From Dehalococcoidia bacterium (lineage in GTDB: Bacteria; Chloroflexota; Dehalococcoidia; SM23-28-2; RBG-16-64-32), in NCBI GenBank assembly GCA_030649945.1, contig JAUSFE010000083.1:5194-69193 (forward strand): 64,000 nucleotides of DNA, read 5' to 3'. Numbering within the stretch: position 1 is the stretch's first letter; the number at the start of each line of letters is the position of its first letter. Shown here piece by piece: positions 1 through 64,000 of the stretch. The translations under genes were made by a program, and so were the position numbers. The notes under the pieces are model-generated. The model was given only the letters and a program-made list of their open reading frames with translations, did not search any database and was not told where the DNA came from.

Positions 1-2370
1 ACCACCTGCGTCCACGAAGTTCGTTGGCCTGTTCCCCGTGTACGCGTACCCGTTGCCGAGGGTGACCGGATCACCCCACACTCCGAGCGGGTCGCGGCTG
101 ATGAAGCGCCCGCTCACCGGGTCCTGGTAGCGCGCCTGCCAGTAGTAGAGGCCGCTCTCGGCATCCAGGCGGCGGCCGGTGAACAGGTAGGGGTTGGCGG
201 TGCCGTTGCCGCCGACCGTGACGGCGTCGTCGCCGCCGAAGTCCACGACGCCGTTGGCGCCGGATGTGTAGCTGACCGGCCGCCCGTAGGCCTCGTACTG
301 GTAGCCTCCGAGCCTGCGGGCGCCGCCGGCCGCGGGACAGCCGTCGTTGACGATCGTGTCGCCGTCGTCGTCCACTGCGTTGACGCATTGCGCGCCGGCT
401 TCCGGCGGCCCGGACGCCGCACAGCCGTCGTTGACCGTCCCGTCGCCGTCGTCGTCGGCAGCGTTAGCGCACTCCCCGCCCCGTTCCGTGCGGGTGCTGA
501 GGGCGAACACCGAGCCGAGCGTGTTCTGGTGGTAGAAAAGCCGGTCGTCGCCGGTGCCGATAGCGCTGTCGCCGCCGCCCAGGTTGCGGTCCAGCACCAG
601 CGGCTCGTCGATGGAGGCCCCGTACACGTATTGCTGCACCAGCGCGTCCGATACGTTCCGCTCCTCGATCTCCTGCCAGCCGTCCAGGTAGAAGTCGGTC
701 GTGCCGTTGAGGCCGCCGGAGTTCGTGACCACCTTGCGGGCGCGCCGGCCGGCGGCGTCGTAGGAGTATGTGCCGAGGAGGGCGCTGTCGCTCTTCCTTC
801 TGACCTCGCGCAGCCGGTTCTGGTAGTCCCAGGTCATCAGCAGCTTGCCGTCGTCCGTCTCGTTGCCGTTGTTGTCCGAGAGGACTGTGAGCGATGCGCT
901 CGGGTTGCGGCTGATGATCTCGTTGAACGAGGAGTCCTCGCGGGTCTCGGTGACGGGGCCGCCGCTCTCCGTGCTTAGCACCTCGTCCCAGTTCCCGGCG
1001 CCGTCCAGCTTCCAGTTGTCGTGCAGCGGCGTGACGGCGCCACCGCCGGCGCGGTCGAAGTTGAGCAGGCGGTCGCCGGAGTCGTAGCCGTAGGCCTCGT
1101 TGTTGGCCGCGTTGTGCAGCTTCGTCTCGCCCTGCTTGTTGTTCGCCCGGTCGTAGGTGTGGGTGAAGCCGACGATGAGCGGGGAGCAATCGGGGTCGGC
1201 GGCGTCGGTGAACCCATCGGGGCCGTTGTCTATCGCGTCGGCGCAGGTCCCGGGACCAGCGCCGTCCTCGCGATCGCCGGGGGCGGCGCGTAGCTCCTGC
1301 TTCTCGACGGCCCTGCCGAGACCGTCGTAGCCAACGTCCGTGGTGCCCGCGTAGCTGTCCAGGTACGTCTCGCGGCTGGCATTCATGGGATACGATCGCT
1401 GGAGCACGCGGCCCGCGCCGATGTAGTCGTAGTCAACGATATCCTGGGCGGCGCCGGTGTCCTTCAACGTGTTCAGCCGATCGAGGGTGTCGTAGGTGGA
1501 GTCGAGTTCGCGGCTGAAGGCGCCGGTCTGCGGGTAGGTCAGCTTGGCGCGCAGGTTCTCGGCCCGCCAGGAGGAGGACACGGCCCTGGCCGCCAGCGCA
1601 CCGATCTGCTGCGTCTCCTCGATGGCGCGGCTCCGACTGTCGTATGCATACGTGATGATCGAGTCGTCGCTTGTGGGCGACGGCTCGTTGTTGTCCGTGG
1701 CGCGGGTCATGCGGGAGCGGCCGTCGTACTGGTAGGTCGTCGCCGTCGTCCCCACGACGCCGGCGCCGCGGGTGACCGCGCAGGAGGTCCCGCGGTCGAT
1801 GGCGTCGAAGGCGCAGGCGGTGACGGAGGTGTTCTCATCGGTCACCTGCACGACGTTGTCGTCGCGGTCGTACCCGTAGGTGATCGTAGTGTCGGGGTCG
1901 TCGCGGCCGGCCAGGGCCGGCGCCACGACGATCCCCTTGGTCTCGGTCCGGCTGCGGTTGAGGTTGTCGTAGCTGTACTGGGTCTGGTTGCCCAGGTCGT
2001 CCGTGAGGCTGGCCTGGAGGGAGTTCTGGTCCCAGGCGTAGTCGAACCCACTCCAGTCGCGGACGCCGCCCGTAGTCGCGAGCGGCTGGAAGAACCACGA
2101 CCGGAAGACATTCTTGTTCGCGCCTATCGCCGTCAGCGCGTCATCCAGCGCGCTGCCCGAGCGCATCTGGTACCAGCACCAACCGTCGCTGTTGGCGTTG
2201 TAGATGTTCAGGCCGGTGAACTGGTACGGCTGGCCGTCAACCAGCAGCTGCGTGCCGCTGCGCGTGACGAACCCCGGCGGAGCCGAGGCAGCGGGCAGCA
2301 CGCCGGCGACTATCGCCAGCGCCAATGCGGCGACCAGAAGACCAAGAAGGCGGCCCGCCAAGTGCCCCAC
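1..2370 (-). CDS. RHS/YD-repeat protein, partial (C-terminal tip lies outside the window)
   Basis: Hand translation of the minus frame from GTG 2370 (GGGAGG just upstream, in-frame TAA at 2398-2400). It shows a signal-like LLGLLVAALALAIVAGVLPAASA, many YD units (YSYDNLNRSRTE, YGYDRDDNVVQV, YAYDSRSRAIEE, YSYDAAGRRARK) and an RHS core end PYLFTGRRLDAESGLYYWQARYQDPVSGRFISRDPLG. The frame stays open to position 1. No competing same-frame ORF is in the track. Confidence 0.85.
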   Translation of the reverse strand, partial: MGHLAGRLLGLLVAALALAIVAGVLPAASAPPGFVTRSGTQLLVDGQPYQFTGLNIYNANSDGWCWYQMRSGSALDDALTAIGANKNVFRSWFFQPLATTGGVRDWSGFDYAWDQNSLQASLTDDLGNQTQYSYDNLNRSRTETKGIVVAPALAGRDDPDTTITYGYDRDDNVVQVTDENTSVTACAFDAIDRGTSCAVTRGAGVVGTTATTYQYDGRSRMTRATDNNEPSPTSDDSIITYAYDSRSRAIEETQQIGALAARAVSSSWRAENLRAKLTYPQTGAFSRELDSTYDTLDRLNTLKDTGAAQDIVDYDYIGAGRVLQRSYPMNASRETYLDSYAGTTDVGYDGLGRAVEKQELRAAPGDREDGAGPGTCADAIDNGPDGFTDAADPDCSPLIVGFTHTYDRANNKQGETKLHNAANNEAYGYDSGDRLLNFDRAGGGAVTPLHDNWKLDGAGNWDEVLSTESGGPVTETREDSSFNEIISRNPSASLTVLSDNNGNETDDGKLLMTWDYQNRLREVRRKSDSALLGTYSYDAAGRRARKVVTNSGGLNGTTDFYLDGWQEIEERNVSDALVQQYVYGASIDEPLVLDRNLGGGDSAIGTGDDRLFYHQNTLGSVFALSTRTERGGECANAADDDGDGTVNDGCAASGPPEAGAQCVNAVDDDGDTIVNDGCPAAGGARRLGGYQYEAYGRPVSYTSGANGVVDFGGDDAVTVGGNGTANPYLFTGRRLDAESGLYYWQARYQDPVSGRFISRDPLGVWGDPVTLGNGYAYTGNRPTNFVDAGG

Positions 2371-2450
2371 GCACCTCCCTTGCGGATAATGCAGCCATTA
2401 TACCCCTGCGGGAATGTCGCAGACGGCGACGCCACTCGGGGCGGGGGGCA

Positions 2451-2492
2451 CTATCAACTATCAACTATCAACTATCAACTATCAACTATCCA
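2451..2492. repeat. Heptanucleotide tandem repeat: CTATCAA x5 plus one CTATCCA
   Basis: Read directly. Units start at 2451, 2458, 2465, 2472, 2479 and 2486. The array lies between the ACAD stop (2546) and the RHS start (2370). Confidence 0.95.
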
Positions 2493-2545
2493 CTTCCTCA
2501 CGGCGTGCAGGTCAGGTTGAAGAACGGGATGAACATAGCCCTCCC

Positions 2546-3739
2546 CTACGCCCGCGGCAGGCCCAGACCCCGCTGCGCGACGATGTTGCGCTGGATCTCG
2601 CTCGTCCCTCCAGCGATCGTCTGGCCCAGCCTCACCATGTAAGTCAACGCAAACTGACCCCGCAGGCGCGCCCACTTCTTCGACTCGGACCGCACCGGCC
2701 CGTACAGTCCCATAATCTGAACGCCGGCATTCGCCACCCTCTGCGACAGCTCCGAGAGGTACACCTTCGCCACGGACGACTCCGCGTTCGGCACCTCGCC
2801 CCGCGCCTGCATCGAGGCCACACGGTAGGAGAGGAAACGCCCGACCTCGGTCTCGATCATCAGGTCAGCGAGCAGGTGGCGCACGCGCGCGGAGCCTGCC
2901 CTGAGCCCAGTCGAAGGGGCCGCGCCGTTGCCAGACGTCTCCCGCCAGTAGCCCACGAGGTCGTTCAGCGCCCGCCGCGACTGCGCGGAGCTGCCGATGC
3001 CCGAGCGCTCGAAGTCCAGCAGCGCCGCGCCCACGTACCAGCCCCGGTTCTCGTCGCCCACGATGTTCTTCGCCGGCACACGCAGGTCCTCGAAGAACAC
3101 CTCGTTGAATCCGTGCAGGTCCGCCAGGTTGATCAGCGGCCGGTGGCTGATGCCGGGCGCCCGCATCGGCGTCAGGAAGAACGAGATGCCCTTGTGCTTC
3201 GGCGCCTCCTGGTCCGTCCGCGCCAGCAGGAACATCCAGTCCGCCCGGTGCGCGTTCGAGGTCCAGATCTTCTGTCCGTTGATCACGTAGTCGTCGCCGT
3301 CGCGCACCGCGCGCGTCTGCAGCGACGCCAGGTCGGACCCCGACCCCGGCTCAGAGTAGCCCTGGCACCACGTCACCTCGCCCGAGGCGATGCCCGGCAG
3401 GTGCTGGCCCTTCTGCTCATCCGTGCCGTACATCATGAGCACCGGCCCCAGCATGTTGACACCGAAGATGTCCAGCAGGGGGGCGCGGTGGTAGGCCATC
3501 TCCTCGCGCATGATCACCTGCTCCAGGATCCCCATGTCGGCGCCACCGTATTGCCTGGGCCAGTGCGGCACCAGCCAGCCGCGCGCCGCCAGCTTCTTGT
3601 GGAACTGTCGCCGGAACCGCCAGTCCTCCTCGCTGTCTGCCTCCTCGTCCTGTTCCCTGTCCTCTGGCAGTTCCTTGCGCAGGAACTCCCGCACCTCCAC
3701 ACGGAACGCTTCCTGTTCCTGGCTGAACCTGTAGTCCAT
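2546..3739 (-). CDS. acyl-CoA dehydrogenase family protein (paralog 1)
   Basis: 397 aa ORF. N-terminus is MDYRFSQEQEAFRVEV and C-terminus is IAGGTSEIQRNIVAQRGLGLPR. It is clearly paralogous to the ORFs at 9590 and 10878. AAGGAG lies before the ATG. Confidence 0.9.
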   Translation of the reverse strand: MDYRFSQEQEAFRVEVREFLRKELPEDREQDEEADSEEDWRFRRQFHKKLAARGWLVPHWPRQYGGADMGILEQVIMREEMAYHRAPLLDIFGVNMLGPVLMMYGTDEQKGQHLPGIASGEVTWCQGYSEPGSGSDLASLQTRAVRDGDDYVINGQKIWTSNAHRADWMFLLARTDQEAPKHKGISFFLTPMRAPGISHRPLINLADLHGFNEVFFEDLRVPAKNIVGDENRGWYVGAALLDFERSGIGSSAQSRRALNDLVGYWRETSGNGAAPSTGLRAGSARVRHLLADLMIETEVGRFLSYRVASMQARGEVPNAESSVAKVYLSELSQRVANAGVQIMGLYGPVRSESKKWARLRGQFALTYMVRLGQTIAGGTSEIQRNIVAQRGLGLPRA

Positions 3740-3919
3740 GGCGTACTCCTTGCGACTCTCCTTCAGTGAGACGGGCTGCCGCCTGCCGGTGGCGGCCCCA
3801 TTCTACTACGGCGCTGCCAACGGCGGCACAGCCTGTCACAAGGTGGACGCTCTTACCAAATAAGACACAAAGACAGAAAGCCACAAGAGGATTCTGTCCG
3901 GTCCCACTCCATCACGAAA

Positions 3920-3957
3920 CATCTGCGTCCATCCGCGCCCCATCCGCGTCATCTGCG
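3920..3957. promoter_or_regulatory. Four phased CATCYGCG boxes (reverse complement CGCRGATG) in a divergent promoter region
   Basis: Boxes at 3920, 3930, 3941 and 3950, spaced 10, 11 and 9 bp, between the divergent ACAD (start 3739) and ccr (start 4020). Confidence 0.35.
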
Positions 3958-4019
3958 GCTAATCCCCCACTCGCCGCTGTGCTAATCTTTGCCATAGCCC
4001 CAACTGCAGGAGGACGCCC

Positions 4020-5270
4020 GTGGTTTCCGTGAAGGACCTCTACGAGATCGGCGAGATACCGGCCATCGGCGAAGTGCCGAGGTATATGTACGCCCAGGTC
4101 ATCCGGCCGGAGCGCTTCGGCGAGCCTGTGAACGCCTTCCAGACGGAGAAGGTGGAGACGCCGGCGGACCTGAAGCCCAACGAGGCGCTGGTGCTGGTGA
4201 TGGCCGCCGGCATCAACTACAACAACGTCTGGGCCGCCCTCGGCATCCCGCTCAACGTCATCAAGGCCCGCGAGCGCGAGGGCGATACCACCGGATTCCA
4301 CATCGGCGGCAGCGACGCCTCCGGCATCGTCTACAAGACCGGCAGCGCCGTCACGAACGTGAAGGTGGGCGACCGCGTGGTCATCCACTGCGGCATGTGG
4401 GACGAGGACGACCCGCTGGTGAAGGCCGGGAACGACCCCATGTTCAGCCCGAGCTTCAGGATCTGGGGTTACGAGTCCAACTGGGGCTCCTTCGCCCAGT
4501 TCACGAAGGTGCAGGCCCACCAGTGCCTGCCCAAGGCCCCGCGCCTGACGTGGGAGGAGGCCGCGGCCCCCATGCTCGTCGGCGCCACCGCCTATCGCAT
4601 GCTGCGCGCCTGGCCCCCGCACACGGCCGGGAAGGGGGACGTGGTGCTGGTCTGGGGGGGCTCCGGCGGCCTGGGCTCCATGGCGATCCAGATCGCGCGG
4701 GAGTTCGGCGCCATCCCCGTTGCCGTCGTCTCCAGCGAGGAGAAGTTCGAGTTCTGCCTGAAGCTGGGCGCGAAGGGCTGCATCAACCGCAAGGAGTTCG
4801 ATCACTGGGGCATGCCGCCGCACTGGACGGACACGGAGGCCTACAACCGCTGGGTGCAGGGCGCCCGCGCCTTCGGCGGCAAGCTCTGGGAGGTCCTGGG
4901 CGAGCGCCGCAACCCGCGCATCGTCTTCGACCACCCCGGCGAGGACACCATCCCCACGTCCATCTTCGTCTGCGATACGGGCGGCATGGTGGTGATCTGC
5001 GCCGGCACCAGCGGCTACAGCGCCGTCGTGGACCTGCGCTACCTGTGGATGCGCCAGAAGCGGCTCCAGGGCTCCCACTTCGCGAACGACGAGCAGGCGG
5101 GGGCGTTCAACCAGATGGTCATCGACGGCCGCATCGACCCCTGCCTGGGCGAGACGTACACCTTCGAGCAGATAGGCCACTGCCACCAGCTGATGTCCCA
5201 GGGCAAGCAGCCGCCGGGGGTGATGGCGGCCCTGGTGAGCGCGCCGCGGGCGGGGCTGCGGGACCTCTAG
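4020..5270 (+). CDS. ccr: crotonyl-CoA carboxylase/reductase-like enoyl reductase (MDR superfamily)
   Basis: 416 aa. The N-terminus [33 protein letters not shown]...[19 protein letters not shown] matches the Ccr family as I remember it. GTG start sits 5 nt after GGAGGA. Confidence 0.8.
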
Positions 5271-5285
5271 GCGAGATTCCCGTAG

Positions 5286-5307
5286 GGAGGTACCTTCAGG
5301 TGCCTCC
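5286..5307 (+). terminator. Hairpin GGAGGTACC-TTCA-GGTGCCTCC just after the ccr stop
   Basis: 9-bp stem with one G-T wobble and a 4-nt loop, 16 nt after the stop at 5270. There is no T tract, so terminator function is uncertain. Confidence 0.35.
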
Positions 5308-5333
5308 AACCGGGGCGGGGCGGGGCTGCTACC

Positions 5334-5440
5334 GTTTGGTTGTTTCGCGGCGGTGGTATCTGGCGTTTGGTTGTTTTCCCGATTTTGTTTCGCTTTGGGG
5401 GCGGTTTGTATTTGCGTCCGGCGGTTTTGTTTGGTTGTTT
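5334..5440. repeat. Three perfect GTTTGGTTGTTT 12-mers in a G+T-skewed tract
   Basis: Copies at 5334-5345, 5365-5376 and 5429-5440, plus a degenerate GGTTTGTATTT near 5403. The surrounding ~120 nt has almost no A on the plus strand. Confidence 0.9.
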
Positions 5441-5550
5441 TTTCTGCGGTGACGCAGGGCGCGCGTAAGAGGTGGCTGAGACGAGGATAGCGGTTGTGGT
5501 GGGGAGCTGGGAGGGGTAAATGGCAATGGGGGTGAGCTCGGGTCCCAAGG

Positions 5551-5595
5551 TTGACGCAAAGGCCGGACAGTGCCAGTATGCTAATCAGCGGATTA
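5551..5595 (+). promoter_or_regulatory. Promoter-like TTGACG-17-CAGTAT plus inverted half-sites TAATC-N4-GATTA upstream of the XRE gene
   Basis: TTGACG at 5551-5556, CAGTAT at 5574-5579, TAATCAGCGGATTA at 5582-5595. The 20-nt box at 5576-5595 is 16/20 identical to 6662-6681. Confidence 0.35.
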
Positions 5596-5609
5596 TCGGA
5601 AGGAGGCGT

Positions 5610-5924
5610 ATGTCACTCGGAAGAGTCATACGGGAGAGGCGCAAGGAACTTGGGATGAGTCAAAAGCAGCTGGCGGAAAAGTTGCTGAAGGAGGATGGCG
5701 AGCCAATCTCGCCTCAGTACCTTAACGACATAGAGCTGGAACGGCGAGCGGCACCGGAATATATCCTCGATCAGCTGTCCAGAATCCTTAGGTTGCCCCG
5801 TGATCACCTATACCTCTTGGCAGGTCAGTTCCCGCCCGATGTGCGTCCGAAAACGTATGACGCTCCACGCTTTCAGCGCGCGTTCCAGGCGTTCCGGAAG
5901 GCATGGAAGAAGCGCGATGGTTAG
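5610..5924 (+). CDS. XRE-family helix-turn-helix transcriptional regulator (CapH-like)
   Basis: MSLGRVIRERRKELGMSQKQLAEKLL is a typical HTH_3 N-terminus. I chose ATG 5610 because GGAAGGAGG lies 3 nt upstream. The track ORF starts earlier, at 5520. Confidence 0.85.
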   Translation: MSLGRVIRERRKELGMSQKQLAEKLLKEDGEPISPQYLNDIELERRAAPEYILDQLSRILRLPRDHLYLLAGQFPPDVRPKTYDAPRFQRAFQAFRKAWKKRDG

Positions 5925-6636
5925 GTGGGTGAAGGATACGACCGGCAGGTTCCCTGAACGACCACACTATGATCCGAGGGAGTTGGATGCCGACTGCGAG
6001 GGCTACATTGAAGCGTTTCTGAGGCGACGGCACGGCACAGTGTCCTACCCGATTGATACGGAGGACTTGACCGTGCTGTTGGAGGACGTTGTAGACGCAC
6101 TCGACCAGTACGCAGATCTGTCGGAGTATGGGGACGAGATACACGGCGTTACGGAGTTCCACATTCGGGGCAAGCCGGTAGTACGGATTTCAAAGGATCT
6201 AACGATAGAAGGATACCGAAGCAACCGCCTACGAACCACTCTGACTCATGAGTTAGGGCACGTACGTTACCACAATTTCCTTTGGAAGATGGTGGGCCGA
6301 AGGATGACGGCAACGGTTCTCCGCTCGGCTTCTCCTCGCTGTCACCGCAGCGCGATCGTATCCGCCAGCCAGGGAGACTGGATGGAATGGCAGGCGGCTT
6401 ATGCCTGCGGCGCATTCCTCATGCCGAAGACCGCAGTTGTGTCTGTAATAGAGCACCTGCTTGGCACGACGAGCTTTAAGCCAATCTTTGCCGAGAGTGT
6501 TGAAGGCCGACAGGCCGTAGGGGCGATCCACGAAGCGTTCCAGGTGTCGGAGGAGGCTGCGCGCGTCCGGCTTTATCGGCTGACGCTAGTCACGCCCGGC
6601 GAGCCAGTTGCAACATTGTTCGATTCTGGGCCGTAA
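5917..6636 (+). CDS. ImmA/IrrE-family zinc metallopeptidase (CapP-like)
   Basis: HELGH (HExxH) within LRTTLTHELGHVRYHNF. ATG 5917 overlaps the XRE stop (ATGGTTAG). The ORF at 5800 extends upstream in the same frame. Confidence 0.8.
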   Translation: MVRWVKDTTGRFPERPHYDPRELDADCEGYIEAFLRRRHGTVSYPIDTEDLTVLLEDVVDALDQYADLSEYGDEIHGVTEFHIRGKPVVRISKDLTIEGYRSNRLRTTLTHELGHVRYHNFLWKMVGRRMTATVLRSASPRCHRSAIVSASQGDWMEWQAAYACGAFLMPKTAVVSVIEHLLGTTSFKPIFAESVEGRQAVGAIHEAFQVSEEAARVRLYRLTLVTPGEPVATLFDSGP

Positions 6637-6639
6637 GCG

Positions 6640-6689
6640 TTGCAATTTTTTTTCGCATGCGGTATGCTTATCGGCGGATACGCGGATTA
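6640..6689 (+). promoter_or_regulatory. Promoter-like TTGCAA-17-TATGCT plus TTATC-N4-GATA and GGATTA half-sites upstream of the Ubl gene
   Basis: TTGCAA at 6640-6645, 17-nt spacer, TATGCT at 6663-6668. The box at 6662-6681 resembles 5576-5595. Confidence 0.4.
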
Positions 6690-6705
6690 CCAGAGAGGAG
6701 GGACC

Positions 6706-6984
6706 ATGAGAAGTCAAACCACCGACCAGGCAGGCGAAGGAATGGAGAAACCCATGAAGAAGGCGAAGTACCAAGTGGACATCGAGGGCACGCTCTATGA
6801 CTGGGATGCGGCCACCATAACAGTTCCGCAGATCCGCGAGCTCGGCGGGCTGCCCGAAGAATTGCCGGTACTAGAGATCGACCTGAAGACGAACGAGCAG
6901 CGGCAGCTGGCGGAGGATGAGATTATCAACGTTAAGCCTGGTGTGGGCTTTTCAAAGAAAGTCCGATGGGCGCGGGGCTGCTAG
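6706..6984 (+). CDS. ubiquitin-like beta-grasp protein (multiubiquitin-type, BilA-like)
   Basis: KYQVDIEGTLYDWDAATITVPQIRELGG...IINVKPGVGF resembles the Multiubiquitin (PF14452) family as I recall it. ATG 6706 follows GAGGAGGG. The protein ends ...RWARGC. Start is uncertain (6640, 6742 and 6754 are also possible). Confidence 0.65.
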   Translation: MRSQTTDQAGEGMEKPMKKAKYQVDIEGTLYDWDAATITVPQIRELGGLPEELPVLEIDLKTNEQRQLAEDEIINVKPGVGFSKKVRWARGC

Positions 6985-7370
6985 AGGAACGCCTAGCGAA
7001 GGAACTCGCGCTTCTTCGATCCCGGTTCCCGGACACCGGGTACCGGGAAGACGGACATTGGTTCCTTCTCGCAAAGTACCCGGGACCACCAGCTGTTTGG
7101 ACGAATCCCGCGCCAGACATATGCTTCCAGGTCTCGACAGGTTACCCCGGACAGAAGCCGTATGCCTTCTATATCAGACAGCCGTTCGAGTTGATGACTG
7201 GTGGTGAGGTAAGAAACACGACACCGTCGGCCGAGCCGCCGTACGAGGGAGTGTGGGTGAAGTTCTCGTGGGACATACCGGATTGGCGCGCGACGGACGA
7301 TCTGACTGGTGCTTGCAACCTGCTGAATTGGGCGCTCAGCTTTCGTGCGCGACTGGAGGAGGGGGGGTGA
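6966..7370 (+). CDS. prokaryotic E2/UBC-like protein (family E type, BilB-like)
   Basis: 134 aa. LAKELALLRSRFPD...STGYPGQKPYAFYI...FSWDIPDWRATDDL..NLLNWA fits the E2/UBC family protein pattern. It overlaps the Ubl gene by 19 nt. Confidence 0.7.
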   Translation: MGAGLLEERLAKELALLRSRFPDTGYREDGHWFLLAKYPGPPAVWTNPAPDICFQVSTGYPGQKPYAFYIRQPFELMTGGEVRNTTPSAEPPYEGVWVKFSWDIPDWRATDDLTGACNLLNWALSFRARLEEGG

Positions 7371-7894
7371 TCATCCGGACCATTCTTCAAATCTCGACGT
7401 GCATGCATGAACGGCTTTGGGGTCATTTACTCCGTGGAGGTCGAGAGCAGGCGGCGTTCATCCTCGCCCACGTTGAAAGGAATCCCAACGGAGTGCGGAT
7501 GGTTGGCCGTCAGGGGTACCTTGTACCGCCCGAGGACTTTCAGAACCATTCGTGGTACCACGTGGCGCTGACCGACGAGGCCCAGCAGCGAATTCTACAG
7601 TCGGCGTGGACCGCTGGATGCGCCCTCGTTGAGCTTCACGCCCATTTGGGTAGCTGGCCTGCGGCGTTTTCCGCAACCGATATGGAGGGCCTTCTTGAGT
7701 TTGCGCCCCACGCCGCATGGCGTCTTAGGCAACCGTACCTGGCGCTAGTTGTGACTCCAAACGGCTTTGATGCGCTATTTTGGGCGTCCAAGGACGCTTC
7801 GCCCGGGGCTCTAGAAGAGATGCGCGTAGACGATCAGGTGTTCCGTCCGACGGGCCGGACTTTCACAGCAATGGAGAAGATGGCAAGTGAGTGA
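7367..7894 (+). CDS. JAB/JAMM (MPN+) metalloisopeptidase (BilC-like)
   Basis: The upstream Glu (GGREQAAFIL) and ELHAHLGSWPAAFSATD match the JAMM E...HxH...SxxD signature. GTG 7367 overlaps the E2 stop (GTGA) and follows GGAGGAGGGGGG. Confidence 0.85.
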   Translation: MIIRTILQISTCMHERLWGHLLRGGREQAAFILAHVERNPNGVRMVGRQGYLVPPEDFQNHSWYHVALTDEAQQRILQSAWTAGCALVELHAHLGSWPAAFSATDMEGLLEFAPHAAWRLRQPYLALVVTPNGFDALFWASKDASPGALEEMRVDDQVFRPTGRTFTAMEKMASE

Positions 7895-8747
7895 CGGACG
7901 ATACCACCGGCAGGAATTACTGTTTGGGACGAAGGGCCAGGAACTGATAGAAGGTTGCCGTGTGGCGATCGTTGGCCTGGGCGGACTTGGAAGCCATGTA
8001 GCGCAGCAACTCACTTACCTTGGCACCCAGAAGTTCGTTCTGGTTGACGGGGACTTTGCGGAGCTGTCGAATCTGAACCGCCTGGTCGGCGCTTGCGAAG
8101 ATGACCTAGGTAGGGCAAAGGTCGAAATCGCTCGGGATGCCATTCTGAAGGTCTCTCGGGCCGCTATCGTAAGAGAGGTACGGGAAAGCGTAGTCTCTGC
8201 CGGGGGATTTTCTGAAATTCTGGGTAGTCAGTTCGTATTTGGCTGCGTGGACGACGATGCGATACGGTTCGTGCTCAATGAACTGTGTCAGGCATACGAG
8301 ACGCCGTACATGGATCTGGCCACGGACATCGACGCTAAGGAGCACTCCTTCGGTGGACGTATCGTGTTCACCGACGGGCGCGCATGTTTGGTTTGTCTAG
8401 ATGCGCTGGAGCCAAACACGATCAGGAAGGCACTCGAAACGCGCGAACAGGCCGAAGAAGAAGACAATATCTACGGCGTACGAGTCGGTGCCCTTCCTCA
8501 AGCGGGCCCCGCCGTGGTCTCCTTAAACGGTGTCATCGCGTCGTTGGGTGTCACCGAGTTCCTATCCGAGATGACGGGTCTACGGCGGGCCAATATTTAT
8601 CTAGAGTATCGGGGATCGCTAGGAATCGTTAGGTGTCAGACGGAAGCGGCCGTACAGAGTTGCTACTATTGCAGGACTGTCCGGGGAAAACGAGCCGAGG
8701 CCAACGTCGAACGATACCTGGCTATATGGCCGACGATCACAGAATGA
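7887..8747 (+). CDS. ThiF/MoeB/E1-like adenylyltransferase (BilD-like)
   Basis: VAIVGLGGLGSHVAQQL (GxGxxG), VLVDGDFAELSNLNRL, and two CxxC pairs (CLVC, CYYC). GTG start overlaps the JAB gene end by 8 nt. Confidence 0.9.
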   Translation: MSDGRYHRQELLFGTKGQELIEGCRVAIVGLGGLGSHVAQQLTYLGTQKFVLVDGDFAELSNLNRLVGACEDDLGRAKVEIARDAILKVSRAAIVREVRESVVSAGGFSEILGSQFVFGCVDDDAIRFVLNELCQAYETPYMDLATDIDAKEHSFGGRIVFTDGRACLVCLDALEPNTIRKALETREQAEEEDNIYGVRVGALPQAGPAVVSLNGVIASLGVTEFLSEMTGLRRANIYLEYRGSLGIVRCQTEAAVQSCYYCRTVRGKRAEANVERYLAIWPTITE

Positions 8748-8757
8748 GCTACGCCGC

Positions 8758-8940
8758 CTACTCCCCCCGCGGCAGGCCCAGGCCGCGCGTGGCGATGATG
8801 TTGCGGTTGACCTCGCTCGTGCCGCCGGCGGGGGTGGAGGCGACGGCGCCCAGGTAGGCGCGCGCGTAGCGGCCCTTGTTCGGCGCGCAGCGGTTGATCG
8901 CGGACCCGGCGCCGGCGTTGCGGTCGCCCTCCAGTGGGCT
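8758..8940 (-). pseudogene. Orphan 3' fragment of an acyl-CoA dehydrogenase gene
   Basis: Encodes LEGDRNAGAGSAINRCAPNKGRYARAYLGAVASTPAGGTSEVNRNIIATRGLGLPRGE, matching the C-terminus of the 9590-10807 gene. By hand alignment, nt 8766-8934 align to 9595-9763 with about 7 mismatches. Homology stops near 8940. Confidence 0.8.
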
Positions 8941-9034
8941 GCGAGCCGCAGGCGTGTCACCCGCCCTCCCCGCGCCATCCACCCCTTACACCTCCCCGCC
9001 GGCCACGCTACGCTGACCGCGGGAGGTGGTCCCC

Positions 9035-9463
9035 ATGCCCAGGGGAGGAAGACGCCCCGGCGCCGGCGCGCCCAGGGGCAACATGAACGCCCTCAAACAT
9101 GGCGCCTACTCGCGCCAGTTCGCACAGGTCGGCGCCCTCCTTGCCTCCGACCCCGCGGTTCGCGATGCCCTCCTTGCAATGGCCCGCAAGCACAACCTGA
9201 AGCGGCAGCGCGCCAACGAGGTCGCCGCTCTCCTCCTCACCAGGCTCTTTGAGCACGCTCAGCAGATCGCCCGCGGCAGGCCTGCCGAAGAACCAGTTCT
9301 GAGCGGCCCGGGGCGAAGTGGGGCGCCGGTCGAAGGATTGAACCTCGACCTCCCTGCCCATGATTGGGATTCAATCACACAGGCCGCCGCCAGGCTCTCC
9401 GGCGGCGAATACGGCTCCCCACAGCCCGGGGCTTCGCGCCCCATAGCAGGCCCGGAAAACTGA
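9035..9463 (+). CDS. hypothetical basic protein (N-terminal PRGGRRPGAGAPRGNMNALKHGAYS motif)
   Basis: ATG 9035 lies 8 nt after GGGAGG. 142 aa. I could not assign a family confidently. It sits between the two ACAD 3' repeat copies. Confidence 0.5.
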   Translation: MPRGGRRPGAGAPRGNMNALKHGAYSRQFAQVGALLASDPAVRDALLAMARKHNLKRQRANEVAALLLTRLFEHAQQIARGRPAEEPVLSGPGRSGAPVEGLNLDLPAHDWDSITQAAARLSGGEYGSPQPGASRPIAGPEN

Positions 9464-9589
9464 AAAATGCGAAACAAACTCTTGGAGGGTGACAATCAAA
9501 CGGCGAATACGCAGCCGCAACGACAATCAGAGGTTGGCCCGTGAGCCCTCGGCCGCTTCACCCCCGCAGCTTCGGTGGGTCCAGCCCCC

Positions 9590-10807
9590 CTAGTCCCGCG
9601 GCAGGCCCAGGCCGCGCGTGGCGATGATGTTGCGGTTGACCTCGCTGGTGCCGCCGGCGATGGTGGAGGCGACGGCGCCCAGGTAGGCGCGCGCGAAGCG
9701 GCCCTTGTTCGGGGCGTAGCGGTTGATCGCGGACCCGGCGCCGGCGTTGCGGTCGCCCTCGAGCTGCCCGTACAGCCCCGCGAGCTTGATCGCCGTGTTC
9801 GCCACGCGCTGGTTCAGCTCCGCGGCGTAGAGTTTGACCGCCGCCGCCTCGTGGTTGGGCACCAGGCCCCGGTTCTGCATGCTGATCACCCGGTACGAGA
9901 GCAGCCGCGCCGTCTCCGCCTCGATGGCCCGCTCCGCCAGCTCGCAGCGGATCGTCGGCTGCACTTCGCCGCGGCGGTCCTTCACCCACAGCACCAGGTC
10001 CTCCACCTGCTGCCCCTGCGCGATCGACGAGCCAATGGACGAGCGCTCGAAGTCCAGCGTCGTCGCCGCCACGTACCAGCCGCGGTTCTCCTCGCCCAGC
10101 AGGTCTTTGCGGGGGACGCGGACGTTGTCGAAGAAGACCTCGTTGAACATGGGCGTGCCGGCCATGTTGACCAGCGGCCGCACGCTGACGCCGGGCGACT
10201 TCATATCGAGCAGGAAGTACGATATGCCCTTGTGCTTGGGCGCCGCCGGGTCCGTGCGCGCCAGCAGGATCATGCGCTGGGCGTACTGGGCGCCGGAGGT
10301 CCAGATCTTCTGGCCGTTGACGATGTAGTCGTCGCCGTCCTTGACCGCGCTGGTCTGCAGCGACGCCAGGTCCGAGCCCGATCCCGGCTCCGAGAACCCC
10401 TGGCACCAGACGGCGTCGCCGGAGAGGATGCCGGGCAGGTGCTCCGTCTTCTGCTCGCCGGCGCCGTAGACGATGATGGTGGGGCCGGCGAAGCCGACGC
10501 CGATGCCGCCGGGCCGGGGCGCGCGCGCCTTCGCCATCTCCTCGTTGAAAACGAACTGCTCCATGATGGTCATGCCCGCGCCGCCGTACTCCTGGGGCCA
10601 GGCGGGAGCCACCCAGCCCTTCGCGGCCAGCTTCTTCATCCACGCCTGGTAGCGCTGCATGGCGGCGGGCCCGCCCTGGGTGGCTGCGTGCGCCGCGCCG
10701 CGGGCATCGGCGATATCGCCGTCGCCGTCGCTGCGGTACTCGCGGGCGATGAAGTCGCGCACCTCGGTGCGGAAGGCCGCTTCGGCGGGTGAGTCGTGGA
10801 AGTCCAT
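9590..10807 (-). CDS. acyl-CoA dehydrogenase family protein (paralog 2)
   Basis: 405 aa, MDFHDSPAEAAFRTEV...GGTSEVNRNIIATRGLGLPRD. Confidence 0.9.
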   Translation of the reverse strand: MDFHDSPAEAAFRTEVRDFIAREYRSDGDGDIADARGAAHAATQGGPAAMQRYQAWMKKLAAKGWVAPAWPQEYGGAGMTIMEQFVFNEEMAKARAPRPGGIGVGFAGPTIIVYGAGEQKTEHLPGILSGDAVWCQGFSEPGSGSDLASLQTSAVKDGDDYIVNGQKIWTSGAQYAQRMILLARTDPAAPKHKGISYFLLDMKSPGVSVRPLVNMAGTPMFNEVFFDNVRVPRKDLLGEENRGWYVAATTLDFERSSIGSSIAQGQQVEDLVLWVKDRRGEVQPTIRCELAERAIEAETARLLSYRVISMQNRGLVPNHEAAAVKLYAAELNQRVANTAIKLAGLYGQLEGDRNAGAGSAINRYAPNKGRFARAYLGAVASTIAGGTSEVNRNIIATRGLGLPRD

Positions 10808-10877
10808 GGTGTTGCTCCGTCTTCGGGGGGTACCCCCCCCCGGCAGTCGACCCGTTGTGTTGGGCGACGCCGCCCCC

Positions 10878-12065
<1,188 letters not shown>

Positions 12066-12225
12066 TGACGTGCTCCTTTCGGTGCGCTGGGCCGGTCAGG
12101 CGGCGGCAGTCTGCCTGCCGGGGGTTTTCAGACCATCGGCCACTGTGGATAATATGGCGGCTCTAACGTGCGCGTCAAGGTTGAGGTGCTCGCGGGCCGG
12201 CCGCCGGACGGGGCGGCGGCGAGGG

Positions 12226-12612
12226 TCAGCCGGCCTGGAACAGGGCCATGCGGTCAAAGTACACCTCGTTGCGCTTGAGGCGGTCGCCGTCTAGGAGCAC
12301 GAGGTCCATCCCGTCGATGTCGACTGTCCTGCCGCCGGAGGTGGGGGTGAGGGTGGCATGCCAGAGGAAGGCGCCGCCCGCCTCGCCGCCGAAGGAGCGA
12401 AATTCCTTGAGCGACCAGTGCATGGTCCACTGATGGAAGAGCTTCGTCAGGTAGCGGCGCAAGGCGTCGCGCCCGATGACGGGACCGCGGGTATTCGGGT
12501 CGAGGTACACGCAGTCCTCGGTGTAGCAGGCGACGACTCTTGCCACGTCCTGCTGGTTCCAGGCCGAGAGGACCGTCTCGGAGAGCTTCAGCGCTTCGTC
12601 ATTGCCCGTCAT
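12226..12612 (-). CDS. SnoaL-like / NTF2-fold protein
   Basis: LSAWNQQDVARVVACYTEDCVYLDP...GRDALRRYL pattern. ATG 12612 is preceded by AAGGAGG. The track ORF extends to 12690. Confidence 0.7.
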   Translation of the reverse strand: MTGNDEALKLSETVLSAWNQQDVARVVACYTEDCVYLDPNTRGPVIGRDALRRYLTKLFHQWTMHWSLKEFRSFGGEAGGAFLWHATLTPTSGGRTVDIDGMDLVLLDGDRLKRNEVYFDRMALFQAG

Positions 12613-12812
12613 GCTAGGCCTCCTTGGCGGGCGCAGGTCTGGGTTCCTCGCTCGCGGCCCTATGCTATCGAACTTTAACGTGCACGTCAAGTGCTTTACA
12701 AGAATATGTTACACAAAACTGTAATGGTCGCGGGCGCTACGCCTGTCCCCTCTCGCGCCAACGGCGGGAGGTTGGAGGTTGGCGGAGATGCGCTGCCGCC
12801 GGTGGCCGCCAT

Positions 12813-12846
12813 CGCGTAGGGGCGCACACGCGGGTGCGCCCCTACG
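12813..12846. terminator. Perfect 14-bp-stem palindrome GCGTAGGGGCGCAC-ACGCGG-GTGCGCCCCTACGC overlapping the flavin reductase stop codon
   Basis: Read directly. The stop codon (12842-12844) lies inside the right arm. There is no T tract. It belongs to the GCGCCCCTAC REP-like family. Confidence 0.4.
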
Positions 12847-13513
12847 CCTCCTCTTCCCCTTCGCGTTCGCGGCGTTCCTGCTCGCGGGCCTCTTCTTCCT
12901 CGCGGCGTTCGCGCTCATCCCGCGCTTCCGCCAGCTCGATGGCGCCTTCGTCGGTGGTGCGGAGCTCGGCCTGGAGACGCTGGCCCAGGATAGCGTAGCG
13001 GTCCAGGCCCAGGTAGTGCAGAGGGCGGTAGTCTCTGTCCTCCACCAGCCACGTCTCGGCGAACGCCTCCTCGTCCGCCTGCACGACGAGTACCCGTCCG
13101 ATGAAGAGCGTGTGGTCGCCGATGCGGAGGGAGTCCTCGAGGCCGCACTCGACGTAGGCGAGGCAGTGGTCGATGAGCGGCGCGTCCACCTTCGAGGCCT
13201 TGAATGTGTGCAGCTTCGCGAGGTCCAGCTTGCCGACGTCGCGGCCGGAGACGACGCCGAAGTAGTGGCTGTGGTTCAGGAGGTCGCGGCCGGGGAAGTT
13301 GAGCGCGAACTGCTCCGAGAAGCTGATCATGTCGTGGGTGTGGCGCTCCTGGCTGACGGCGACGCCGACGAGGGGCGGGCGGCGGGAGAGGGGAGTGGTC
13401 CAGATGGCGGGCATGACGTCCGTCTGGTCCCGCCAGCGGGTGGTGACGAGCACCACCGGGCCGCCGCCCAGCAGGCGAAGGGCGTCCAGGGGCTCAAGGC
13501 TGCGTCGCACCAC
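12842..13513 (-). CDS. flavin reductase-like (FMN-binding split barrel) protein with a charged Glu/Arg tail
   Basis: LRLLGGGPVVLVTTRW...MPAIWTTPLS...HDMISFSEQFALNF...LIDHCLAYVECGL. The C-terminal tail is ERERREEEEAREQERREREGEEEA. Start is uncertain (GTG 13513 or 13510). Confidence 0.75.
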   Translation of the reverse strand: MVRRSLEPLDALRLLGGGPVVLVTTRWRDQTDVMPAIWTTPLSRRPPLVGVAVSQERHTHDMISFSEQFALNFPGRDLLNHSHYFGVVSGRDVGKLDLAKLHTFKASKVDAPLIDHCLAYVECGLEDSLRIGDHTLFIGRVLVVQADEEAFAETWLVEDRDYRPLHYLGLDRYAILGQRLQAELRTTDEGAIELAEARDERERREEEEAREQERREREGEEEA

Positions 13514-13635
13514 GAGTGAGATTATGGCACGCGCGGGCGCCGGGCGGGAGGTTGCGAACGGCGGCTGGCGGGACGCCGGTGACCTGGTGGACACCTCGCT
13601 GTCAGGCCCTCGTCATCCCATGCGATAATCGGGCC

Positions 13636-14592
13636 ATGAGCGGGCGCATACTTGTCGGCTCGTGCTCCTGGGCGGACAAGACGCTGATCGACAGCGGCTG
13701 GTACCCACCGGCGGCGAAGAGCCCGGAGGAGCGGCTGCGCTACTACTCCGAGCGCTTCCCGATCGTGGAAGTGGACAGCACGTACTATGCGATCCCGAGC
13801 GAGCGGAACCCCCAGGCGTGGGTGGAGCGCACGCCGGCCGACTTCGTGTTCGACGTCAAGTCTTACGGCCTCTTCACGCAGCACGGGGCGGCCGTGGCGG
13901 CGCTGCCCAGGGAGATGAAGGAGGCGCTGCCGCCGGGGTTGCGGGAGAAGCGCAACGTCTACTATAAGGACCTGCCGCCGGAGATGGGCGAGGAGCTGTG
14001 GCGGCGTTTCGTGGACGTGCTCCTGCCCATGGACAGCGCCGGCAAGCTGGGCGTGGTGCTGTTCCAGTTCCCACCCTGGTTCGCGCCCTCCAGCGCCCAC
14101 CGCGAGTACATCCTGGAGTGCCGCGAAAGGCTGGGCCAGTACCGCATGGCCGTGGAGTTCCGCCACGGGATGTGGATGGCGGAGGAGGCGGACCGCGAGC
14201 GGACGTTGCGGTTCCTGGCAGAGAACGCCCTGGTCTACGTGTGCGTGGACGAGCCGCAGGGGTTCAAGAGCAGCGTGCCGCCGGTGATGGCGGTGACGGC
14301 GCCCGTGGCGGTCCTACGGATGCACGGCCATAACAGCGAGATGTGGACGAAGAAGGCGACGACCGCGGCGGAGCGCTTCGATTACCTGTACAGCGCGGAC
14401 GAACTGCGCGAGTGGGCGCCGAAGGTGCGCGACCTGGCCAGGGACGCTCGAGAGGTGCACGTGCTGATGAACAACTGCCACCGCGACTATTCCGTGCGGA
14501 ACGCGCGGGAGATAGGGGAGATGCTGGGAGTGCTGGGGAGTGAGGAGAGGGGTGAGCAGGAGGCTGAGGCGGCTCAGGGAGAGCTGCTGTAG
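13636..14592 (+). CDS. DUF72 family protein
   Basis: MSGRILVGSCSWADKTLIDSGWYPP...RLRYYSERFPIVEVDSTYYAIP is a typical DUF72 N-terminus. ATG 13636 lies within the longer track ORF. Confidence 0.85.
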   Translation: MSGRILVGSCSWADKTLIDSGWYPPAAKSPEERLRYYSERFPIVEVDSTYYAIPSERNPQAWVERTPADFVFDVKSYGLFTQHGAAVAALPREMKEALPPGLREKRNVYYKDLPPEMGEELWRRFVDVLLPMDSAGKLGVVLFQFPPWFAPSSAHREYILECRERLGQYRMAVEFRHGMWMAEEADRERTLRFLAENALVYVCVDEPQGFKSSVPPVMAVTAPVAVLRMHGHNSEMWTKKATTAAERFDYLYSADELREWAPKVRDLARDAREVHVLMNNCHRDYSVRNAREIGEMLGVLGSEERGEQEAEAAQGELL

Positions 14593-14600
14593 GGGGAGGC

Positions 14601-14690
14601 TGGCGGAGGGGGTGGGATTCGAACCCACGGTACCCGTGAGGGTACACACGCTTTCCAGGCGTGCCCAATCGGCCACTCTGGCACCCCTCC
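14601..14690 (-). tRNA. tRNA-Ser (anticodon GGA), CCA encoded
   Basis: Reverse complement reads GGAGGGGTGCCAGAGTGG...CACGC-CTGGAAA-GCGTG...long variable arm...GGTTCGAATCCCACCCCCTCCGCCA. Confidence 0.9.
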
Positions 14691-14704
14691 ACGTGATTCG
14701 GTTA

Positions 14705-14766
14705 GGAAGTTGGAGGTTGGAGGTTGGATATTGGATTGGGCGTCCAACCTCTAATCTCTAACCTCC
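14705..14766. repeat. GGARGTT heptamer run facing its own inverted copy (long imperfect hairpin) between the two tRNA-Ser genes
   Basis: GGAAGTT GGAGGTT GGAGGTT GGATATT GGATTGG ... TCCAACC TCTAATC TCTAACC TCC. A related GGAGGTTGGAGGTTGG lies at 12767-12782. Confidence 0.8.
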
Positions 14767-14790
14767 GGCCTTCTTTGTGAGAGGCATCGC

Positions 14791-14882
14791 TGGCGGAGGG
14801 GGTGGGATTCGAACCCACGGTACGCCAAAAGACGTACAACGGTTTTCGAGACCGCCCCGATCAACCACTCCGGCACCCCTCC
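14791..14882 (-). tRNA. tRNA-Ser (anticodon CGA), CCA encoded
   Basis: Reverse complement reads GGAGGGGTGCCGGAGTGG...GCGGT-CTCGAAA-ACCGT...GGTTCGAATCCCACCCCCTCCGCCA. Confidence 0.9.
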
Positions 14883-14944
14883 AGGCCTCGGGCTGGCATA
14901 CCAATGGTAACATTTGGCGCATTTGTTCGGGAGGTGCGGCGGGG

Positions 14945-15223
14945 CTATGGCCGCGGCTTCCCGGACGGCCTGCCGGCGACCTTCTCGTAGCGCGCCTGCA
15001 TGTCCTTCTCCGCTTCGTCCTGGGCTTGCCTGGCCTCCGTCAGCGCCTCGTTCACGCGCTCGCGCAGCCCGTGGACGGCGCGCTGCAGCGCGGCCGTCGC
15101 GCCGTTGGCCTCGCCGGCCGGCGGCCATTCCTTGCGGCTATCCCTTGCCTTGGCCGGAGCGAACAGGATGGCGCCGGCGAACCCCAGCGCGAGGCCGATG
15201 AGCAGACCGATCAGAAACCGCAT
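14945..15223 (-). CDS. YtxH-like small membrane-anchored protein
   Basis: 92 aa, MRFLIGLLIGLALGFAGAILFAP followed by a helical charged region. Confidence 0.65.
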   Translation of the reverse strand: MRFLIGLLIGLALGFAGAILFAPAKARDSRKEWPPAGEANGATAALQRAVHGLRERVNEALTEARQAQDEAEKDMQARYEKVAGRPSGKPRP

Positions 15224-15231
15224 AGCGCCCC

Positions 15232-15573
15232 CTATCCGGCCTCTTTGGGCCGCGTGAACCTGCCGACGACCGCGATGAACCGTCGCGCGCCGGCGGCAAC
15301 CCCGTAGACCTTGACGACCGGCCTGACGGCGTTGTCAGAGACGAAGGTGACGGTGCCGCGGACGGTGGATGTGGTCTCGCGCACGTTCTCCAGGGCGGGC
15401 TGGACGTTCATCTTCAGGAGCCGGCGCGTGCGCATGACGACGCCGGCGCTGAGCACGCCGAGGATGATGGTGAAGACGGTGCCCACGAGAAAGAGGAGGG
15501 TGCCCGCCACCATGAAGCACATGATGAACAGGTCGCGCCACTCCTCCGGGGTGTCCAGATAGCCGATTTCCAT
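15232..15573 (-). CDS. small membrane protein (DUF948-like?)
   Basis: ATG 15573 follows GGAGGT. One TM segment (FIMCFMVAGTLLFLVGTVFTIILGVL) then a helical tail. Confidence 0.5.
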   Translation of the reverse strand: MEIGYLDTPEEWRDLFIMCFMVAGTLLFLVGTVFTIILGVLSAGVVMRTRRLLKMNVQPALENVRETTSTVRGTVTFVSDNAVRPVVKVYGVAAGARRFIAVVGRFTRPKEAG

Positions 15574-15718
15574 GGGGCGGTTACCTCCTGGCGTCTGAAG
15601 TAGGGCGGTTCGCGCTAGACCCGGCAGACCGGCGGTCATTATAGCAGAACGGCCGAATGCGGCGGAGGTGCAGCCGAAGCTTCATGCCTTAGCGCCCGTG
15701 CGTAAGAGCCTGGGGAAC

Positions 15719-15758
15719 CACGAAGGCACGAAGGCACGAAAGCACGAAGGCACGAAGG
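15719..15758. repeat. Octanucleotide tandem repeat CACGAAGG x5 (third unit CACGAAAG)
   Basis: Read directly. It lies immediately 3' of the mnmA stop on the minus strand. Confidence 0.95.
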
Positions 15759-15766
15759 TTACTGTT

Positions 15767-16864
15767 CTACAGGCGCCCGACAATGGCGCCGCCGCCCAGC
15801 ACGCGGTCTCCCCGGTAGAAGACCACCGCCTGGCCCGGGGTCACCGCGCGCTGCGGACGCTCGAAGCGCACCTCCGCCCGGCGGTCCGGCAGGAGCCGGA
15901 GCCGCGCGGGGGCGGCCTCGCTGCGATAGCGGATGCGGGCGGCGATGCGGGCTGTCCCCGCCTGAGGCGGGCGGCCGCTGACGAACGTCACTTCATCGGC
16001 CAGGAGGCCTTCCGCCATCAACTCCTCGGGAGGGCCGACGACCACGCGGCCGGCGTCCGCGTCCAGGCCGGTGACAAAGAGAGGCCCGGCGCCGGCGCGA
16101 GCCGGCAATCCCTTGCGCTGGCCGACCGTGTAGTTGACGATGCCCTCGTGGCGGCCTAGCGTCCTGCCCTCGATGTCCACGATGTCCCCGGGGCGCGTCT
16201 CTGCGCGGTCCCGGACGAACGCTCGGTAATTGCCGGAGGGGATGAAGCAGATGTCTGCGGAGTCCGGCTTCGCGGCGTTGGGGAGACGCCAGCGGCGCGC
16301 CAGCCGGCGGACGTGGGCCTTGGTGTACTCGCCGACGGGGAAGAGGGTGCGCTCCAGCTCCGGCTGGCGCAGCGTGTAGAGGACGTAGGACTGGTCCTTG
16401 GACGGATCGGCAGCGCGCCAGAGCTGGGCAGGGCGCCCGTCCCGGCGGCGGACGCGGGCGTAGTGGCCGGTGGCGAGGAAGCCGGCGCCCAGCGCGAGCG
16501 CGCGCTCCAGCAGCGGGCGGAACTTCACGCGGTCGTTGCAGGCCAGGCAGGGGTTGGGCGTGCGGCCGCGGGCGTACTCCCGCACGAAGGGGGCGACGAC
16601 GCCCTCGGCGAACTCGCGCTCCAGGTTGAGGACGTAGTGGCGGATGCCGAGGACGTCCGCGGCGGCGCGGGCGTCGTCCGTGTCCTCCACGGAACAGCAG
16701 CGCTTATGGTGGCGGGCGGCGCCGGCGTCCTCGGCGGTCCACAGGCGCATGGTGACGCCGATGACCTCGTAGCCCTGCTCGAGGAGCAGGCCGGCGGCTA
16801 CGGAGGAGTCCACTCCCCCGGACATGGCGACGACGACTCTGGGCTGAGGCATATCTGTGGCCAT
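15767..16864 (-). CDS. mnmA: tRNA 2-thiouridine(34) synthase MnmA
   Basis: VVVAMSGGVDSSVAAGLL (PP-loop), CCSVEDTDDARAAADVLGI, GRTPNPCLACN. ATG 16864 (or 16852) was chosen. The track ORF runs on to 17227 with non-homologous sequence. Confidence 0.9.
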   Translation of the reverse strand: MATDMPQPRVVVAMSGGVDSSVAAGLLLEQGYEVIGVTMRLWTAEDAGAARHHKRCCSVEDTDDARAAADVLGIRHYVLNLEREFAEGVVAPFVREYARGRTPNPCLACNDRVKFRPLLERALALGAGFLATGHYARVRRRDGRPAQLWRAADPSKDQSYVLYTLRQPELERTLFPVGEYTKAHVRRLARRWRLPNAAKPDSADICFIPSGNYRAFVRDRAETRPGDIVDIEGRTLGRHEGIVNYTVGQRKGLPARAGAGPLFVTGLDADAGRVVVGPPEELMAEGLLADEVTFVSGRPPQAGTARIAARIRYRSEAAPARLRLLPDRRAEVRFERPQRAVTPGQAVVFYRGDRVLGGGAIVGRL

Positions 16865-16963
16865 GTTATCATTTGCGCAGATATCGGAAGGGGCTGGTAA
16901 ACTGGGTCCAGAACCGGGGAGTGCTCCGTTGTCGTAAACCTGGTCGCTCCCCCTGGAGGACAT

Positions 16964-17308
16964 CTGCAGGCCGAAGAGCTGGCGCGCAAGATAATAGAGG
17001 TTCTTTCCGATAAGCAGGCGGAGGACATCCTGTTGCTGGACATCCGCGAGGTGGCGTCCTTCGCCGATTACTTTGTGATCGCCAGCGCGCCCACGGTCCG
17101 TCAGACGCAGGCGCTGCTGGAGGCGGTGGACGAGACGCTGGGACAGGAGCACGTGCAGCCGATGGGCCACGAGGGGGAGGCGGAATCCGGGTGGGTGCTG
17201 CTGGATTACGGCGACGTGATCGTGCATCTGTTCTCGCCGGCAGAGCGGGCGTACTACGACCTGGAAGGGTTGTGGAGCGCGGCGGCGCCGGTGGTGCGGA
17301 TCCAGTAA
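16964..17308 (+). CDS. rsfS: ribosome silencing factor RsfS
   Basis: EELARKIIEVLSDKQAEDILLLDIREVASFADYFVIASA...GWVLLDYGDVIVHLF. Homology begins upstream of the first TTG (17033). Start is unresolved (CTG 16964 after GGAGGA?). Confidence 0.8.
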   Translation: MQAEELARKIIEVLSDKQAEDILLLDIREVASFADYFVIASAPTVRQTQALLEAVDETLGQEHVQPMGHEGEAESGWVLLDYGDVIVHLFSPAERAYYDLEGLWSAAAPVVRIQ

Positions 17309-17345
17309 CGGCGCGCTTGGGCGCGCGCAAGGGGCGCCCCTCCAG

Positions 17346-17444
17346 TTGCCCGCACCACCCCGGTGTCAGGCTGAAGCCTGCCCCCCCGGTTGCGGTTGCC
17401 CGCCCGCGGCACCCCGGTGTCAGGCTGAAGCCTGCCCCCCCGGT
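17346..17444. repeat. Two direct copies of CACCCCGGTGTCAGGCTGAAGCCTGCCCCCCCGGT, each with a CAGGC-TGAA-GCCTG hairpin
   Basis: Copies centred near 17372 and 17426 (period 54) in the convergent spacer between rsfS and the LonC-like gene. Possibly bidirectional terminators. Confidence 0.85.
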
Positions 17445-17455
17445 GCTGCGGAGCC

Positions 17456-19945
17456 CTACGGCGTCTTCTCTTCGTTCGTCCCGTTTTCTTCCGGCTTGTC
17501 GGGGGTGGCGCCGTCGCGAGGGCGGCGGCCGAAGTGGCGCATGGCCTCGCCCATCTCGCGCAGGCGGGCGTCCACGCGGGCGTTGATGCTGCCCTCCGGG
17601 TAGGCGCCGTCCGGCCCGCGCTCGCCGGCGGGCGTGCCGGTGAGGAGTTCGATGGCCTCGTCCACGCTGTTCACCGCATAGACGTGGAAGTCCCCGCGCG
17701 CCACGGAATCCAGGACGTCCTTCCGCAGCATCAGGTTGCTGCGGTTGCGCGCGGGAATGACGATGCCGTGGCGGCCGCTGAAGCCGAAGGCCTGGCAGAC
17801 GTCGTGGAAGCCCTCGGCCTTCTGGTTCAGCCCGCCGATGGGCTGCACCTCGCCCTTCTGGTTCACGGAGCCGGTGAGGGCCAGGTCCTGACGGATGGGC
17901 GCATCGGCCAGGCTGGAGAGGATGGCGCAGAGTTCCGCCAGGGAGGCGCTGTCGCCGTCCACGGCCTCGTATCCCTGCTCGAAGGAGATGCTGGCGGAGA
18001 GGGAGAGCGGCTTGTCCTGGGCGTACTTCCAGCCGAGGTAGCCGCTGAGGATGAGGACTCCCTTATCGTGGAGCTTGCCGCTGAGTTGCGATTCGCGGTC
18101 TATGCTGGCGACGCCGCGCTGTCCCAGGAACGTGCGCGCCGTGATGCGGGAGGGCCGGCCAAAGCTGAAGTCGCCGAGGTCCAGGACCGAGAGGCCGTTG
18201 ACCTGACCCACGACGGCGCCCTCGGTATCGACGATGATCGTGCCGCGGGTGATCATCTCGCGGATGCGCTCCTCGACGAGGTTGAGGCGGTAGGTACGCT
18301 CGCTGACGGCCTGCTCCACGTGCGCCGCGGTCACCAGATCGCTGCCGGCGGCGCGGGCCCAGTAGTCGGCCTCGACGACGACGTCGCGCAGGCGGCCGAA
18401 GCGGGCGGAGAGCTTCTCCTGGTCGTCCACCATGCGGCTGCCGTGGTCGATGAGGCGGGCGACGCCGGTGCGGTCAAAGTGGCGCAGGCCCTCGCGCTGG
18501 CAGCAGGCGCAGATGAAGCCGGCGTAGGCCAGCGCGTTCTCCGGGGTGCGCGGGATCTGGTAGTCGAAGTCCGCCTTGACCTTGAACATCTCCCAGAACT
18601 CCTCGTCGTAGGCGGAGAGGAGGAAGTAGGCCATGGGGTCGCCGGTAATGACGAGCTTGGCGTCCACGGGGATGGGTTCCGGGCGCAGGGTCTGGGGCGT
18701 CAGGTAGCCGTACTGCTCCATGGGATCCTCCAGGCGGACCTCTTTGGTGCGGATCAGCCGCTTCAGGCCGTCCCAGGCGCCGGGCTTGGTCATGACGTCC
18801 ACGAGGTTCAGGATGAGGTAGCCGCCGTTGGCCCGCTGCACGGAGCCGGGCTTGAGCATGGTGTGGTCGCTAACGTAGGTGCCCAGGTAGGCGCGCCTCT
18901 CGATGCGGCCGAAGAGGTTTGTCCAGCCCGGATTGACCTCGACGATGATGGGCGGGCCCTCCGTCGCGGAGTTGTCCACGAAGACGTTGCAGCGGAAGGC
19001 GGCGAAGGGGTCGATCTGGACCGAGGGCATCAGGCCGGGCAAGACGCCTTCGCGCTGGCTGCCGTCGTGCTCGCGGATAAGGTCGGCGCCGGCCAGCGTG
19101 TACTCGTGCAACTGCTGGAGGAAGCGCAGGACCGTGCCGTCATCCTGGTAGGCGGCCATGATGCGGTCGAATGACCCCTTCATGATGGCTTCGGCGATGC
19201 GGCGGTCCAGGAGGCGCAACGCCTCGGCCACCTCGCGCTCGATGCCGCGCAGCTTCTCGCCGGCCTCGTTCACCAGCTCGGCGATGGGCTGCTCGCGTTC
19301 GGCGATGCGGCGGCGCTCCTCCACGCTGAGGGCGGCGAACTCGCCCGGTTCCATAGGGCGGCCCTCCAGCATGGGCACGAGGTTGACGCCGGTGGGCGCG
19401 AAGCGCAGCCAGAAGCCCGCTTCCTGGGCCTTTTTCTGCGCCTCTTCCATCAGGGGCTGGGCCTCCTGCTGGCCTTTTTCGAACACCGCGCGCTTCTGGT
19501 GTTCGTACTCCTCGCTGCTGAAGGCGCGTGTGAGGTTGCCGCGGACAGAGGCCAGCAGCTCATCCAGGTGTTCGCGCAGGCGGCGGCCGCCGCCGGGGGC
19601 CATGCTGATGGCGCGCGGGCGGTCCGGGTCCTCAAAGTTGTAGACGTAGCACCAATCGTCCGGACGCTTCAGCTCGCCGGTCTTGCGCCGTTCCTCCACC
19701 TCGCGGCGGATGTAGTCCAGGATGGCCGTCGCCTTCCCGGTACCGGTGAGGCCGGTGACGAAGATGTTGTAGCCGGCCTTGTCCATGTTCAGCCCGAACT
19801 GCAGCGCCCGCAGCGCCCTGCCCTGCCCCACGAACTCCGTCAGCGGCGAAAGCTCATCGGTGCACTCAAACGGGAAGGCGGCGGCGTCGTGGGCGCGGTG
19901 CAGGGCTTCCAGGGGAAGGCGTAGCTTGTCGGCCTGGTTGACCAC
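17456..19945 (-). CDS. Lon-related protease (LonC-like: AAA-like domain with insertion plus S16 protease domain)
   Basis: 829 aa. FVGQGRALRALQFGL...NIFVTGLTGTGKAT, with a C-terminal Lon protease-like region (SASLAELCAILSSLA...TGSVNQKGEVQPIGG). Confidence 0.8.
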   Translation of the reverse strand: MVNQADKLRLPLEALHRAHDAAAFPFECTDELSPLTEFVGQGRALRALQFGLNMDKAGYNIFVTGLTGTGKATAILDYIRREVEERRKTGELKRPDDWCYVYNFEDPDRPRAISMAPGGGRRLREHLDELLASVRGNLTRAFSSEEYEHQKRAVFEKGQQEAQPLMEEAQKKAQEAGFWLRFAPTGVNLVPMLEGRPMEPGEFAALSVEERRRIAEREQPIAELVNEAGEKLRGIEREVAEALRLLDRRIAEAIMKGSFDRIMAAYQDDGTVLRFLQQLHEYTLAGADLIREHDGSQREGVLPGLMPSVQIDPFAAFRCNVFVDNSATEGPPIIVEVNPGWTNLFGRIERRAYLGTYVSDHTMLKPGSVQRANGGYLILNLVDVMTKPGAWDGLKRLIRTKEVRLEDPMEQYGYLTPQTLRPEPIPVDAKLVITGDPMAYFLLSAYDEEFWEMFKVKADFDYQIPRTPENALAYAGFICACCQREGLRHFDRTGVARLIDHGSRMVDDQEKLSARFGRLRDVVVEADYWARAAGSDLVTAAHVEQAVSERTYRLNLVEERIREMITRGTIIVDTEGAVVGQVNGLSVLDLGDFSFGRPSRITARTFLGQRGVASIDRESQLSGKLHDKGVLILSGYLGWKYAQDKPLSLSASISFEQGYEAVDGDSASLAELCAILSSLADAPIRQDLALTGSVNQKGEVQPIGGLNQKAEGFHDVCQAFGFSGRHGIVIPARNRSNLMLRKDVLDSVARGDFHVYAVNSVDEAIELLTGTPAGERGPDGAYPEGSINARVDARLREMGEAMRHFGRRPRDGATPDKPEENGTNEEKTP

Positions 19946-19957
19946 TGGACGAAGGGG

Positions 19958-20416
19958 CTAGGCGGGCTTCTCGAAGATCCAGCGGTCGCTGTCGCGCTGG
20001 TAGGAGTGGATCTCGGACGGCGGGAAGAAGAGCGTTATCTCGCGCTGCGCAGACTCCTGGGAGTCCGAGCCGTGGATCAGGTTGCGGCCCATCTCGAGGG
20101 CGAGATCGCCGCGGATGGTGCCCGGGCCGGCGTTCGCGGGGTCTGTGGCGCCCATGGTCTTGCGCACCGTGTCCACGGCGCCGGTGCCCTCGAACACGGC
20201 GGCGACGAGGGGGCCGGCAGTGATGTAAGAGATGAGCCCCTGGAAGAAGGGCTTGCCCTCGTGCTCGGCGTAGTGGCGCCGGGCCAGCGCCTCGTCCATC
20301 TGGAAGAGGCGCAGGGCCGCGATGCGCAGGCCGCGCCGCTCCAATCGCGAGATGATTTCGCCGGCCAGGCTGCGCTGCAACGCGTCCGGCTTGATGAGGA
20401 CAAGAGTGCGTTCCAT
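19958..20416 (-). CDS. ndk: nucleoside diphosphate kinase
   Basis: [15 protein letters not shown]...NLIHGSDS. 152 aa from ATG 20416. Confidence 0.95.
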
Positions 20417-20444
20417 ACCTGGCGCAATTGTAGCACCCGGCCCC

Positions 20445-21122
20445 TTAAGTGCGAGGCTGCTGGGGGCCGATGGCGGGCGGGCGCAGGTAGAGCGGCCGCA
20501 GCGACCCGGCGTCCTGCGGCCCGCGCTCCGCCAGGCGCGCGTGCGCGAGCTCCGCCAGGGCGGCGGCCCGGCGCAGGGATGCGGCGGGCGCGGCGATGAC
20601 CGCCCCACCTGGTGCGAACTCCCGCAGCAGGGTGGCCAGCTCCTCATCGATCTCGCCCACAAACAGCGTCCGCTCCCGCGTCCCGGACGCCAGTTCCGGC
20701 GCAGCCGAGAGGCGCGGCGCGCTCAGCTCCCGCCAGGGGTCGCCCGCATAGGCGGCCCAGGCCAGCTCCCCGCGGCCGGCACGGTGGATGGCGACGATGG
20801 GGCCGGGAAAGGCTGCGTGGGCGTGGGCGTCCAGCTCCAGCCGGCCCACGCCGAGAATTGGGATGGCGAGGGCGTAGGCGAGGCCCTTGGCGACGCTGAC
20901 GCCGACGCGCAGGCCGGTGTACATGCCGGGGCCGGTGCAGACGAACACGGCGGAGAGGTCCTCCTTCGCGGCGCCGGCCTGGGCCAGCAGCTTCTCGATG
21001 GTGGGGAGCAGCTCCACCGTGTGGTTGCGGTGGCAGCGCCAGGTGATCTCGGCGGCGAGTTGCCCATCCTGGGACAGGGCGACGGAGGCGAGGCCGGAGG
21101 CGGTGTCGATGGAGAGCTCCAT
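20445..21122 (-). CDS. tsaB: tRNA t6A biosynthesis protein TsaB
   Basis: [20 protein letters not shown]...[23 protein letters not shown]. Confidence 0.85.
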
Positions 21123-21126
21123 ACCG

Positions 21127-21555
21127 TTATGGACCTGACCCGTTGGCGCTGCCTAGAGGCAAGAGCCGTACGAGATACCTACCGTAGTAGAGAGCGAGGG
21201 CCAACGTGAGGGCGTCGAAAGCAAGTGCCATGTAGGGATTCCCCGTCAGAAAGTAGAAGAACATCCCCATCGAGCCTGGAATCAGGGCGAAAGCTATGGA
21301 AAGGACGAGGAGATGCCGGGCGGGAGCGTTTCTTTGGTACACCAAACGCAGGACCCGCACATTCATCGGCACGGCGACTGCTGCGTATGTGAAGGCGGCG
21401 GCGAAGAGAAGCCAGGACACAACTCCACCCACAACCCCACTGACTTCGTAGCGAGTCTCGAGAAAACCCATCTGTGGTGCTCCCAACCAGATGAAAACGG
21501 CTGCGTAGCACGCACAAACCGAGTAGTAGATGATCATGTAACGCCCGACAGGCAC
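21127..21555 (-). CDS. hypothetical multi-pass membrane protein (lower GC)
   Basis: 142 aa with four hydrophobic segments. 32/60 GC at 21241-21300. It is packed between tsaE and tsaB with 1-nt and 4-nt junctions. Confidence 0.5.
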   Translation of the reverse strand: MPVGRYMIIYYSVCACYAAVFIWLGAPQMGFLETRYEVSGVVGGVVSWLLFAAAFTYAAVAVPMNVRVLRLVYQRNAPARHLLVLSIAFALIPGSMGMFFYFLTGNPYMALAFDALTLALALYYGRYLVRLLPLGSANGSGP

Positions 21556-22040
21556 TAGACACCTCGATGCCGTGTGGCAAGGTGTTGAGTTATGCTATTT
21601 AGGAGATCCCTGGCCCGCTCGCCTCTGGCCTCCAGCCGCAACATCCGGCTGTTCTCCCCCGTCACCTGGAACTGCACCCACAGGTGCTCCTGAGGCAGGA
21701 CGTACTCCGCCCGCTCCGGCCACTCCACCGCGAGCGCGCCGTCCGCGCAGACCTCCTCCAGGGCCAGATCCTGCGCCTGCTCCGGCGTGTCCAGGCGGTA
21801 GAGGTCGGCGTGGTAGAGCTTGACGCGGCCGGCGTACTCGCCGAGGAGGACGAAGGACTTGGAGGAGACGGGGCCCTCGAAGCCCAGGCCCCGCGCGAGC
21901 CCCTGGACGAAGACGGTCTTGCCTGCGCCCAGCTCGCCGGCGAGCAGGACCACGTCGCCGGGCCGCAGCGCCGCGCCCAGCCGTTGGCCCAGGCGGCGCG
22001 TCTCGTCCGGGCTCTGGGATACGAGCCGAGCGTCGCTCAT
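21555..22040 (-). CDS. tsaE: tRNA t6A biosynthesis ATPase TsaE
   Basis: LRPGDVVLLAGELGAGKTVFVQGLARGLG...LYHADLYRL. ATG 22040 overlaps the thiL stop (ATGA). Confidence 0.85.
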   Translation of the reverse strand: MSDARLVSQSPDETRRLGQRLGAALRPGDVVLLAGELGAGKTVFVQGLARGLGFEGPVSSKSFVLLGEYAGRVKLYHADLYRLDTPEQAQDLALEEVCADGALAVEWPERAEYVLPQEHLWVQFQVTGENSRMLRLEARGERARDLLNSITQHLATRHRGV

Positions 22041-23026
22041 GGCCGCCGGAGCTGGTCCCAGCCGAGGGCCGGAAGGTGTATCGCGCCGCCGGCTTCGTCC
22101 AGCAGGCGGGGCGCCCGGCTCTCGCTCTCCCGCATCTCGCCGATGATGGTGACGGGCGTATCGGACTGCGCCCGCAGTTGCTGGATGCGCTCGGCGGGGC
22201 CGGCGAGTACGAGCTGGTAGTCCTCGCCGCCGCTGCAGGCCAGCGCCAGGGCGTCGTCCGGATAGGCTTCGCGCAGAGCGGGGCTGAGCGGGACGTTCGG
22301 GGCGCAGATATCGGCACCGAGGCCGGACCTCTCGCAGATGTGGCCGATATCCTGCAACAGGCCGTCCGAGACATCGATGGCGCAGACGATGCCCAGAGCG
22401 GCCGCCCGCTGCCCCACGCCCAGGGGCGGCCGCGGGCGCAGGTGGGCGCGGGCGAGGGGGCCGTCCGGGGGTGCTCCCTCCCGCAGGCGGCGGAGGGCGG
22501 CGGCGGCATCGCCAAGGGTGCCGGTGACAGCGATGGCGTCGCCGGGGCGGGCGGCGTCGCGGCGCAGCAGGAGCGGCCGGCCCTCGCGTTCCCCGGCGCG
22601 GCCCAGCAGGGCGACGGTGACGGCGACCTGCGGCGCCTGCACGACGTCGCCGCCAGCAATGGCGACGGCGTACTCGCGGGCGCACTCACGGAGGCCGGCG
22701 TATAGCTGGTCGATGGCGGCGACGGGCGTGTCCGTGGGGAGGGCGAGCGTGACCAGGGCGAAGAGGGGCGTGCCACCCATGGCCGCGACATCGCTGATGT
22801 TGACGGCGAGCGCCTTCCAGCCGATGTCCGCCCAGGGGGCGGCGGCGGGGAGGAAGTGCACGCCCTCGACCATCGTGTCGGTGGTGGCGAGCAGGCAGCC
22901 GCCGGTGAAACGCCAGACGGCGGCGTCGTCGCCGATGCCGAGAATCAGCTCTGGAGGCGCGTTATCGCCGAGAGCGGCCGCCAGGCGGGCGATGAGGCCG
23001 AACTCGCCGAGGTCTGATACCTTCAC
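22037..23026 (-). CDS. thiL: thiamine-monophosphate kinase
   Basis: VKVSDLGEFGLIARL...GDDAAV...DTMVEGVHF. GTG 23026 was chosen because homologs start at the xxLGEFGLI motif. Confidence 0.85.
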   Translation of the reverse strand: MKVSDLGEFGLIARLAAALGDNAPPELILGIGDDAAVWRFTGGCLLATTDTMVEGVHFLPAAAPWADIGWKALAVNISDVAAMGGTPLFALVTLALPTDTPVAAIDQLYAGLRECAREYAVAIAGGDVVQAPQVAVTVALLGRAGEREGRPLLLRRDAARPGDAIAVTGTLGDAAAALRRLREGAPPDGPLARAHLRPRPPLGVGQRAAALGIVCAIDVSDGLLQDIGHICERSGLGADICAPNVPLSPALREAYPDDALALACSGGEDYQLVLAGPAERIQQLRAQSDTPVTIIGEMRESESRAPRLLDEAGGAIHLPALGWDQLRRP

Positions 23027-23046
23027 GGGGCCATTATATGCGGGCG
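23006..23046. repeat. 41-bp direct repeat, left copy (thiL codons 1-7 plus 20 nt upstream)
   Basis: GCCGAGGTCTGATACCTTCACGGGGCCATTATATGCGGGCG, identical at 24294-24334. Confidence 0.95.
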
Positions 23047-23075
23047 GCTCTTTGGTCCCCAATCGCGACAGGCGG

Positions 23076-23329
23076 CTACTGCTCAGCTCCAAAGAGTTCT
23101 GCGGCCAGCTGTTCCTTTTCCGTCTCCAGATAGAGCGCTACGTCCGCCAGCATACTGCTCAGGGTTCCGACGCGCAGGCTCGATGAAGAGGAACAGTCAC
23201 ATGATGCTCGTTGCCTTTGGCCGTGGAGGTCAGACGGGCGTGGCTACCCGTTTGGCGCGTGATCTCGTATCCGTGCCGACGCAGGAGAGAGGCGAATGCC
23301 GCGCCCGACAGGTCTCGCGGCAGCTTCAA
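23076..23329 (-). pseudogene. hicA: HicA-family toxin gene with an apparent 1-nt frameshift
   Basis: TTG 23329 overlaps the hicB stop. Frame A gives KLPRDLSGAAFASLLRRHGYEITRQTGSHARLTSTAKGNEHHVTVPLHR and then a stop at 23159-23161. Frame B from about 23180 gives SLRVGTLSSMLADVALYLETEKEQLAAELFGAEQ*. The span is 254 nt, not a multiple of 3. Confidence 0.6.
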
Positions 23330-23538
23330 ACAGGGATAACCTCATCCCGCACCAGGTGCAGACGGATCAGGCGTGGCCTCGAATCCTCGCTGAAGTGGCA
23401 GCGCACCGCATCCAGGACCATCTCCCTCAGCTCATCGAGCGTGTCCGCCTGTGTATATATCGAATAGCCCAAGGCGCGGGCCTCGTATCCACCCTCTGGG
23501 GACTCCGAAACGTCGAATATGATCTCGCTCTGCACCAT
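23326..23538 (-). CDS. hicB: HicB-like antitoxin (UPF0150 type, 70 aa)
   Basis: MVQSEIIFDVSESPEGGYEARALGYSIYTQADTLDELREMVLDAVRCHF. AGGAGG lies before the ATG. Confidence 0.7.
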   Translation of the reverse strand: MVQSEIIFDVSESPEGGYEARALGYSIYTQADTLDELREMVLDAVRCHFSEDSRPRLIRLHLVRDEVIPV

Positions 23539-23583
23539 ATGCCGCCTCCTGGCGACGAAGGCGATGTCAACGCCGCCAATAAC

Positions 23584-24276
23584 TTACCGCTTGAACTCAG
23601 ACTCGAAATCACGGAGGGTCTTGGCAACCTGAGAAATCAGTTGCTCAAGGTGTTCAATGACAGGCGTACCATCGCTGAACGTTATGCCGATGGAAATCTC
23701 TCGCTCCATCTCCACTTCCTTGCCGGCCAGGATTGCTTCTGTGCTACCTGGAGACGGCGTGACCATTACGGGGCGAGAGACTGTCGTGAGGGTCTCGTGT
23801 TTGTCGGGGTTGGAGTACGTGGTGAGCCACTTCGTCCACTGGCATCCCTTATACGGTTGCAGTCGCTCGATGGCTGCGATGTGTTCGCCGCTGAGGTTGC
23901 CGCGCAAGTTGTACCTTTTGAGCAGCTTCTTGAACTCTTCTTCGCAATCTGCGACAGGAAACTGTGTGCGGCCTACGTTGCCCTTGGCATCAAAGCAGGT
24001 CAACTCATAGACCAAATAATCCAGGGCGATGCGCAAGTGCTGGATGACCTCCCCGATGAGCCTACTCACCTTAAGCGGGGCCGGACGCACTTGAGTAGTG
24101 AAGCTGCCTCTGACCACCCTTTGTTGACGGCCATCCAGGATAATCGTTTCTGGCCTGCGCTCGTAGGCAATGCCACGACGTATGTCGGCTCGGAAAGCCT
24201 CGATTTCGGGTTTCAGTTCATCTAGGCGTTCGCGTGCCCCATTGACCCTCTCATAAGCGCTATCCAATCCGTGCAT
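23584..24276 (-). CDS. hypothetical protein (230 aa, no family assigned)
   Basis: Clean ORF with non-repetitive composition in the low-GC islet. Contains LIGEVIQHLRIALDYLVYEL and YSNPDKHETL. Confidence 0.6.
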   Translation of the reverse strand: MHGLDSAYERVNGARERLDELKPEIEAFRADIRRGIAYERRPETIILDGRQQRVVRGSFTTQVRPAPLKVSRLIGEVIQHLRIALDYLVYELTCFDAKGNVGRTQFPVADCEEEFKKLLKRYNLRGNLSGEHIAAIERLQPYKGCQWTKWLTTYSNPDKHETLTTVSRPVMVTPSPGSTEAILAGKEVEMEREISIGITFSDGTPVIEHLEQLISQVAKTLRDFESEFKR

Positions 24277-24293
24277 GATGCATACTCAAGTTA

Positions 24294-24334
24294 GCCGAGG
24301 TCTGATACCTTCACGGGGCCATTATATGCGGGCG
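24294..24334. repeat. 41-bp direct repeat, right copy (orphan thiL start)
   Basis: Identical to 23006-23046. On the minus strand it reads VKVSDLG followed by a stop. Confidence 0.95.
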
Positions 24335-24365
24335 CAACCAGGGTCCGGTTTCGTATACTCGCTTC

Positions 24366-25232
24366 ATGCGGGTGCTCATCGTCTCCGATATCCATGCGAA
24401 CCTGGTGGCGCTGGAGACCGTGCTCCGGGACGCGGCAGCGGGCGGGCCCATCGGCGCGCTCTGGAACCTGGGCGACTGCGTGGGCTACGGGCCGCGCCCG
24501 GGCGAGTGCATTGCCCGCCTGCGGGAGATGGAGGCGCTGTGGGTGGCGGGTAACCACGAGCGGGCGTGCACGGGGGCGATCGGCACGGACGACTTCAACC
24601 CGGACGCGGCGGCAGCGGCGCAGTGGACGAAGCAGCGGCTCTCGCCCGAGGAGAGGGCGTTCCTGGACACGCTGCCTGAGGTGGCGGAGGAGACGGCATC
24701 AGACCCCGGCCTGAAGGCTGGGGCAGCGAGCGGGCCTGTTGCAGACCCCGGCCTGAAGGCTGGGGCAGCGAGCGGGCCTATTGCAGACCCCAGCCTGAAG
24801 GCTGGGGCATCGAGGGCGGGCTTCACGCTGGTGCACGGGACGCTGCGGCAGCCCATCTGGGAGTATCTTTACTCGCACGAGGCGGCGATGGGACACCTGC
24901 AGCTGCAGCGCTCGCCGTTCGGGCTGGTGGGGCACACGCATGTCCCGCTGATCGTGATCGAGGACGCCGGCGCACCGCACGGGTGCGAGCTGTACCGCTT
25001 TGGGGACGGTGAGAGCGTGGAGCTGAGCGGCGAGCGGCGGCTGGTGATCAACCCCGGCAGCGTGGGCCAGCCCAGGGACGGCGACCCGCGCGCAGCCTAC
25101 GCCGTCTACGACACGGAGTCAGCGGGCGTTACGCTGCACCGCGTGGAGTACGAGATAGCGACTACGCAGAAGCGGATGGAGGAGGAGGAGCTGCCGCGCC
25201 GGCTGATCGATAGGCTAACGCTGGGCAGGTGA
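24366..25232 (+). CDS. metallophosphoesterase family protein (YfcE/MJ0936-like) with an internal repeat insertion
   Basis: MRVLIVSDIHAN...LGDCVGYGP...GNHE...LVHGT...GHTH...INPGSVGQPRDGD. Confidence 0.8.
   Translation: MRVLIVSDIHANLVALETVLRDAAAGGPIGALWNLGDCVGYGPRPGECIARLREMEALWVAGNHERACTGAIGTDDFNPDAAAAAQWTKQRLSPEERAFLDTLPEVAEETASDPGLKAGAASGPVADPGLKAGAASGPIADPSLKAGASRAGFTLVHGTLRQPIWEYLYSHEAAMGHLQLQRSPFGLVGHTHVPLIVIEDAGAPHGCELYRFGDGESVELSGERRLVINPGSVGQPRDGDPRAAYAVYDTESAGVTLHRVEYEIATTQKRMEEEELPRRLIDRLTLGR
24702..24821 (+). repeat. About 2.9 tandem copies of a 42-bp unit inside the phosphoesterase CDS, in frame
   Basis: Units start at 24702, 24744 and 24786. They encode DPGLKAGAASGPVA / DPGLKAGAASGPIA / DPSLKAGASRAG. 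Each unit contains a CAGCC/CGGCC-TGAA-GGCTG hairpin. Confidence 0.9.
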
Positions 25233-25281
25233 CGGGGACGGGAGGGAGGGAGGAGGTGAGGCGCCGGGTCCTTCGCTGCGA

Positions 25282-26454
25282 TCACGATGACAGACGGGGG
25301 GCGCCGAGGCGGGCGTCGAACCAGGCCCAGTACTCGGGCCAATCCGGGAGCGGCATCGTGCCGGGGCGGGCGTAGTAGAGGGCGCCGGCGATGGCGAACG
25401 CTTCGAGCGGGTTCGCTGGGCGCACGGTGACCGCGGCGCCGTTTTCGTCCACGTAGGTGAGCGCGCGGCCCTCGTACACGTAGAGGCTGTCGATGGTCTG
25501 CCAGGGCTCGTGGACGGCCGCGCGGACGGCTTCGTCTGAGGCGAGGGGACGCCAGCCGGTGGCGGCGATGAAGGAGCGCATCTCGCCGCCGAGGAGGGCG
25601 AGGACGTACTCGCCGGGGGCCACGTCGCGGAACTGGTAGGCGTGCAGGAGCTCGTGGGCAACGGAGAGGGGGCCGGCGCCGGCGGCGAGAACGATCTCGT
25701 GCGCGGCGCGGTGGCCGGCGGGGCCCTGGTCCGAGTTCGTGTAGAAGGAACGGGCGGCGTCACCGTACGGCTGCCAGCCGTCCTGCGTGCGGCCCTGCGT
25801 GTTCGAGAGCACGGCCAGCGGCCCGGCCGGGCTGCTGGCGATGGAGGACGCGACCGTGACCGGCAGCCGGTCCATGGCGCTGATGACCGCGCCGATGTTC
25901 TGTAACTGCGGCGCTTCGTCCGTCCCCCAGTCCTGCCCGTCCAGCACGATGTCAATGCCGTACGCGGCCTTTGCCTGCGCGGCCAGCGTCGCGGCCGCCG
26001 GGGCGAGGGTCGGCGCGGGAGCGGGCGCCACGGGGATGGGCGCCATGGACCAGGAGCTGGCGGCCGTGCCGGCGTCCAGGGCGGCCGATGATGACACGAC
26101 GGGGGGTGCGCTGCCGGGCTGAGCGGCCACTGCCCCGGGCTGAAGGGCTGGGGCGTCTGCCAGAGCGCCGGCCTGCGGTGGCGCCGCCGGGCCGGAAAGC
26201 GCGGCTGCGCCCGCGGGCTCGACGGACTGGAAGCGCGCCGGGGCGGCGGGCTGGGCGCCGCCGGCGGGGCGGGTCAGGGCGGCCGGCTCGGCCGGGCCTG
26301 CGGCCGCCGCCAGAAGGGCAGTTGCCGCCGCCACGGCGATTGCCAGCAGGGCCATCGCGGCCCAGTTGAGCCAGAAACGGCGTGACGTGGTCCACCCTCC
26401 CCTTGGGTTCGTCACGGCGCTATTCCCGGCTGCGGGATGGCCCTGAAAGGCCAT
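25282..26454 (-). CDS. putative secreted or anchored HExxH protein with an Ala/Pro-rich linker
   Basis: N-terminal TM (WLNWAAMALLAIAVAAATALLAAAA), a low-complexity AP-rich region, then SVAHELLHAYQF. Start is uncertain. Confidence 0.55.
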   Translation of the reverse strand: MAFQGHPAAGNSAVTNPRGGWTTSRRFWLNWAAMALLAIAVAAATALLAAAAGPAEPAALTRPAGGAQPAAPARFQSVEPAGAAALSGPAAPPQAGALADAPALQPGAVAAQPGSAPPVVSSSAALDAGTAASSWSMAPIPVAPAPAPTLAPAAATLAAQAKAAYGIDIVLDGQDWGTDEAPQLQNIGAVISAMDRLPVTVASSIASSPAGPLAVLSNTQGRTQDGWQPYGDAARSFYTNSDQGPAGHRAAHEIVLAAGAGPLSVAHELLHAYQFRDVAPGEYVLALLGGEMRSFIAATGWRPLASDEAVRAAVHEPWQTIDSLYVYEGRALTYVDENGAAVTVRPANPLEAFAIAGALYYARPGTMPLPDWPEYWAWFDARLGAPRLSS

Positions 26455-26700
26455 TTGCGGGTCCCTCCCACCTTTTTTGGCCCGTCCCAGAAAGCTGAGA
26501 CTTGCCGGCAGTGCTGTGTGCGTGAGCCGGACCTGCGGTGGTCCGGTCTGTTCCTTGCACCATCAGGTTACGCGCGCCGGTTTGCAATGTCAGTTAACGA
26601 CCGGTAAAGAAGAGCCGCTTTTGGGGAGTCTGCGGCGGATGATTGATACGCCAATGGGATGGCCGCCAGCGCGGGGGCGCTTATAATCCCGAAGGAGCAC

Positions 26701-27768
26701 ATGAGCGGAAAAGTGAAGGTGGCGCTGGCTCTGCCGGTGGCCCGCGAGCTGCAGGAGAGGATCCGCGCCGTGGACCAACGCCTGGCGGTGACCGCCCTGA
26801 CGCGGATGCAGCGGCATGTCTACCGCGAGGGCCGGCCGCTGTGGGCCGGCTACGCCGAGCCGGCGCTGGCGGATGAAGAGAGCGAGGAGGAGGCGAAGGC
26901 GCGGCTGGAGGAGGTCCTGGCCGGGACGGAGGTCATTCTGAGCAACCCCGTGGTGCCGGACGGCATCGTTTCGCGGGCGCCGAAGCTCAGGTGGCTGCAG
27001 CTGACCAGCGCGGGCGTGGACCGCCTGCTGGACGCGCCCGTGGTCCGCTCGCGCGTCACGGTGACCACGGCCAGCGGCATCCACGCCGTGCCCATCAGCG
27101 AGTACGTGCTGGGGGCGATGCTGGCGTTCGCCAAGGGGTTCCCGCGGGCGCTGAAGGCGCAGGCGGAGGGCACGTGGCGCCCCTTCTGGCCCGAGGAGCT
27201 GGAAGGCAAGACCGTGGGCATCGCCGGCATGGGGGCGATCGGCCGCCGCGTGGCGCAGCTTTCGCGCGCGCTGGGGTTGCGGGTGCTGGCGATGCGCCGC
27301 TCCGCCGAGCGGCGGCTTGTGGGCGGCGAGACGGGAGACCCGTGCGTGGACGAGCTGCTGCCGCCGTCTGAGCTGCCGTACCTGCTGGCGGAGAGCGACT
27401 ACGTGGTCGTGGCCGCGCCGCTGACGCCGGAGACGCGCGGGATGTTCGGGGAGGCCGAGCTGCGGGCGATGAAGCCGACGGCGGTGATCATCAACATCGC
27501 CCGCGGAGCGCTGATCGACGAGGGGGCGCTGGCGAGGGCGCTCAAGGAGCGCTGGATCGCGGGGGCGGCGCTGGACGTGTTCGAGCGCGAGCCCTTGCCG
27601 GCGGAGAGCGCACTGTGGGCGCTGGATAACGTGCTGCTGACGCCGCACATCAGCGGGGGGACGCCGCGCTACATGGAGCGGGCGGTGGACCTGTTCTGCG
27701 ATAACCTGCGCCGCTACCTGGACGGGCGGCCGCTGCTGAACGTGGTGGACCCGGAGCGGGGGTACTGA
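26701..27768 (+). CDS. D-isomer-specific 2-hydroxyacid dehydrogenase family protein
   Basis: GKTVGIAGMGAIGRRVAQLSRALGLRV, INIARGALIDEGAL, TPHISG. ATG 26701 follows GAAGGAG. Confidence 0.85.
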   Translation: MSGKVKVALALPVARELQERIRAVDQRLAVTALTRMQRHVYREGRPLWAGYAEPALADEESEEEAKARLEEVLAGTEVILSNPVVPDGIVSRAPKLRWLQLTSAGVDRLLDAPVVRSRVTVTTASGIHAVPISEYVLGAMLAFAKGFPRALKAQAEGTWRPFWPEELEGKTVGIAGMGAIGRRVAQLSRALGLRVLAMRRSAERRLVGGETGDPCVDELLPPSELPYLLAESDYVVVAAPLTPETRGMFGEAELRAMKPTAVIINIARGALIDEGALARALKERWIAGAALDVFEREPLPAESALWALDNVLLTPHISGGTPRYMERAVDLFCDNLRRYLDGRPLLNVVDPERGY

Positions 27769-27793
27769 TCAGGCCGCCCGCCGAAAATTTAAC

Positions 27794-27831
27794 CGCAGAT
27801 TACGCAGATTGAGCGCAGATTGGCGCAGATT
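27794..27831. promoter_or_regulatory. Four phased CGCAGATT boxes
   Basis: Boxes at 27794, 27803, 27814 and 27824, spaced 9, 11 and 10 bp. They lie about 90 nt upstream of TGCTATAAT (27914-27922). Confidence 0.35.
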
Positions 27832-28159
27832 GGCTTTGGGATGGGGTTGTGTGGGCGGTTGAGCCGAACGGTTAAGTTCGCGCCGAGTTCGGCGAGCACG
27901 GCGCCGGACGCCGTGCTATAATCGGCGGCCAGAACCAAGGGGGGTTCCAGACGTATGCGCCTGCCAGCGTTCATTTCAACTGCAGCCGTCCTCGTCATGC
28001 TTGCCGCGCGGTGACATCGATGACTTCTACCGGCAGTTGTCGAAATTCGATGGACTTACTGCAAATGAAGATGCCTTGCCCGAGCGCTTTCTGCAGATCC
28101 AAGAGTAGCGGTACGCCGATGGAAGTATCAGCGTCGACCGCTCGAACCCTCTTGGTGAA

Positions 28160-28630
28160 ATGGCCGTGACGACTTCCATCGGGCAGCCAGGTAGGTCATT
28201 CGCCGAGACGGCAACGTTCTGGGGTCGCTGGCTGGCTGTCCTACCAGCGGCCGTCCTGTCTCTCATTGTTGCCACCTTCCCGATTCACTGGGCGGTGTTG
28301 ATGATTACTAGCGGATCAAAAGAGGATGGGAGTTTTGGAATAACCGACTTACCACCAGAAACGCTGGAACGCCTTGCCGTGGCGTTCTTGGCGCCAATGG
28401 CTTACGTCGTGGCCGGCGCTAAGGTTGCGCCAATCTATAAACTCCAGGCGGCAGTCGTCCTCATCATCTTGCTAGCGATAGTTCTCTCGGCCAGCGCAAC
28501 ATACGTCGCATCGAACGGCAACCTCGATTACGAAGCCTGGGGCTGGGTGGAGTTCGTTGCCGTCGTCGCACTCTGGATCGGCGGGACGATCGCTGGTGTC
28601 TACTACATCAACGAGAAAGAGCGGCAGTGA
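28160..28630 (+). CDS. hypothetical membrane protein (about 4 TM)
   Basis: 156 aa with hydrophobic segments. 31/60 GC at 28321-28380. Confidence 0.5.
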   Translation: MAVTTSIGQPGRSFAETATFWGRWLAVLPAAVLSLIVATFPIHWAVLMITSGSKEDGSFGITDLPPETLERLAVAFLAPMAYVVAGAKVAPIYKLQAAVVLIILLAIVLSASATYVASNGNLDYEAWGWVEFVAVVALWIGGTIAGVYYINEKERQ

Positions 28631-29061
28631 ATGCTCAGGGCCAGCCCAGCCCCGCGAGAGGACGTGCTCCTGTGGATAGACGGCCTGAAGACAGCGGCGA
28701 CGAGTTCGAACTAGAACAGCAGCGCCAGATAAGAGAAAACACCTTCGACTGGGAGGCGCTGGATCAGGCACGCGGTCCGGCAAACCCAATCGACTACTGG
28801 CGGGAAACCGGCTTAGCCGCCGGGCAGCTTCGGGGATGTCTGATGATCCCGCTCGGATTCATCATCTACTTCGGTGGCTTCGTCGCCCTCATCGCTTGGG
28901 GAAATAGCATCTTGATCCTGTTCCTCTGGATGTTCTTAATCGGCCCGATTACAGTCTCCCTTGTCGCCTTCGGCCTAACGTGGGTCATGCTGCCGATTGC
29001 CGCAGTCCTCATGCTGATGGCTAAGGTCCTCCATTGGGGCGAGGAGAAGTCCAGCCGATGA
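28627..29061 (+). CDS. hypothetical membrane protein (soluble N-terminus plus about 3 TM)
   Basis: 144 aa. 4-nt overlap with the upstream ORF. Confidence 0.5.
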   Translation: MNAQGQPSPARGRAPVDRRPEDSGDEFELEQQRQIRENTFDWEALDQARGPANPIDYWRETGLAAGQLRGCLMIPLGFIIYFGGFVALIAWGNSILILFLWMFLIGPITVSLVAFGLTWVMLPIAAVLMLMAKVLHWGEEKSSR

Positions 29062-29141
29062 GCCCAGCGACACCTCCGGCCCGAGCGCGCAGCAGCGCTT
29101 ACCAGCTCGGCCACGGCGACGCGAGCGCTAGAATCGCAGCC

Positions 29142-29891
29142 ATGAAGGTACCCACGGCGTTGTTCGCGGTCGCGTTCCTGTTTGTGGTCGCGGTGGTAAT
29201 GGGTGCCTGCAGCAGCGACGGAGGGTCAGGAAACAGCACGGTAACTTCTGGACCCTCCGCACAGGACACGACCCCGCCGATACTGGGCGACATCCGCAGT
29301 GGCGGGACGTCCGCTAACGACGATCTGCTCAAGAAGCTCGCGCTGACCGAGGAGGATCTTCCGCCGGGATTCCAACTGAATAGTGAAGACACCACCGATG
29401 TCAGCGGATCCAGTCTGTACATCGCCCGGTACTTTAACGAACAAGCGTCAGCGGACGAGGGGTTGTCCGGCGGTCAGCCACTTACCGCCGAAGTCGACCT
29501 CTATCTTTTTGAGACCGCCGATCAAGCCCTCGACTTCTACACAGCGATGAAGTCCAAGACAGCTGAGCAGTGGACGGCATCGACCGAAGGCGGCCGCCAC
29601 CTCCCCAACGACCCTGATTTCGAACGCCTTGATGGGGCCGCCCGACTTCTGCAAGTTCCTGTCGCAGGCGACGCCTTCGGCGTGGAGATTTCGGAGCGCA
29701 TCCTACACCGTCCTAGCGGGGAAGAGAAAACGTTCTTCGACGTGACGGCCCTCGTGCTGGTCAATCGGGCGATCGCCAGTTTCGACTACGGCACGATTGG
29801 TCGCCCGGTCAACATTGACACCCTCGTGCCGTTCGCCGAGAAACTTCAAGAACGTTTGCGACTGGGCCTACGGGCAGACCTTGGCAACTGA
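29142..29891 (+). CDS. putative lipoprotein
   Basis: MKVPTALFAVAFLFVVAVVMGAC-SSDGGSG lipobox-like signal. ATG 29142 lies within the longer track ORF. Confidence 0.55.
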   Translation: MKVPTALFAVAFLFVVAVVMGACSSDGGSGNSTVTSGPSAQDTTPPILGDIRSGGTSANDDLLKKLALTEEDLPPGFQLNSEDTTDVSGSSLYIARYFNEQASADEGLSGGQPLTAEVDLYLFETADQALDFYTAMKSKTAEQWTASTEGGRHLPNDPDFERLDGAARLLQVPVAGDAFGVEISERILHRPSGEEKTFFDVTALVLVNRAIASFDYGTIGRPVNIDTLVPFAEKLQERLRLGLRADLGN

Positions 29892-29926
29892 ACCGATGGC
29901 TGCTTTTGTGAGCAAGGCGGTCTAAC

Positions 29927-30280
29927 TTGTCACCAATTGTCTCAAAGCTGTATGCCAACGGGGTGGCCCTCGGGATGTTTGGTACTCTACTGACGCTGAT
30001 AGGCTGGGCCGTGGGTGCTGCTGCTGACTTCTGGTGGCTGCTTTGGGTCGGTCTCGCAATCTTTGGCGTGGGCGCATTCCTCTGGATTGTGGCTAGCACA
30101 GCCATTCATAGGGCCTGGGGCGGCGTGCCTTTCTGGACGGGATTGATACTGGCCCTGATCGGGCTCATCCGCGGATTGAGCGTTCATGGCTTGCCCTTAC
30201 TATGGACAGGACTCGGCGTGATGATAGCCGGATTCGTGGCGTCGTTCATTGGCAATTCTTTGACCGACAGGAGATACTAA
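29927..30280 (+). CDS. hypothetical membrane protein (4 TM)
   Basis: 117 aa, strongly hydrophobic. Confidence 0.5.
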   Translation: MSPIVSKLYANGVALGMFGTLLTLIGWAVGAAADFWWLLWVGLAIFGVGAFLWIVASTAIHRAWGGVPFWTGLILALIGLIRGLSVHGLPLLWTGLGVMIAGFVASFIGNSLTDRRY

Positions 30281-30602
30281 CCGGCCCCTTCCGAGGCGTC
30301 ATCTTCGACCTGGGACGCCGTCCGGCCGCAGAAAGAGGCAGGTGGGAGGTGGAGTGCTAGGTAGATGTACGGCCTAGAAAGCTGATCTCGTCAACTCCTT
30401 AGCGGCGGCGATTAAGCGCTATTCTTCGCCCATGCGATTGCCTCAAATTCCGCGATTGGGGCAACGAAGAACGCGTCGAACTCGCCAAACCTATGTTAAG
30501 TGAAGAGGACCACAAAACCTGTACTGGCGCGGGACGTTGGACGAATGGACTCGCTTTCATGCCTGAGGCTTTGTTGCTGGCCTAAGCTGTCGTGCTGTCG
30601 GC

Positions 30603-33077
30603 CTACGCTGTTTGCACGGGGCGCGGGCGCTCCGGCGGGACCGCCTGCGTGGGCTCCAGCCGCGGCTGCTCTTCCTGGCGCTCCGGGTGCAGGGCCGCGG
30701 CCAGCACCTCGTCCACGTGCTCGACGAGGAGGAACTCGAGGTCGCGGCGCACCTCTTCGGGCACGTCCACCAGGTCGTTCTCGTTGTCGCGGGGGATGAT
30801 CACGCGCTTGCTGCCGGCGCGGTGGGCGGCCAGCACCTTATCGCGGACGGCGCCCACGGGCAGGACCTTGCCGCGCAGGGTGATCTCGCCGGTCATGGCC
30901 ACCTCCTTGCGCACGGGGCGCCTGGTGATGGCGGAGACGAGGGCGGTGGCCATGGTCACGCCGGCCGAGGGGCCGTCTTTGGGGATGGCGCCGGCCGGGA
31001 CGTGGATGTGGATGTCGTTCTTCTCGAAGAAGCCGCTGGAGACGCCCAGCAGGCCGGCGCGGGAGCGGGCGTAGGTGAGGGCGGCCTGGGCGGATTCCTG
31101 CATCACCTCGCCGAGCTTGCCGGTGAGGATGAGCCGGCCCTTGCCGGGCACGGTCGTAGCCTCCACGAAAAGGACGTCGCCGCCGGCCATCGTGGCGGCC
31201 AGGCCCGTCGCCACGCCCACTTCGTCCCTGGCGGACGCCAGTTCCCAGCGGAAGCGCAGGGGGCCGAGGAACTCCGCGAGGGTCTCGTCGGTGACGACGA
31301 TCTGTTCGTGCTCCTCGGCGGCGATGCGGCGGGCCACGCCCCGGCAGACGCTGCCCAGCTCGCGCTCCAGGCTGCGGACGCCGGCCTCGCGGGTGTAGGA
31401 GCGGATGATCTCGCGGATGGCGGCTTCCGTCACGCGCAGCTGGTCTTCGGGGATGCCGTTTTCGCGCAGCTGGCGGGGGAGGAGATAACGCTTGCCGATC
31501 TCCAGCTTCTCGTGCTCCGTGTAGCCGGGCAGCTCGATGATCTCCATGCGGTCGCGGAGGGGGCCGGGTATGGTGTCCTGGAGGTTGGCCGTGGCGACGA
31601 AGAAGACGCGGGAGAGGTCGAAGGCGACATCGAGGTAGTGGTCCGTGAAGGTGGAGTTCTGGGCCGGGTCCAGCACCTCCAGCAAGGCGGAGGCCGGGTC
31701 GCCGCGGAAGTCCACGCCCAGCTTGTCCATTTCGTCCAGCATGAAGAGCGGGTTGTGGGAGGCGGCGCGCTTGATCTCCTGGATGATGCGGCCGGGCATG
31801 GCGCCGACGTAGGTGCGGCGGTGGCCGCGGATCTCCGCCTCGTCGCGGATGCCGCCGAGCGATATGCGGATGAACTTACGGCCGAGGGCGCGGGCGATGG
31901 ACTGGCCCAGGGACGTTTTGCCGGTGCCGGGCGGGCCGACGAAGCAGAGGATGGGGCCGCGGGTCTCGCCGTGCTTGAGCTTGATCACGGCCAGGAAGTC
32001 CAGGATGCGGCGCTTCACCTTTTCCAGGCCGTAGTGGTCCTCGTCGAGGATCTGCTCGGCGCGGGCGATGTCCAGGTTGTCTTCGGTGGTCTTGCTCCAG
32101 GGCAGGTCCGCGAGCCACTCCAGGTAAGTGCGGGCCACCTGGTATTCGGGCGACATGGTGGGGATAGCGTTGAGGCGCTGCAGCTCGCGGTCCGCCTCGC
32201 GGCGGGGGCCCTCCGGGAGGCCGGCCTCTTCCAGGCGCTTCTTCAGCTCGGCGAGCTCCGGGGTGATGTCGCCTTCGCCCAGCTCCTTCTGGATGGCCTT
32301 CATCTGCTCGCGCAGGATGAACTCGCGCTGGCGCTTGTCGATCTCGCCGCGCACGTCGGACTGGATCTTGGACTGCACCTCCAGGACCTCGATCTCGTGG
32401 CGGAGCAGTTCCTGGACGTGCGCCAGGCGCTTGTTCACGTCCAGCTCCTGGAGCACAGCGTAGCGGTCGTCCGGCGCGAGCTGCAGGTTGGCGGCGATAA
32501 AGTCGGCGAGCGCCGCCGGATCGGTGATGCTGGAGACGGCGGACTGCAGCTCCGCGGGCAGGTTGTCAGAGAGCGTGACGACGCGGCCGAACGTCTCGCC
32601 GGCCTCGCGCATGATCGCCTCGAGCTCGAGGGTGCGGTCTACGCGCTCCTCCAGGCGTTCCACGCGGCCGCGCACGGGCAGGTCTTCCTGCTCCAGGGCG
32701 GCAAGGCGGACGCGGGCCAGGCCCTGCAGGATGGCGTGGACGGAGCCGTCCGGGGCTTTGGCCATGCGCACTATGGTGGCGGCGGTGCCGGTATTCCTGA
32801 GGGCGCCCTCGAAGCGGCCCTCCTCCAGCGCTTCCTGGGGGAAGATGCCGAGCGTTTTGACCTCGGAGGCGGCGGCCTCGTCGATGGCCATGATATCCCG
32901 CTTTTCCGTGGCCAGCACGGGCATGAGCTGCTGCGGGAACATGATGTTAGCCCCGCTGCGGATGACGGGGATGACGTCCGGTATGTGCACCTCTTCCGCG
33001 TGCGGCGGCTGCCGTCCGGGCGCGCCGGCGGCGGGGGCTGTCTTGCTCGCGTCGCTCATGTCCTCTTCTTGCGGCAT
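30603..33077 (-). CDS. lon: ATP-dependent Lon protease (LonA)
   Basis: [53 protein letters not shown]. Confidence 0.95.
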
Positions 33078-33099
33078 CGGCTGGAGGGGAGAGACGCCC

Positions 33100-33546
33100 T
33101 TAGTGGACGACTATGCGCAGCTGGCGGCCGATGGTGGGTGACGCCTTTGGCAGCGATATCTCCAGGATGCCATCTTTATAGACGGCCTGGGCCCCGTCCG
33201 AGTTAACTTCCGCCGGCAGGACAAGCTCGCGCTGGAAGGCCCCGTGGCTGATCTCCATCTGCGAGTAGACGCGCTGCGGCCGGCCGAGGAGGGGCCGGCG
33301 GTGCCCGCGGATGAAGAGCGTGGCGCCGTCCGTCTGCAGGTCGATCTCCTGCTCGGCGATACCCGCCATCTCCATGACGACGATGACCTCGGTCTCGGTT
33401 TCGTAGACGTCCACGGGCGGCTCCATGAAGGGCTCGCAGAAGCCGGGGCGGCCGGGCGCGCCCAGCACCCGCTGATAGGCCTGCTCCATCCGCTCGCGGA
33501 TGTGCTCAAACTGCGAAAAGATATCTGCTGCGGTCTGCCGGGGCAT
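33100..33546 (-). CDS. Hsp20/alpha-crystallin family small heat-shock protein
   Basis: [20 protein letters not shown]...[11 protein letters not shown]...[14 protein letters not shown]. Confidence 0.9.
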
Positions 33547-33576
33547 GGGCCACCTCCGCTGCTGCTGTCCCTGCGC

Positions 33577-34047
33577 CTAGGGAGTGGGGGCCGGGGCTTC
33601 CACGATCATCTCGACTTCGACGGCGATGTTGAGCGGGAGCTCGGCCATGCCCACGGAGCTGCGGGCATGGGCCCCCTTCTCGTCACCAAACAACTCTAGC
33701 AGCAATGCGGACGCCCCGTCCATGACGACGTGCTGCTGGTTGAAGCCGGGCGCGCTGTTGACGAAGCCCAGGAGCTTGACGATGCGCGAGACGTGGTCCA
33801 GGTCCGGCACCTCTTCCTTGAGCGCGGACAGGCAGTTGAGGACGCAGAGCCGGGCGGCCTCCTGCGCCTGCGGGATATCGACTTCCGCGCCGACCTTGCC
33901 GAAGACGGCGCCCTGCGCGCGCATGGGGCCGGCGCCGGAGAGGAAGACGAGGTTGCCGGAGCGGGCGGCGCCCACGTACCGGCCGTAAGAGCGCCGGGCG
34001 GGGAGCTGGAGCCCCAGCTCCTGGAGGCGGCTCTCTACGTGTCCCAC
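33577..34047 (-). CDS. RidA/YjgF family protein
   Basis: 156 aa, LVFLSGAGP...ARSSVGMAELPLNIAVEVEMIVE. Confidence 0.8.
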   Translation of the reverse strand: MGHVESRLQELGLQLPARRSYGRYVGAARSGNLVFLSGAGPMRAQGAVFGKVGAEVDIPQAQEAARLCVLNCLSALKEEVPDLDHVSRIVKLLGFVNSAPGFNQQHVVMDGASALLLELFGDEKGAHARSSVGMAELPLNIAVEVEMIVEAPAPTP

Positions 34048-34054
34048 GTGGGGG

Positions 34055-36706
34055 CTACTTGCCCTTACCGGGCTGGGCGCCGTTGCCGCCGGGGCGGCGG
34101 CGCGGCCTGGCAGCGCCCTTCGGGGCCTCGGGCGCTTTGCGCGTCTTCGGCGCCTTGGCGTCCGTCTTCACCTCGGCGCCCGTGGGCAGCTCATCGCCTA
34201 CGCCGAACTCGCGGCGCATATCGATGACGGCCACGGCCGCCACGCGGTCGTTGTCGCCCACGTCCATGAGGGTGACGCCCTGGGTGGACCGGCCCTGGAG
34301 GGAGATGTGGGCGACAGGGGTGCGCAGGACGATGCCGCCCTCGGAGATGAGCATGAGCTCGTGCTCCGCCTCGACCAGGCGAGCGGCGATCAGCTCGCCG
34401 GTCTTGGGGTTGGTCTTGAAGGTGATGACGCCCTGGCCGCCGCGGCCGTGGCGGGGGTAGTCCTCTACCGGCGTGCGCTTGCCAAAGCCGAACTCTGTGA
34501 CGACGAGCAGCGCCTGGTCCGCCTTGGCGATGTCCATGCCGACGACCTTGTCGCCGGAGGGGAGGCGGACGCCCTTGACGCCGCCGGAGAGGCGGGAGGC
34601 GGCCCGCAGCGTCTTCACGGCGAAGCGGATGGCCTGGCCGCGGGTGGTGACGATGATGGCGTCCTCTGCCTCCGCCGCCATCTTCGCCGAGACGAACTCG
34701 TCCGCAGGCTCGAGGTCCATGGCGATGAGGCCGTCGCGGCGGACGTTGGCGAAGTTCTTCATGGGGGTCTTCTTTACCTCGCCCAGCTTTGTCGCCATCA
34801 CCATGTACTCGTGCTCCGTGTGCGGCGGGACGCGGACCACGGTGGTCACGCGCTCGTTCTGGTTGAGCATGAGGAGCTGCATGATGGACTGGCCTCGGCT
34901 TTCGCGTCGCTCCTCCAGCACCTCGTATGTTTTAACCTGGAAGCAGCGGCCGCGGTCCGTGAAGAAGATGAGTTTGTCGTGCGTATCGGCCACTACGAGG
35001 TGGCGCACAGCGTCGTCCTCGCGGGTCTTCATGCCGATAATGCCGACGCCGCCGCGGCGCTGCGCGCGATAGGTGCTGAGCGGCATGCGCTTGATGTAGC
35101 CGCGCGACGAGATGGTGACGACGACCTCCTGGTGGGCCACCATGTCCTCTTCCGAGAACTCTTCGGGCTCCTGCTCCATGATCATCGTGCGGCGCTCGTC
35201 CCCGAACTTCTTCTTGAGATCGACGGCGTCGTCCTTGATCAGGAAGTCGATCTTGCGGGGGTTGGCCAGGAGGTCCTCCAGGTAGGCGATCTCCTTGATC
35301 AGCTCGGCGTACTCGTCCTGGATCTTCTGGCGCTCCAGGCGGGCCAGACGGCGCAGCTGCATGTCCAGCACGGCCTGGGCCTGGCGGTCGCTGAGGCCGA
35401 AGGGGGCGGCCATGAGCCTGGCCTTGGCGTCTTCGGCGGAATCGGCGCCGCGGATGGTCTTGATGACCTCGTCCAGCATGTCGAGGGCCTTGAGCAGGCC
35501 TTCCAGGATGTGCGCGCGGTCCTTCGCCTTCTCCAGGTCGAACTCGGAGCGGCGGCGGATGACCTCGCGCCGGTGGTTGATGTAGCACTCCAGGATCTTC
35601 TTGACGCTGACGGTGCGGGGCTGGCCGTCCACGAGGGCCAGCATGTTGACCGCGAAGGCCGTCTGCATGGCCGTGTGCTTGTAGAGGGAGTTGAGCAGCT
35701 GCTTGGGCTGGGCCTCGCGCTTGAGCTCGATGACGATGCGCATGCCGTGGCGGTCCGACTCGTCGCGCAGGTCGGCGATGCCCTCGATGCGCTTGGCGCG
35801 GACGAGGTCGGCGATCTTCTCGATCAGCGCGGCCTTGTTCACCTGGTAGGGCAGCTCCGTGACGATGATCTGGTTGCGGTTGCCCTTGGCCATCTCCTCG
35901 ATGTGCACGCGGGCGCGCTGGACGACGCGGCCCTTGCCGTCGGCGTAGGCGGTGCGGATGGCGTCGCGCCGTTCAGTGGTGGGGCCCTGGCCGTCGGTAG
36001 CGGGCAGGCGGACGGTCTCGTAGCGGAAGATGACGCCGCCGGTGGGGAAGTCCGGCCCGTGCACGATGTCGCTCAGCTCCTCCATCGTCGTCTCGGGGTT
36101 TTCGATGAGGAGGGCGATGGCGTCGCAGAGCTCGCCCAGGTTGTGGGGCGGGATGTTCGTGGCCATGCCGACGGCGATACCGGAGGCGCCGTTGGCGAGC
36201 AGGTTGGGCAGGCGCGCGGGCAGGGGGATGGGCTCCTTCAGGGAGTCGTCGAAGTTGGCGACGAAATCGACCGTATTCTTATCGATGTCCGCCAGCAGCT
36301 CCATGGCGATGGCGGCCAGGCGCGCCTCCGTGTAGCGCATGGCGGCGGGGGGGTCGTTGTCTACGGAGCCGAAGTTGCCCTGGCCGTCCACGAGGGGGTA
36401 GCGCAGGCTGAAGAGCTGGGCCAGGCGGACCATGGCCTCGTAGACGGGGGCGTCGCCGTGGGGGTGGTACTTGCCCATGACCTCGCCGACGATGCGGGCG
36501 CTCTTCTTGTAGGAGGAGCCGGGCCCCAGGCTCATGTCGTGCATGGCGTAGAGGATGCGGCGCTGCACGGGCTTGAGGCCGTCGCGGATATCGGGCAAGG
36601 CGCGCGCCACGATGACGGACATGGCGTAGTCCAGGTAGGAGGAGCGCATCTCCTCCTCGATCTTGGTGTGCCGCACGTTGCCCATGGCAAATGCGTCGAG
36701 GGTCAT
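34055..36706 (-). CDS. gyrA: DNA gyrase subunit A
   Basis: [33 protein letters not shown]...GKYHPHGD...AMRYTE, with C-terminal beta-pinwheel repeats. Confidence 0.97.
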
Positions 36707-37097
36707 GGGAACTCCTTACAGACGGCCGGCCTGGGGGACGGCAGACGCTGCGCGGGGGTTTCGCGGCTGGGGGTCCGGCGGGCTGCCCGCAAGGCCGGCA
36801 GGCCTCCGGCCGCGACAAATCGTACAGTCACGCAAACATTATATCTGAAACTGCCGATAAGTTCAGCAAAAGTGCGCGGCGGAGGCCAGCGCGGGGGAAT
36901 GTAGCCAGGGGCTTGCAGGGGCGACCGGACGGTAGCCCCTACGCTTCGCGACAGGCGGCGACGGTCTCGTCGTCGAGCAACGAGGCCCATTTTGGTAACA
37001 TTTCGCGGCTTCGAGCCATCTATATTCACGAATTCATGGCCATGCTCGCAACATCCCCTGGGATAGCGACGCCTGGCGGTACAGGAGGAACAAGATC

Positions 37098-37754
37098 ATG
37101 GACAACGCGATAGGAACCAACCGCCGTTCTGGCCGGTGGCTCTTCAGCTTCATCTGCCTTGGCGCAATAGCAGCGGTCGCTCTGGGTGCGCTGGCCGCGT
37201 GGCAGGCGGACGTACAGCGCTCCAGGGCAGACGAGATGGAGTCCCACGCGGCCTCCGCTGCCCTCCTTCAAGGGGCAGGGGTGGAGGCTAGAGCCAGCGC
37301 TGAGCTGCTCCGAACGTACGTGGAGACAGGCGACGAAGCGCTGCTGCCGCAGTTCCAAAGCCACGCCACAGTGGCACTGGAGGGCGTGACCGGGGCCGCC
37401 GCCCAGGGCGCCGAGAGCGCGCGCGTGATCGCCGGTCAGGGCTCGGGGCTGATCGAGTCGGCGGGACAGGTCATCGCGCTGCGCAAGGTCGGCGACGTCC
37501 AGGGCGCGGCTGCGGCTATGGAGCAGATGTCGCTTGCGTTCGAGGGCCTCTCGGTTGAGCTGGAGAACGCCATCGTCGCGGAACAGGGGAAGGCCGCTAC
37601 CCTGGAGGACAGCGCCGCAAGTGCGGACGCCCTGTCGTCACGGCTTCTCTTGGCCGGCCTCATCGCGGGTGGACTTGTGGCGATAGGCGCCGTGGCGTTC
37701 GCTACCGGCGCCATCTTCGGACGCAGGACCCCGAAGACAGCCTCTCCGATCTAA
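37098..37754 (+). CDS. membrane protein: stand-alone TM / helical sensor-like domain / TM
   Basis: Paralogous to the N-terminus of the next gene (AWQADVQRSRADEMESH..LLRTYVETGDEALLPQFQSH against AWQARVHQSDLDDLESH..LLQRYVIAGDDTLIPEIKTH). Confidence 0.6.
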   Translation: MDNAIGTNRRSGRWLFSFICLGAIAAVALGALAAWQADVQRSRADEMESHAASAALLQGAGVEARASAELLRTYVETGDEALLPQFQSHATVALEGVTGAAAQGAESARVIAGQGSGLIESAGQVIALRKVGDVQGAAAAMEQMSLAFEGLSVELENAIVAEQGKAATLEDSAASADALSSRLLLAGLIAGGLVAIGAVAFATGAIFGRRTPKTASPI

Positions 37755-37832
37755 GCGTGAGCCGGGCGCCCGTCAGAAGGGACGGTCAGGCAAGATGAGC
37801 GAGAGTATGGCCGAAGCGATCAAGCCGGCGGG

Positions 37833-39815
37833 GTGTGGTCCGTGGTAAACCCCCTGGCCTCCGTAAAAGCGCGCATGATCGCCGGCTTCGCGCTGTTCAC
37901 GATCATCCTCGCCGTTGTGGCGGGTGGGTCGGCCTGGCAGGCCCGCGTCCACCAGTCGGACCTGGACGACCTGGAGTCCCACTCGCGCACGGCGACGCTG
38001 CTGCAGGAGGCGGAGGCTCAGGGCGGGGCCGCCGCGCTGTTGTTGCAGCGCTACGTCATCGCCGGCGATGACACTCTGATCCCCGAGATCAAGACCCATG
38101 CTGCTGCGGCCGTGGACAGCCTGGCCGAGGCCGCCTTCCTCTCGGGCGCGAGCGGCGACAGCGAGATCGCCAGCGCGGGAGTCAGACTGGCCCAGGGCGC
38201 CGGGGAGATCGCGACTCTGCGGCAAGCCGGCCATCAGGAGGCCGCGGCGGCAGCGATGGAAGAAATCGTCCCTGTGTTCCGGGACTTCAGGCTCAAGCTC
38301 GAGGCCGACACCGAACAGGAGACCCAAAACGTCGCGGACCTGCGCGCCAGAGCCGACAAGGCCGGGGCTGTGGTCTTGTGGCTTCTGATCCTGTCGGGCG
38401 CTATCGGCGCTGCCATCGGGATGGCGGGATCCGTCCTGATCGCCCGATCCATAATCAAGCCGCTCTCGTCCCTGGAGGCGACGGCGCTCGCCGCGTCCAA
38501 AGGCGATCTGTCTGCCCGGGCGCCGGCGACCGGGCCGCGGGAGCTGGCCCATCTGGGGTCGGTCCTCAATCATATGATGTCCGCGGTGGAGGCCCGCACC
38601 CGCGAGCTGACGGCGGCCTACGAAGAGCTGAGCGAGCGCAACACGCAGCTAACGGACGCCCGCGCCCAGGCAACCACCGATGCCCTCACCAGCCTGGGCA
38701 ACCACCGGTCGTTCCACAAGAGGATCAGAGAAGAGTTCGCCGAAGCGGAGAGCGGTGGCACCCCCGTCGGGCTCCTCCTCTTCGACGTTGATAACTTCAA
38801 GGAGTTCAACGACTCGTTGGGCCACCTGGCCGGCGACGACATCCTGCGCCAGGTGGCGATCACCCTCGCGGACACGACCAAGCGCGACGACGCCTACCGA
38901 TACGGCGGGGATGAGTTCGCTATCGTGGCGCCGGGAACTGACCTGCGCGGGGTGGCTGCGGCCGCCGAAAGGCTACGTGTGGCGATGGAGCGCATGGCCA
39001 CCGTTGACGGGTTAAAGGTCACCGTAAGCGTGGGGGTCGCGAGCTTCCCGGAGACGGCCGCCTCGGCGGAGGAGCTCATCTACAGGGCGGACATGGCGAT
39101 GTACTGGGCCAAGTCCACCGGCAAGAACCGCGTCGGCGACTGGGACGGCCTGGTGGCCCACCGCAGCAACGGGTCGGTGCCGAACCGCCTCGGTTACCGC
39201 GACGGCAAGATACGCGACGCCGTCGTCTCGCTGGTTTCCGCACTGGCTGCCAAAGACCCTCTGACGCGCGACCACATCGAGCGCTGCTCCAGGTACACCG
39301 CCCAGCTTGCGGAAGAGCTCGGCCTCGGCCAGCGGGAGGTCTCCATCCTGCGCCTGGCTTCCCTGCTGCACGATATCGGGAAACTTGTTGTGCCCGTAGA
39401 GGTCCTATGCAAGCCCGGCCCGCTCACGGAAGAGGAGTGGTCCCAGATGAAGCAACACCCCACTCATGCGCTGCATATCCTGGGGCCCATAGATTCCGTG
39501 GCCGAGGCCGTGCCTGCCATCCTCCATCACCACGAGCACTTCGACGGGTCGGGCTACCCCGGCGGGCTCGCGGGCGAGGATATCCCCATAGAGTCCCGGA
39601 TCATGCTGGTAGCTGATGCCTTCGATGCCATGACCACGGACCGTCCCTATCGGAAGGGCATGTCCGTCGAAAGGGCCATCGCCGAACTGAAGACCCACAG
39701 CGGCACTCAGTTTGATCCCACGATTGTTAAGGCCTTCGTCGAAATGCTCTCCCGCAAGGGGGCCCATCCTTTAGTCTCAGCGGCCGCTGCCGCCGGCTCG
39801 CCGGGGCGGCGCTAG
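37833..39815 (+). CDS. sensor / HAMP / GGDEF / HD-GYP c-di-GMP turnover protein
   Basis: YRYGGDEFAIV (GGDEF). LHDIGK...HHHEHFDGSGYPGG (HD-GYP). Confidence 0.9.
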   Translation: MWSVVNPLASVKARMIAGFALFTIILAVVAGGSAWQARVHQSDLDDLESHSRTATLLQEAEAQGGAAALLLQRYVIAGDDTLIPEIKTHAAAAVDSLAEAAFLSGASGDSEIASAGVRLAQGAGEIATLRQAGHQEAAAAAMEEIVPVFRDFRLKLEADTEQETQNVADLRARADKAGAVVLWLLILSGAIGAAIGMAGSVLIARSIIKPLSSLEATALAASKGDLSARAPATGPRELAHLGSVLNHMMSAVEARTRELTAAYEELSERNTQLTDARAQATTDALTSLGNHRSFHKRIREEFAEAESGGTPVGLLLFDVDNFKEFNDSLGHLAGDDILRQVAITLADTTKRDDAYRYGGDEFAIVAPGTDLRGVAAAAERLRVAMERMATVDGLKVTVSVGVASFPETAASAEELIYRADMAMYWAKSTGKNRVGDWDGLVAHRSNGSVPNRLGYRDGKIRDAVVSLVSALAAKDPLTRDHIERCSRYTAQLAEELGLGQREVSILRLASLLHDIGKLVVPVEVLCKPGPLTEEEWSQMKQHPTHALHILGPIDSVAEAVPAILHHHEHFDGSGYPGGLAGEDIPIESRIMLVADAFDAMTTDRPYRKGMSVERAIAELKTHSGTQFDPTIVKAFVEMLSRKGAHPLVSAAAAAGSPGRR

Positions 39816-39857
39816 CTGTAGCTCGCACACAGGTTGTTTACGGCCAGATGACTGTCG

Positions 39858-39873
39858 CCCCGATGCATCGGGG
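39858..39873. terminator. 16-nt perfect palindrome CCCCGATGCATCGGGG between convergent genes
   Basis: Read directly. It lies between the stop at 39815 (+) and the stop at 39888 (-). Confidence 0.4.
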
Positions 39874-39887
39874 GCTGCCGCCCGGGC

Positions 39888-40565
39888 CTATGGCTCGCGG
39901 CAGGCTGCCACGAAGGCCGCGAACAGCGGTTCCGCGTCCGGCCGCATCTCCGGGCGTTCCGGATGCCACTGCACGCCCATGACCCAGCGGCGGTCTGTGG
40001 CCTCCACCGCCTCCACGAACCCGTCGGGAGAGCGGGCGACAGCGCCCAGCGGCGCTGCCACGCGGTCCGGCGTCACGCCCTGATGGTGTCGGGAGTTGAC
40101 GCGCAGGGTCCGGCCGGGGCCATAGACGGCGGCCAGGCGGCTGCGGGGGCCGTCCAGCGTGACCTCGTGCCAGCTGGAGGCGCTGTCCGCGAGCCACTTG
40201 TGTCCGTCGCTCTGGATGTCCTGTAAGAGGGCGCCGCCGAGGGCGACATTGAGCAGTTGGTGGCCGCGGCAGATGCAGAGCACGGGGAGATCGCGTTCCA
40301 GGGCCCGGCGCAGGAGGCCGAGTTCGTGCTGGTCGCGCTCCTTGTTGGGCCTGTCCGTGCCGGGCCGGCGCTTTTCGCCGTACAGGCTGGGGTCCACGTC
40401 CGCGCCGCCCGTGAGCAGGAGGCCCTGGGCGCCGGCGGGCAAATCCGCGCTGTCCACGAGCACGTACTCCGCGCCGGCGGCGAGGAGCGAGTCGTAGTAG
40501 TACTTCGTGCGCTCCCAGGTGGGCGCGCGCCAGTGGGGGACGGCGATGAGGGGGCGGCGCGACAT
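39888..40565 (-). CDS. class I glutamine amidotransferase / gamma-glutamyl-GABA hydrolase-like (peptidase C26)
   Basis: PVLCICRGHQLLNVALGG and GVQWHPE. Confidence 0.85.
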   Translation of the reverse strand: MSRRPLIAVPHWRAPTWERTKYYYDSLLAAGAEYVLVDSADLPAGAQGLLLTGGADVDPSLYGEKRRPGTDRPNKERDQHELGLLRRALERDLPVLCICRGHQLLNVALGGALLQDIQSDGHKWLADSASSWHEVTLDGPRSRLAAVYGPGRTLRVNSRHHQGVTPDRVAAPLGAVARSPDGFVEAVEATDRRWVMGVQWHPERPEMRPDAEPLFAAFVAACREP

Positions 40566-40620
40566 GACGGCAGTATGATACAACACCGCGGTCTGAGGGC
40601 TGCGGCAGCGACGCCGGCTG

Positions 40621-40644
40621 ATGCCACGCCTTTCAGGGTGTGGT
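40621..40644. repeat. 24-nt element ATGCCACGCCTTTCAGGGTGTGGT (left arm of an inverted pair)
   Basis: Its reverse complement matches 43201-43224 at 23/24 positions. It is itself a hairpin with a TTCA/TGAA core. Confidence 0.85.
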
Positions 40645-40691
40645 TTTGCCCGCGGGGCGCAGCAACCAGCGAGACGCTGTCCCCGGCCGCC

Positions 40692-41492
40692 TCACTTGAC
40701 CAGCCGTCTGCGCATGGCGTAGACGGCGACGGTGTAGGCGACGGCGGTGACCACAAGCATCCAGGCGATGTCTCCCAGGTGGCCCCAGTGCGGGTCGCCC
40801 TGCACGAGGCCGCGGTAGACGTTGACGACGTGCGAGGCGGGGGTGAACCAGGCGACGACGCGCACCCATTCCGGCAGGCGGTCCAGCGGGAAGAAGACGC
40901 CCGCCAGCCAGAACTGGGGCGTGATGAAGGCGGCGAAGAAGTAGTTGAGCGTGCTGATGGAGCGTGCGATGGAGGTGTAGCAGAGGGAGATAGCAGCGAA
41001 CATTAGCCCCGGCAGGAGCGCCAGGGGCAGGATGAGGACGGCCAGCGGCGACTCCACGGCCCCGAAGGCGCTGACCAGCACGAGGATGTAGACCACGCTG
41101 ACGGCGGCGCGGGTGGCGGCCCAGAGGATCTCGCCGGTGACCACGTCGTCGATGCTGGCGGGGGTGGAGACGATGGCGTCGTAGGTGCGCTGGTTCTCCA
41201 TGCGGAAGAAGGAGCCCCAGCCGGTCTCGCCGGCGGCGACCCACATGGGGAAGACGGCCAGCAGCCCAGGGGCGATGTAGTCCACGTAGCTCTGCTTCAC
41301 CGGCAGCTCCACGAAGCCGCCCAGCCCGAGGCCCAGAGCCACCAGGGTGATGAGGGGGTCGACGATGGGCCAGACGACCTCCGAGCGCCAGATGTTGAAG
41401 TAGACGTCGCGGTTGCGCTGCCAGACGCGCAGGGCGAGGTGGGAGACGCTGGGCAGGGCGATGGCGCGGCGGGGGAGGGCGACGGCGATCAT
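40692..41492 (-). CDS. ABC-2 type transporter permease
   Basis: 266 aa, 6 TM pattern. ATG 41492 overlaps the vapC stop (ATGA). Confidence 0.8.
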   Translation of the reverse strand: MIAVALPRRAIALPSVSHLALRVWQRNRDVYFNIWRSEVVWPIVDPLITLVALGLGLGGFVELPVKQSYVDYIAPGLLAVFPMWVAAGETGWGSFFRMENQRTYDAIVSTPASIDDVVTGEILWAATRAAVSVVYILVLVSAFGAVESPLAVLILPLALLPGLMFAAISLCYTSIARSISTLNYFFAAFITPQFWLAGVFFPLDRLPEWVRVVAWFTPASHVVNVYRGLVQGDPHWGHLGDIAWMLVVTAVAYTVAVYAMRRRLVK

Positions 41493-41911
41493 GGAGCGGC
41501 CATCAGCTCAGCTGGAGTGCGCACGGTTACCACTGTTGTGGCGCGTTCCCTCTGTTCGCGATCCCAGGTGACGAGTGGAAGGCCCAACTCGCGCGCAAGG
41601 GCGACATAGACGGAGTCTGCGCCACGCAGGCGGAACTGTGCGGAAAGCTGCGCCGCCAACCGGGCACGCTCGTGTCCGAGGGGAACGATGTGGACCTGGA
41701 GGAGGTTCACTATCTGCGAGAGAGCGCGTCGGGCGTGCAGCTCACTGGCAACTCGAGAGAGGGGACCTGTGACCTCCGGAAGCAGCAATGTGGGCGCGAT
41801 GAGCTCGACTTGCTGGTTCAGAACATGGTTCAGCCAGCGGTAGCTGGCAGCGTGGTTCACATCTGGAACAATATACCGAGATACCCAAACGCTGGCATCT
41901 ACCACGAACAT
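41489..41911 (-). CDS. vapC: PIN-domain toxin (VapC-like)
   Basis: MFVVDASVWV...LLLPEVTGPL...RGADSVYVALA, with acidic PIN residues in place. Confidence 0.8.
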   Translation of the reverse strand: MFVVDASVWVSRYIVPDVNHAASYRWLNHVLNQQVELIAPTLLLPEVTGPLSRVASELHARRALSQIVNLLQVHIVPLGHERARLAAQLSAQFRLRGADSVYVALARELGLPLVTWDREQRERATTVVTVRTPAELMAAP

Positions 41912-41914
41912 GGA

Positions 41915-42169
41915 TTAGCGGCGCTGCTCGCTGACGAGATTCGCGGCTGACACTCCCGGTGGCAGACGTTTTGCGATCTCCGCTGCGGTCTCGTCCATTT
42001 CTGCCCAGACAGTACGCCAGTCCTCTTTTTTTTCAGGCGCTTCAACGGGGACGAGCCAGGCGACGACCCGACCCCGATAGGTGATGTCGAACGACTCCTT
42101 CTTTTCGCGCACCCTGCGCATGATCTCGCTGATGTGTTGCTTTAGTTCCCGGACGCCGATTTCCGCCAT
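41915..42169 (-). CDS. Phd/YefM-type antitoxin
   Basis: MAEIGVRELKQHISEIMRRVREKKESFDITYRGRVVAWLVP. GGAGGAG lies before the ATG. A TACAATGTA palindrome lies upstream (42201-42209). Confidence 0.75.
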   Translation of the reverse strand: MAEIGVRELKQHISEIMRRVREKKESFDITYRGRVVAWLVPVEAPEKKEDWRTVWAEMDETAAEIAKRLPPGVSAANLVSEQRR

Positions 42170-42218
42170 CGCTACTCCTCCATGTGGTCTCTTTTGTGAC
42201 TACATTGTACTCGTGCGA

Positions 42219-43142
<924 letters not shown>

Positions 43143-43200
43143 GGGGCAGCGAGACCATGATAGCAAGTCGCGCCGCCAGGCGGTTGCGGTCGGCCAGTGC

Positions 43201-43224
43201 ACCACACCCTGAAGGGCGTGGCAT
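43201..43224. repeat. 24-nt element ACCACACCCTGAAGGGCGTGGCAT (right arm of the inverted pair)
   Basis: See 40621-40644. Confidence 0.85.
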
Positions 43225-43405
43225 CGATGCAGATACGATGCCCCAGCGTTCCCGCCATGGTCGCCCTCGCTGACCCAAGCGCCCCTCTCTTTCTCGCACC
43301 GGCTCTCGACATGCGAAGGCGGGTCTGGCGACACGCTGGGGGTGGAGCCGCTGCGCCTCGAAGCCCAACAGGCGCCGCTTCAGCCCTCCACGCAGCGCGG
43401 CGGCG

Positions 43406-43685
43406 TCAATTGGGCTGGTCGTCGCCGACCTTAGTGAAGCTCCATTCGAACTTCTCGAAGAGGTCAGGACTGTCGTAGTACCTGTGGCAGCTGCCGGAGA
43501 TCGTGTGCGCCGTGGCGTCGATCTGCCAGGTGGTGTGGAAGCAGGTGTTACCGCTGGCGTCCGGCGTCTGCCTATGGAGTGGAGTCGCCCACTTCGCGGA
43601 ACTGCCAGGTGAAGTCGTAGTGGGCCTCGCCGCCAAACGCGACGAGCCCGGCAACGAGAATGGCCGCCACGAGGATCAGCCGCAT
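43406..43685 (-). pseudogene. Possible frameshifted small secreted protein related to the C-terminus of the neighbouring 825-aa protein
   Basis: ATG 43685 gives MRLILVAAILVAGLVAFGGEAHYDFTWQFREVGDSTP then a stop (43572-43574). Another frame continues ...HTISGSCHRYYDSPDLFEKFEWSFTKVGDDQPN*. Compare RTISGSYSYLGSEGRGTFEFEWDLHRLGPGPPN* at the end of 43743-46220. Confidence 0.35.
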
Positions 43686-43742
43686 GACGCTACTTCCTCT
43701 TCCTCTGGAAGCGCCCTGAGCCGCTTCCGTCCAGCCGGTCGC

Positions 43743-46220
43743 TCAATTGGGCGGACCCGGCCCCAACCGGTGGAGATCCCACTCGAACTCAAACGTCCCC
43801 CTGCCTTCGGAGCCGAGGTACGAATAGCTGCCGGAGATCGTCCGGCCGTCTTCGCCCACGCGGAACTGCTCCGATTCGGGCGCTGCAAAGTAGTGGACGG
43901 GGGCATAACCGCCTGTAGCCTCGCACACTATCTCGATGAAGAACGTGGGATCGAGACCGTTCCCGCTGTAGAAGTAGCCGCCGTCGCCGTCCGGTCTCAG
44001 CAGAAGCTCCTGGTCATAGCGGGCGATCACGTTGCCTGCCGGAATTGTGCCGGAGTACTCCTCGCTGCATGGAGACCCGCCCATTCGAGTGTAGGAGTAG
44101 GTCCAGTCGATGTCGCCCTTCGGTATGTAGAGCAGGCATGGCTCAGGCTCAACTTCGCAATGGTAGTAGTAGTGGCCGTTGTCTTCCTCCGGGTCGTGGT
44201 ACTCCCAGAGGAGTATGGCGTCGTTCATCACCACCCGGACGCCGCCTGTCGCTGGCTCGGTGAGCGTGGAGTGCGCAGTGCCGCGCCAGCCGCTGCAGCC
44301 GGGCGCCTGCGCCTTGACCCGCGGGTCGGGGTCGAAGGGCAGCGAGTCCGTCGGATGGCTGTTGCTGACGATGATGACGAGCTGGGTGAGGTCTTCCTCT
44401 TCGATGTCGCGGCAGAACTTCTTCCGCTCCGCGCCGGTCCAGTCCTCCGGTTCCTTCCACGAGAAGTCGATCTGCTTGATGGCCCAGACGTGTGCGTACT
44501 GCACACCGTGGAGGAGGTTCTCGAAGGTCACCTTGCGGACGCTGGGGTCGAATTTGAAGGAGTAGTACTTGGAGGCAAGACCGGGGACGGGGGAGTCCAG
44601 GAGGTAGACGTTGGGAGTGGCATTTTCAACCTTGTCGGTGGGGGGTTCCAGGCCGGACTTGAAGGTGTCGTCCGCGGTCTTGTACTGGTCTGGTTCCCGG
44701 ACCGGGTCACGGTTCCAGTTGCTGACGGTGAAATCGTCGAAGTGTTCGTCGAGGTTGAAGGCGTCGTCCACCGCTGTGATGCCATCGGCGCCGGGCGTGG
44801 CCGCGTGTTGCCAAACGGATGTGACGATCCCGTCTCCTTCTTTCATCGACGCGAAGAAGAAGAAGAGCCACGACCCGTAGGCGTTCTTGTCGGATTCGGT
44901 CTCGCGTGTGAGCGTCTGACCGAGCCCCTTGAAGAAGTCCGCCAGGTAGCTGTAAGGGTAAGAAGGAATCTTGCCGAGCCGTTTCATCACCTGGTGTTCC
45001 GCCCAGGTGGCGGTACTCTCCATGAGCCAGCTCGTCTCGCCGGTGTCGTAGGCAAATTGTGCCGCATGAGTCAGTTCGTGGGCGGTTACGGAGATGAGGC
45101 TTTCTTGGTAGATGTCCTTGTCGATCATGAGGTAGCTTGAGGACTTGTTGTCCACAAACTCCGCAGCTCGTTGTGCCATGCCTGAGGCTGCTGCTGTCGC
45201 TAGAGTGCACTCGGGCTCGTCTGGGATGATCACGCAGCCGTCCCAACGGGGGTCGACCGCGCTCCTGTCGAGGAAGTAGAAATCGATGGCAGAGTCAGGG
45301 TTGATTTCGAGGTTGGGGATTTCGGCCTGATCCGGATTGGGGTAACGGAAGATGGCGGCCTTGCCTGGGGAAGCACCCAGGGCAGACCATGCCTGCGAGA
45401 CGGCGTTCACGTATCGCTCTAGTTCGGCGTCGGACGTCGCCTTCAGCCACACGCGGGCGTTGGTGTTTGCCACCAGGAGGCTGCGCCAGGCCAGCGCGGG
45501 TCCCAGCGCCGCGAGCCCGGCGCCCTCCGGCAGGGTGTTGAAGATGCTGATGGGGTCGTTGGGGCGCGCGCGGAAGGGGGCGAGGCCGGCGAGGAGCTCC
45601 GGGCTGAGCTGAGCCTCGTTCTGGTCCACTTCAAAGAAGAGGTCTGAGCCGGCCTCCCAGTCCACGACGGGACTGCTGAACTCCGTTGGCAGACGCGCGT
45701 CTGCGTACAGGGCGTAGGCGCGGTACAGCAGCGATTCCTCGTACGTGATGTCGTCGGCCTCCAGAGCCGCGGCGATCAGCGCCTCGCTCGTGGGCGGCGG
45801 CGACCCGGTCGGTCCGGGCGTGGGCGAGCCGCTTTCGCCGAGCGTGTCGCCAATCTGCGGGCACGGCGGGCTGATGCTCACGGGGAGCGCGATGAGATCG
45901 CGCGCTATCTTCTGCGCATCGCCAATGCTGACGCTTCCGCTGCAGTCAACGTCTCCCCAATCGAAGCCGAAGCCCGGGACGCCGTCGCCGATGCCCGGGC
46001 AAGGCGGCGTCTGCGTGACGGCCAGCCCCACCAGGCTGCGGGACAGCTTCTGGGCATCGGCAATGCTGACGCCGCCGGAACAGTCGACGTCGCCGGAGAG
46101 AAGGACGCCGGCGCGGGCATCACCGAGCGACGCCAGCAGTGCGAGCGCGGCGACGACGAGGACGGCCGCAGCCAGGACGAAGGGAGTGGCCCGCAGGGGA
46201 AGAGGCTGACTGTACATCAA
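43743..46220 (-). CDS. secreted protein with two dockerin-like repeats and an HExxH metallopeptidase-like motif
   Basis: Signal-like N-terminus. GDVDCSGGVSIADAQKLSRSLVGL and GDVDCSGSVSIGDAQKIARDLIAL. SVTAHELTHAAQF. Confidence 0.65.
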   Translation of the reverse strand: MMYSQPLPLRATPFVLAAAVLVVAALALLASLGDARAGVLLSGDVDCSGGVSIADAQKLSRSLVGLAVTQTPPCPGIGDGVPGFGFDWGDVDCSGSVSIGDAQKIARDLIALPVSISPPCPQIGDTLGESGSPTPGPTGSPPPTSEALIAAALEADDITYEESLLYRAYALYADARLPTEFSSPVVDWEAGSDLFFEVDQNEAQLSPELLAGLAPFRARPNDPISIFNTLPEGAGLAALGPALAWRSLLVANTNARVWLKATSDAELERYVNAVSQAWSALGASPGKAAIFRYPNPDQAEIPNLEINPDSAIDFYFLDRSAVDPRWDGCVIIPDEPECTLATAAASGMAQRAAEFVDNKSSSYLMIDKDIYQESLISVTAHELTHAAQFAYDTGETSWLMESTATWAEHQVMKRLGKIPSYPYSYLADFFKGLGQTLTRETESDKNAYGSWLFFFFASMKEGDGIVTSVWQHAATPGADGITAVDDAFNLDEHFDDFTVSNWNRDPVREPDQYKTADDTFKSGLEPPTDKVENATPNVYLLDSPVPGLASKYYSFKFDPSVRKVTFENLLHGVQYAHVWAIKQIDFSWKEPEDWTGAERKKFCRDIEEEDLTQLVIIVSNSHPTDSLPFDPDPRVKAQAPGCSGWRGTAHSTLTEPATGGVRVVMNDAILLWEYHDPEEDNGHYYYHCEVEPEPCLLYIPKGDIDWTYSYTRMGGSPCSEEYSGTIPAGNVIARYDQELLLRPDGDGGYFYSGNGLDPTFFIEIVCEATGGYAPVHYFAAPESEQFRVGEDGRTISGSYSYLGSEGRGTFEFEWDLHRLGPGPPN

Positions 46221-46312
46221 AGTGGCGCGGCCGGATTCCTGGAAGGGGCGCTTTCAGTCTATATACACTGGCTATATACCGTGGCCCCGGGCGACGGTCA
46301 AGAGGTTCGGGG

Positions 46313-47266
46313 CTACCTGCGCCCGTCCGCGAGCGCCAGCAGGAACTCGTAGACCAAGTTGGCGGCCAGCAGCGCCGTGATCTCTGAGGAGTCGTAGGCG
46401 GGCGCGACCTCGACGATGTCGAAGGCGGCGAGGGGCAGGCCGCGCAGGCCGCGCACCAGCGCGACTATCTCGCGGCTGGTGAGGCCGGCCACCTCCGGGG
46501 TGCCGGTGCCGGGGGCGAAGGCGGGGTCCACGCTGTCAATGTCGAGCGAGACGTAGACGGGACCGCGGGCGATGCGGTGAATGTCCTCGAGCGTGGCGCT
46601 CACGCCCCGGCGGGCGAACTCCTCCGCCGTGATGAGGTGGAAGCCGGCGGCGCGGGCCTCCGGGATGATGGCGGCGGAGATGGAGCCGCGGATGCCGACC
46701 TGGACGGAGGCGGCGGGATCGATCAGGCCTTCCTCGCTGGCGCGGCGGAAGACGGTGCCGTGGTGGTACGGCCGCTCCGGCGTGCCGGGCCAGAAGTCCG
46801 GGTGGGCGTCGAAGTGGACCAGCGAGAGGCGGCCGTGGCGGGCGGCGGCGGCCCGCAGCGCCGGCAGCGTGGTGGAGTGATCGCCGCCCAGGACCAGCGG
46901 GAAGACTCCGGCCGCCACGATGGGGGCGAGCTCCGCCCGCACGTGGTCCAGGGACTGCTCGATGTAGCCGGGGAAGACCTCGATGTCGCCGTAGTCGATG
47001 ACGCGGAGCTTATCGAACGGCGGCTCTATCTTGTCGGGCTCCCAGTGGTGCGGCCGCAGCTGGCCGGAAGCGTCGCGGATGGCGCGGGGGCCGAAGCGGG
47101 CGCCGGAGCGGTACATGACGGCCATGTCCATGGGGACGCCGACGATGGCGACGTCCGTACGGGAGAGGTCGCGGCTGGCGGGGCAGCGGGCGAAGGTGTA
47201 GGCGCCGCCGTAGCGGGGCCCACGCTGCCAGTCCTGGGGTACGAGGCGGTCCTGCTCTCCGGTCAT
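46313..47266 (-). CDS. speB: agmatinase (arginase family)
   Basis: VVGVPMD..., GGDHSTTL, HFDAHPD, SLDIDSVDPAFAPGTGTPE. Confidence 0.85.
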   Translation of the reverse strand: MTGEQDRLVPQDWQRGPRYGGAYTFARCPASRDLSRTDVAIVGVPMDMAVMYRSGARFGPRAIRDASGQLRPHHWEPDKIEPPFDKLRVIDYGDIEVFPGYIEQSLDHVRAELAPIVAAGVFPLVLGGDHSTTLPALRAAAARHGRLSLVHFDAHPDFWPGTPERPYHHGTVFRRASEEGLIDPAASVQVGIRGSISAAIIPEARAAGFHLITAEEFARRGVSATLEDIHRIARGPVYVSLDIDSVDPAFAPGTGTPEVAGLTSREIVALVRGLRGLPLAAFDIVEVAPAYDSSEITALLAANLVYEFLLALADGRR

Positions 47267-47324
47267 GCCCCGATGATAGCGGCGGGGCGGCAGGACGGCA
47301 ACGAAAAAGGCCGGGGCGCGCGCT

Positions 47325-47395
47325 TTGGGCGCAGCAAGCCGGCGCCCCTACCGGGAACCGGCGTGATCGTTGGGCGCAGCAAGCAGCGCCCCTAC
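47325..47395. repeat. Two REP-like palindromes TTGGGCGCAGCAAGC(N)GCGCCCCTAC
   Basis: 47325-47351 and 47370-47395. The stop codon of the TPR gene (47392-47394) lies in the CCCCTAC end. Confidence 0.85.
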
Positions 47396-48255
47396 TCCTC
47401 TTCCTCGGTCTCCGGCTCGATGCGCAGCTTGGCATCGTTGCCGCTGCCCAACTCGTAGATCGTGGCGTCGGTCTCTTCGGTTGTGTCATGGCCGGGGGGC
47501 CAGTCTTCCAGGTCTTCGCCGTCTTCGAAGTAAGTCTCGTCGTCGGCGTCCTGGCGCAGGAGGCGCTCCTTGACGTAGGGCCGGAAGGACTCTGTGACCG
47601 TGGGCGGGAAGGAGAGCTTGCCGGTCTGCGAGGCGTGCTGGAACGTCTCGCGGATGAAGACGCGGACCTGGTGTTCGTCCAGCCCGGAGATGGCAGCGAC
47701 GTACTCGTTGCCGGCGTCCATGAGCTTGATCAGGCGCTGGCCGAGCTTGGGCTCGACCTCGCCCAGGTATTCGCCGACGAGGCTGTGGATGAGGAGCGAG
47801 CCGTTCTGGCGGTGGAGCTGGACCTGGTCGCCGGCGGTCATGCGGGCGACGACGTCCATGTTGGTGCGGGTGAGGGTGGTGATGCCGGTCTTGCCCATCT
47901 CCTCGATAAACATTTGAGGGGAGAGCTTCTGGTTGGCGGCGCGCGGCGGCGCGGCTTCGCCCAGGGTGGCCAGGCGGGTCAGGTTCTTGCGGGCGATCGT
48001 GTTCAGCGGATCGGCCTCGAGCGCCCTCATGTATGCCTCACGGGCGTCGGCGTAGCGGCCGAGTTCGGTCATGGCCTTGCCCAGCCGGTTGTAGGCGTCC
48101 ACATCGCTGGGGAAGGACTCGATGATGCCCTTGTTCAGCTGAACGGCCTCTGTCCAGCGTCCCTGGAGGGCCATCTGGATGGCCACTTCGGCCTGCTGCT
48201 TCTTCGCTCTTGCGCGGTCTTCAGCTTGGAATACCATCAACCTCACCAACTCCAA
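47392..48255 (-). CDS. TPR-repeat protein
   Basis: N-terminal TPR-like helices (WTEAVQLNKGIIESFPSDVDAYNRLGKAMTELGRYADAREAYMRALEADP), acidic C-terminus. Confidence 0.7.
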   Translation of the reverse strand: MELVRLMVFQAEDRARAKKQQAEVAIQMALQGRWTEAVQLNKGIIESFPSDVDAYNRLGKAMTELGRYADAREAYMRALEADPLNTIARKNLTRLATLGEAAPPRAANQKLSPQMFIEEMGKTGITTLTRTNMDVVARMTAGDQVQLHRQNGSLLIHSLVGEYLGEVEPKLGQRLIKLMDAGNEYVAAISGLDEHQVRVFIRETFQHASQTGKLSFPPTVTESFRPYVKERLLRQDADDETYFEDGEDLEDWPPGHDTTEETDATIYELGSGNDAKLRIEPETEEEE

Positions 48256-48564
48256 TGTTGCCGCATTGTACGGGTGAACCGCTCACCTCTGCAAGACCCG
48301 TCTGGTTACACATCGGTTATAACGTAGGTCTGCAGGGAGAAGTTCCCCGCGTCGCAATGTAAAGACGAATGTCCGCTGCCATTGTTACCGAATCGTAATA
48401 GGGTTTCATTAAGGAACAATTAAAAAACAGAACTCGCAACCTGGGGGGTCCGTCAGGCGTTCAGAAGAGCAGGCCATCTACAGGTATAAACGAAAAAGAG
48501 GGGTGGGAAGTTTTGCGAAAGGCAGCGCCGGTGGTGGGCGGGTGCACGCCGGGTGTGAACGCGA

Positions 48565-48642
48565 TGGTCGGGGTGGGCGGATTCGAACCGCCGACCTCAC
48601 GGTCCCGAACCGTGCGCTCTAGCCTGACTGAGCTACACCCCG
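48565..48642 (-). tRNA. tRNA-Pro (anticodon CGG), CCA encoded
   Basis: Reverse complement reads CGGGGTGTAGCTCAGTCAGG...CACGG-TTCGGGA-CCGTG...GGTTCGAATCCGCCCACCCCGACCA. Confidence 0.9.
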
Positions 48643-48777
48643 ATCTCCTGCTAATGCCATTCTATCCCATGCGGGCGACAAGGCGAGCCACCGGAGTGCC
48701 GGCGGCCAAGCGCATGCTACCAGAACGTTTGGCCGCGTGTCGAGGCGGCGGTGCGGGGGCCGCAGACGGCAGGCGTC

Positions 48778-50112
48778 ATGCAGGCTGACATCGAGGGCCG
48801 CGGCGGCTTCCTGTTCAACGTCAACCTGGTCTTTCTTTCGCAGATCCTCATCTACGGGCTGGCGTTCGGGCTGCGGGTGGTGCTGGCGCGGGGCCTGGGC
48901 GATTCGGGCCTGGGCACGTACTCGCTGTTCTTCGTGGCGGTGCTGGTGGCCGGGGGCCTGGCCAACCTGGGCGTCGGCCTGGGCAACATCTACTTCCTGA
49001 ACAAGGGCACGTATTCCTACGGCGTCTTGCTCTCCGGCAGCCTCTTCGTCCTCGTTGCCACGTCTGCCGTGGCCGGGGCGTTTGTGCTGGCCTGGGGGCT
49101 CGCGTACCAGCCGGAGTTGTTCGTCACCGGCCGGGCCTTCTGGCTGTACGCGGCGGCGTTGCCCGCGGTGGTGGGATACGTACTGCTCACTTCATTCCTG
49201 CACGGGTCCAGCCGCTTCGTGGCGCTGAGCGCGGTCGCCATCGCGCAGGGGTGCGTCGGGTTCGGCGCCGTCGCGGTCCTGGAGGCCCTGGGGCGCCTGG
49301 ACATCTTCTGGGCCATCGCCGCCTGGGCGGGCTCCTTCGCCGCCGCCGACATCCTGGCGCTAACGCTAGTCCGCCTGCGCGAGGCCGATCTGGGGGCGCT
49401 CCTGCCGCCGCGCTGGGAGGTGCTGCGCGAGCAGGTGCGCTACGGCGCCCAGGGCCAGCTAGCGAACCTGGCCCAGCTCTTCAACTACCGCCTGGACCAG
49501 TTCCTGGTGGCCGCCTTCGTCTCCCGCGCCGGCGTCGGCCACTACACGGTCGCCGTGGGGCTGGGCGAGAGCGTCTGGTGGATCTCCTCCGCCGTTGCCA
49601 TGGTGCTGCTGCCGCGCCTGACGCGCATGGAGAGCGAGGAGGCGGCGGAGAAGACTCCGCTCATCTGCCGGAACACCTTGCTGGTCAGCGCCGTCGCCGC
49701 TCTGGCCCTCATGGCGGTCTCGCCGCTGGCGATCCGCGTCCTCTTCGGCGCCGACTTCAAGCCGGCGACGCTGCCGCTGGTCTTGCTGATGCCGGGCATA
49801 GTGGCCGGCAGCGCCACGCGGGTGCTGGGCAGCTACCTGTTCAGCCAGGGGCGCATCCTTTACAACACATACGCAACGTTCATCGCGCTGGGGCTGACGC
49901 TGGCGCTGGATTTCGCGCTCATCCCGCGGCTGGAGGTGGAGGGCGCCGCCATCGCCTCCTCCGTCGCCTACACGGCCTCGCTCATTGCCACGCTGTACTG
50001 GTACCGCAGGGTGTCCGGGGGCAGCATCCGCGAGGCGCTGATCTTCCAGCGGGGCGACGTTCGGTTCTACGCGGACGTGGTGCAGAGGCTACGCCGGCGG
50101 TGGCCGGCGTAA
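48778..50112 (+). CDS. polysaccharide flippase (Wzx/MOP superfamily)
   Basis: About 12 TM segments and a polysaccharide biosynthesis protein-like pattern. ATG 48778. Confidence 0.75.
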   Translation: MQADIEGRGGFLFNVNLVFLSQILIYGLAFGLRVVLARGLGDSGLGTYSLFFVAVLVAGGLANLGVGLGNIYFLNKGTYSYGVLLSGSLFVLVATSAVAGAFVLAWGLAYQPELFVTGRAFWLYAAALPAVVGYVLLTSFLHGSSRFVALSAVAIAQGCVGFGAVAVLEALGRLDIFWAIAAWAGSFAAADILALTLVRLREADLGALLPPRWEVLREQVRYGAQGQLANLAQLFNYRLDQFLVAAFVSRAGVGHYTVAVGLGESVWWISSAVAMVLLPRLTRMESEEAAEKTPLICRNTLLVSAVAALALMAVSPLAIRVLFGADFKPATLPLVLLMPGIVAGSATRVLGSYLFSQGRILYNTYATFIALGLTLALDFALIPRLEVEGAAIASSVAYTASLIATLYWYRRVSGGSIREALIFQRGDVRFYADVVQRLRRRWPA

Positions 50113-50238
50113 GCGGCGGCGGGACGTTCGCGCGCAGACGGGACCTTCGGGAGAGCGGACGGACGGGCTGAAGGCCCGTCCTACGACGAATATCCAGGAA
50201 TATCCAGAGCGGCGGCCTGCCCTGGCAGGGTGCTCGCC

Positions 50239-51087
50239 TCAGCGCCCGGCGCGCAGCCGCTGCCGCAGAACCAGCCAGACGAACACGGGCAGAGCCAGCT
50301 GGCGGCGCAGGCGCCACGGCTGGCGCAGCAAGCGGTACAGCCATTCCAGGCCGGAGCGGCGCAGCCAGCGGGGCGCCCGCGGCGTGGCCCCCGAGATGAA
50401 GGAGAAGGAGCCGCCCTCCGCAACCGCCACTTTGACGTCCAGGCGGCGCAGGTTGTCCGCGATCCAGATTTCCTGGCGGGGAAAGCCCATGGCCACGAGG
50501 AGCACCTGCGGCCGCGCCTGGTTTACCAGGGCGATGACAGCCTCGCTCTCCGCGCCGCTCAGCCGGAAGTGTCCGTGGCGCCAGCCCGCGATGCGCAGCG
50601 CGGGCAAGCGCTGGCGGACGCGGGCAACGGTGCCGGCCACCTCTTCCTCGCGGCCTCCCAGGAGGAAGACGCCGGCGCCGGCCTCAGCCAGCGCGGAGAG
50701 CATCTCCCAGGTGAAATCGACTCCGGCCATGGCCTGCTTCAGCGGCCTGCGGACGGCGCGCGGGTTGAGGACGAGGGCGGCGAGCGAGAGGGGGAGCTGG
50801 AGCAGCGCGCGCAGCCGGCCGCCGGGCAATGCAAGGTAGTGCGCGGCCCAGACGATGCCGGCGCCGTCCGGCAGGCAGAGGGCGGCGCCGTTCAGAATCT
50901 CGCGGACCCGAAGATCGCGGACCGCCCGCGGCATGAACTCTGAGTAGGGCTTGACCACGCAGGCCTGCGTGGCGGCGCCCGCGAGCGCGGCGACGGCCCG
51001 CGCGGCCTCCTTGCGGCTGAGGTTGTGGAAGCGGACGCCCAGCACGTCCACCACTTCCGGCGCGGAGTCAGGCGGTGGCGCGGGCAC
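50239..51087 (-). CDS. WecB/TagA/CpsF family glycosyltransferase
   Basis: CLPDGAGIVWAA...VFLLGG...VAMGFPRQEIW...GGSFSFISG...LEWLYRL. Confidence 0.8.
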   Translation of the reverse strand: MPAPPPDSAPEVVDVLGVRFHNLSRKEAARAVAALAGAATQACVVKPYSEFMPRAVRDLRVREILNGAALCLPDGAGIVWAAHYLALPGGRLRALLQLPLSLAALVLNPRAVRRPLKQAMAGVDFTWEMLSALAEAGAGVFLLGGREEEVAGTVARVRQRLPALRIAGWRHGHFRLSGAESEAVIALVNQARPQVLLVAMGFPRQEIWIADNLRRLDVKVAVAEGGSFSFISGATPRAPRWLRRSGLEWLYRLLRQPWRLRRQLALPVFVWLVLRQRLRAGR

Positions 51088-52264
51088 CGGACAACACCTC
51101 GTCCAGCGGCGCGTAGGCCACCGCCGCCACGTAGCGGCTTCTGATCAGCTCCCGGCCGTTGGCGCTGAGGGCGGCCCAGAGGGCGCCGTCAGTGAGCAGG
51201 CGGACGGCGGCGGCGGCCAGCCCGTACGGGCCGTCGGCGATCAGCAGGTGCTGTTCGGGGGCGGCCTCTATCCCCTCGGCCGCCTGGGGAGAGACCACGG
51301 CCGGGAGCCCGCGGGCCAGCGCATTAAGCACCTTCAGCTTCGTGCCGCCGCCGCTCCGTGTCGCCTCCACGAACACCCTGGCCCGGCGGTAGAACGGCTC
51401 CGCGTCGGCGACGGGGCCGGTGTACTCGACGCCCGGCGCCGCTCGCAACAGGCGCTCGAGGGAGGGCGGCGCGCCGCGGCCGGCGACGGCGAAGCGCGCC
51501 TGGGGTATCTCCCTGCGGACGAGCGGGAATACGTCACGCACGAAGTGCTCGATGCCCTCGGTGTTCGGCTGCCAGCTCAGGGTGCCGAAGTAGAAGATGA
51601 GCGGCTCCGTAGCCGCGAACGCCAGGGGCGGGCGCTCCAGCAGCGACGCGTCCGGCAGGTTGGGGAGCACGCGGAGGCGGCCGGCGTCCGCCCCCAGGGC
51701 GATGAGCGCGCGGCGGTCCGGCTCCGAGACGGCGAACACGCAGTCAAAGCGGCGCAGCATGGCGGCCTCGTAGCGGCGCACGCGGGCGCACTCCCGGCGC
51801 ACCAGCAGGCGGCGCGCCGGGTTGCGCTCCAGCTCCGCCTGCCGCCGCCAGAGGACGTGCTCGGCATTGTGCTCGTGCAGGAGCTTCAGCCCGGAGAAGC
51901 CCGGCGGCAGGTACTGCGCCATCAGCCAGCCGTCCACGAAGACGGCGTCAGGGCGCCCGCGCAGAAGCCGCTGCCGCACCAGTTCGCGCAGGCGCGCGCT
52001 GCGGTTGCGCTCGATGCTGAGAGGGACGCCGGAGAGGTAGCTGCGCAGAAGGTTGAGGAGGTTGCGGCCGCGGCGCAGGGGGAGGGCCACGACGCCGGCC
52101 TCGGCCGCCCAGCGCTCCTGCGCCGCCGCCAGCGGGGAGCGGGAGAAGCAAAGGACGGAGACGTCGTGGTCACGGCGCAGGTAGTCGAGGATGCTGAGCG
52201 TCTTGATGGCGCCGCCGCCGGTGGGCGGGAAGGGGAACTCCGAGGCGAGGAAGAGGATGCGCAT
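51068..52264 (-). CDS. glycosyltransferase family 4 (GT-B)
   Basis: MRILFLASEFPFPPTGGGAIK...EATRSGGGTKLKVLNALARGLPVVS. Confidence 0.8.
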   Translation of the reverse strand: MRILFLASEFPFPPTGGGAIKTLSILDYLRRDHDVSVLCFSRSPLAAAQERWAAEAGVVALPLRRGRNLLNLLRSYLSGVPLSIERNRSARLRELVRQRLLRGRPDAVFVDGWLMAQYLPPGFSGLKLLHEHNAEHVLWRRQAELERNPARRLLVRRECARVRRYEAAMLRRFDCVFAVSEPDRRALIALGADAGRLRVLPNLPDASLLERPPLAFAATEPLIFYFGTLSWQPNTEGIEHFVRDVFPLVRREIPQARFAVAGRGAPPSLERLLRAAPGVEYTGPVADAEPFYRRARVFVEATRSGGGTKLKVLNALARGLPAVVSPQAAEGIEAAPEQHLLIADGPYGLAAAAVRLLTDGALWAALSANGRELIRSRYVAAVAYAPLDEVLSGARATA

Positions 52265-52296
52265 TGTGGCCGGTCCGCCTGAGGCGGAGGCGGGCG

Positions 52297-52974
52297 CTAG
52301 CGCGCCCCCTTCTTGCTGATGACAAGGCCCACCGTGCGGACGAGGATCATGAGGTCGCGGCGCAGGGGATGGCGGCGCACGTAGTCCAGGTCGAAGCGGA
52401 TCTTCTGGTAGTGGGTGATGTCGGAGCGGCCGTTGACCTGGGCGAGGCCGGTCATCCCGGGCTTCACGTTGTGGCGCTGATGGAACTGGGGCGGCCAGGC
52501 GGCGACGATCTGCGGCATGTCCGGCCGCGGCCCGACGAGGCTCATGTCACCCTTGACCACGTTGACCAGTTGCGGCAACTCGTCTACGGTCGTCTTGCGC
52601 AGCGCCCAGCCCACGGCGGTAGCGTTGCGCGGCCGCCCGCGCGGGCTGAGCAGGCGCCGGGTAAGATCGCCCAGCGGCAGGCGCTCCAGAAGGTCGCTGT
52701 GCCTGGTGTTGTGGTGCATGGTGCGGAACTTGAGGAAGCGGAAGACGCGGCCGTGCAGGCCCACCCGCTCCTGCTTGATGAGCACCGGGCCGGACGAGTC
52801 GAGCTTGATGAGGGCGGCGGCCAGGGCGAAGATGGGCCAGAGGATGCCGATGGCCAGCGACCCGGCGACGATGTCTATCAGGCGCTTTGCGGGCGGCGTG
52901 GGCCCTGCCGGCACGGCCGCTGGAATGTCCGCATAGGCGGCTTCGCTTTCGCGCTTCCCGTTGTCGGCGGTCAC
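52297..52974 (-). CDS. polyprenyl-phosphate sugar phosphotransferase (bacterial sugar transferase, PglC/WbaP C-terminal type)
   Basis: KRLIDIVAGSLAI...LIKQERVG..FRFLKFRTM...DELPQLVNVVKGDMSLVGPRP. GTG 52974 chosen so it does not overlap rfbD. Confidence 0.85.
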   Translation of the reverse strand: MTADNGKRESEAAYADIPAAVPAGPTPPAKRLIDIVAGSLAIGILWPIFALAAALIKLDSSGPVLIKQERVGLHGRVFRFLKFRTMHHNTRHSDLLERLPLGDLTRRLLSPRGRPRNATAVGWALRKTTVDELPQLVNVVKGDMSLVGPRPDMPQIVAAWPPQFHQRHNVKPGMTGLAQVNGRSDITHYQKIRFDLDYVRRHPLRRDLMILVRTVGLVISKKGAR

Positions 52975-53057
52975 GGACTGTATGTTAGCGGAAACCGGCG
53001 GTGGAATGGGCGCGCCGGGAAGCCCGCGCGGGCGCAGCGTGCCCCGGGAGCCGTTCC

Positions 53058-53924
53058 TCACCGGCTGGACTCGGCCTTCTCCACCGCCTGCGCGCGCACC
53101 CGGACGTGGTCGCAGAGCGCCTCCTGCCACGGCCGCAGCACGATGCCCAGCCGGGCGGCCCGCACGTTGGCCAGCGCCGACATGACCGGCTTGCGGTACG
53201 GGCCGCCGTATTCGGCCTGGGTTGCCGGTTCGGCCGGGATGTGCGCTAGGCCCGCGAGCCGCAGGACCTCCTGCCCCCACTCCCGGCGCGAGCAGTAGCC
53301 GCTGTTGGTCAGGTGGTAGACCCCCCAGCGGGGCTCGCGCACCAGCCGGGCGATCGCCTCGGCCAGGTCCACTGTCCACGTCGGCGAGGCGGTCTCATCC
53401 GTTACCAGCCTGAGGCTGCCGCGGTCGTGCGCCGCCTGGACGATCTTCTCGGGGAAGCTCTCACGGCCGGGGCCGTAGAGCCAGGAGGTGCGCACGATCC
53501 AGTGCCGCCCCAGGGCGCTCCGCACAAGGCGCTCGCCTTCCAGCTTGGAGCGGCCGTACTCGTTGACGGCGCGCGGCTCGTCGTCCTCCTCGTAGGGGGC
53601 GCCCTTCTCGCCGTCGAAAACCTCGTTGCTGCTCACGTAGAGCATAGCCGCTCCCGCTCCGGCGCAGGCCTCCGCGACGCAGCCCGCGCCCCCGGCGTTG
53701 ACCGCGAGCGCCCGTTCCGGGTCGCGCTCGCAGTCGGCGGTGTCGGTCCAGGCGGCGGCGTGGATGACCACCTCTGGGCGCGCCTGCGCCAGCGCGCGGC
53801 GGGCGGCGTCGGCGTCAGTGACGTCGAGCTCATCGTGGCCAAGGGCGGTCACTTCATGGGCGCCGAGGGCGGCCTGGAGCGCTTGCCCCAGCTGTCCCCT
53901 GCCGCCGGTGATCAGGATGCGCAT
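53058..53924 (-). CDS. rfbD: dTDP-4-dehydrorhamnose reductase
   Basis: MRILITGGRGQLG...VIHAAAWTDTADCE...YGRSKLEGE. Confidence 0.85.
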   Translation of the reverse strand: MRILITGGRGQLGQALQAALGAHEVTALGHDELDVTDADAARRALAQARPEVVIHAAAWTDTADCERDPERALAVNAGGAGCVAEACAGAGAAMLYVSSNEVFDGEKGAPYEEDDEPRAVNEYGRSKLEGERLVRSALGRHWIVRTSWLYGPGRESFPEKIVQAAHDRGSLRLVTDETASPTWTVDLAEAIARLVREPRWGVYHLTNSGYCSRREWGQEVLRLAGLAHIPAEPATQAEYGGPYRKPVMSALANVRAARLGIVLRPWQEALCDHVRVRAQAVEKAESSR

Positions 53925-53932
53925 GTTGGCTG

Positions 53933-54018
53933 AGGGCGCAGCAAGCAGCGGGCGCAGCAAGCGGCGCCCCTACGGGGATTCGGCGCGATCATTGGGCGCA
54001 GCAAGCAGGCGCCCCTAC
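53933..54018. repeat. Cluster of REP-like palindromes GGGCGCAGCAAGC(N)GCGCCCCTAC (2 full, 1 partial)
   Basis: 53950-53973, 53992-54018, and a partial copy at 53933-53949. The rfbC stop (54015-54017) lies in the CCCCTAC end. Confidence 0.85.
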
Positions 54019-54470
54019 CGGAACTCGATCTCCCACTGGAAGGGGATGCTCGGGTCGTCCCAGGGCAGGCGGTGCTCGTCCGGCTCGGCGGCGTTGTAGA
54101 CCTCTGTGGGGAAGTTCACCAGCAGCGAGGGCTCCGTGCCCACCGTCATGTAGCCATGCGCCACGCCGATGGGAATGCGCAGGACGATGTTGTTGCGCTC
54201 CCCCAGGTAGTGCGCCTCCGCCCGGCCGCGGGTGGGCGAGCCTTCCCGCATGTCGTACAGGCCCACTTTGCACATGCCCTTGACGACCACGAAGTAGTCT
54301 TCCTGCTTCTTGTGGTAGTGCCAGGCGCGGATGACGCCCGGGTAGTTTAACGAGACGTAGCACTGGCCAAACTTCGTGAAGAACTCGTCGTCGCTGCGGA
54401 CCAGCTCCATCAGGTAGCCGCGCTCGTCGGCGTGGGGCGCCAGGCGCTTGATCTGCACTCCCTCGATCAT
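54015..54470 (-). CDS. rfbC: dTDP-4-dehydrorhamnose 3,5-epimerase
   Basis: RGYLMEL...VIRAWHYH..QEDYFVVVKG. 151 aa cupin. Confidence 0.88.
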   Translation of the reverse strand: MIEGVQIKRLAPHADERGYLMELVRSDDEFFTKFGQCYVSLNYPGVIRAWHYHKKQEDYFVVVKGMCKVGLYDMREGSPTRGRAEAHYLGERNNIVLRIPIGVAHGYMTVGTEPSLLVNFPTEVYNAAEPDEHRLPWDDPSIPFQWEIEFR

Positions 54471-54488
54471 CCTGCCATCTCCTTCAGG

Positions 54489-55547
54489 TCAGGGCCGGGG
54501 CCCTGCCGCGTACGGCCTCGCTTCCGCCAGGCGCTTGCCATACTGCTCCCGGTAGTACTGCTGGAACTCGCCTTCACGCACCTTCTCCCACCACCAGCGG
54601 CTATCGGTGTACCAGCGGACGGCTTTCTCGATGGCTTCCGCGAACCCGTGGCGCGGCGACCAGCCAAGCGCCCTGATCTTATCGAAGTTGACGCAATAGC
54701 GGCGGTCGTGCCCGGCGCGGTCTTCCACGAAGTGGATGAGGTTGCGCGGCTTGCCCAGGATATCGAGCACGAGTTCAGCGACTTCGATGTTGTAGCGCTG
54801 GTTACCGGCGCCGACGTTGTACGCCCCGCCGGGCTCGCCCTCGTGCAGGAGGAGGTCCAGCGCCTCACAGTTGTCCTCTACATAAAGCCAGTCGCGCACC
54901 TGGCGTCCGTCGCCGTAGATGGGCAGGGGCTCGTCCATCAGCGCGTTCGTCGCACACAGGGGGACGAATTTCTCGATGTGCTGCCGGGGTCCGACGTTGT
55001 TGGCGGGCCGGGCGATCACCACGGGCAGGCCGTAGGTCTCGACGAAGGCGACGCACTGCATCTCGGCGCCCACTTTGCTGGCGGAGTACGGGCTGCGCGG
55101 GCGGAACGGGTCTGTCTCAACTGACGCCTGGCGTTCGCCCACCTGGCCGTAGACTTCGTCCGTGGACAGGTGGAGGAAGCGTTTAAGCTTCGGTGAACGG
55201 CGGGCCGCCTCCAGCAGCGTGTACGTGCCGTACACCTCCGTGCGGATGAACTCGTCACCGGCCATGAGCGAGCGGTCCACGTGGCTTTCGGCGGCGAAGT
55301 TGACGACGTAGTCGGCCTCGTGCATGAGGTCCTCGACGAGCGCCCCATCGCAGATGTCGCCGCGGACGAAGCGATAGCCCTCGTCGTCCGCCACCTCGCG
55401 CAGGTTGTCCTGGTTGCCGGCGTAGGTGAGCTTGTCCAGGTTGATGACGCGGGCTTGAGGGTGCTCCCGCAGGAGGCGGAGGATGAAGTTGCTGCCGATG
55501 AAGCCGCAGCCGCCGGTGATGAGGTAGGTGGTCACGCGGCCGTCCAT
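54489..55547 (-). CDS. rfbB: dTDP-glucose 4,6-dehydratase
   Basis: YLITGGCGFIGSNF...LSTDEVYG...YSASKVGAE. Confidence 0.92.
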   Translation of the reverse strand: MDGRVTTYLITGGCGFIGSNFILRLLREHPQARVINLDKLTYAGNQDNLREVADDEGYRFVRGDICDGALVEDLMHEADYVVNFAAESHVDRSLMAGDEFIRTEVYGTYTLLEAARRSPKLKRFLHLSTDEVYGQVGERQASVETDPFRPRSPYSASKVGAEMQCVAFVETYGLPVVIARPANNVGPRQHIEKFVPLCATNALMDEPLPIYGDGRQVRDWLYVEDNCEALDLLLHEGEPGGAYNVGAGNQRYNIEVAELVLDILGKPRNLIHFVEDRAGHDRRYCVNFDKIRALGWSPRHGFAEAIEKAVRWYTDSRWWWEKVREGEFQQYYREQYGKRLAEARPYAAGPRP

Positions 55548-55739
55548 TCCCTGTCATCTTGAGCGGTGAGGGCATTCGCGCGGGGAGGTTGGCCGCTGCG
55601 TGGGCGGCTGCGCAGGGCTGTGTTCCGCGGGCTGCCGAAACGGGGCGGCGCCGGGCTGCGCACGGCGGCTACCCCCCGCCAGATTCTTCGCGAAGGTGCG
55701 CCCTCCGGCGCTCGGGCCTGATTCCCGCTCAGAATGACG

Positions 55740-56810
55740 TTAGCCATCTGGCATCTCGATGCGGCTGTGGTCGCCCAGGGTCAGGCTGTAGCCGCCGCCG
55801 GCGGCGTGGCCGCCGCGCAGCTCCACGCACCGCCCGATGAGGCTCTGGACGATGGGCCAGTGGATGTCCTCGATCACGGTGTCTTCCATGACCACGCTGT
55901 TCTCCATGCGGCAGCCGCGGATCCGGCAGCCGTGGTCGATGGACGTGCTGGGCCCGATGTAGGAATCGATGATCTCGGTCCCGGCGCCGATGATGATGGG
56001 GCCGCGCAGGACGCTGTTGACGACCCTGGAGCCGGGCTCCAGCACCACCGGCTCGTACACCCGCGAGCGTTCGTCCACCTCGCCCTGGCAGCGGTGCTCG
56101 ATCGTCCCCAGCACCATGCGGTTGGCGTTGAGGATGTCGTCCATCTTCCCGGTGTCTATCCAGTAGCGGTCCAGCACCTCCGCGCGGACGTCAAGGCCGC
56201 GGTCAATCAGGCCCTGGAGGGCGTCCGTGATCTCCAGCTCGCCGCGCGCGGAGGGCTGGAGGTCCTCGATGACGTTGAAGACGGTCTGGTCCAGCATGTA
56301 GACGCCGATGACGGCGAGGTTCGAGGGCGGGTCCGCGGGCTTCTCCACGATGCGGGCGATCTTGCCGTCCACGAACTGGGCGATGCCGAAGGACTGCGGG
56401 TCTGCCACGGGGTGCAGGAGGATCTGCGAGTTGCAGCCGCTGGCGAGGAAGCTCTCCACGTACGGCCTGATGCCCCCGAGCACAAAGTTGTCTCCGAGGT
56501 AGAGGGTGAAGGGCGAGGCGCCCAGGAAGCCGCGGGCGATCTTGACCGCGTGGGCGATGCCCAGCGGCGCGTCCTGCGGGATGTATGTCACGTTCGCCCC
56601 AAAGGCGCTGCCATCGCCCACGGCCGCCTTCACCTGCTCCGCCGTATCGCCGACGACGATGCCGATGTCGGTAACGCCGCACTCCACCAGTTGATCGATG
56701 GCGTAGAAGATGACCGGACGGTTGGCGATGGGCACGAGCTGCTTGGCGTTGGTGTAGGTGAAGGGGCGCAGGCGGCTGCCCTTGCCGCCGCTCAGGATCA
56801 GGCCCTTCAT
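55740..56810 (-). CDS. rfbA: glucose-1-phosphate thymidylyltransferase (long form with C-terminal left-handed beta-helix)
   Basis: MKGLILSGGKGSRLRPFTYTNAKQLVPIANRP. An alternative start at 56879 would add 23 aa. Confidence 0.85.
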   Translation of the reverse strand: MKGLILSGGKGSRLRPFTYTNAKQLVPIANRPVIFYAIDQLVECGVTDIGIVVGDTAEQVKAAVGDGSAFGANVTYIPQDAPLGIAHAVKIARGFLGASPFTLYLGDNFVLGGIRPYVESFLASGCNSQILLHPVADPQSFGIAQFVDGKIARIVEKPADPPSNLAVIGVYMLDQTVFNVIEDLQPSARGELEITDALQGLIDRGLDVRAEVLDRYWIDTGKMDDILNANRMVLGTIEHRCQGEVDERSRVYEPVVLEPGSRVVNSVLRGPIIIGAGTEIIDSYIGPSTSIDHGCRIRGCRMENSVVMEDTVIEDIHWPIVQSLIGRCVELRGGHAAGGGYSLTLGDHSRIEMPDG

Positions 56811-56891
56811 GGCGCCGTCCGCCCCACCGGCGGGGTCGGCCCCCGCTGTCTTCCTGGTGGCGGTCGCTGCAGTGGTCATGCGTTTCCTCGC

Positions 56892-57797
56892 TTAAACTAA
56901 CGGCCGCCGGCGTGCCTGGTTACTCGCGTGCCACAACAAGGCCCTTGCTTCCGCCGCCGCCCGCGCGGCCTTCGTTGGGTGGCGCAGGAAGTAGAGGGGC
57001 CCGTACACAAGCACGTGCATGAGCAGCGCCGTGAGGACCTGGAGCGGACTCCCCCGCTTGCGCACGAAGAGCAGGGCATTGCGCCGGTACAGGTAGTGGA
57101 AGCCGGGGTCCGGGTCCTGTGACCGGGCGGCCCTGTGCCACACCTTTGCCCCGGGCACATAGTAGCACCGCAGCCCCTGCTGGCGGGCGCGGGCGCACCA
57201 GTCCGTCTCTTCCCAGTAAGCGAAGTAGTCTTCGTCCAGCAGGCCCACGCGCTCGATGGCGCCGCGTGGGATAAGCATGCAGACGCCGTCGGCGTAGTCG
57301 CGCTGGGCGGGCGCGTCGAACTGGCCGCGGTCCGGCCGGCCGCGCCCCACCTGGCGGGCGGTCCCCCGCCAGAGGCTGTAGCTGCCGCCGGTGGAGTAGA
57401 TGACGTCCGGCCGGTCAAAGAAGTATGTCCTGGGGCAGACGGCGGCGACGTCCGGCGTAGACTCCGCGGCCTGCACCATGGCCTCCAGGAACTGCGGCTG
57501 GACGACGGTATCGTTGTTCAGGAGGAGCATGTACCCGGCGCCCTGCTCCAGGGCGTAGCGGATGCCGGTGTTGGCGCCGCCGGCGAAGCCGGTGTTGGTC
57601 TCGTTCTCGATGAGGTGGATGTAGCCCCCGAACTCTTTCTTCAGCAGTTGCCCTTCGGCTTCCGTGGAGCCGTTGTCCACGACGACGACGCGGGCGTTCG
57701 GATAGGTGACCGCGCGCAGGCTGTCCAGGCACTCGCGCGTATCAGCGAGGCCGTTCCAGTTGAGGATGACGATGGTGACGGTCGGCGCGGGGATCAT
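56892..57797 (-). CDS. glycosyltransferase family 2
   Basis: VTIVILNWNG...VVVDNGSTE...LLLNNDTVV. Confidence 0.85.
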   Translation of the reverse strand: MIPAPTVTIVILNWNGLADTRECLDSLRAVTYPNARVVVVDNGSTEAEGQLLKKEFGGYIHLIENETNTGFAGGANTGIRYALEQGAGYMLLLNNDTVVQPQFLEAMVQAAESTPDVAAVCPRTYFFDRPDVIYSTGGSYSLWRGTARQVGRGRPDRGQFDAPAQRDYADGVCMLIPRGAIERVGLLDEDYFAYWEETDWCARARQQGLRCYYVPGAKVWHRAARSQDPDPGFHYLYRRNALLFVRKRGSPLQVLTALLMHVLVYGPLYFLRHPTKAARAAAEARALLWHASNQARRRPLV

Positions 57798-58014
57798 GTT
57801 TCCCCCTTAAGATAGCACCCGGCGCGGGGATCGCGGAGGCGACCGCCCGGCGACGGCGCCGCGTCGCCGCCGGTATGGTCGCCGACATCGCGCGAGGAGT
57901 CAAGGCGGGGCTATAATGGGCGAAGCCCGGCCCGCTGAATGGCCGAGCGCTGCCCGGAGGCCCACCGGACAACCGTGAGGGTGCTCCGCTTGCGATCGAA
58001 GAGGACTGTCTGTC

Positions 58015-60432
58015 TTGATACCGGATACCCGCGCAGACTCAGCTCACCACCGGATCGACCGTTCTCTGTTCGACCTCCCCTTCGATCATTTCGAACGGCA
58101 TGCGCTCACCCGGGCGGTCGTCGACCTTGTCCGCGAGCATTCGGGGCGGCCGGCCCTGCGGGTGCTGGACGTCGGCGGCGCGGCGGCGTCGCTCGCCCGG
58201 TTTCTGCCTGAGGACGACGTGCTGGCGATCGACCCTGAGGACTCGGCCGGCCAGGGCTACATGCGCGGAGTGGGCACGCAGCTGCCGTTCCGCGACGGTG
58301 CATTCGATGTCGTCACCTGCCACGATACGCTGGAGCACGTCCCGGCCGACTGCCGCGAGGCGTTTATCCGGGAGATGGTACGCGTGGCGTCCAGGTTCGT
58401 CATCGTCAACGGGCCCTTCCTGGATCCCCGCGTGGAGGCGGCGGAGGCTCTGGTCATGCAGGTGGCGAGGGATACGCTGGGCGACTCGTCTGCCACTGTG
58501 CGTTTTCTGAACGAGCACCTGTACCACGGGCTTCCACCACTGGAGGAGACCAGGCGCCAGATGGGAGAAGGGGGCTTGCGGAGCATAGTCGTGCCCAGCG
58601 GGGCGTTGGACCGGTGGCTGGCGAACATGCTCATGAAGCACCACCTGTCTGTGCTGGCCGGGCACGAAGTCCAGGCCCACGCGTTCGACCGCTGGAGCAA
58701 CAGCGCGTATCAACCTGTTGCCGAGCCCGAGCCCACCTACCGCCACGCAATCCTCATGTCCCGGACCGGGGACAGCCGCCTGATGGAGCTTCTGGCGAAA
58801 AAGCTGAACGCGCCGGCCGAGCGGCCCCACGCCGAAGAAGGTGCGATCGGCTTGCCCTTCGAGGTGGCGAGCCGGGCCGTTTCCCGCTTCTCCCGCCTCG
58901 CGGAAGAGCAGTTGGAGCGGAAGGATGCGCTTATCGAGCGCCTGGAGGCGCGTCTGCGGGAGGTGGACGCCACGGTCGCCCGGCTCCAGGATACGCTGGC
59001 GGACAAGGACGCCATCCTGGGCGAGCAAGAAGACCTTCTGGCGGAGCGCGAGGTGGCCCTGGACGACGTTGCCCAGCAGCTCGACGCTATCCGCTGGTCT
59101 TTCGGCTACCGCGTGCTGGAAGCGCAGCGGCGGGCCCTCCGCTGGCTGTTTCCCCCTGGCTCCTGGCGCGGCATGCCTTATCGCGCGGTCAGACGGGCGG
59201 TGCGACTCGCGGCCCGCGCCCCGCGCCGGTTCGTCTCCCTGTCGAGGAAGGCGATGCGCGCCCGGCAGCGCTACGGCACGCCCGCTCTTGTGGGCAAATC
59301 GATCGGTCATCTGGCGGGGCGGGCGCACGGCGCCATCGATCCGGTGAAATACGCGCTCTCTGTGGACTGGCAGCCGGGGGCGACGCGGCAGCCCGCGGCG
59401 TTACCGGCCCTGAACCTGGACCACCCCACGGTGAACTGGGTGATACCCACCTTCGGCGAAGGCGGCGGGCTGCGGACCATCTTTCGCTTCGTGGCGTTCC
59501 TGGAGGGCCACGGCTTCCGGCAGAGAATCTACGAGATGCCCGTCGGCCGGCCGGCGCGACGATCGCGGGAAGAGCTGCGCTCTCTCATCCGGCGCAGCTT
59601 CGGGCTCTCCCTGCGCGACGTCTTTCTGGACTTCGAGGAGATGGAACCGTCCGATATCACCTTCGCGACGTCCTGGCACACCGCGTACCCGGTGCTGAAG
59701 TTCGAGGCGACCAGGAAAAAGTGCTACTTCGTCCAGGACTTCGAACCCTTCTTCGCGCCTGTGGGCACGGAGAGCGCGCTGACGGAGAACACCTACCGCT
59801 TCGGGTTCCACGGAGTCACCGCGGGGCGCTGGCTCTGCGACAAACTGTCCGCCGATTACGGCATGACGTGCGACTACTTCGACCTGGCCGTTGACCGGCG
59901 GGTCTACTTCCCCAAGGACATGGGGCCGCGCCGTAAGCTGTTCTTCTACGCTCGGCCGGCCACGCCCAGGCGCGGCTTCGAGCTGGGCGTGAAGGCGCTG
60001 GAGATCTTTCATTCGCGCAATCGTGGCTACCAGATTGTCGTGGCCGGGGGAGACGTGGGCGGAGACCCCTTCCCCTTCCCCGCGACGAATGCCGGCTACG
60101 TCAGTGAAGACAAGCTCAACGATCTCTATAACCAGTCTGCCGCCGCCCTCGTCATCTCCCTCACCAACTGCTCGCTGCTGCCCCTGGAGATCATGGCCAC
60201 CGGCTGCCCGGTAGTGACGACGATCGGTGATAACAACGAGAAGGTGCTGCCGCCGGACTCGGCCATCCTGGCCGTGCCGTCGCCCCAGCATCTGGCGCAG
60301 GCTCTCGAAGATGCGGTGAAGCGCCCGGCACGCAAGGAGCTGATTGCGGCGGCCGAGCGGTACTCCTGGGAGGAGCAGGGAGAGAAAGTCGCCGCGCTGC
60401 TGAAGCGGCTGCTCGCAGACCTGCCGGCATGA
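58015..60432 (+). CDS. fusion protein: SAM-dependent methyltransferase / coiled coil / WsaF-like GT-B glycosyltransferase
   Basis: VLDVGGAAASL...FDVVTCHDTLEHV (methyltransferase). EEQLERKDALIERLEARLREVDATVARLQDTLADKDAILGEQEDLL (coiled coil). VNWVIPTFGEGGGLRTIFRF... (glycosyltransferase). TTG start is uncertain. Confidence 0.7.
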   Translation: MIPDTRADSAHHRIDRSLFDLPFDHFERHALTRAVVDLVREHSGRPALRVLDVGGAAASLARFLPEDDVLAIDPEDSAGQGYMRGVGTQLPFRDGAFDVVTCHDTLEHVPADCREAFIREMVRVASRFVIVNGPFLDPRVEAAEALVMQVARDTLGDSSATVRFLNEHLYHGLPPLEETRRQMGEGGLRSIVVPSGALDRWLANMLMKHHLSVLAGHEVQAHAFDRWSNSAYQPVAEPEPTYRHAILMSRTGDSRLMELLAKKLNAPAERPHAEEGAIGLPFEVASRAVSRFSRLAEEQLERKDALIERLEARLREVDATVARLQDTLADKDAILGEQEDLLAEREVALDDVAQQLDAIRWSFGYRVLEAQRRALRWLFPPGSWRGMPYRAVRRAVRLAARAPRRFVSLSRKAMRARQRYGTPALVGKSIGHLAGRAHGAIDPVKYALSVDWQPGATRQPAALPALNLDHPTVNWVIPTFGEGGGLRTIFRFVAFLEGHGFRQRIYEMPVGRPARRSREELRSLIRRSFGLSLRDVFLDFEEMEPSDITFATSWHTAYPVLKFEATRKKCYFVQDFEPFFAPVGTESALTENTYRFGFHGVTAGRWLCDKLSADYGMTCDYFDLAVDRRVYFPKDMGPRRKLFFYARPATPRRGFELGVKALEIFHSRNRGYQIVVAGGDVGGDPFPFPATNAGYVSEDKLNDLYNQSAAALVISLTNCSLLPLEIMATGCPVVTTIGDNNEKVLPPDSAILAVPSPQHLAQALEDAVKRPARKELIAAAERYSWEEQGEKVAALLKRLLADLPA

Positions 60433-61445
60433 GCCAGCGGCCGCTCGCTTCCGTCATCATCCTGACCTTTAACGGCGAGCGGTACCTGGCCGAGGTGCTC
60501 TCCGCCGTATTCGCGCAGGAGACCACGTTCCCCTTCGAGGTGATCGCGATTGACTCCGGCTCGTCGGACCGCACGCTGGAGATACTGGCCGGCTACCCGG
60601 TTAAGCTGCACCGGATCCCGAACAGCGAGTTCAACCACGGCGAGACACGAAACCTGGGGGCGAGACTGGCGCAGGGGGACTTCGTCGCCTACCTGACCCA
60701 GAGCGCCACCCCCGCGGGCGACCGCTGGCTGCAATATCTGGTCGACGCCTTCTCCCCGGGGGCGCAAGTCGGCGCTGTCTACGGGCGCCACATCCCGCGT
60801 CCGGGCTGCGACCCGATGACGAAGCGCGACATTGAGGAGTTCTTCAAGATGATGGGCCCAGAGGACACGCCCACTGCGCGCTTCATCAAAGAGGGCCCGG
60901 AGGGCCGCGCCGAGTACGAGCAGAACGAGGGCATCATCGGCTTCTACTCGGACGCCAACTCCTGCCTGCGCAAGAGCGTCTGGGAGAAGATACCCTACCA
61001 GCCGCTGGACTACGCGGAGGACCAGGCCTTCGGGCGCGATATTCTGGCGGCCGGTTACTGGAAGGTCTACGAACCGCGGGCCGCCGTCTTCCACTCCCAC
61101 AGCTACCCGCTGGTCCAGTATTTCCGCCGCCAGTTCGATGAGTACCGCGGCCTGCGCATCTCCATCGGCTACCGGCAGGAGGGAAGCATCTTCCGGGTCG
61201 TGGGGGGCGCCGCCCGGGCCGGCTGGATCGACGCCGGGCACATCCGCCGCCAGCCGTACTCGCGCCCGGCCAAGGTGAAGTGGATGGGCTATGCCTTTGC
61301 CGCCGAGTTCGCGCGCCGCTTCGCCGGCTACCTGGCCGCGCGCGAGGAGCGGCTGCCGAAGCGCATCGTGCGGGCTCTCTCGCTGGAGGCGAAAGCGCGG
61401 GCCAAAGCGCCGAAGGGGCGCACGCCAGCGCCACGGCGACCGTAA
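60429..61445 (+). CDS. glycosyltransferase family 2
   Basis: ASVIILTFNGERYL...VIAIDSGSSDRT. 4-nt overlap with the upstream gene. Confidence 0.85.
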   Translation: MSQRPLASVIILTFNGERYLAEVLSAVFAQETTFPFEVIAIDSGSSDRTLEILAGYPVKLHRIPNSEFNHGETRNLGARLAQGDFVAYLTQSATPAGDRWLQYLVDAFSPGAQVGAVYGRHIPRPGCDPMTKRDIEEFFKMMGPEDTPTARFIKEGPEGRAEYEQNEGIIGFYSDANSCLRKSVWEKIPYQPLDYAEDQAFGRDILAAGYWKVYEPRAAVFHSHSYPLVQYFRRQFDEYRGLRISIGYRQEGSIFRVVGGAARAGWIDAGHIRRQPYSRPAKVKWMGYAFAAEFARRFAGYLAAREERLPKRIVRALSLEAKARAKAPKGRTPAPRRP

Positions 61446-61533
61446 GGGCGTAGTCCTGCATCCGACTGTCCGGCAGGGACGCAGAACCAGGCGGACGCTC
61501 CTCTCGCCACCACCTGTCCTCTCCGGTATATTG

Positions 61534-62916
61534 ATGCCAACGGCCACCGTTGAGTCAGTGCAGGGAGGGTGCTTGGAACAAACCTCCGCCGTTCCTGATG
61601 TAGTTCGAGCAGCGACGACCACCACCCGCATTTGGGAGCTCCTGCAAGCCTGGCTGCCACTCGTGGGCGTAGTCAGCGGCTTCATGGTTCTCGCGTTCGC
61701 CTACAGCGTGTCGGTGCCTATCTACGAGGCTCCGGACGAACCCGCGCACGTAGAGTACGCGCATCATATTGCGAGCGAGACGAGTCTCCCGGACATGAGC
61801 GACTCCTACGAGGCGTGGCAGCCGCCGCTCTACTACACGATCGGTGGCGTGACTCTTAAGATTTTTGGGCTGGACTCCATCCCCCAGAACGCGATCAACC
61901 CTCAACTGGGGCTCCAGTCCAACGCGTACATTCACGGCACCCATGAGGCGTTTCCGTACTCAGGCGGGTATCTCACTGTGCATGTGCTGCGGTGGATATC
62001 TGTGCTCTTCGGCGCGGGCGCACTGGTCTTTATCTACATGATCGCGATCACCATCTTCCCGCAGCGCAAGCTCCTGGCGTTGTCCGTGACGGCCACCGCT
62101 GGGCTGGTACCGCAGTTTGCGTTTACCAGCGGCTACGCCACCAACGACATCCCTGCTGTCTTCTTCGCCACAGCGGTTGTTTTCTGCGGTTTGCGGCTGC
62201 TTAGAGAGCCGCACCTCAAGTGGGCGGGGGCGGCCGCGGTGGCGCTGGCTCTCGGCGGCCTGACCAAGTCCAGCGTTGTCGCCGTGGCCGCCGTGCCGTT
62301 GCTGGCCTGCGTGTTAGCTCCGGTCACGCTACGCGCGAAGGGGAAGATGCTCGCCGTGATGATCGCCTTGCCTGCCGTCGTGGCGGGTCCCTTCTACCTC
62401 AGGAACATCATTCAGTGGGGCGCAGTCTACCCTGATGACCTTCTTCCCTTCCCCACGCACCCGCGCGGTATCTTAGACCCCGGGTACCGCCAGATATTCC
62501 TGCCCATGCTCCGCCAGTCGTACTGGTATTATGGCGGCTGGCTGACTGTGGTTCTCTCACCCATTCTGTACGACATTCTGAACGTGGCGTCCGTGTTAGC
62601 CGTGGGAGGAGCTGTCAGCGCCTTCGTTTCGCGGCAGTTTTCTGAGTTCCAGCACAGGGCCATGCTCTTGCTCGCGCTGACTATCGTGCTGGCGTTCCTG
62701 GGCACTCTCTATATCAGCGTCTTCATGGACTGGCAGCCGCAAGGGAGATACCTGTTCCCTGCTCAGGCGGCCTTCGCCATGCTCTTCACGTTCGGCATAG
62801 GCGCCCTGTTTTCGCGGGACCACCAGCGCGAGAGTCCCGCCGTGCTCGCAATGCCAGTGATGCTGGTAGCGCTCAACGTCTCCATCTTGCTGATCAACCT
62901 GCCGCGCGCGTACTAG
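61534..62916 (+). CDS. polytopic membrane protein, GT-C-like (GT39/ArnT/DUF2142-like) glycosyltransferase candidate
   Basis: About 11 TM segments. First loop is IYEAPDEPAHVEYAHHIA. ATG 61534 lies within the longer track ORF. Confidence 0.55.
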   Translation: MPTATVESVQGGCLEQTSAVPDVVRAATTTTRIWELLQAWLPLVGVVSGFMVLAFAYSVSVPIYEAPDEPAHVEYAHHIASETSLPDMSDSYEAWQPPLYYTIGGVTLKIFGLDSIPQNAINPQLGLQSNAYIHGTHEAFPYSGGYLTVHVLRWISVLFGAGALVFIYMIAITIFPQRKLLALSVTATAGLVPQFAFTSGYATNDIPAVFFATAVVFCGLRLLREPHLKWAGAAAVALALGGLTKSSVVAVAAVPLLACVLAPVTLRAKGKMLAVMIALPAVVAGPFYLRNIIQWGAVYPDDLLPFPTHPRGILDPGYRQIFLPMLRQSYWYYGGWLTVVLSPILYDILNVASVLAVGGAVSAFVSRQFSEFQHRAMLLLALTIVLAFLGTLYISVFMDWQPQGRYLFPAQAAFAMLFTFGIGALFSRDHQRESPAVLAMPVMLVALNVSILLINLPRAY

Positions 62917-63139
62917 CCCGAGGAGCCTCTCCAGGTAGTTCGGGCGGAGGCTCTGAGGTGCGGCCGGGCAGAGCTAGACGCGTGTCGCCCGCCGATTGCC
63001 TCTCCGCGGCGCGGCTCGGTTTTGCCGGATGGGGGTGCGGCCCTGGACCGCGGTGAGGGCGCTGCCCACTTTCAGAATGTTGTGGGCTGTGCAGGCCAAC
63101 GCCCACTCGGCCTGCGCGGCGCACAGTCCCTGGCCACTG

Positions 63140-63991
63140 TCAGGTGCCGCCATCAAGCGGCTTCATGGCGACGATTTCGACCCCCGGCGCGATTCGTCGC
63201 CATGCCTCAAGGTTGGCATCTAGCTTGATTAGTTCTGCCTGCACATTGGGTAAGGCGCGACAAAAATCCTCAATGCTATTGCACAACGCTTCGGCCGATT
63301 GATTCCCCTTCAGATTCCTTGACATCTCTTGCAGATCGAGCAAGATGACTGCCAATTGGTCCATCGGACAGTGCGGGCTGGGACCGCTGCTTATGATCTC
63401 AAAATCGGCAAAAATTCTTTGCGCCCCTATGTCGGTCATATTGAAGTAATGGTGCGGATAACCGTGCATGTGTTGTATGAATGCCGTCAGGACGTAAACC
63501 TTCCCACCTGGCTTGAGTACCCTGAGAATTTCCTTGGCCGCCACCCATGGAGAGTGCAGATGTTCGAAGACGGCCAGCGAATAGATGTAGTCAAACGAGT
63601 TGTCTTGGAAAGGCATCGCGTGTGCATCGACCACGTAATCCAACTGGGACGAATACACAAATGCGTCAGTTTTGACCAGGTTCGGATGTGTGCATATATC
63701 GATGCCCGCCCCCAATTCCAAGATCAGTCCACTGCTTTGCAAGGCTTGCTGAATAAACTCAATCTGGAGATCGGAGCTGTTCTGCTGAGGCAGTGACGAA
63801 GATTCAGAACGATAATCCACCCGTTCTTCCGCGGCCAAAGTTCGCAGTATTGGAACTCCGTCAACAAAATGGGTTTTGAAGCCACATTGACACTGCATAT
63901 CCGCGCCAATGTTGAAGGGACAGCGGCATGCTGGGCAAATTAGACGTACACGACCATCGCGAGCCGTTACAGGTGAAGTGGGAGTATTCAT
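63140..63991 (-). CDS. class I SAM-dependent methyltransferase with an N-terminal Cys4 zinc-ribbon-like motif (lower GC)
   Basis: CPACRCPF...CQCGF. ILELGAGIDI...LKPGGKVYV. 30/60 GC at 63361-63420. Confidence 0.75.
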   Translation of the reverse strand: MNTPTSPVTARDGRVRLICPACRCPFNIGADMQCQCGFKTHFVDGVPILRTLAAEERVDYRSESSSLPQQNSSDLQIEFIQQALQSSGLILELGAGIDICTHPNLVKTDAFVYSSQLDYVVDAHAMPFQDNSFDYIYSLAVFEHLHSPWVAAKEILRVLKPGGKVYVLTAFIQHMHGYPHHYFNMTDIGAQRIFADFEIISSGPSPHCPMDQLAVILLDLQEMSRNLKGNQSAEALCNSIEDFCRALPNVQAELIKLDANLEAWRRIAPGVEIVAMKPLDGGT

Positions 63992-64000
63992 AGTTCGGTT

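Follow-up and report, generated by a model that had tools for sequence, protein, structure and literature searches.

Operons that combine Multi_ubiq, Prok-E2_E, JAB and ThiF genes were predicted by comparative genomics, and the pairing of Multi_ubiq with Prok-E2_E defines Aravind's class 6e (Iyer 2006, PMC1779556), which has since been renamed Bub. Our reference for comparison is Type I Bub (6E.1), BubAB-BubCD-BubE of Citrobacter sp. RHBSTW-00271 (Ye, Gong, Chambers & Corbett 2024, PMC11601596), in which the ubiquitin-like protein (Ubl) is fused to E2 and the JAB peptidase to E1. Bub chemistry proceeds through tyrosine and serine oxyesters, and conjugation depends on Ser333 of Citrobacter BubB both in vitro and in cells; the authors saw no phage protection by Bub operons (PMC11601596). 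Type II Bub (6E.2), BubA-BubBD-BubE of E. coli ZDHYS365, has an E2-E1 fusion, usually no JAB, and always BubE. The antiphage Bil systems (BilABCD, Types I and II) encode Ubl, E2, JAB and E1, in that order, as four separate genes, and some of the systems are under CapH/CapP. Their E1 has a tandem IAD-AAD arrangement with a mobile CYS domain that bears the catalytic cysteine, and their E2 has a catalytic cysteine plus a histidine (PMC10557695, PMC11601596).

Here, we describe a six-gene module in a stretch of 64,000 nucleotides (the window). We interpret it, with a probability of about 0.7, as a transcriptionally gated, horizontally acquired, minimal and fully unfused Bub-type (class 6e) Ubl-conjugation system.

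A six-gene island of low GC content

All six open reading frames lie on the forward strand, with the coordinates and junctions that the earlier note on this DNA had given (Table 1). The domain identities proposed there (XRE HTH, M78 peptidase, single beta-grasp Ubl, E2-fold protein, JAMM peptidase, and ThiF-type E1) were likewise confirmed. So was the low GC content of the island, which is 0.56-0.60 over positions 5501-8500 versus 0.65-0.72 on either side. We conclude that the island is horizontally acquired. Its flanks are metabolic, comprising a ccr-like reductase gene (4020-5270) and acyl-CoA dehydrogenase genes.

Table 1. Features of the six-gene module (positions in the window)
Feature	Position	Strand	Details
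Low-GC island (all six genes)	5500-8750	n/a	GC contrast with flanks
Operator-like box 1, ATGCTAATCAGCGGAT	5578-5593	+	17 nt upstream of XRE start codon
XRE gene	5610-5924	+	104 aa
M78 peptidase gene	5917-6636	+	239 aa; ATG overlaps XRE stop by 8 nt
Spacer between M78 and Ubl genes	6637-6705		69 nt
Promoter-like element, TTGCAA-17 nt-TATGCT	6640-6668	+	seen by eye
Operator-like box 2, ATGCTTATCGGCGGAT	6664-6679	+	overlaps -10; element and box together span 6640-6679
Ubl gene	6706-6984	+	92 aa
E2 gene	6966-7370	+	134 aa; 19-nt overlap with Ubl
JAB gene	7367-7894	+	175 aa; GTGA overlap with E2
E1 gene	7887-8747	+	286 aa; 8-nt overlap with JAB

The Ubl>E2>JAB>E1 order is found in every one of ~30 related loci, and the arrangement is thus not due to chance. 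Among the Pfam families anticipated for the module, HTH_3, Peptidase_M78, Multi_ubiq, Prok-E2_E and ThiF were all matched, while the JAB protein searched alone matched nothing. In PADLOC, HTH_VI, capP and, within the operon, CBASS E1-E2 models were matched, with no other defence model.

The putative conjugation proteins and their predicted chemistry

The Ubl matches Multi_ubiq at 29.2 bits (cut-off 24.5). Its AF2 model has a beta-grasp core at residues 21-85 (pLDDT ~88), and the best Foldseek matches of this predicted model are Citrobacter and E. coli BubA (TM 0.60/0.71 and rmsd 2.2 A against BubA residues 155-229). With its good AGGAGG site, the start at 6706 gives a disordered N-terminal tail of 16-20 aa, which varies in length among relatives. 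The compact, single-domain form was rightly singled out beforehand and contributes to the distinctiveness of this locus: unlike in Type I Bub, the Ubl lacks an N-terminal domain and has a single beta-grasp domain. The protein ends in R90-G91-C92, one residue beyond the conserved glycine. The RG pair is nearly invariant, and 9 of 46 relatives carry tails of 1-12 aa. In a further difference from Type I Bub, most (36 of the 46) stop exactly at the glycine, so these would need no maturation.

The E2-fold protein matches Prok-E2_E (26.4 bits; cut-off 25). The best Foldseek match of its AF2 model (pLDDT 78.8) is Citrobacter BubB (probability 1.0, TM 0.58/0.60), also the top match in a profile search, where the alignment ends just before Ser101. 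A fused relative of 367 aa (P0121) matches both BubA (2.5e-21) and BubB (8.6e-4). The alignment of relatives contains no conserved cysteine, and Cys53 is present in just 35 of 163. No polar residue of the family is better conserved than Ser101, which is kept in 145 of 148 relatives and is the predicted catalytic residue. Columns 66, 101 and 103 read D/S/H in 18 members, which matches the D299/S333/H335 triad of BubB. This covariation places Ser101 in register with BubB Ser333, a correspondence drawn from covariation and fold, not from residue-level superposition. The window protein has Tyr66 and Asp103 where Type I Bub has the Asp299 and His335 partners of the serine, and the reactivity of Ser101 is less certain as a result. 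This substitution would also suit an inert, RWD-like adaptor that binds the Ubl, with E1 alone adenylating it and then transferring it directly or merely activating it; inactive E2/RWD-like domains were indeed predicted for class 6e (PMC1779556). We consider such an adaptor improbable, given how consistently relatives retain Ser101 and that conjugation needs the equivalent BubB serine.

The JAB peptidase has the catalytic residues E27, H91-x-H93 and S102-x-x-D105, none of which varies among eight orthologues. A profile of these eight had a single match in the PDB, the JAB domain of Citrobacter BubCD (2.3e-7), and five of the eight reach Pfam Prok-JAB.

The E1 matches Pfam ThiF (2e-32) and has a GxGGxG motif at 30-35, R65 and D122, together with a zinc site formed by two CxxC pairs (C167/C170 and C259/C262). 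Judged from its sequence, it consists of one adenylation domain only, in contrast to the tandem IAD-AAD-CYS protein of Bil. Across an alignment of 11 loci, Y196-G197 is invariant and the four zinc ligands are the only invariant cysteines. Tyr196 lies in the crossover loop, beside the alignment position of BubCD Y370. The invariant Tyr196 of an E1 with no invariant cysteine outside its zinc site, combined with Ser101 of an E2 with no conserved cysteine, leads us to predict a Bub-type oxyester relay and not thioesters.

MoeB is the best single PDB match of the E1, slightly ahead of the BubCD E1 domain (8e-18 and 2.4e-14), NCBIfam lists ThiF/MoeB models first, and the Cys4 zinc site is kept. These features would fit a sulfur-carrier or cofactor module of the ThiS/MoaD-ThiF/MoeB type that conjugates nothing to protein. 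However, all NCBIfam ThiF/MoeB matches fall far below their cut-offs (e.g., 89 bits versus 275), and the Ubl is a Multi_ubiq protein, not ThiS or MoaD. The operon also encodes a JAMM peptidase and an E2-fold protein, the module as a whole is low in GC and has an XRE/M78 switch, and no thiamine or molybdopterin genes occur nearby among the window's open reading frames. A sulfur-carrier role is therefore scarcely plausible.

The operon is assigned by its sequences to the Bub (6E) family and not to the Bil (ISG15-like) systems, to which it had first been attributed. Under that attribution, a thioester E1-E2 cascade would attach the Ubl to phage tail or structural proteins, a target assignment transferred from Bil. 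The gene order fits bilABCD, CapH/CapP pairs accompany some Bil operons, and Methylobacterium BilA, a Type II Bil Ubl, is among the structural neighbors of the Ubl. Against this, the E1, at 286 aa, lacks the IAD and CYS domains and any invariant non-zinc cysteine, the E2 lacks both the conserved cysteine and its histidine, and Pfam places the Ubl and E2 in the 6e families. PADLOC matches in the operon are limited to CBASS E1-E2. In structure and in sequence alike, the best matches point to Bub and not to Bil: each of the four proteins has a Citrobacter Bub protein as its nearest or second-nearest solved structure. A Bil system is thus very unlikely.

A CapH/CapP-like regulatory pair

The XRE protein matches Pfam HTH_3 (6e-10) and PADLOC HTH_VI (8e-9), is 50% identical to its orthologue in the related locus L001, and is likely a CapH-like HTH repressor. 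Its partner is a predicted ImmA/IrrE/CapP-like zinc metallopeptidase (Pfam Peptidase_M78, 2.5e-6) with the motif residues H111-E112-xx-H115 and E157. In a difference from CapP, its match to the PADLOC capP model (1.2e-6) is limited to the peptidase core, and Pfam and PADLOC profile searches detected no GAF domain. Cys142, in the loop between the motif residues, is kept in the L001 orthologue (43% identity), and this loop is a possible cysteine switch. These matches support the earlier suggestion of a CapH/CapP-type switch. In CapH/CapP, ImmR/ImmA and DdrO/IrrE, an XRE HTH gene likewise adjoins, and is translationally coupled with, an M78 HExxH gene, and the operon under the pair's control follows immediately downstream, as here. 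CapH/CapP is divergent according to Lau et al., whereas in the window, L001 and L018 the pair runs in the same direction as the operon.

A 16-nt operator-like box precedes the XRE gene and recurs ahead of the Ubl gene. Its pattern, ATGCTWATCRGCGGAT, has exactly two matches with up to two mismatches in the 64 kb, versus 0.07 expected. The two copies, one apparently autoregulatory, set the window apart from CapH/CapP. L001 has the same two-copy layout, and the box recurs at corresponding places in L001 and L018, where TTG(C/A)(A/T)(A/T)-17-TA(T/C)GCT and the box also lie upstream of the Ubl gene. A strict consensus promoter scan returned nothing at its threshold, including at the element at 6640-6668.

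An M78 peptidase adjoins the Ubl operon in 15 of ~25 informative related loci, and in four more an XRE gene stands where the contig ends. The pairs occur in either orientation and belong to unrelated sequence families, which argues for a functional linkage between pair and operon. The association itself, which the earlier note had called worth testing, is already published: work from 2022 that described the CapH/CapP mechanism also found such pairs alongside 6e systems (bioRxiv 10.1101/2022.04.27.489752), and they accompany 31% of 544 Bub operons (PMC11601596) and 15% of Type II Bil operons (PMC10557695).

The system may operate as follows. The XRE repressor would bind the ~16-nt box over the -10 of its own and the Ubl-operon promoters and keep both off, as the boxes and the CapH/CapP, ImmR/ImmA and DdrO/IrrE precedents suggest. 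DNA damage or phage infection would activate the M78 peptidase, which would cleave the repressor and release the four downstream genes. By analogy with BubCD biochemistry, the JAB peptidase would expose Gly91 by trimming Cys92, the one residue beyond it, from the C terminus of the Ubl. A homodimeric E1 would then adenylate Gly91, and Tyr196 would accept the Ubl as a tyrosine oxyester with no catalytic cysteine, a chemistry modeled on Citrobacter Bub. From there, the E2 would take up the Ubl on Ser101, as a serine oxyester, and hand it on to lysines of target proteins. Since BubE is missing, the JAB peptidase probably also reverses the conjugates.

Relation to known layouts and proposed role

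The module shares with Type I Bub a Multi_ubiq-family Ubl with a conserved glycine at or near its end, a Prok-E2_E protein with an invariant serine and no catalytic cysteine, a JAMM peptidase with the E/HxH/SxxD motif, a single-domain, homodimer-type E1 with an invariant tyrosine and no crossover-loop cysteine, and the frequent presence of CapH/CapP-like regulators. With Type II Bub it shares a separate Ubl gene, an E2 serine and predicted oxyester chemistry. Unlike Type I, it has neither the Ubl-E2 nor the JAB-E1 fusion, its E1 keeps both CxxC pairs, and BubE (the DUF6527 serine protease) is absent from the window and all ~30 related loci. Unlike Type II, its E2 and E1 are separate and JAB is present. 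The unfused layout (four separate genes, no BubE, an E2 without the histidine and aspartate partners of its serine, and an E1 with a zinc site) looks new, and we found no description of four separate genes in the Bub literature examined. The arrangement is common to ~30 related loci.

A plasmid of Candidatus Tenderia electrophaga (CP013100.1) carries an E2 of the same subfamily (39% identity) and separate JAB and E1 genes without DUF6527, next to an integrase. In contrast to the window, its Ubl consists of three Multi_ubiq repeats fused to the E2 (347 aa), and no XRE/M78 pair was detected at this locus. Its layout seems to stand halfway between the published Type I form and that of the window.

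Alternatively, the same machinery might modify the host's own proteins in a response to DNA damage or stress, with no antiphage role. DdrO/IrrE-type XRE/M78 modules govern DNA-repair regulons. The window's island neighbors metabolic genes and not a defence island, which counts against a defence reading, and the module of L003 also lies between metabolic genes, apparently at the same chromosomal site. The Bub authors, having seen no phage protection, suggest that Bub may act in a stress response instead (PMC11601596, PMC11601603). On the other hand, the GC content of the module is foreign, and its relatives occur alongside integrases, PemK, SNF2/NOV_C helicase, RES, AbiJ, PIN and methyltransferases, with several directly adjoining integrase, toxin-antitoxin, Abi, helicase or methyltransferase genes. 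We thus regard a purely host-directed stress function as possible but rather unlikely. For the gated Bub-type system that we propose, the defence-island and mobile-element contexts of its relatives make antiphage or stress defence the most likely role.

The six-gene island and its surroundings

We confirm from the ORF list and the sequence that six co-directional genes lie on the plus strand, as the earlier note described. The lower GC content reported there also holds, at 0.56-0.60 over positions 5501-8500 against 0.65-0.72 on both sides. Thus, the six genes form a compositionally foreign island, which is located between a crotonyl-CoA reductase-like (ccr-like) gene and acyl-CoA dehydrogenase genes. 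Pfam profiles scored above their own thresholds for five of the six proteins, bearing out the domain calls; the JAB protein had no Pfam match on its own, even at E values up to 10, and was recognized only through a profile of its orthologues. A promoter and terminator consensus scan found neither element at the operon ends, and no family other than tRNAs reached threshold in an Rfam scan of the window.

Features of the island and of the surrounding sequence (window coordinates)
Feature	Position	Strand	Remarks
Acyl-CoA dehydrogenase gene	2546-3739	minus	One of three paralogues (repeat families, 64-76% identity)
ccr-like gene	4020-5270	+
G/T-rich short repeats	5333-5440
Operator-like box 1	5578-5593		Upstream of XRE gene
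XRE HTH gene	5610-5924	+	ORF list and sequence; Pfam HTH_3
M78 peptidase gene	5917-6636	+	8-nt overlap with XRE gene; Pfam Peptidase_M78
Spacer, M78 to Ubl	6637-6705		69 nt
Operator-like box 2	6664-6679		Upstream of Ubl gene
Ubl gene	6706-6984	+	Pfam Multi_ubiq
E2 gene	6966-7370	+	19-nt overlap with Ubl gene; Pfam Prok-E2_E
JAB gene	7367-7894	+	GTGA overlap with E2 gene; orthologue motifs
E1 gene	7887-8747	+	8-nt overlap with JAB gene; Pfam ThiF
ORF, acyl-CoA dehydrogenase 3' fragment	8758-8982	minus
169-nt direct repeat, copy 1	8766-8934
Small ORF between repeat copies	9026-9463	+	145 aa
Acyl-CoA dehydrogenase gene	9590-10807	minus	Second paralogue
169-nt direct repeat, copy 2	9595-9763
Acyl-CoA dehydrogenase gene	10878-12065	minus	Third paralogue
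Two adjacent tRNA-Ser genes	14601-14690, 14791-14882		Anticodons GGA and CGA
Further tRNA gene	48568-48642

Several repeats lie close to the island. The two copies of a 169-nt direct repeat are 96% identical; the first is a fragment from the 3' part of an acyl-CoA dehydrogenase gene and the second is the 3' end of an intact one. We rejected these copies as att sites of the island because they bracket only a small ORF and not the six genes; the repeat resembles a scar left when a small insertion hit the 3' end of the gene, and is distinct from the island. The bracketed ORF has an N-terminal GGRRPGAGAPRGNMNALKHGAYS motif and a weak NCBIfam terminase-small-subunit-like match (2e-4). Three copies of CGTTTGGTTGTTT (spacings of 31 and 64 nt), together with other G/T-rich short repeats, occur where 340 nt separate the ccr-like gene from the island, beside two weak terminator-like hairpins. 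These repeats may mark the island's left edge.

A locus from another genome, L003 (GCA_040961615.1, positions 1-6200), carries a cassette that is 52-65% identical, with a homologue of ccr on one side and an acyl-CoA dehydrogenase gene on the other; the two cassettes appear to sit in the same neighbourhood. The XRE/M78 pair of L003 comes from another sequence family than that of the window and is divergent in orientation. Since the regulators differ while the cassette site is kept, the regulators seem to have been swapped around a cassette that stayed in place. A homologue of the small ORF is found on the other side of the L003 cassette (1143-1289, minus; 59% identity over 49 aa), and this ORF appears to move relative to the cassette.

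Affinity to Bub systems

The earlier note equated operons of Multi_ubiq, Prok-E2_E, JAB and ThiF proteins with the ISG15-like antiphage system BilABCD, and proposed a Bil-type identity for the window operon. Neither statement withstands comparison with the published systems. Operons of this kind are class 6e, now Bub (PMC1779556; PMC11601596): in the definition of Iyer et al. 2006, "6e" combines a polyUbl with a JAB-E1 fusion, a metal-binding protein, and an E2/RWD-like domain that lacks the catalytic cysteine (PMC1779556), and Ye et al. 2024 renamed it Bub (PMC11601596). According to the latter study, the Ubl of Bub is conjugated by way of two oxyesters, one on Tyr Y370 of the E1 and one on Ser S333 of the E2 (with H335 and D299), and BubE, a DUF6527 protein, acts as a serine protease (PMC11601596). 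Bil, in contrast, has a tandem IAD-AAD-CYS E1 and relies on cysteine in both E1 and E2 (PMC10557695; PMC11601596).

The window proteins match Bub, not Bil, on every count. Whereas the Bil E1 is a tandem multi-domain protein, the window E1 has 286 aa and one ThiF domain, and its only invariant Cys residues in an 11-locus alignment are four zinc ligands. The Bil E2 has a conserved catalytic Cys with an adjacent His, whereas the window E2 has no conserved Cys. As in Bub, the Multi_ubiq Ubl carries a conserved Gly at its end, the Prok-E2_E protein lacks a catalytic Cys and has a conserved Ser at the predicted catalytic position, and the E1 lacks a crossover-loop Cys and has an invariant crossover-loop Tyr. 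Bub-type (6e) is the proper label in place of "Bil/ISG15-like", and an oxyester relay from Tyr196 to Ser101 is predicted. To our knowledge, Bub systems are the sole ubiquitin-like cascades that use oxyester rather than thioester intermediates. Reportedly, 6E, 6E.1 and 6E.2 were defined by Burroughs et al. 2011 and Ledvina et al. 2023.

PADLOC v2 includes ISG15-like models. The earlier note had named PADLOC as a check on the six proteins; it left the Ubl, E2 and JAB proteins unmatched, and the E1 matched CBASS E1-E2 models only. Nor did NCBIfam name a family for any of the Ubl, E2 and JAB proteins. A sulfur-carrier (ThiF/MoeB) identity is not supported, as every NCBIfam ThiF/MoeB match fell far below cut-off; the E1 reached 89 bits against the curated equivalog cut-off of 275 for TIGR02356, and 80 against 266 for NF004281. 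PHROGs recognized nothing beyond the regulators and ThiF-like families of a generic kind. When the E1 was compared with phage genomes by tblastn, only generic ThiF-like matches (29-33% identity) appeared, and thus there was no evidence for a phage-borne system.

The best PDB match of the E1 is MoeB (8e-18), followed by the E1 half of BubCD (2.4e-14). Residues invariant among the 11 loci comprise the nucleotide-binding GxGGxG, N64-R65, D122, D124, R127, D143 and R158, as well as the CxxC pairs C167/C170 and C259/C262, and Y196-G197. The crossover loop from C170 to the GP(A/S)VV motif contains no Cys, nor does the stretch between C170 and C250. In the HMMER alignment, Tyr196 falls within three residues of the position aligned to BubCD Y370.

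The E2 profile has BubB as its top PDB match; a PDB search with the single sequence returned only noise. Foldseek also placed BubB first for the AF2 model (pLDDT 78.8; probability 1.0, TM 0.58/0.60), with Atg3, Ubc9 and Ube2W ranked lower, and the PF14462 score is above cut-off. Searching 1.84 billion cluster representatives exhaustively with the E2 profile, we retrieved 249 at E ≤ 1e-3 (50% identity clusters), 144 of them at E ≤ 1e-10. The best 150 of the 249 comprise 110 proteins of standalone size, 22 of the size of one Ubl plus E2, 5 of the size of three Ubls plus E2, and 13 fragments. P0121, a fused relative of 367 aa, matches both BubA (2.5e-21) and BubB (8.6e-4), and so ties the standalone E2 clade to bona fide BubAB proteins.

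Ser101, in the (F)SW motif of the E2, is present in 145 of the 148 sequences that cover this column, and with such conservation we consider the rival reading of a catalytically inert E2 unlikely. Only 35 of 163 sequences have a Cys in the Cys53 column, close relatives having Ser or Ala there, and no other sequence shares the window's Cys117. The HMM alignment of the E2 with BubB ends just before the (F)SW motif, and we therefore checked the register by covariation instead. Columns 66/101/103 are Asp/Ser/His in 18 of about 160 members, the same set as D299/S333/H335 of BubB, and Tyr/Ser/variable in the other roughly 140, including the window. A His in column 103 and a Tyr in column 66 almost never occur together. 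This covariation fixes Ser101 as the predicted equivalent of BubB Ser333. The catalytic Ser of Bub Type I is accompanied by an invariant His (S-x-H) and Asp, whereas the window E2 has Y66/S101/D103, and thus lacks the accessory residues published for BubB.

The Ubl and JAB proteins also point to Bub. The beta-grasp core of the Ubl model has a pLDDT of about 88, its nearest structures are Citrobacter and E. coli BubA, and its PF14452 (Multi_ubiq) score exceeds the cut-off. The single-domain Ubl highlighted earlier is borne out and is counted among the new features of this variant: all 45 relatives are single-domain (75-98 aa), with a nearly invariant C-terminal Arg-Gly (R90-G91 in the window). 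The Ubl ends exactly at Gly in 36 of 46 sequences and has 1-12 extra residues in nine, including the window (...RGC); one was unscored. In the JAB peptidase, E27, H91-x-H93 and S102-x-x-D105 are invariant across eight orthologues, five of which reach Prok-JAB, and in the PDB the orthologue profile matches nothing but the JAB domain of Citrobacter BubCD, with which its motifs align (2.3e-7). BubCD cuts BubAB behind the conserved Gly (PMC11601596). Where the Ubl already ends at Gly, such a maturation step cannot be needed, and since BubE is absent, the likeliest general role of the JAB peptidase is deconjugation. The window JAB would additionally need to take off Ubl Cys92.

Distribution of the unfused layout

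Related loci were found by exact protein sequence look-up (L001-L003 and L008-L013), a GTDB genome scan (L004-L007, Gemmatimonadota and Dormiibacterota MAGs), a JGI metagenome scan (L015-L036) and in PLSDB (L014). In tblastn searches of about 30 loci, the order Ubl>E2>JAB>E1 in separate genes is kept as far as the contigs reach, with L008/L009 and L014 as the sole exceptions. L014, a plasmid of Ca. Tenderia electrophaga (CP013100.1, 4302-6749), encodes a three-repeat Multi_ubiq-E2 fusion of 347 aa, with separate JAB and E1 genes. An integrase gene adjoins, every gene is annotated "hypothetical protein", and DUF6527 was not found at this locus, which looks like an intermediate architecture. L008/L009 were rejected as a further context because they are decayed: at 6001-6945, an intact Ubl gene (83 aa, ending KRG) is followed by a truncated, degenerate JAB-like ORF, and the locus has no E2 or E1.

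Bub operons contain BubE (DUF6527, PF20137), whereas the window operon does not, and the island has no room for such a gene. DUF6527 was also absent from the neighbours of L001-L014, both in precomputed Pfam annotation and in fresh 2025 Pfam scans. Furthermore, Bub Type I has BubAB (Ubl-E2) and BubCD (JAB-E1) fusions and Type II has an E2-E1 fusion (BubBD), usually without JAB, whereas in the window each of the four ORFs starts and stops on its own, the JAB gene lying between those of the E2 and E1. The published Bub catalogue began from DUF6527-containing operons (PMC11601603), so a clade without BubE would not have been collected.

We propose, with a probability of roughly 0.5, that the window represents a third, uncatalogued Bub-like architecture ("Type III"): four unfused genes, a single-domain Ubl, no BubE, an E1 with a zinc site and Tyr, and an E2 with Ser alone. 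In a Type III system, maturation and deconjugation would both fall to the JAMM peptidase alone, since BubE is absent; the E1 would combine an ancestral ThiF/MoeB zinc site with a catalytic Tyr; and the catalytic Ser of the E2 would work without His/Asp or Lys/His partners. This architecture could be ancestral for the oxyester ubiquitination pathway and predate its gene fusions. New here are the unfused, BubE-less layout, the single-domain Ubl, the altered surroundings of the E2 active site, the zinc-retaining E1, and the co-directional switch with two operators. A few unfused operons may already be included in Burroughs 2011, Ledvina 2023 or Supplementary Table S1 of the Bub paper.

Relatives of the cassette adjoin genes for integrases, PemK, DUF2726, SNF2/NOV_C helicase, RES, AbiJ, PIN, ResIII and methyltransferases. 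The authors of the Bub study saw no phage protection (PMC11601596). Our best guess for the role of the island is antiphage or stress defence.

Proposed XRE/M78 control and operator-like boxes

As in CapH/CapP, an XRE HTH repressor gene is paired with an M78 HExxH peptidase gene beside the operon that they would control. In a switch of this type, the peptidase would cut the repressor after DNA damage and so release the operon from repression. The earlier note had singled out this pairing. It is indeed present (HTH_3, Peptidase_M78, and a PADLOC capP match at 1.2e-6), but it is not new: 6e systems were listed among CapH/CapP-associated operons by Lau et al. 2022 (bioRxiv 10.1101/2022.04.27.489752), and the association is reported for 15% of Type II Bil (PMC10557695) and 31% of Bub (PMC11601596). 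The CapH/CapP-type link is thus real and previously published. CapP has a C-terminal GAF domain and is activated by single-stranded DNA; the window peptidase has no Pfam GAF match and aligns to positions 60-154 of 242 of the capP profile only. Its HExxH (111-115) and Glu157 are separated by some 40 inserted residues, which include Cys142, a Cys kept in the L001 orthologue; more speculatively, this insertion may be analogous to the cysteine-switch loop of CapP (Lau et al. 2022, bioRxiv 10.1101/2022.04.27.489752).

We find a putative XRE/M78 switch in at least 60% of related loci, compared with 31% of published Bub systems. The pair is co-directional with the cassette in the window, L001 and L018, and divergent, as separate genes or an HTH-M78 fusion, in L002, L003, L004, L006, L007, L010/11, L012/13, L016, L017, L023, L026 and L032. 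At four further loci, the contig breaks off at a divergent XRE gene. A Dormiibacterota-type clade (L005, L029/30, L035) has only an XRE-like gene and no M78 peptidase, and L022 and L028 have a sigma/LuxR-like HTH protein in place of the pair. The M78 peptidases fall into families too divergent for mutual tblastn detection, so the association has been assembled or replaced repeatedly. This is good evidence that the XRE/M78 pair is functionally linked to the cassette.

The Dormiibacterota-type clade also has a conserved protein of 183-188 aa beside the cassette (L005 4228-4794, minus; L029 2009-2560, plus). It shares the motif ...NA(V/L)FNAWPYWREYLSSTLNRA... and has no Pfam match.

Exactly two copies of a 16-nt box, ATGCTWATCRGCGGAT, are present in the 64-kb window, where 0.07 would be expected by chance. 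Two copies are arranged alike in L001, where the XRE protein shows only 50% identity to that of the window, and the L018 spacer between the M78 and Ubl genes also carries the box. At each of these three loci, the box next to the Ubl gene begins within a -10-like TA(T/C)GCT, 17 nt past a TTG(C/A)(A/T)(A/T) hexamer. This placement fits a repressor that would occlude both its own promoter and that of the operon. The box is a new, cis-acting detail of the XRE/M78 link, and a defined operator box together with this link gives a direct handle on the switching signal of Bub-like systems.

Four small separate proteins, with no second protease or multi-domain Ubl, make reconstitution, structural work and target finding easier. 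Such a minimal system tests whether the Tyr-to-Ser relay requires the published accessory residues. The 249 E2 clusters, with standalone size in 110 of the best 150, show that DUF6527-based catalogues under-count the family. If the Type III clade is real, it would be invisible to surveys anchored on DUF6527.
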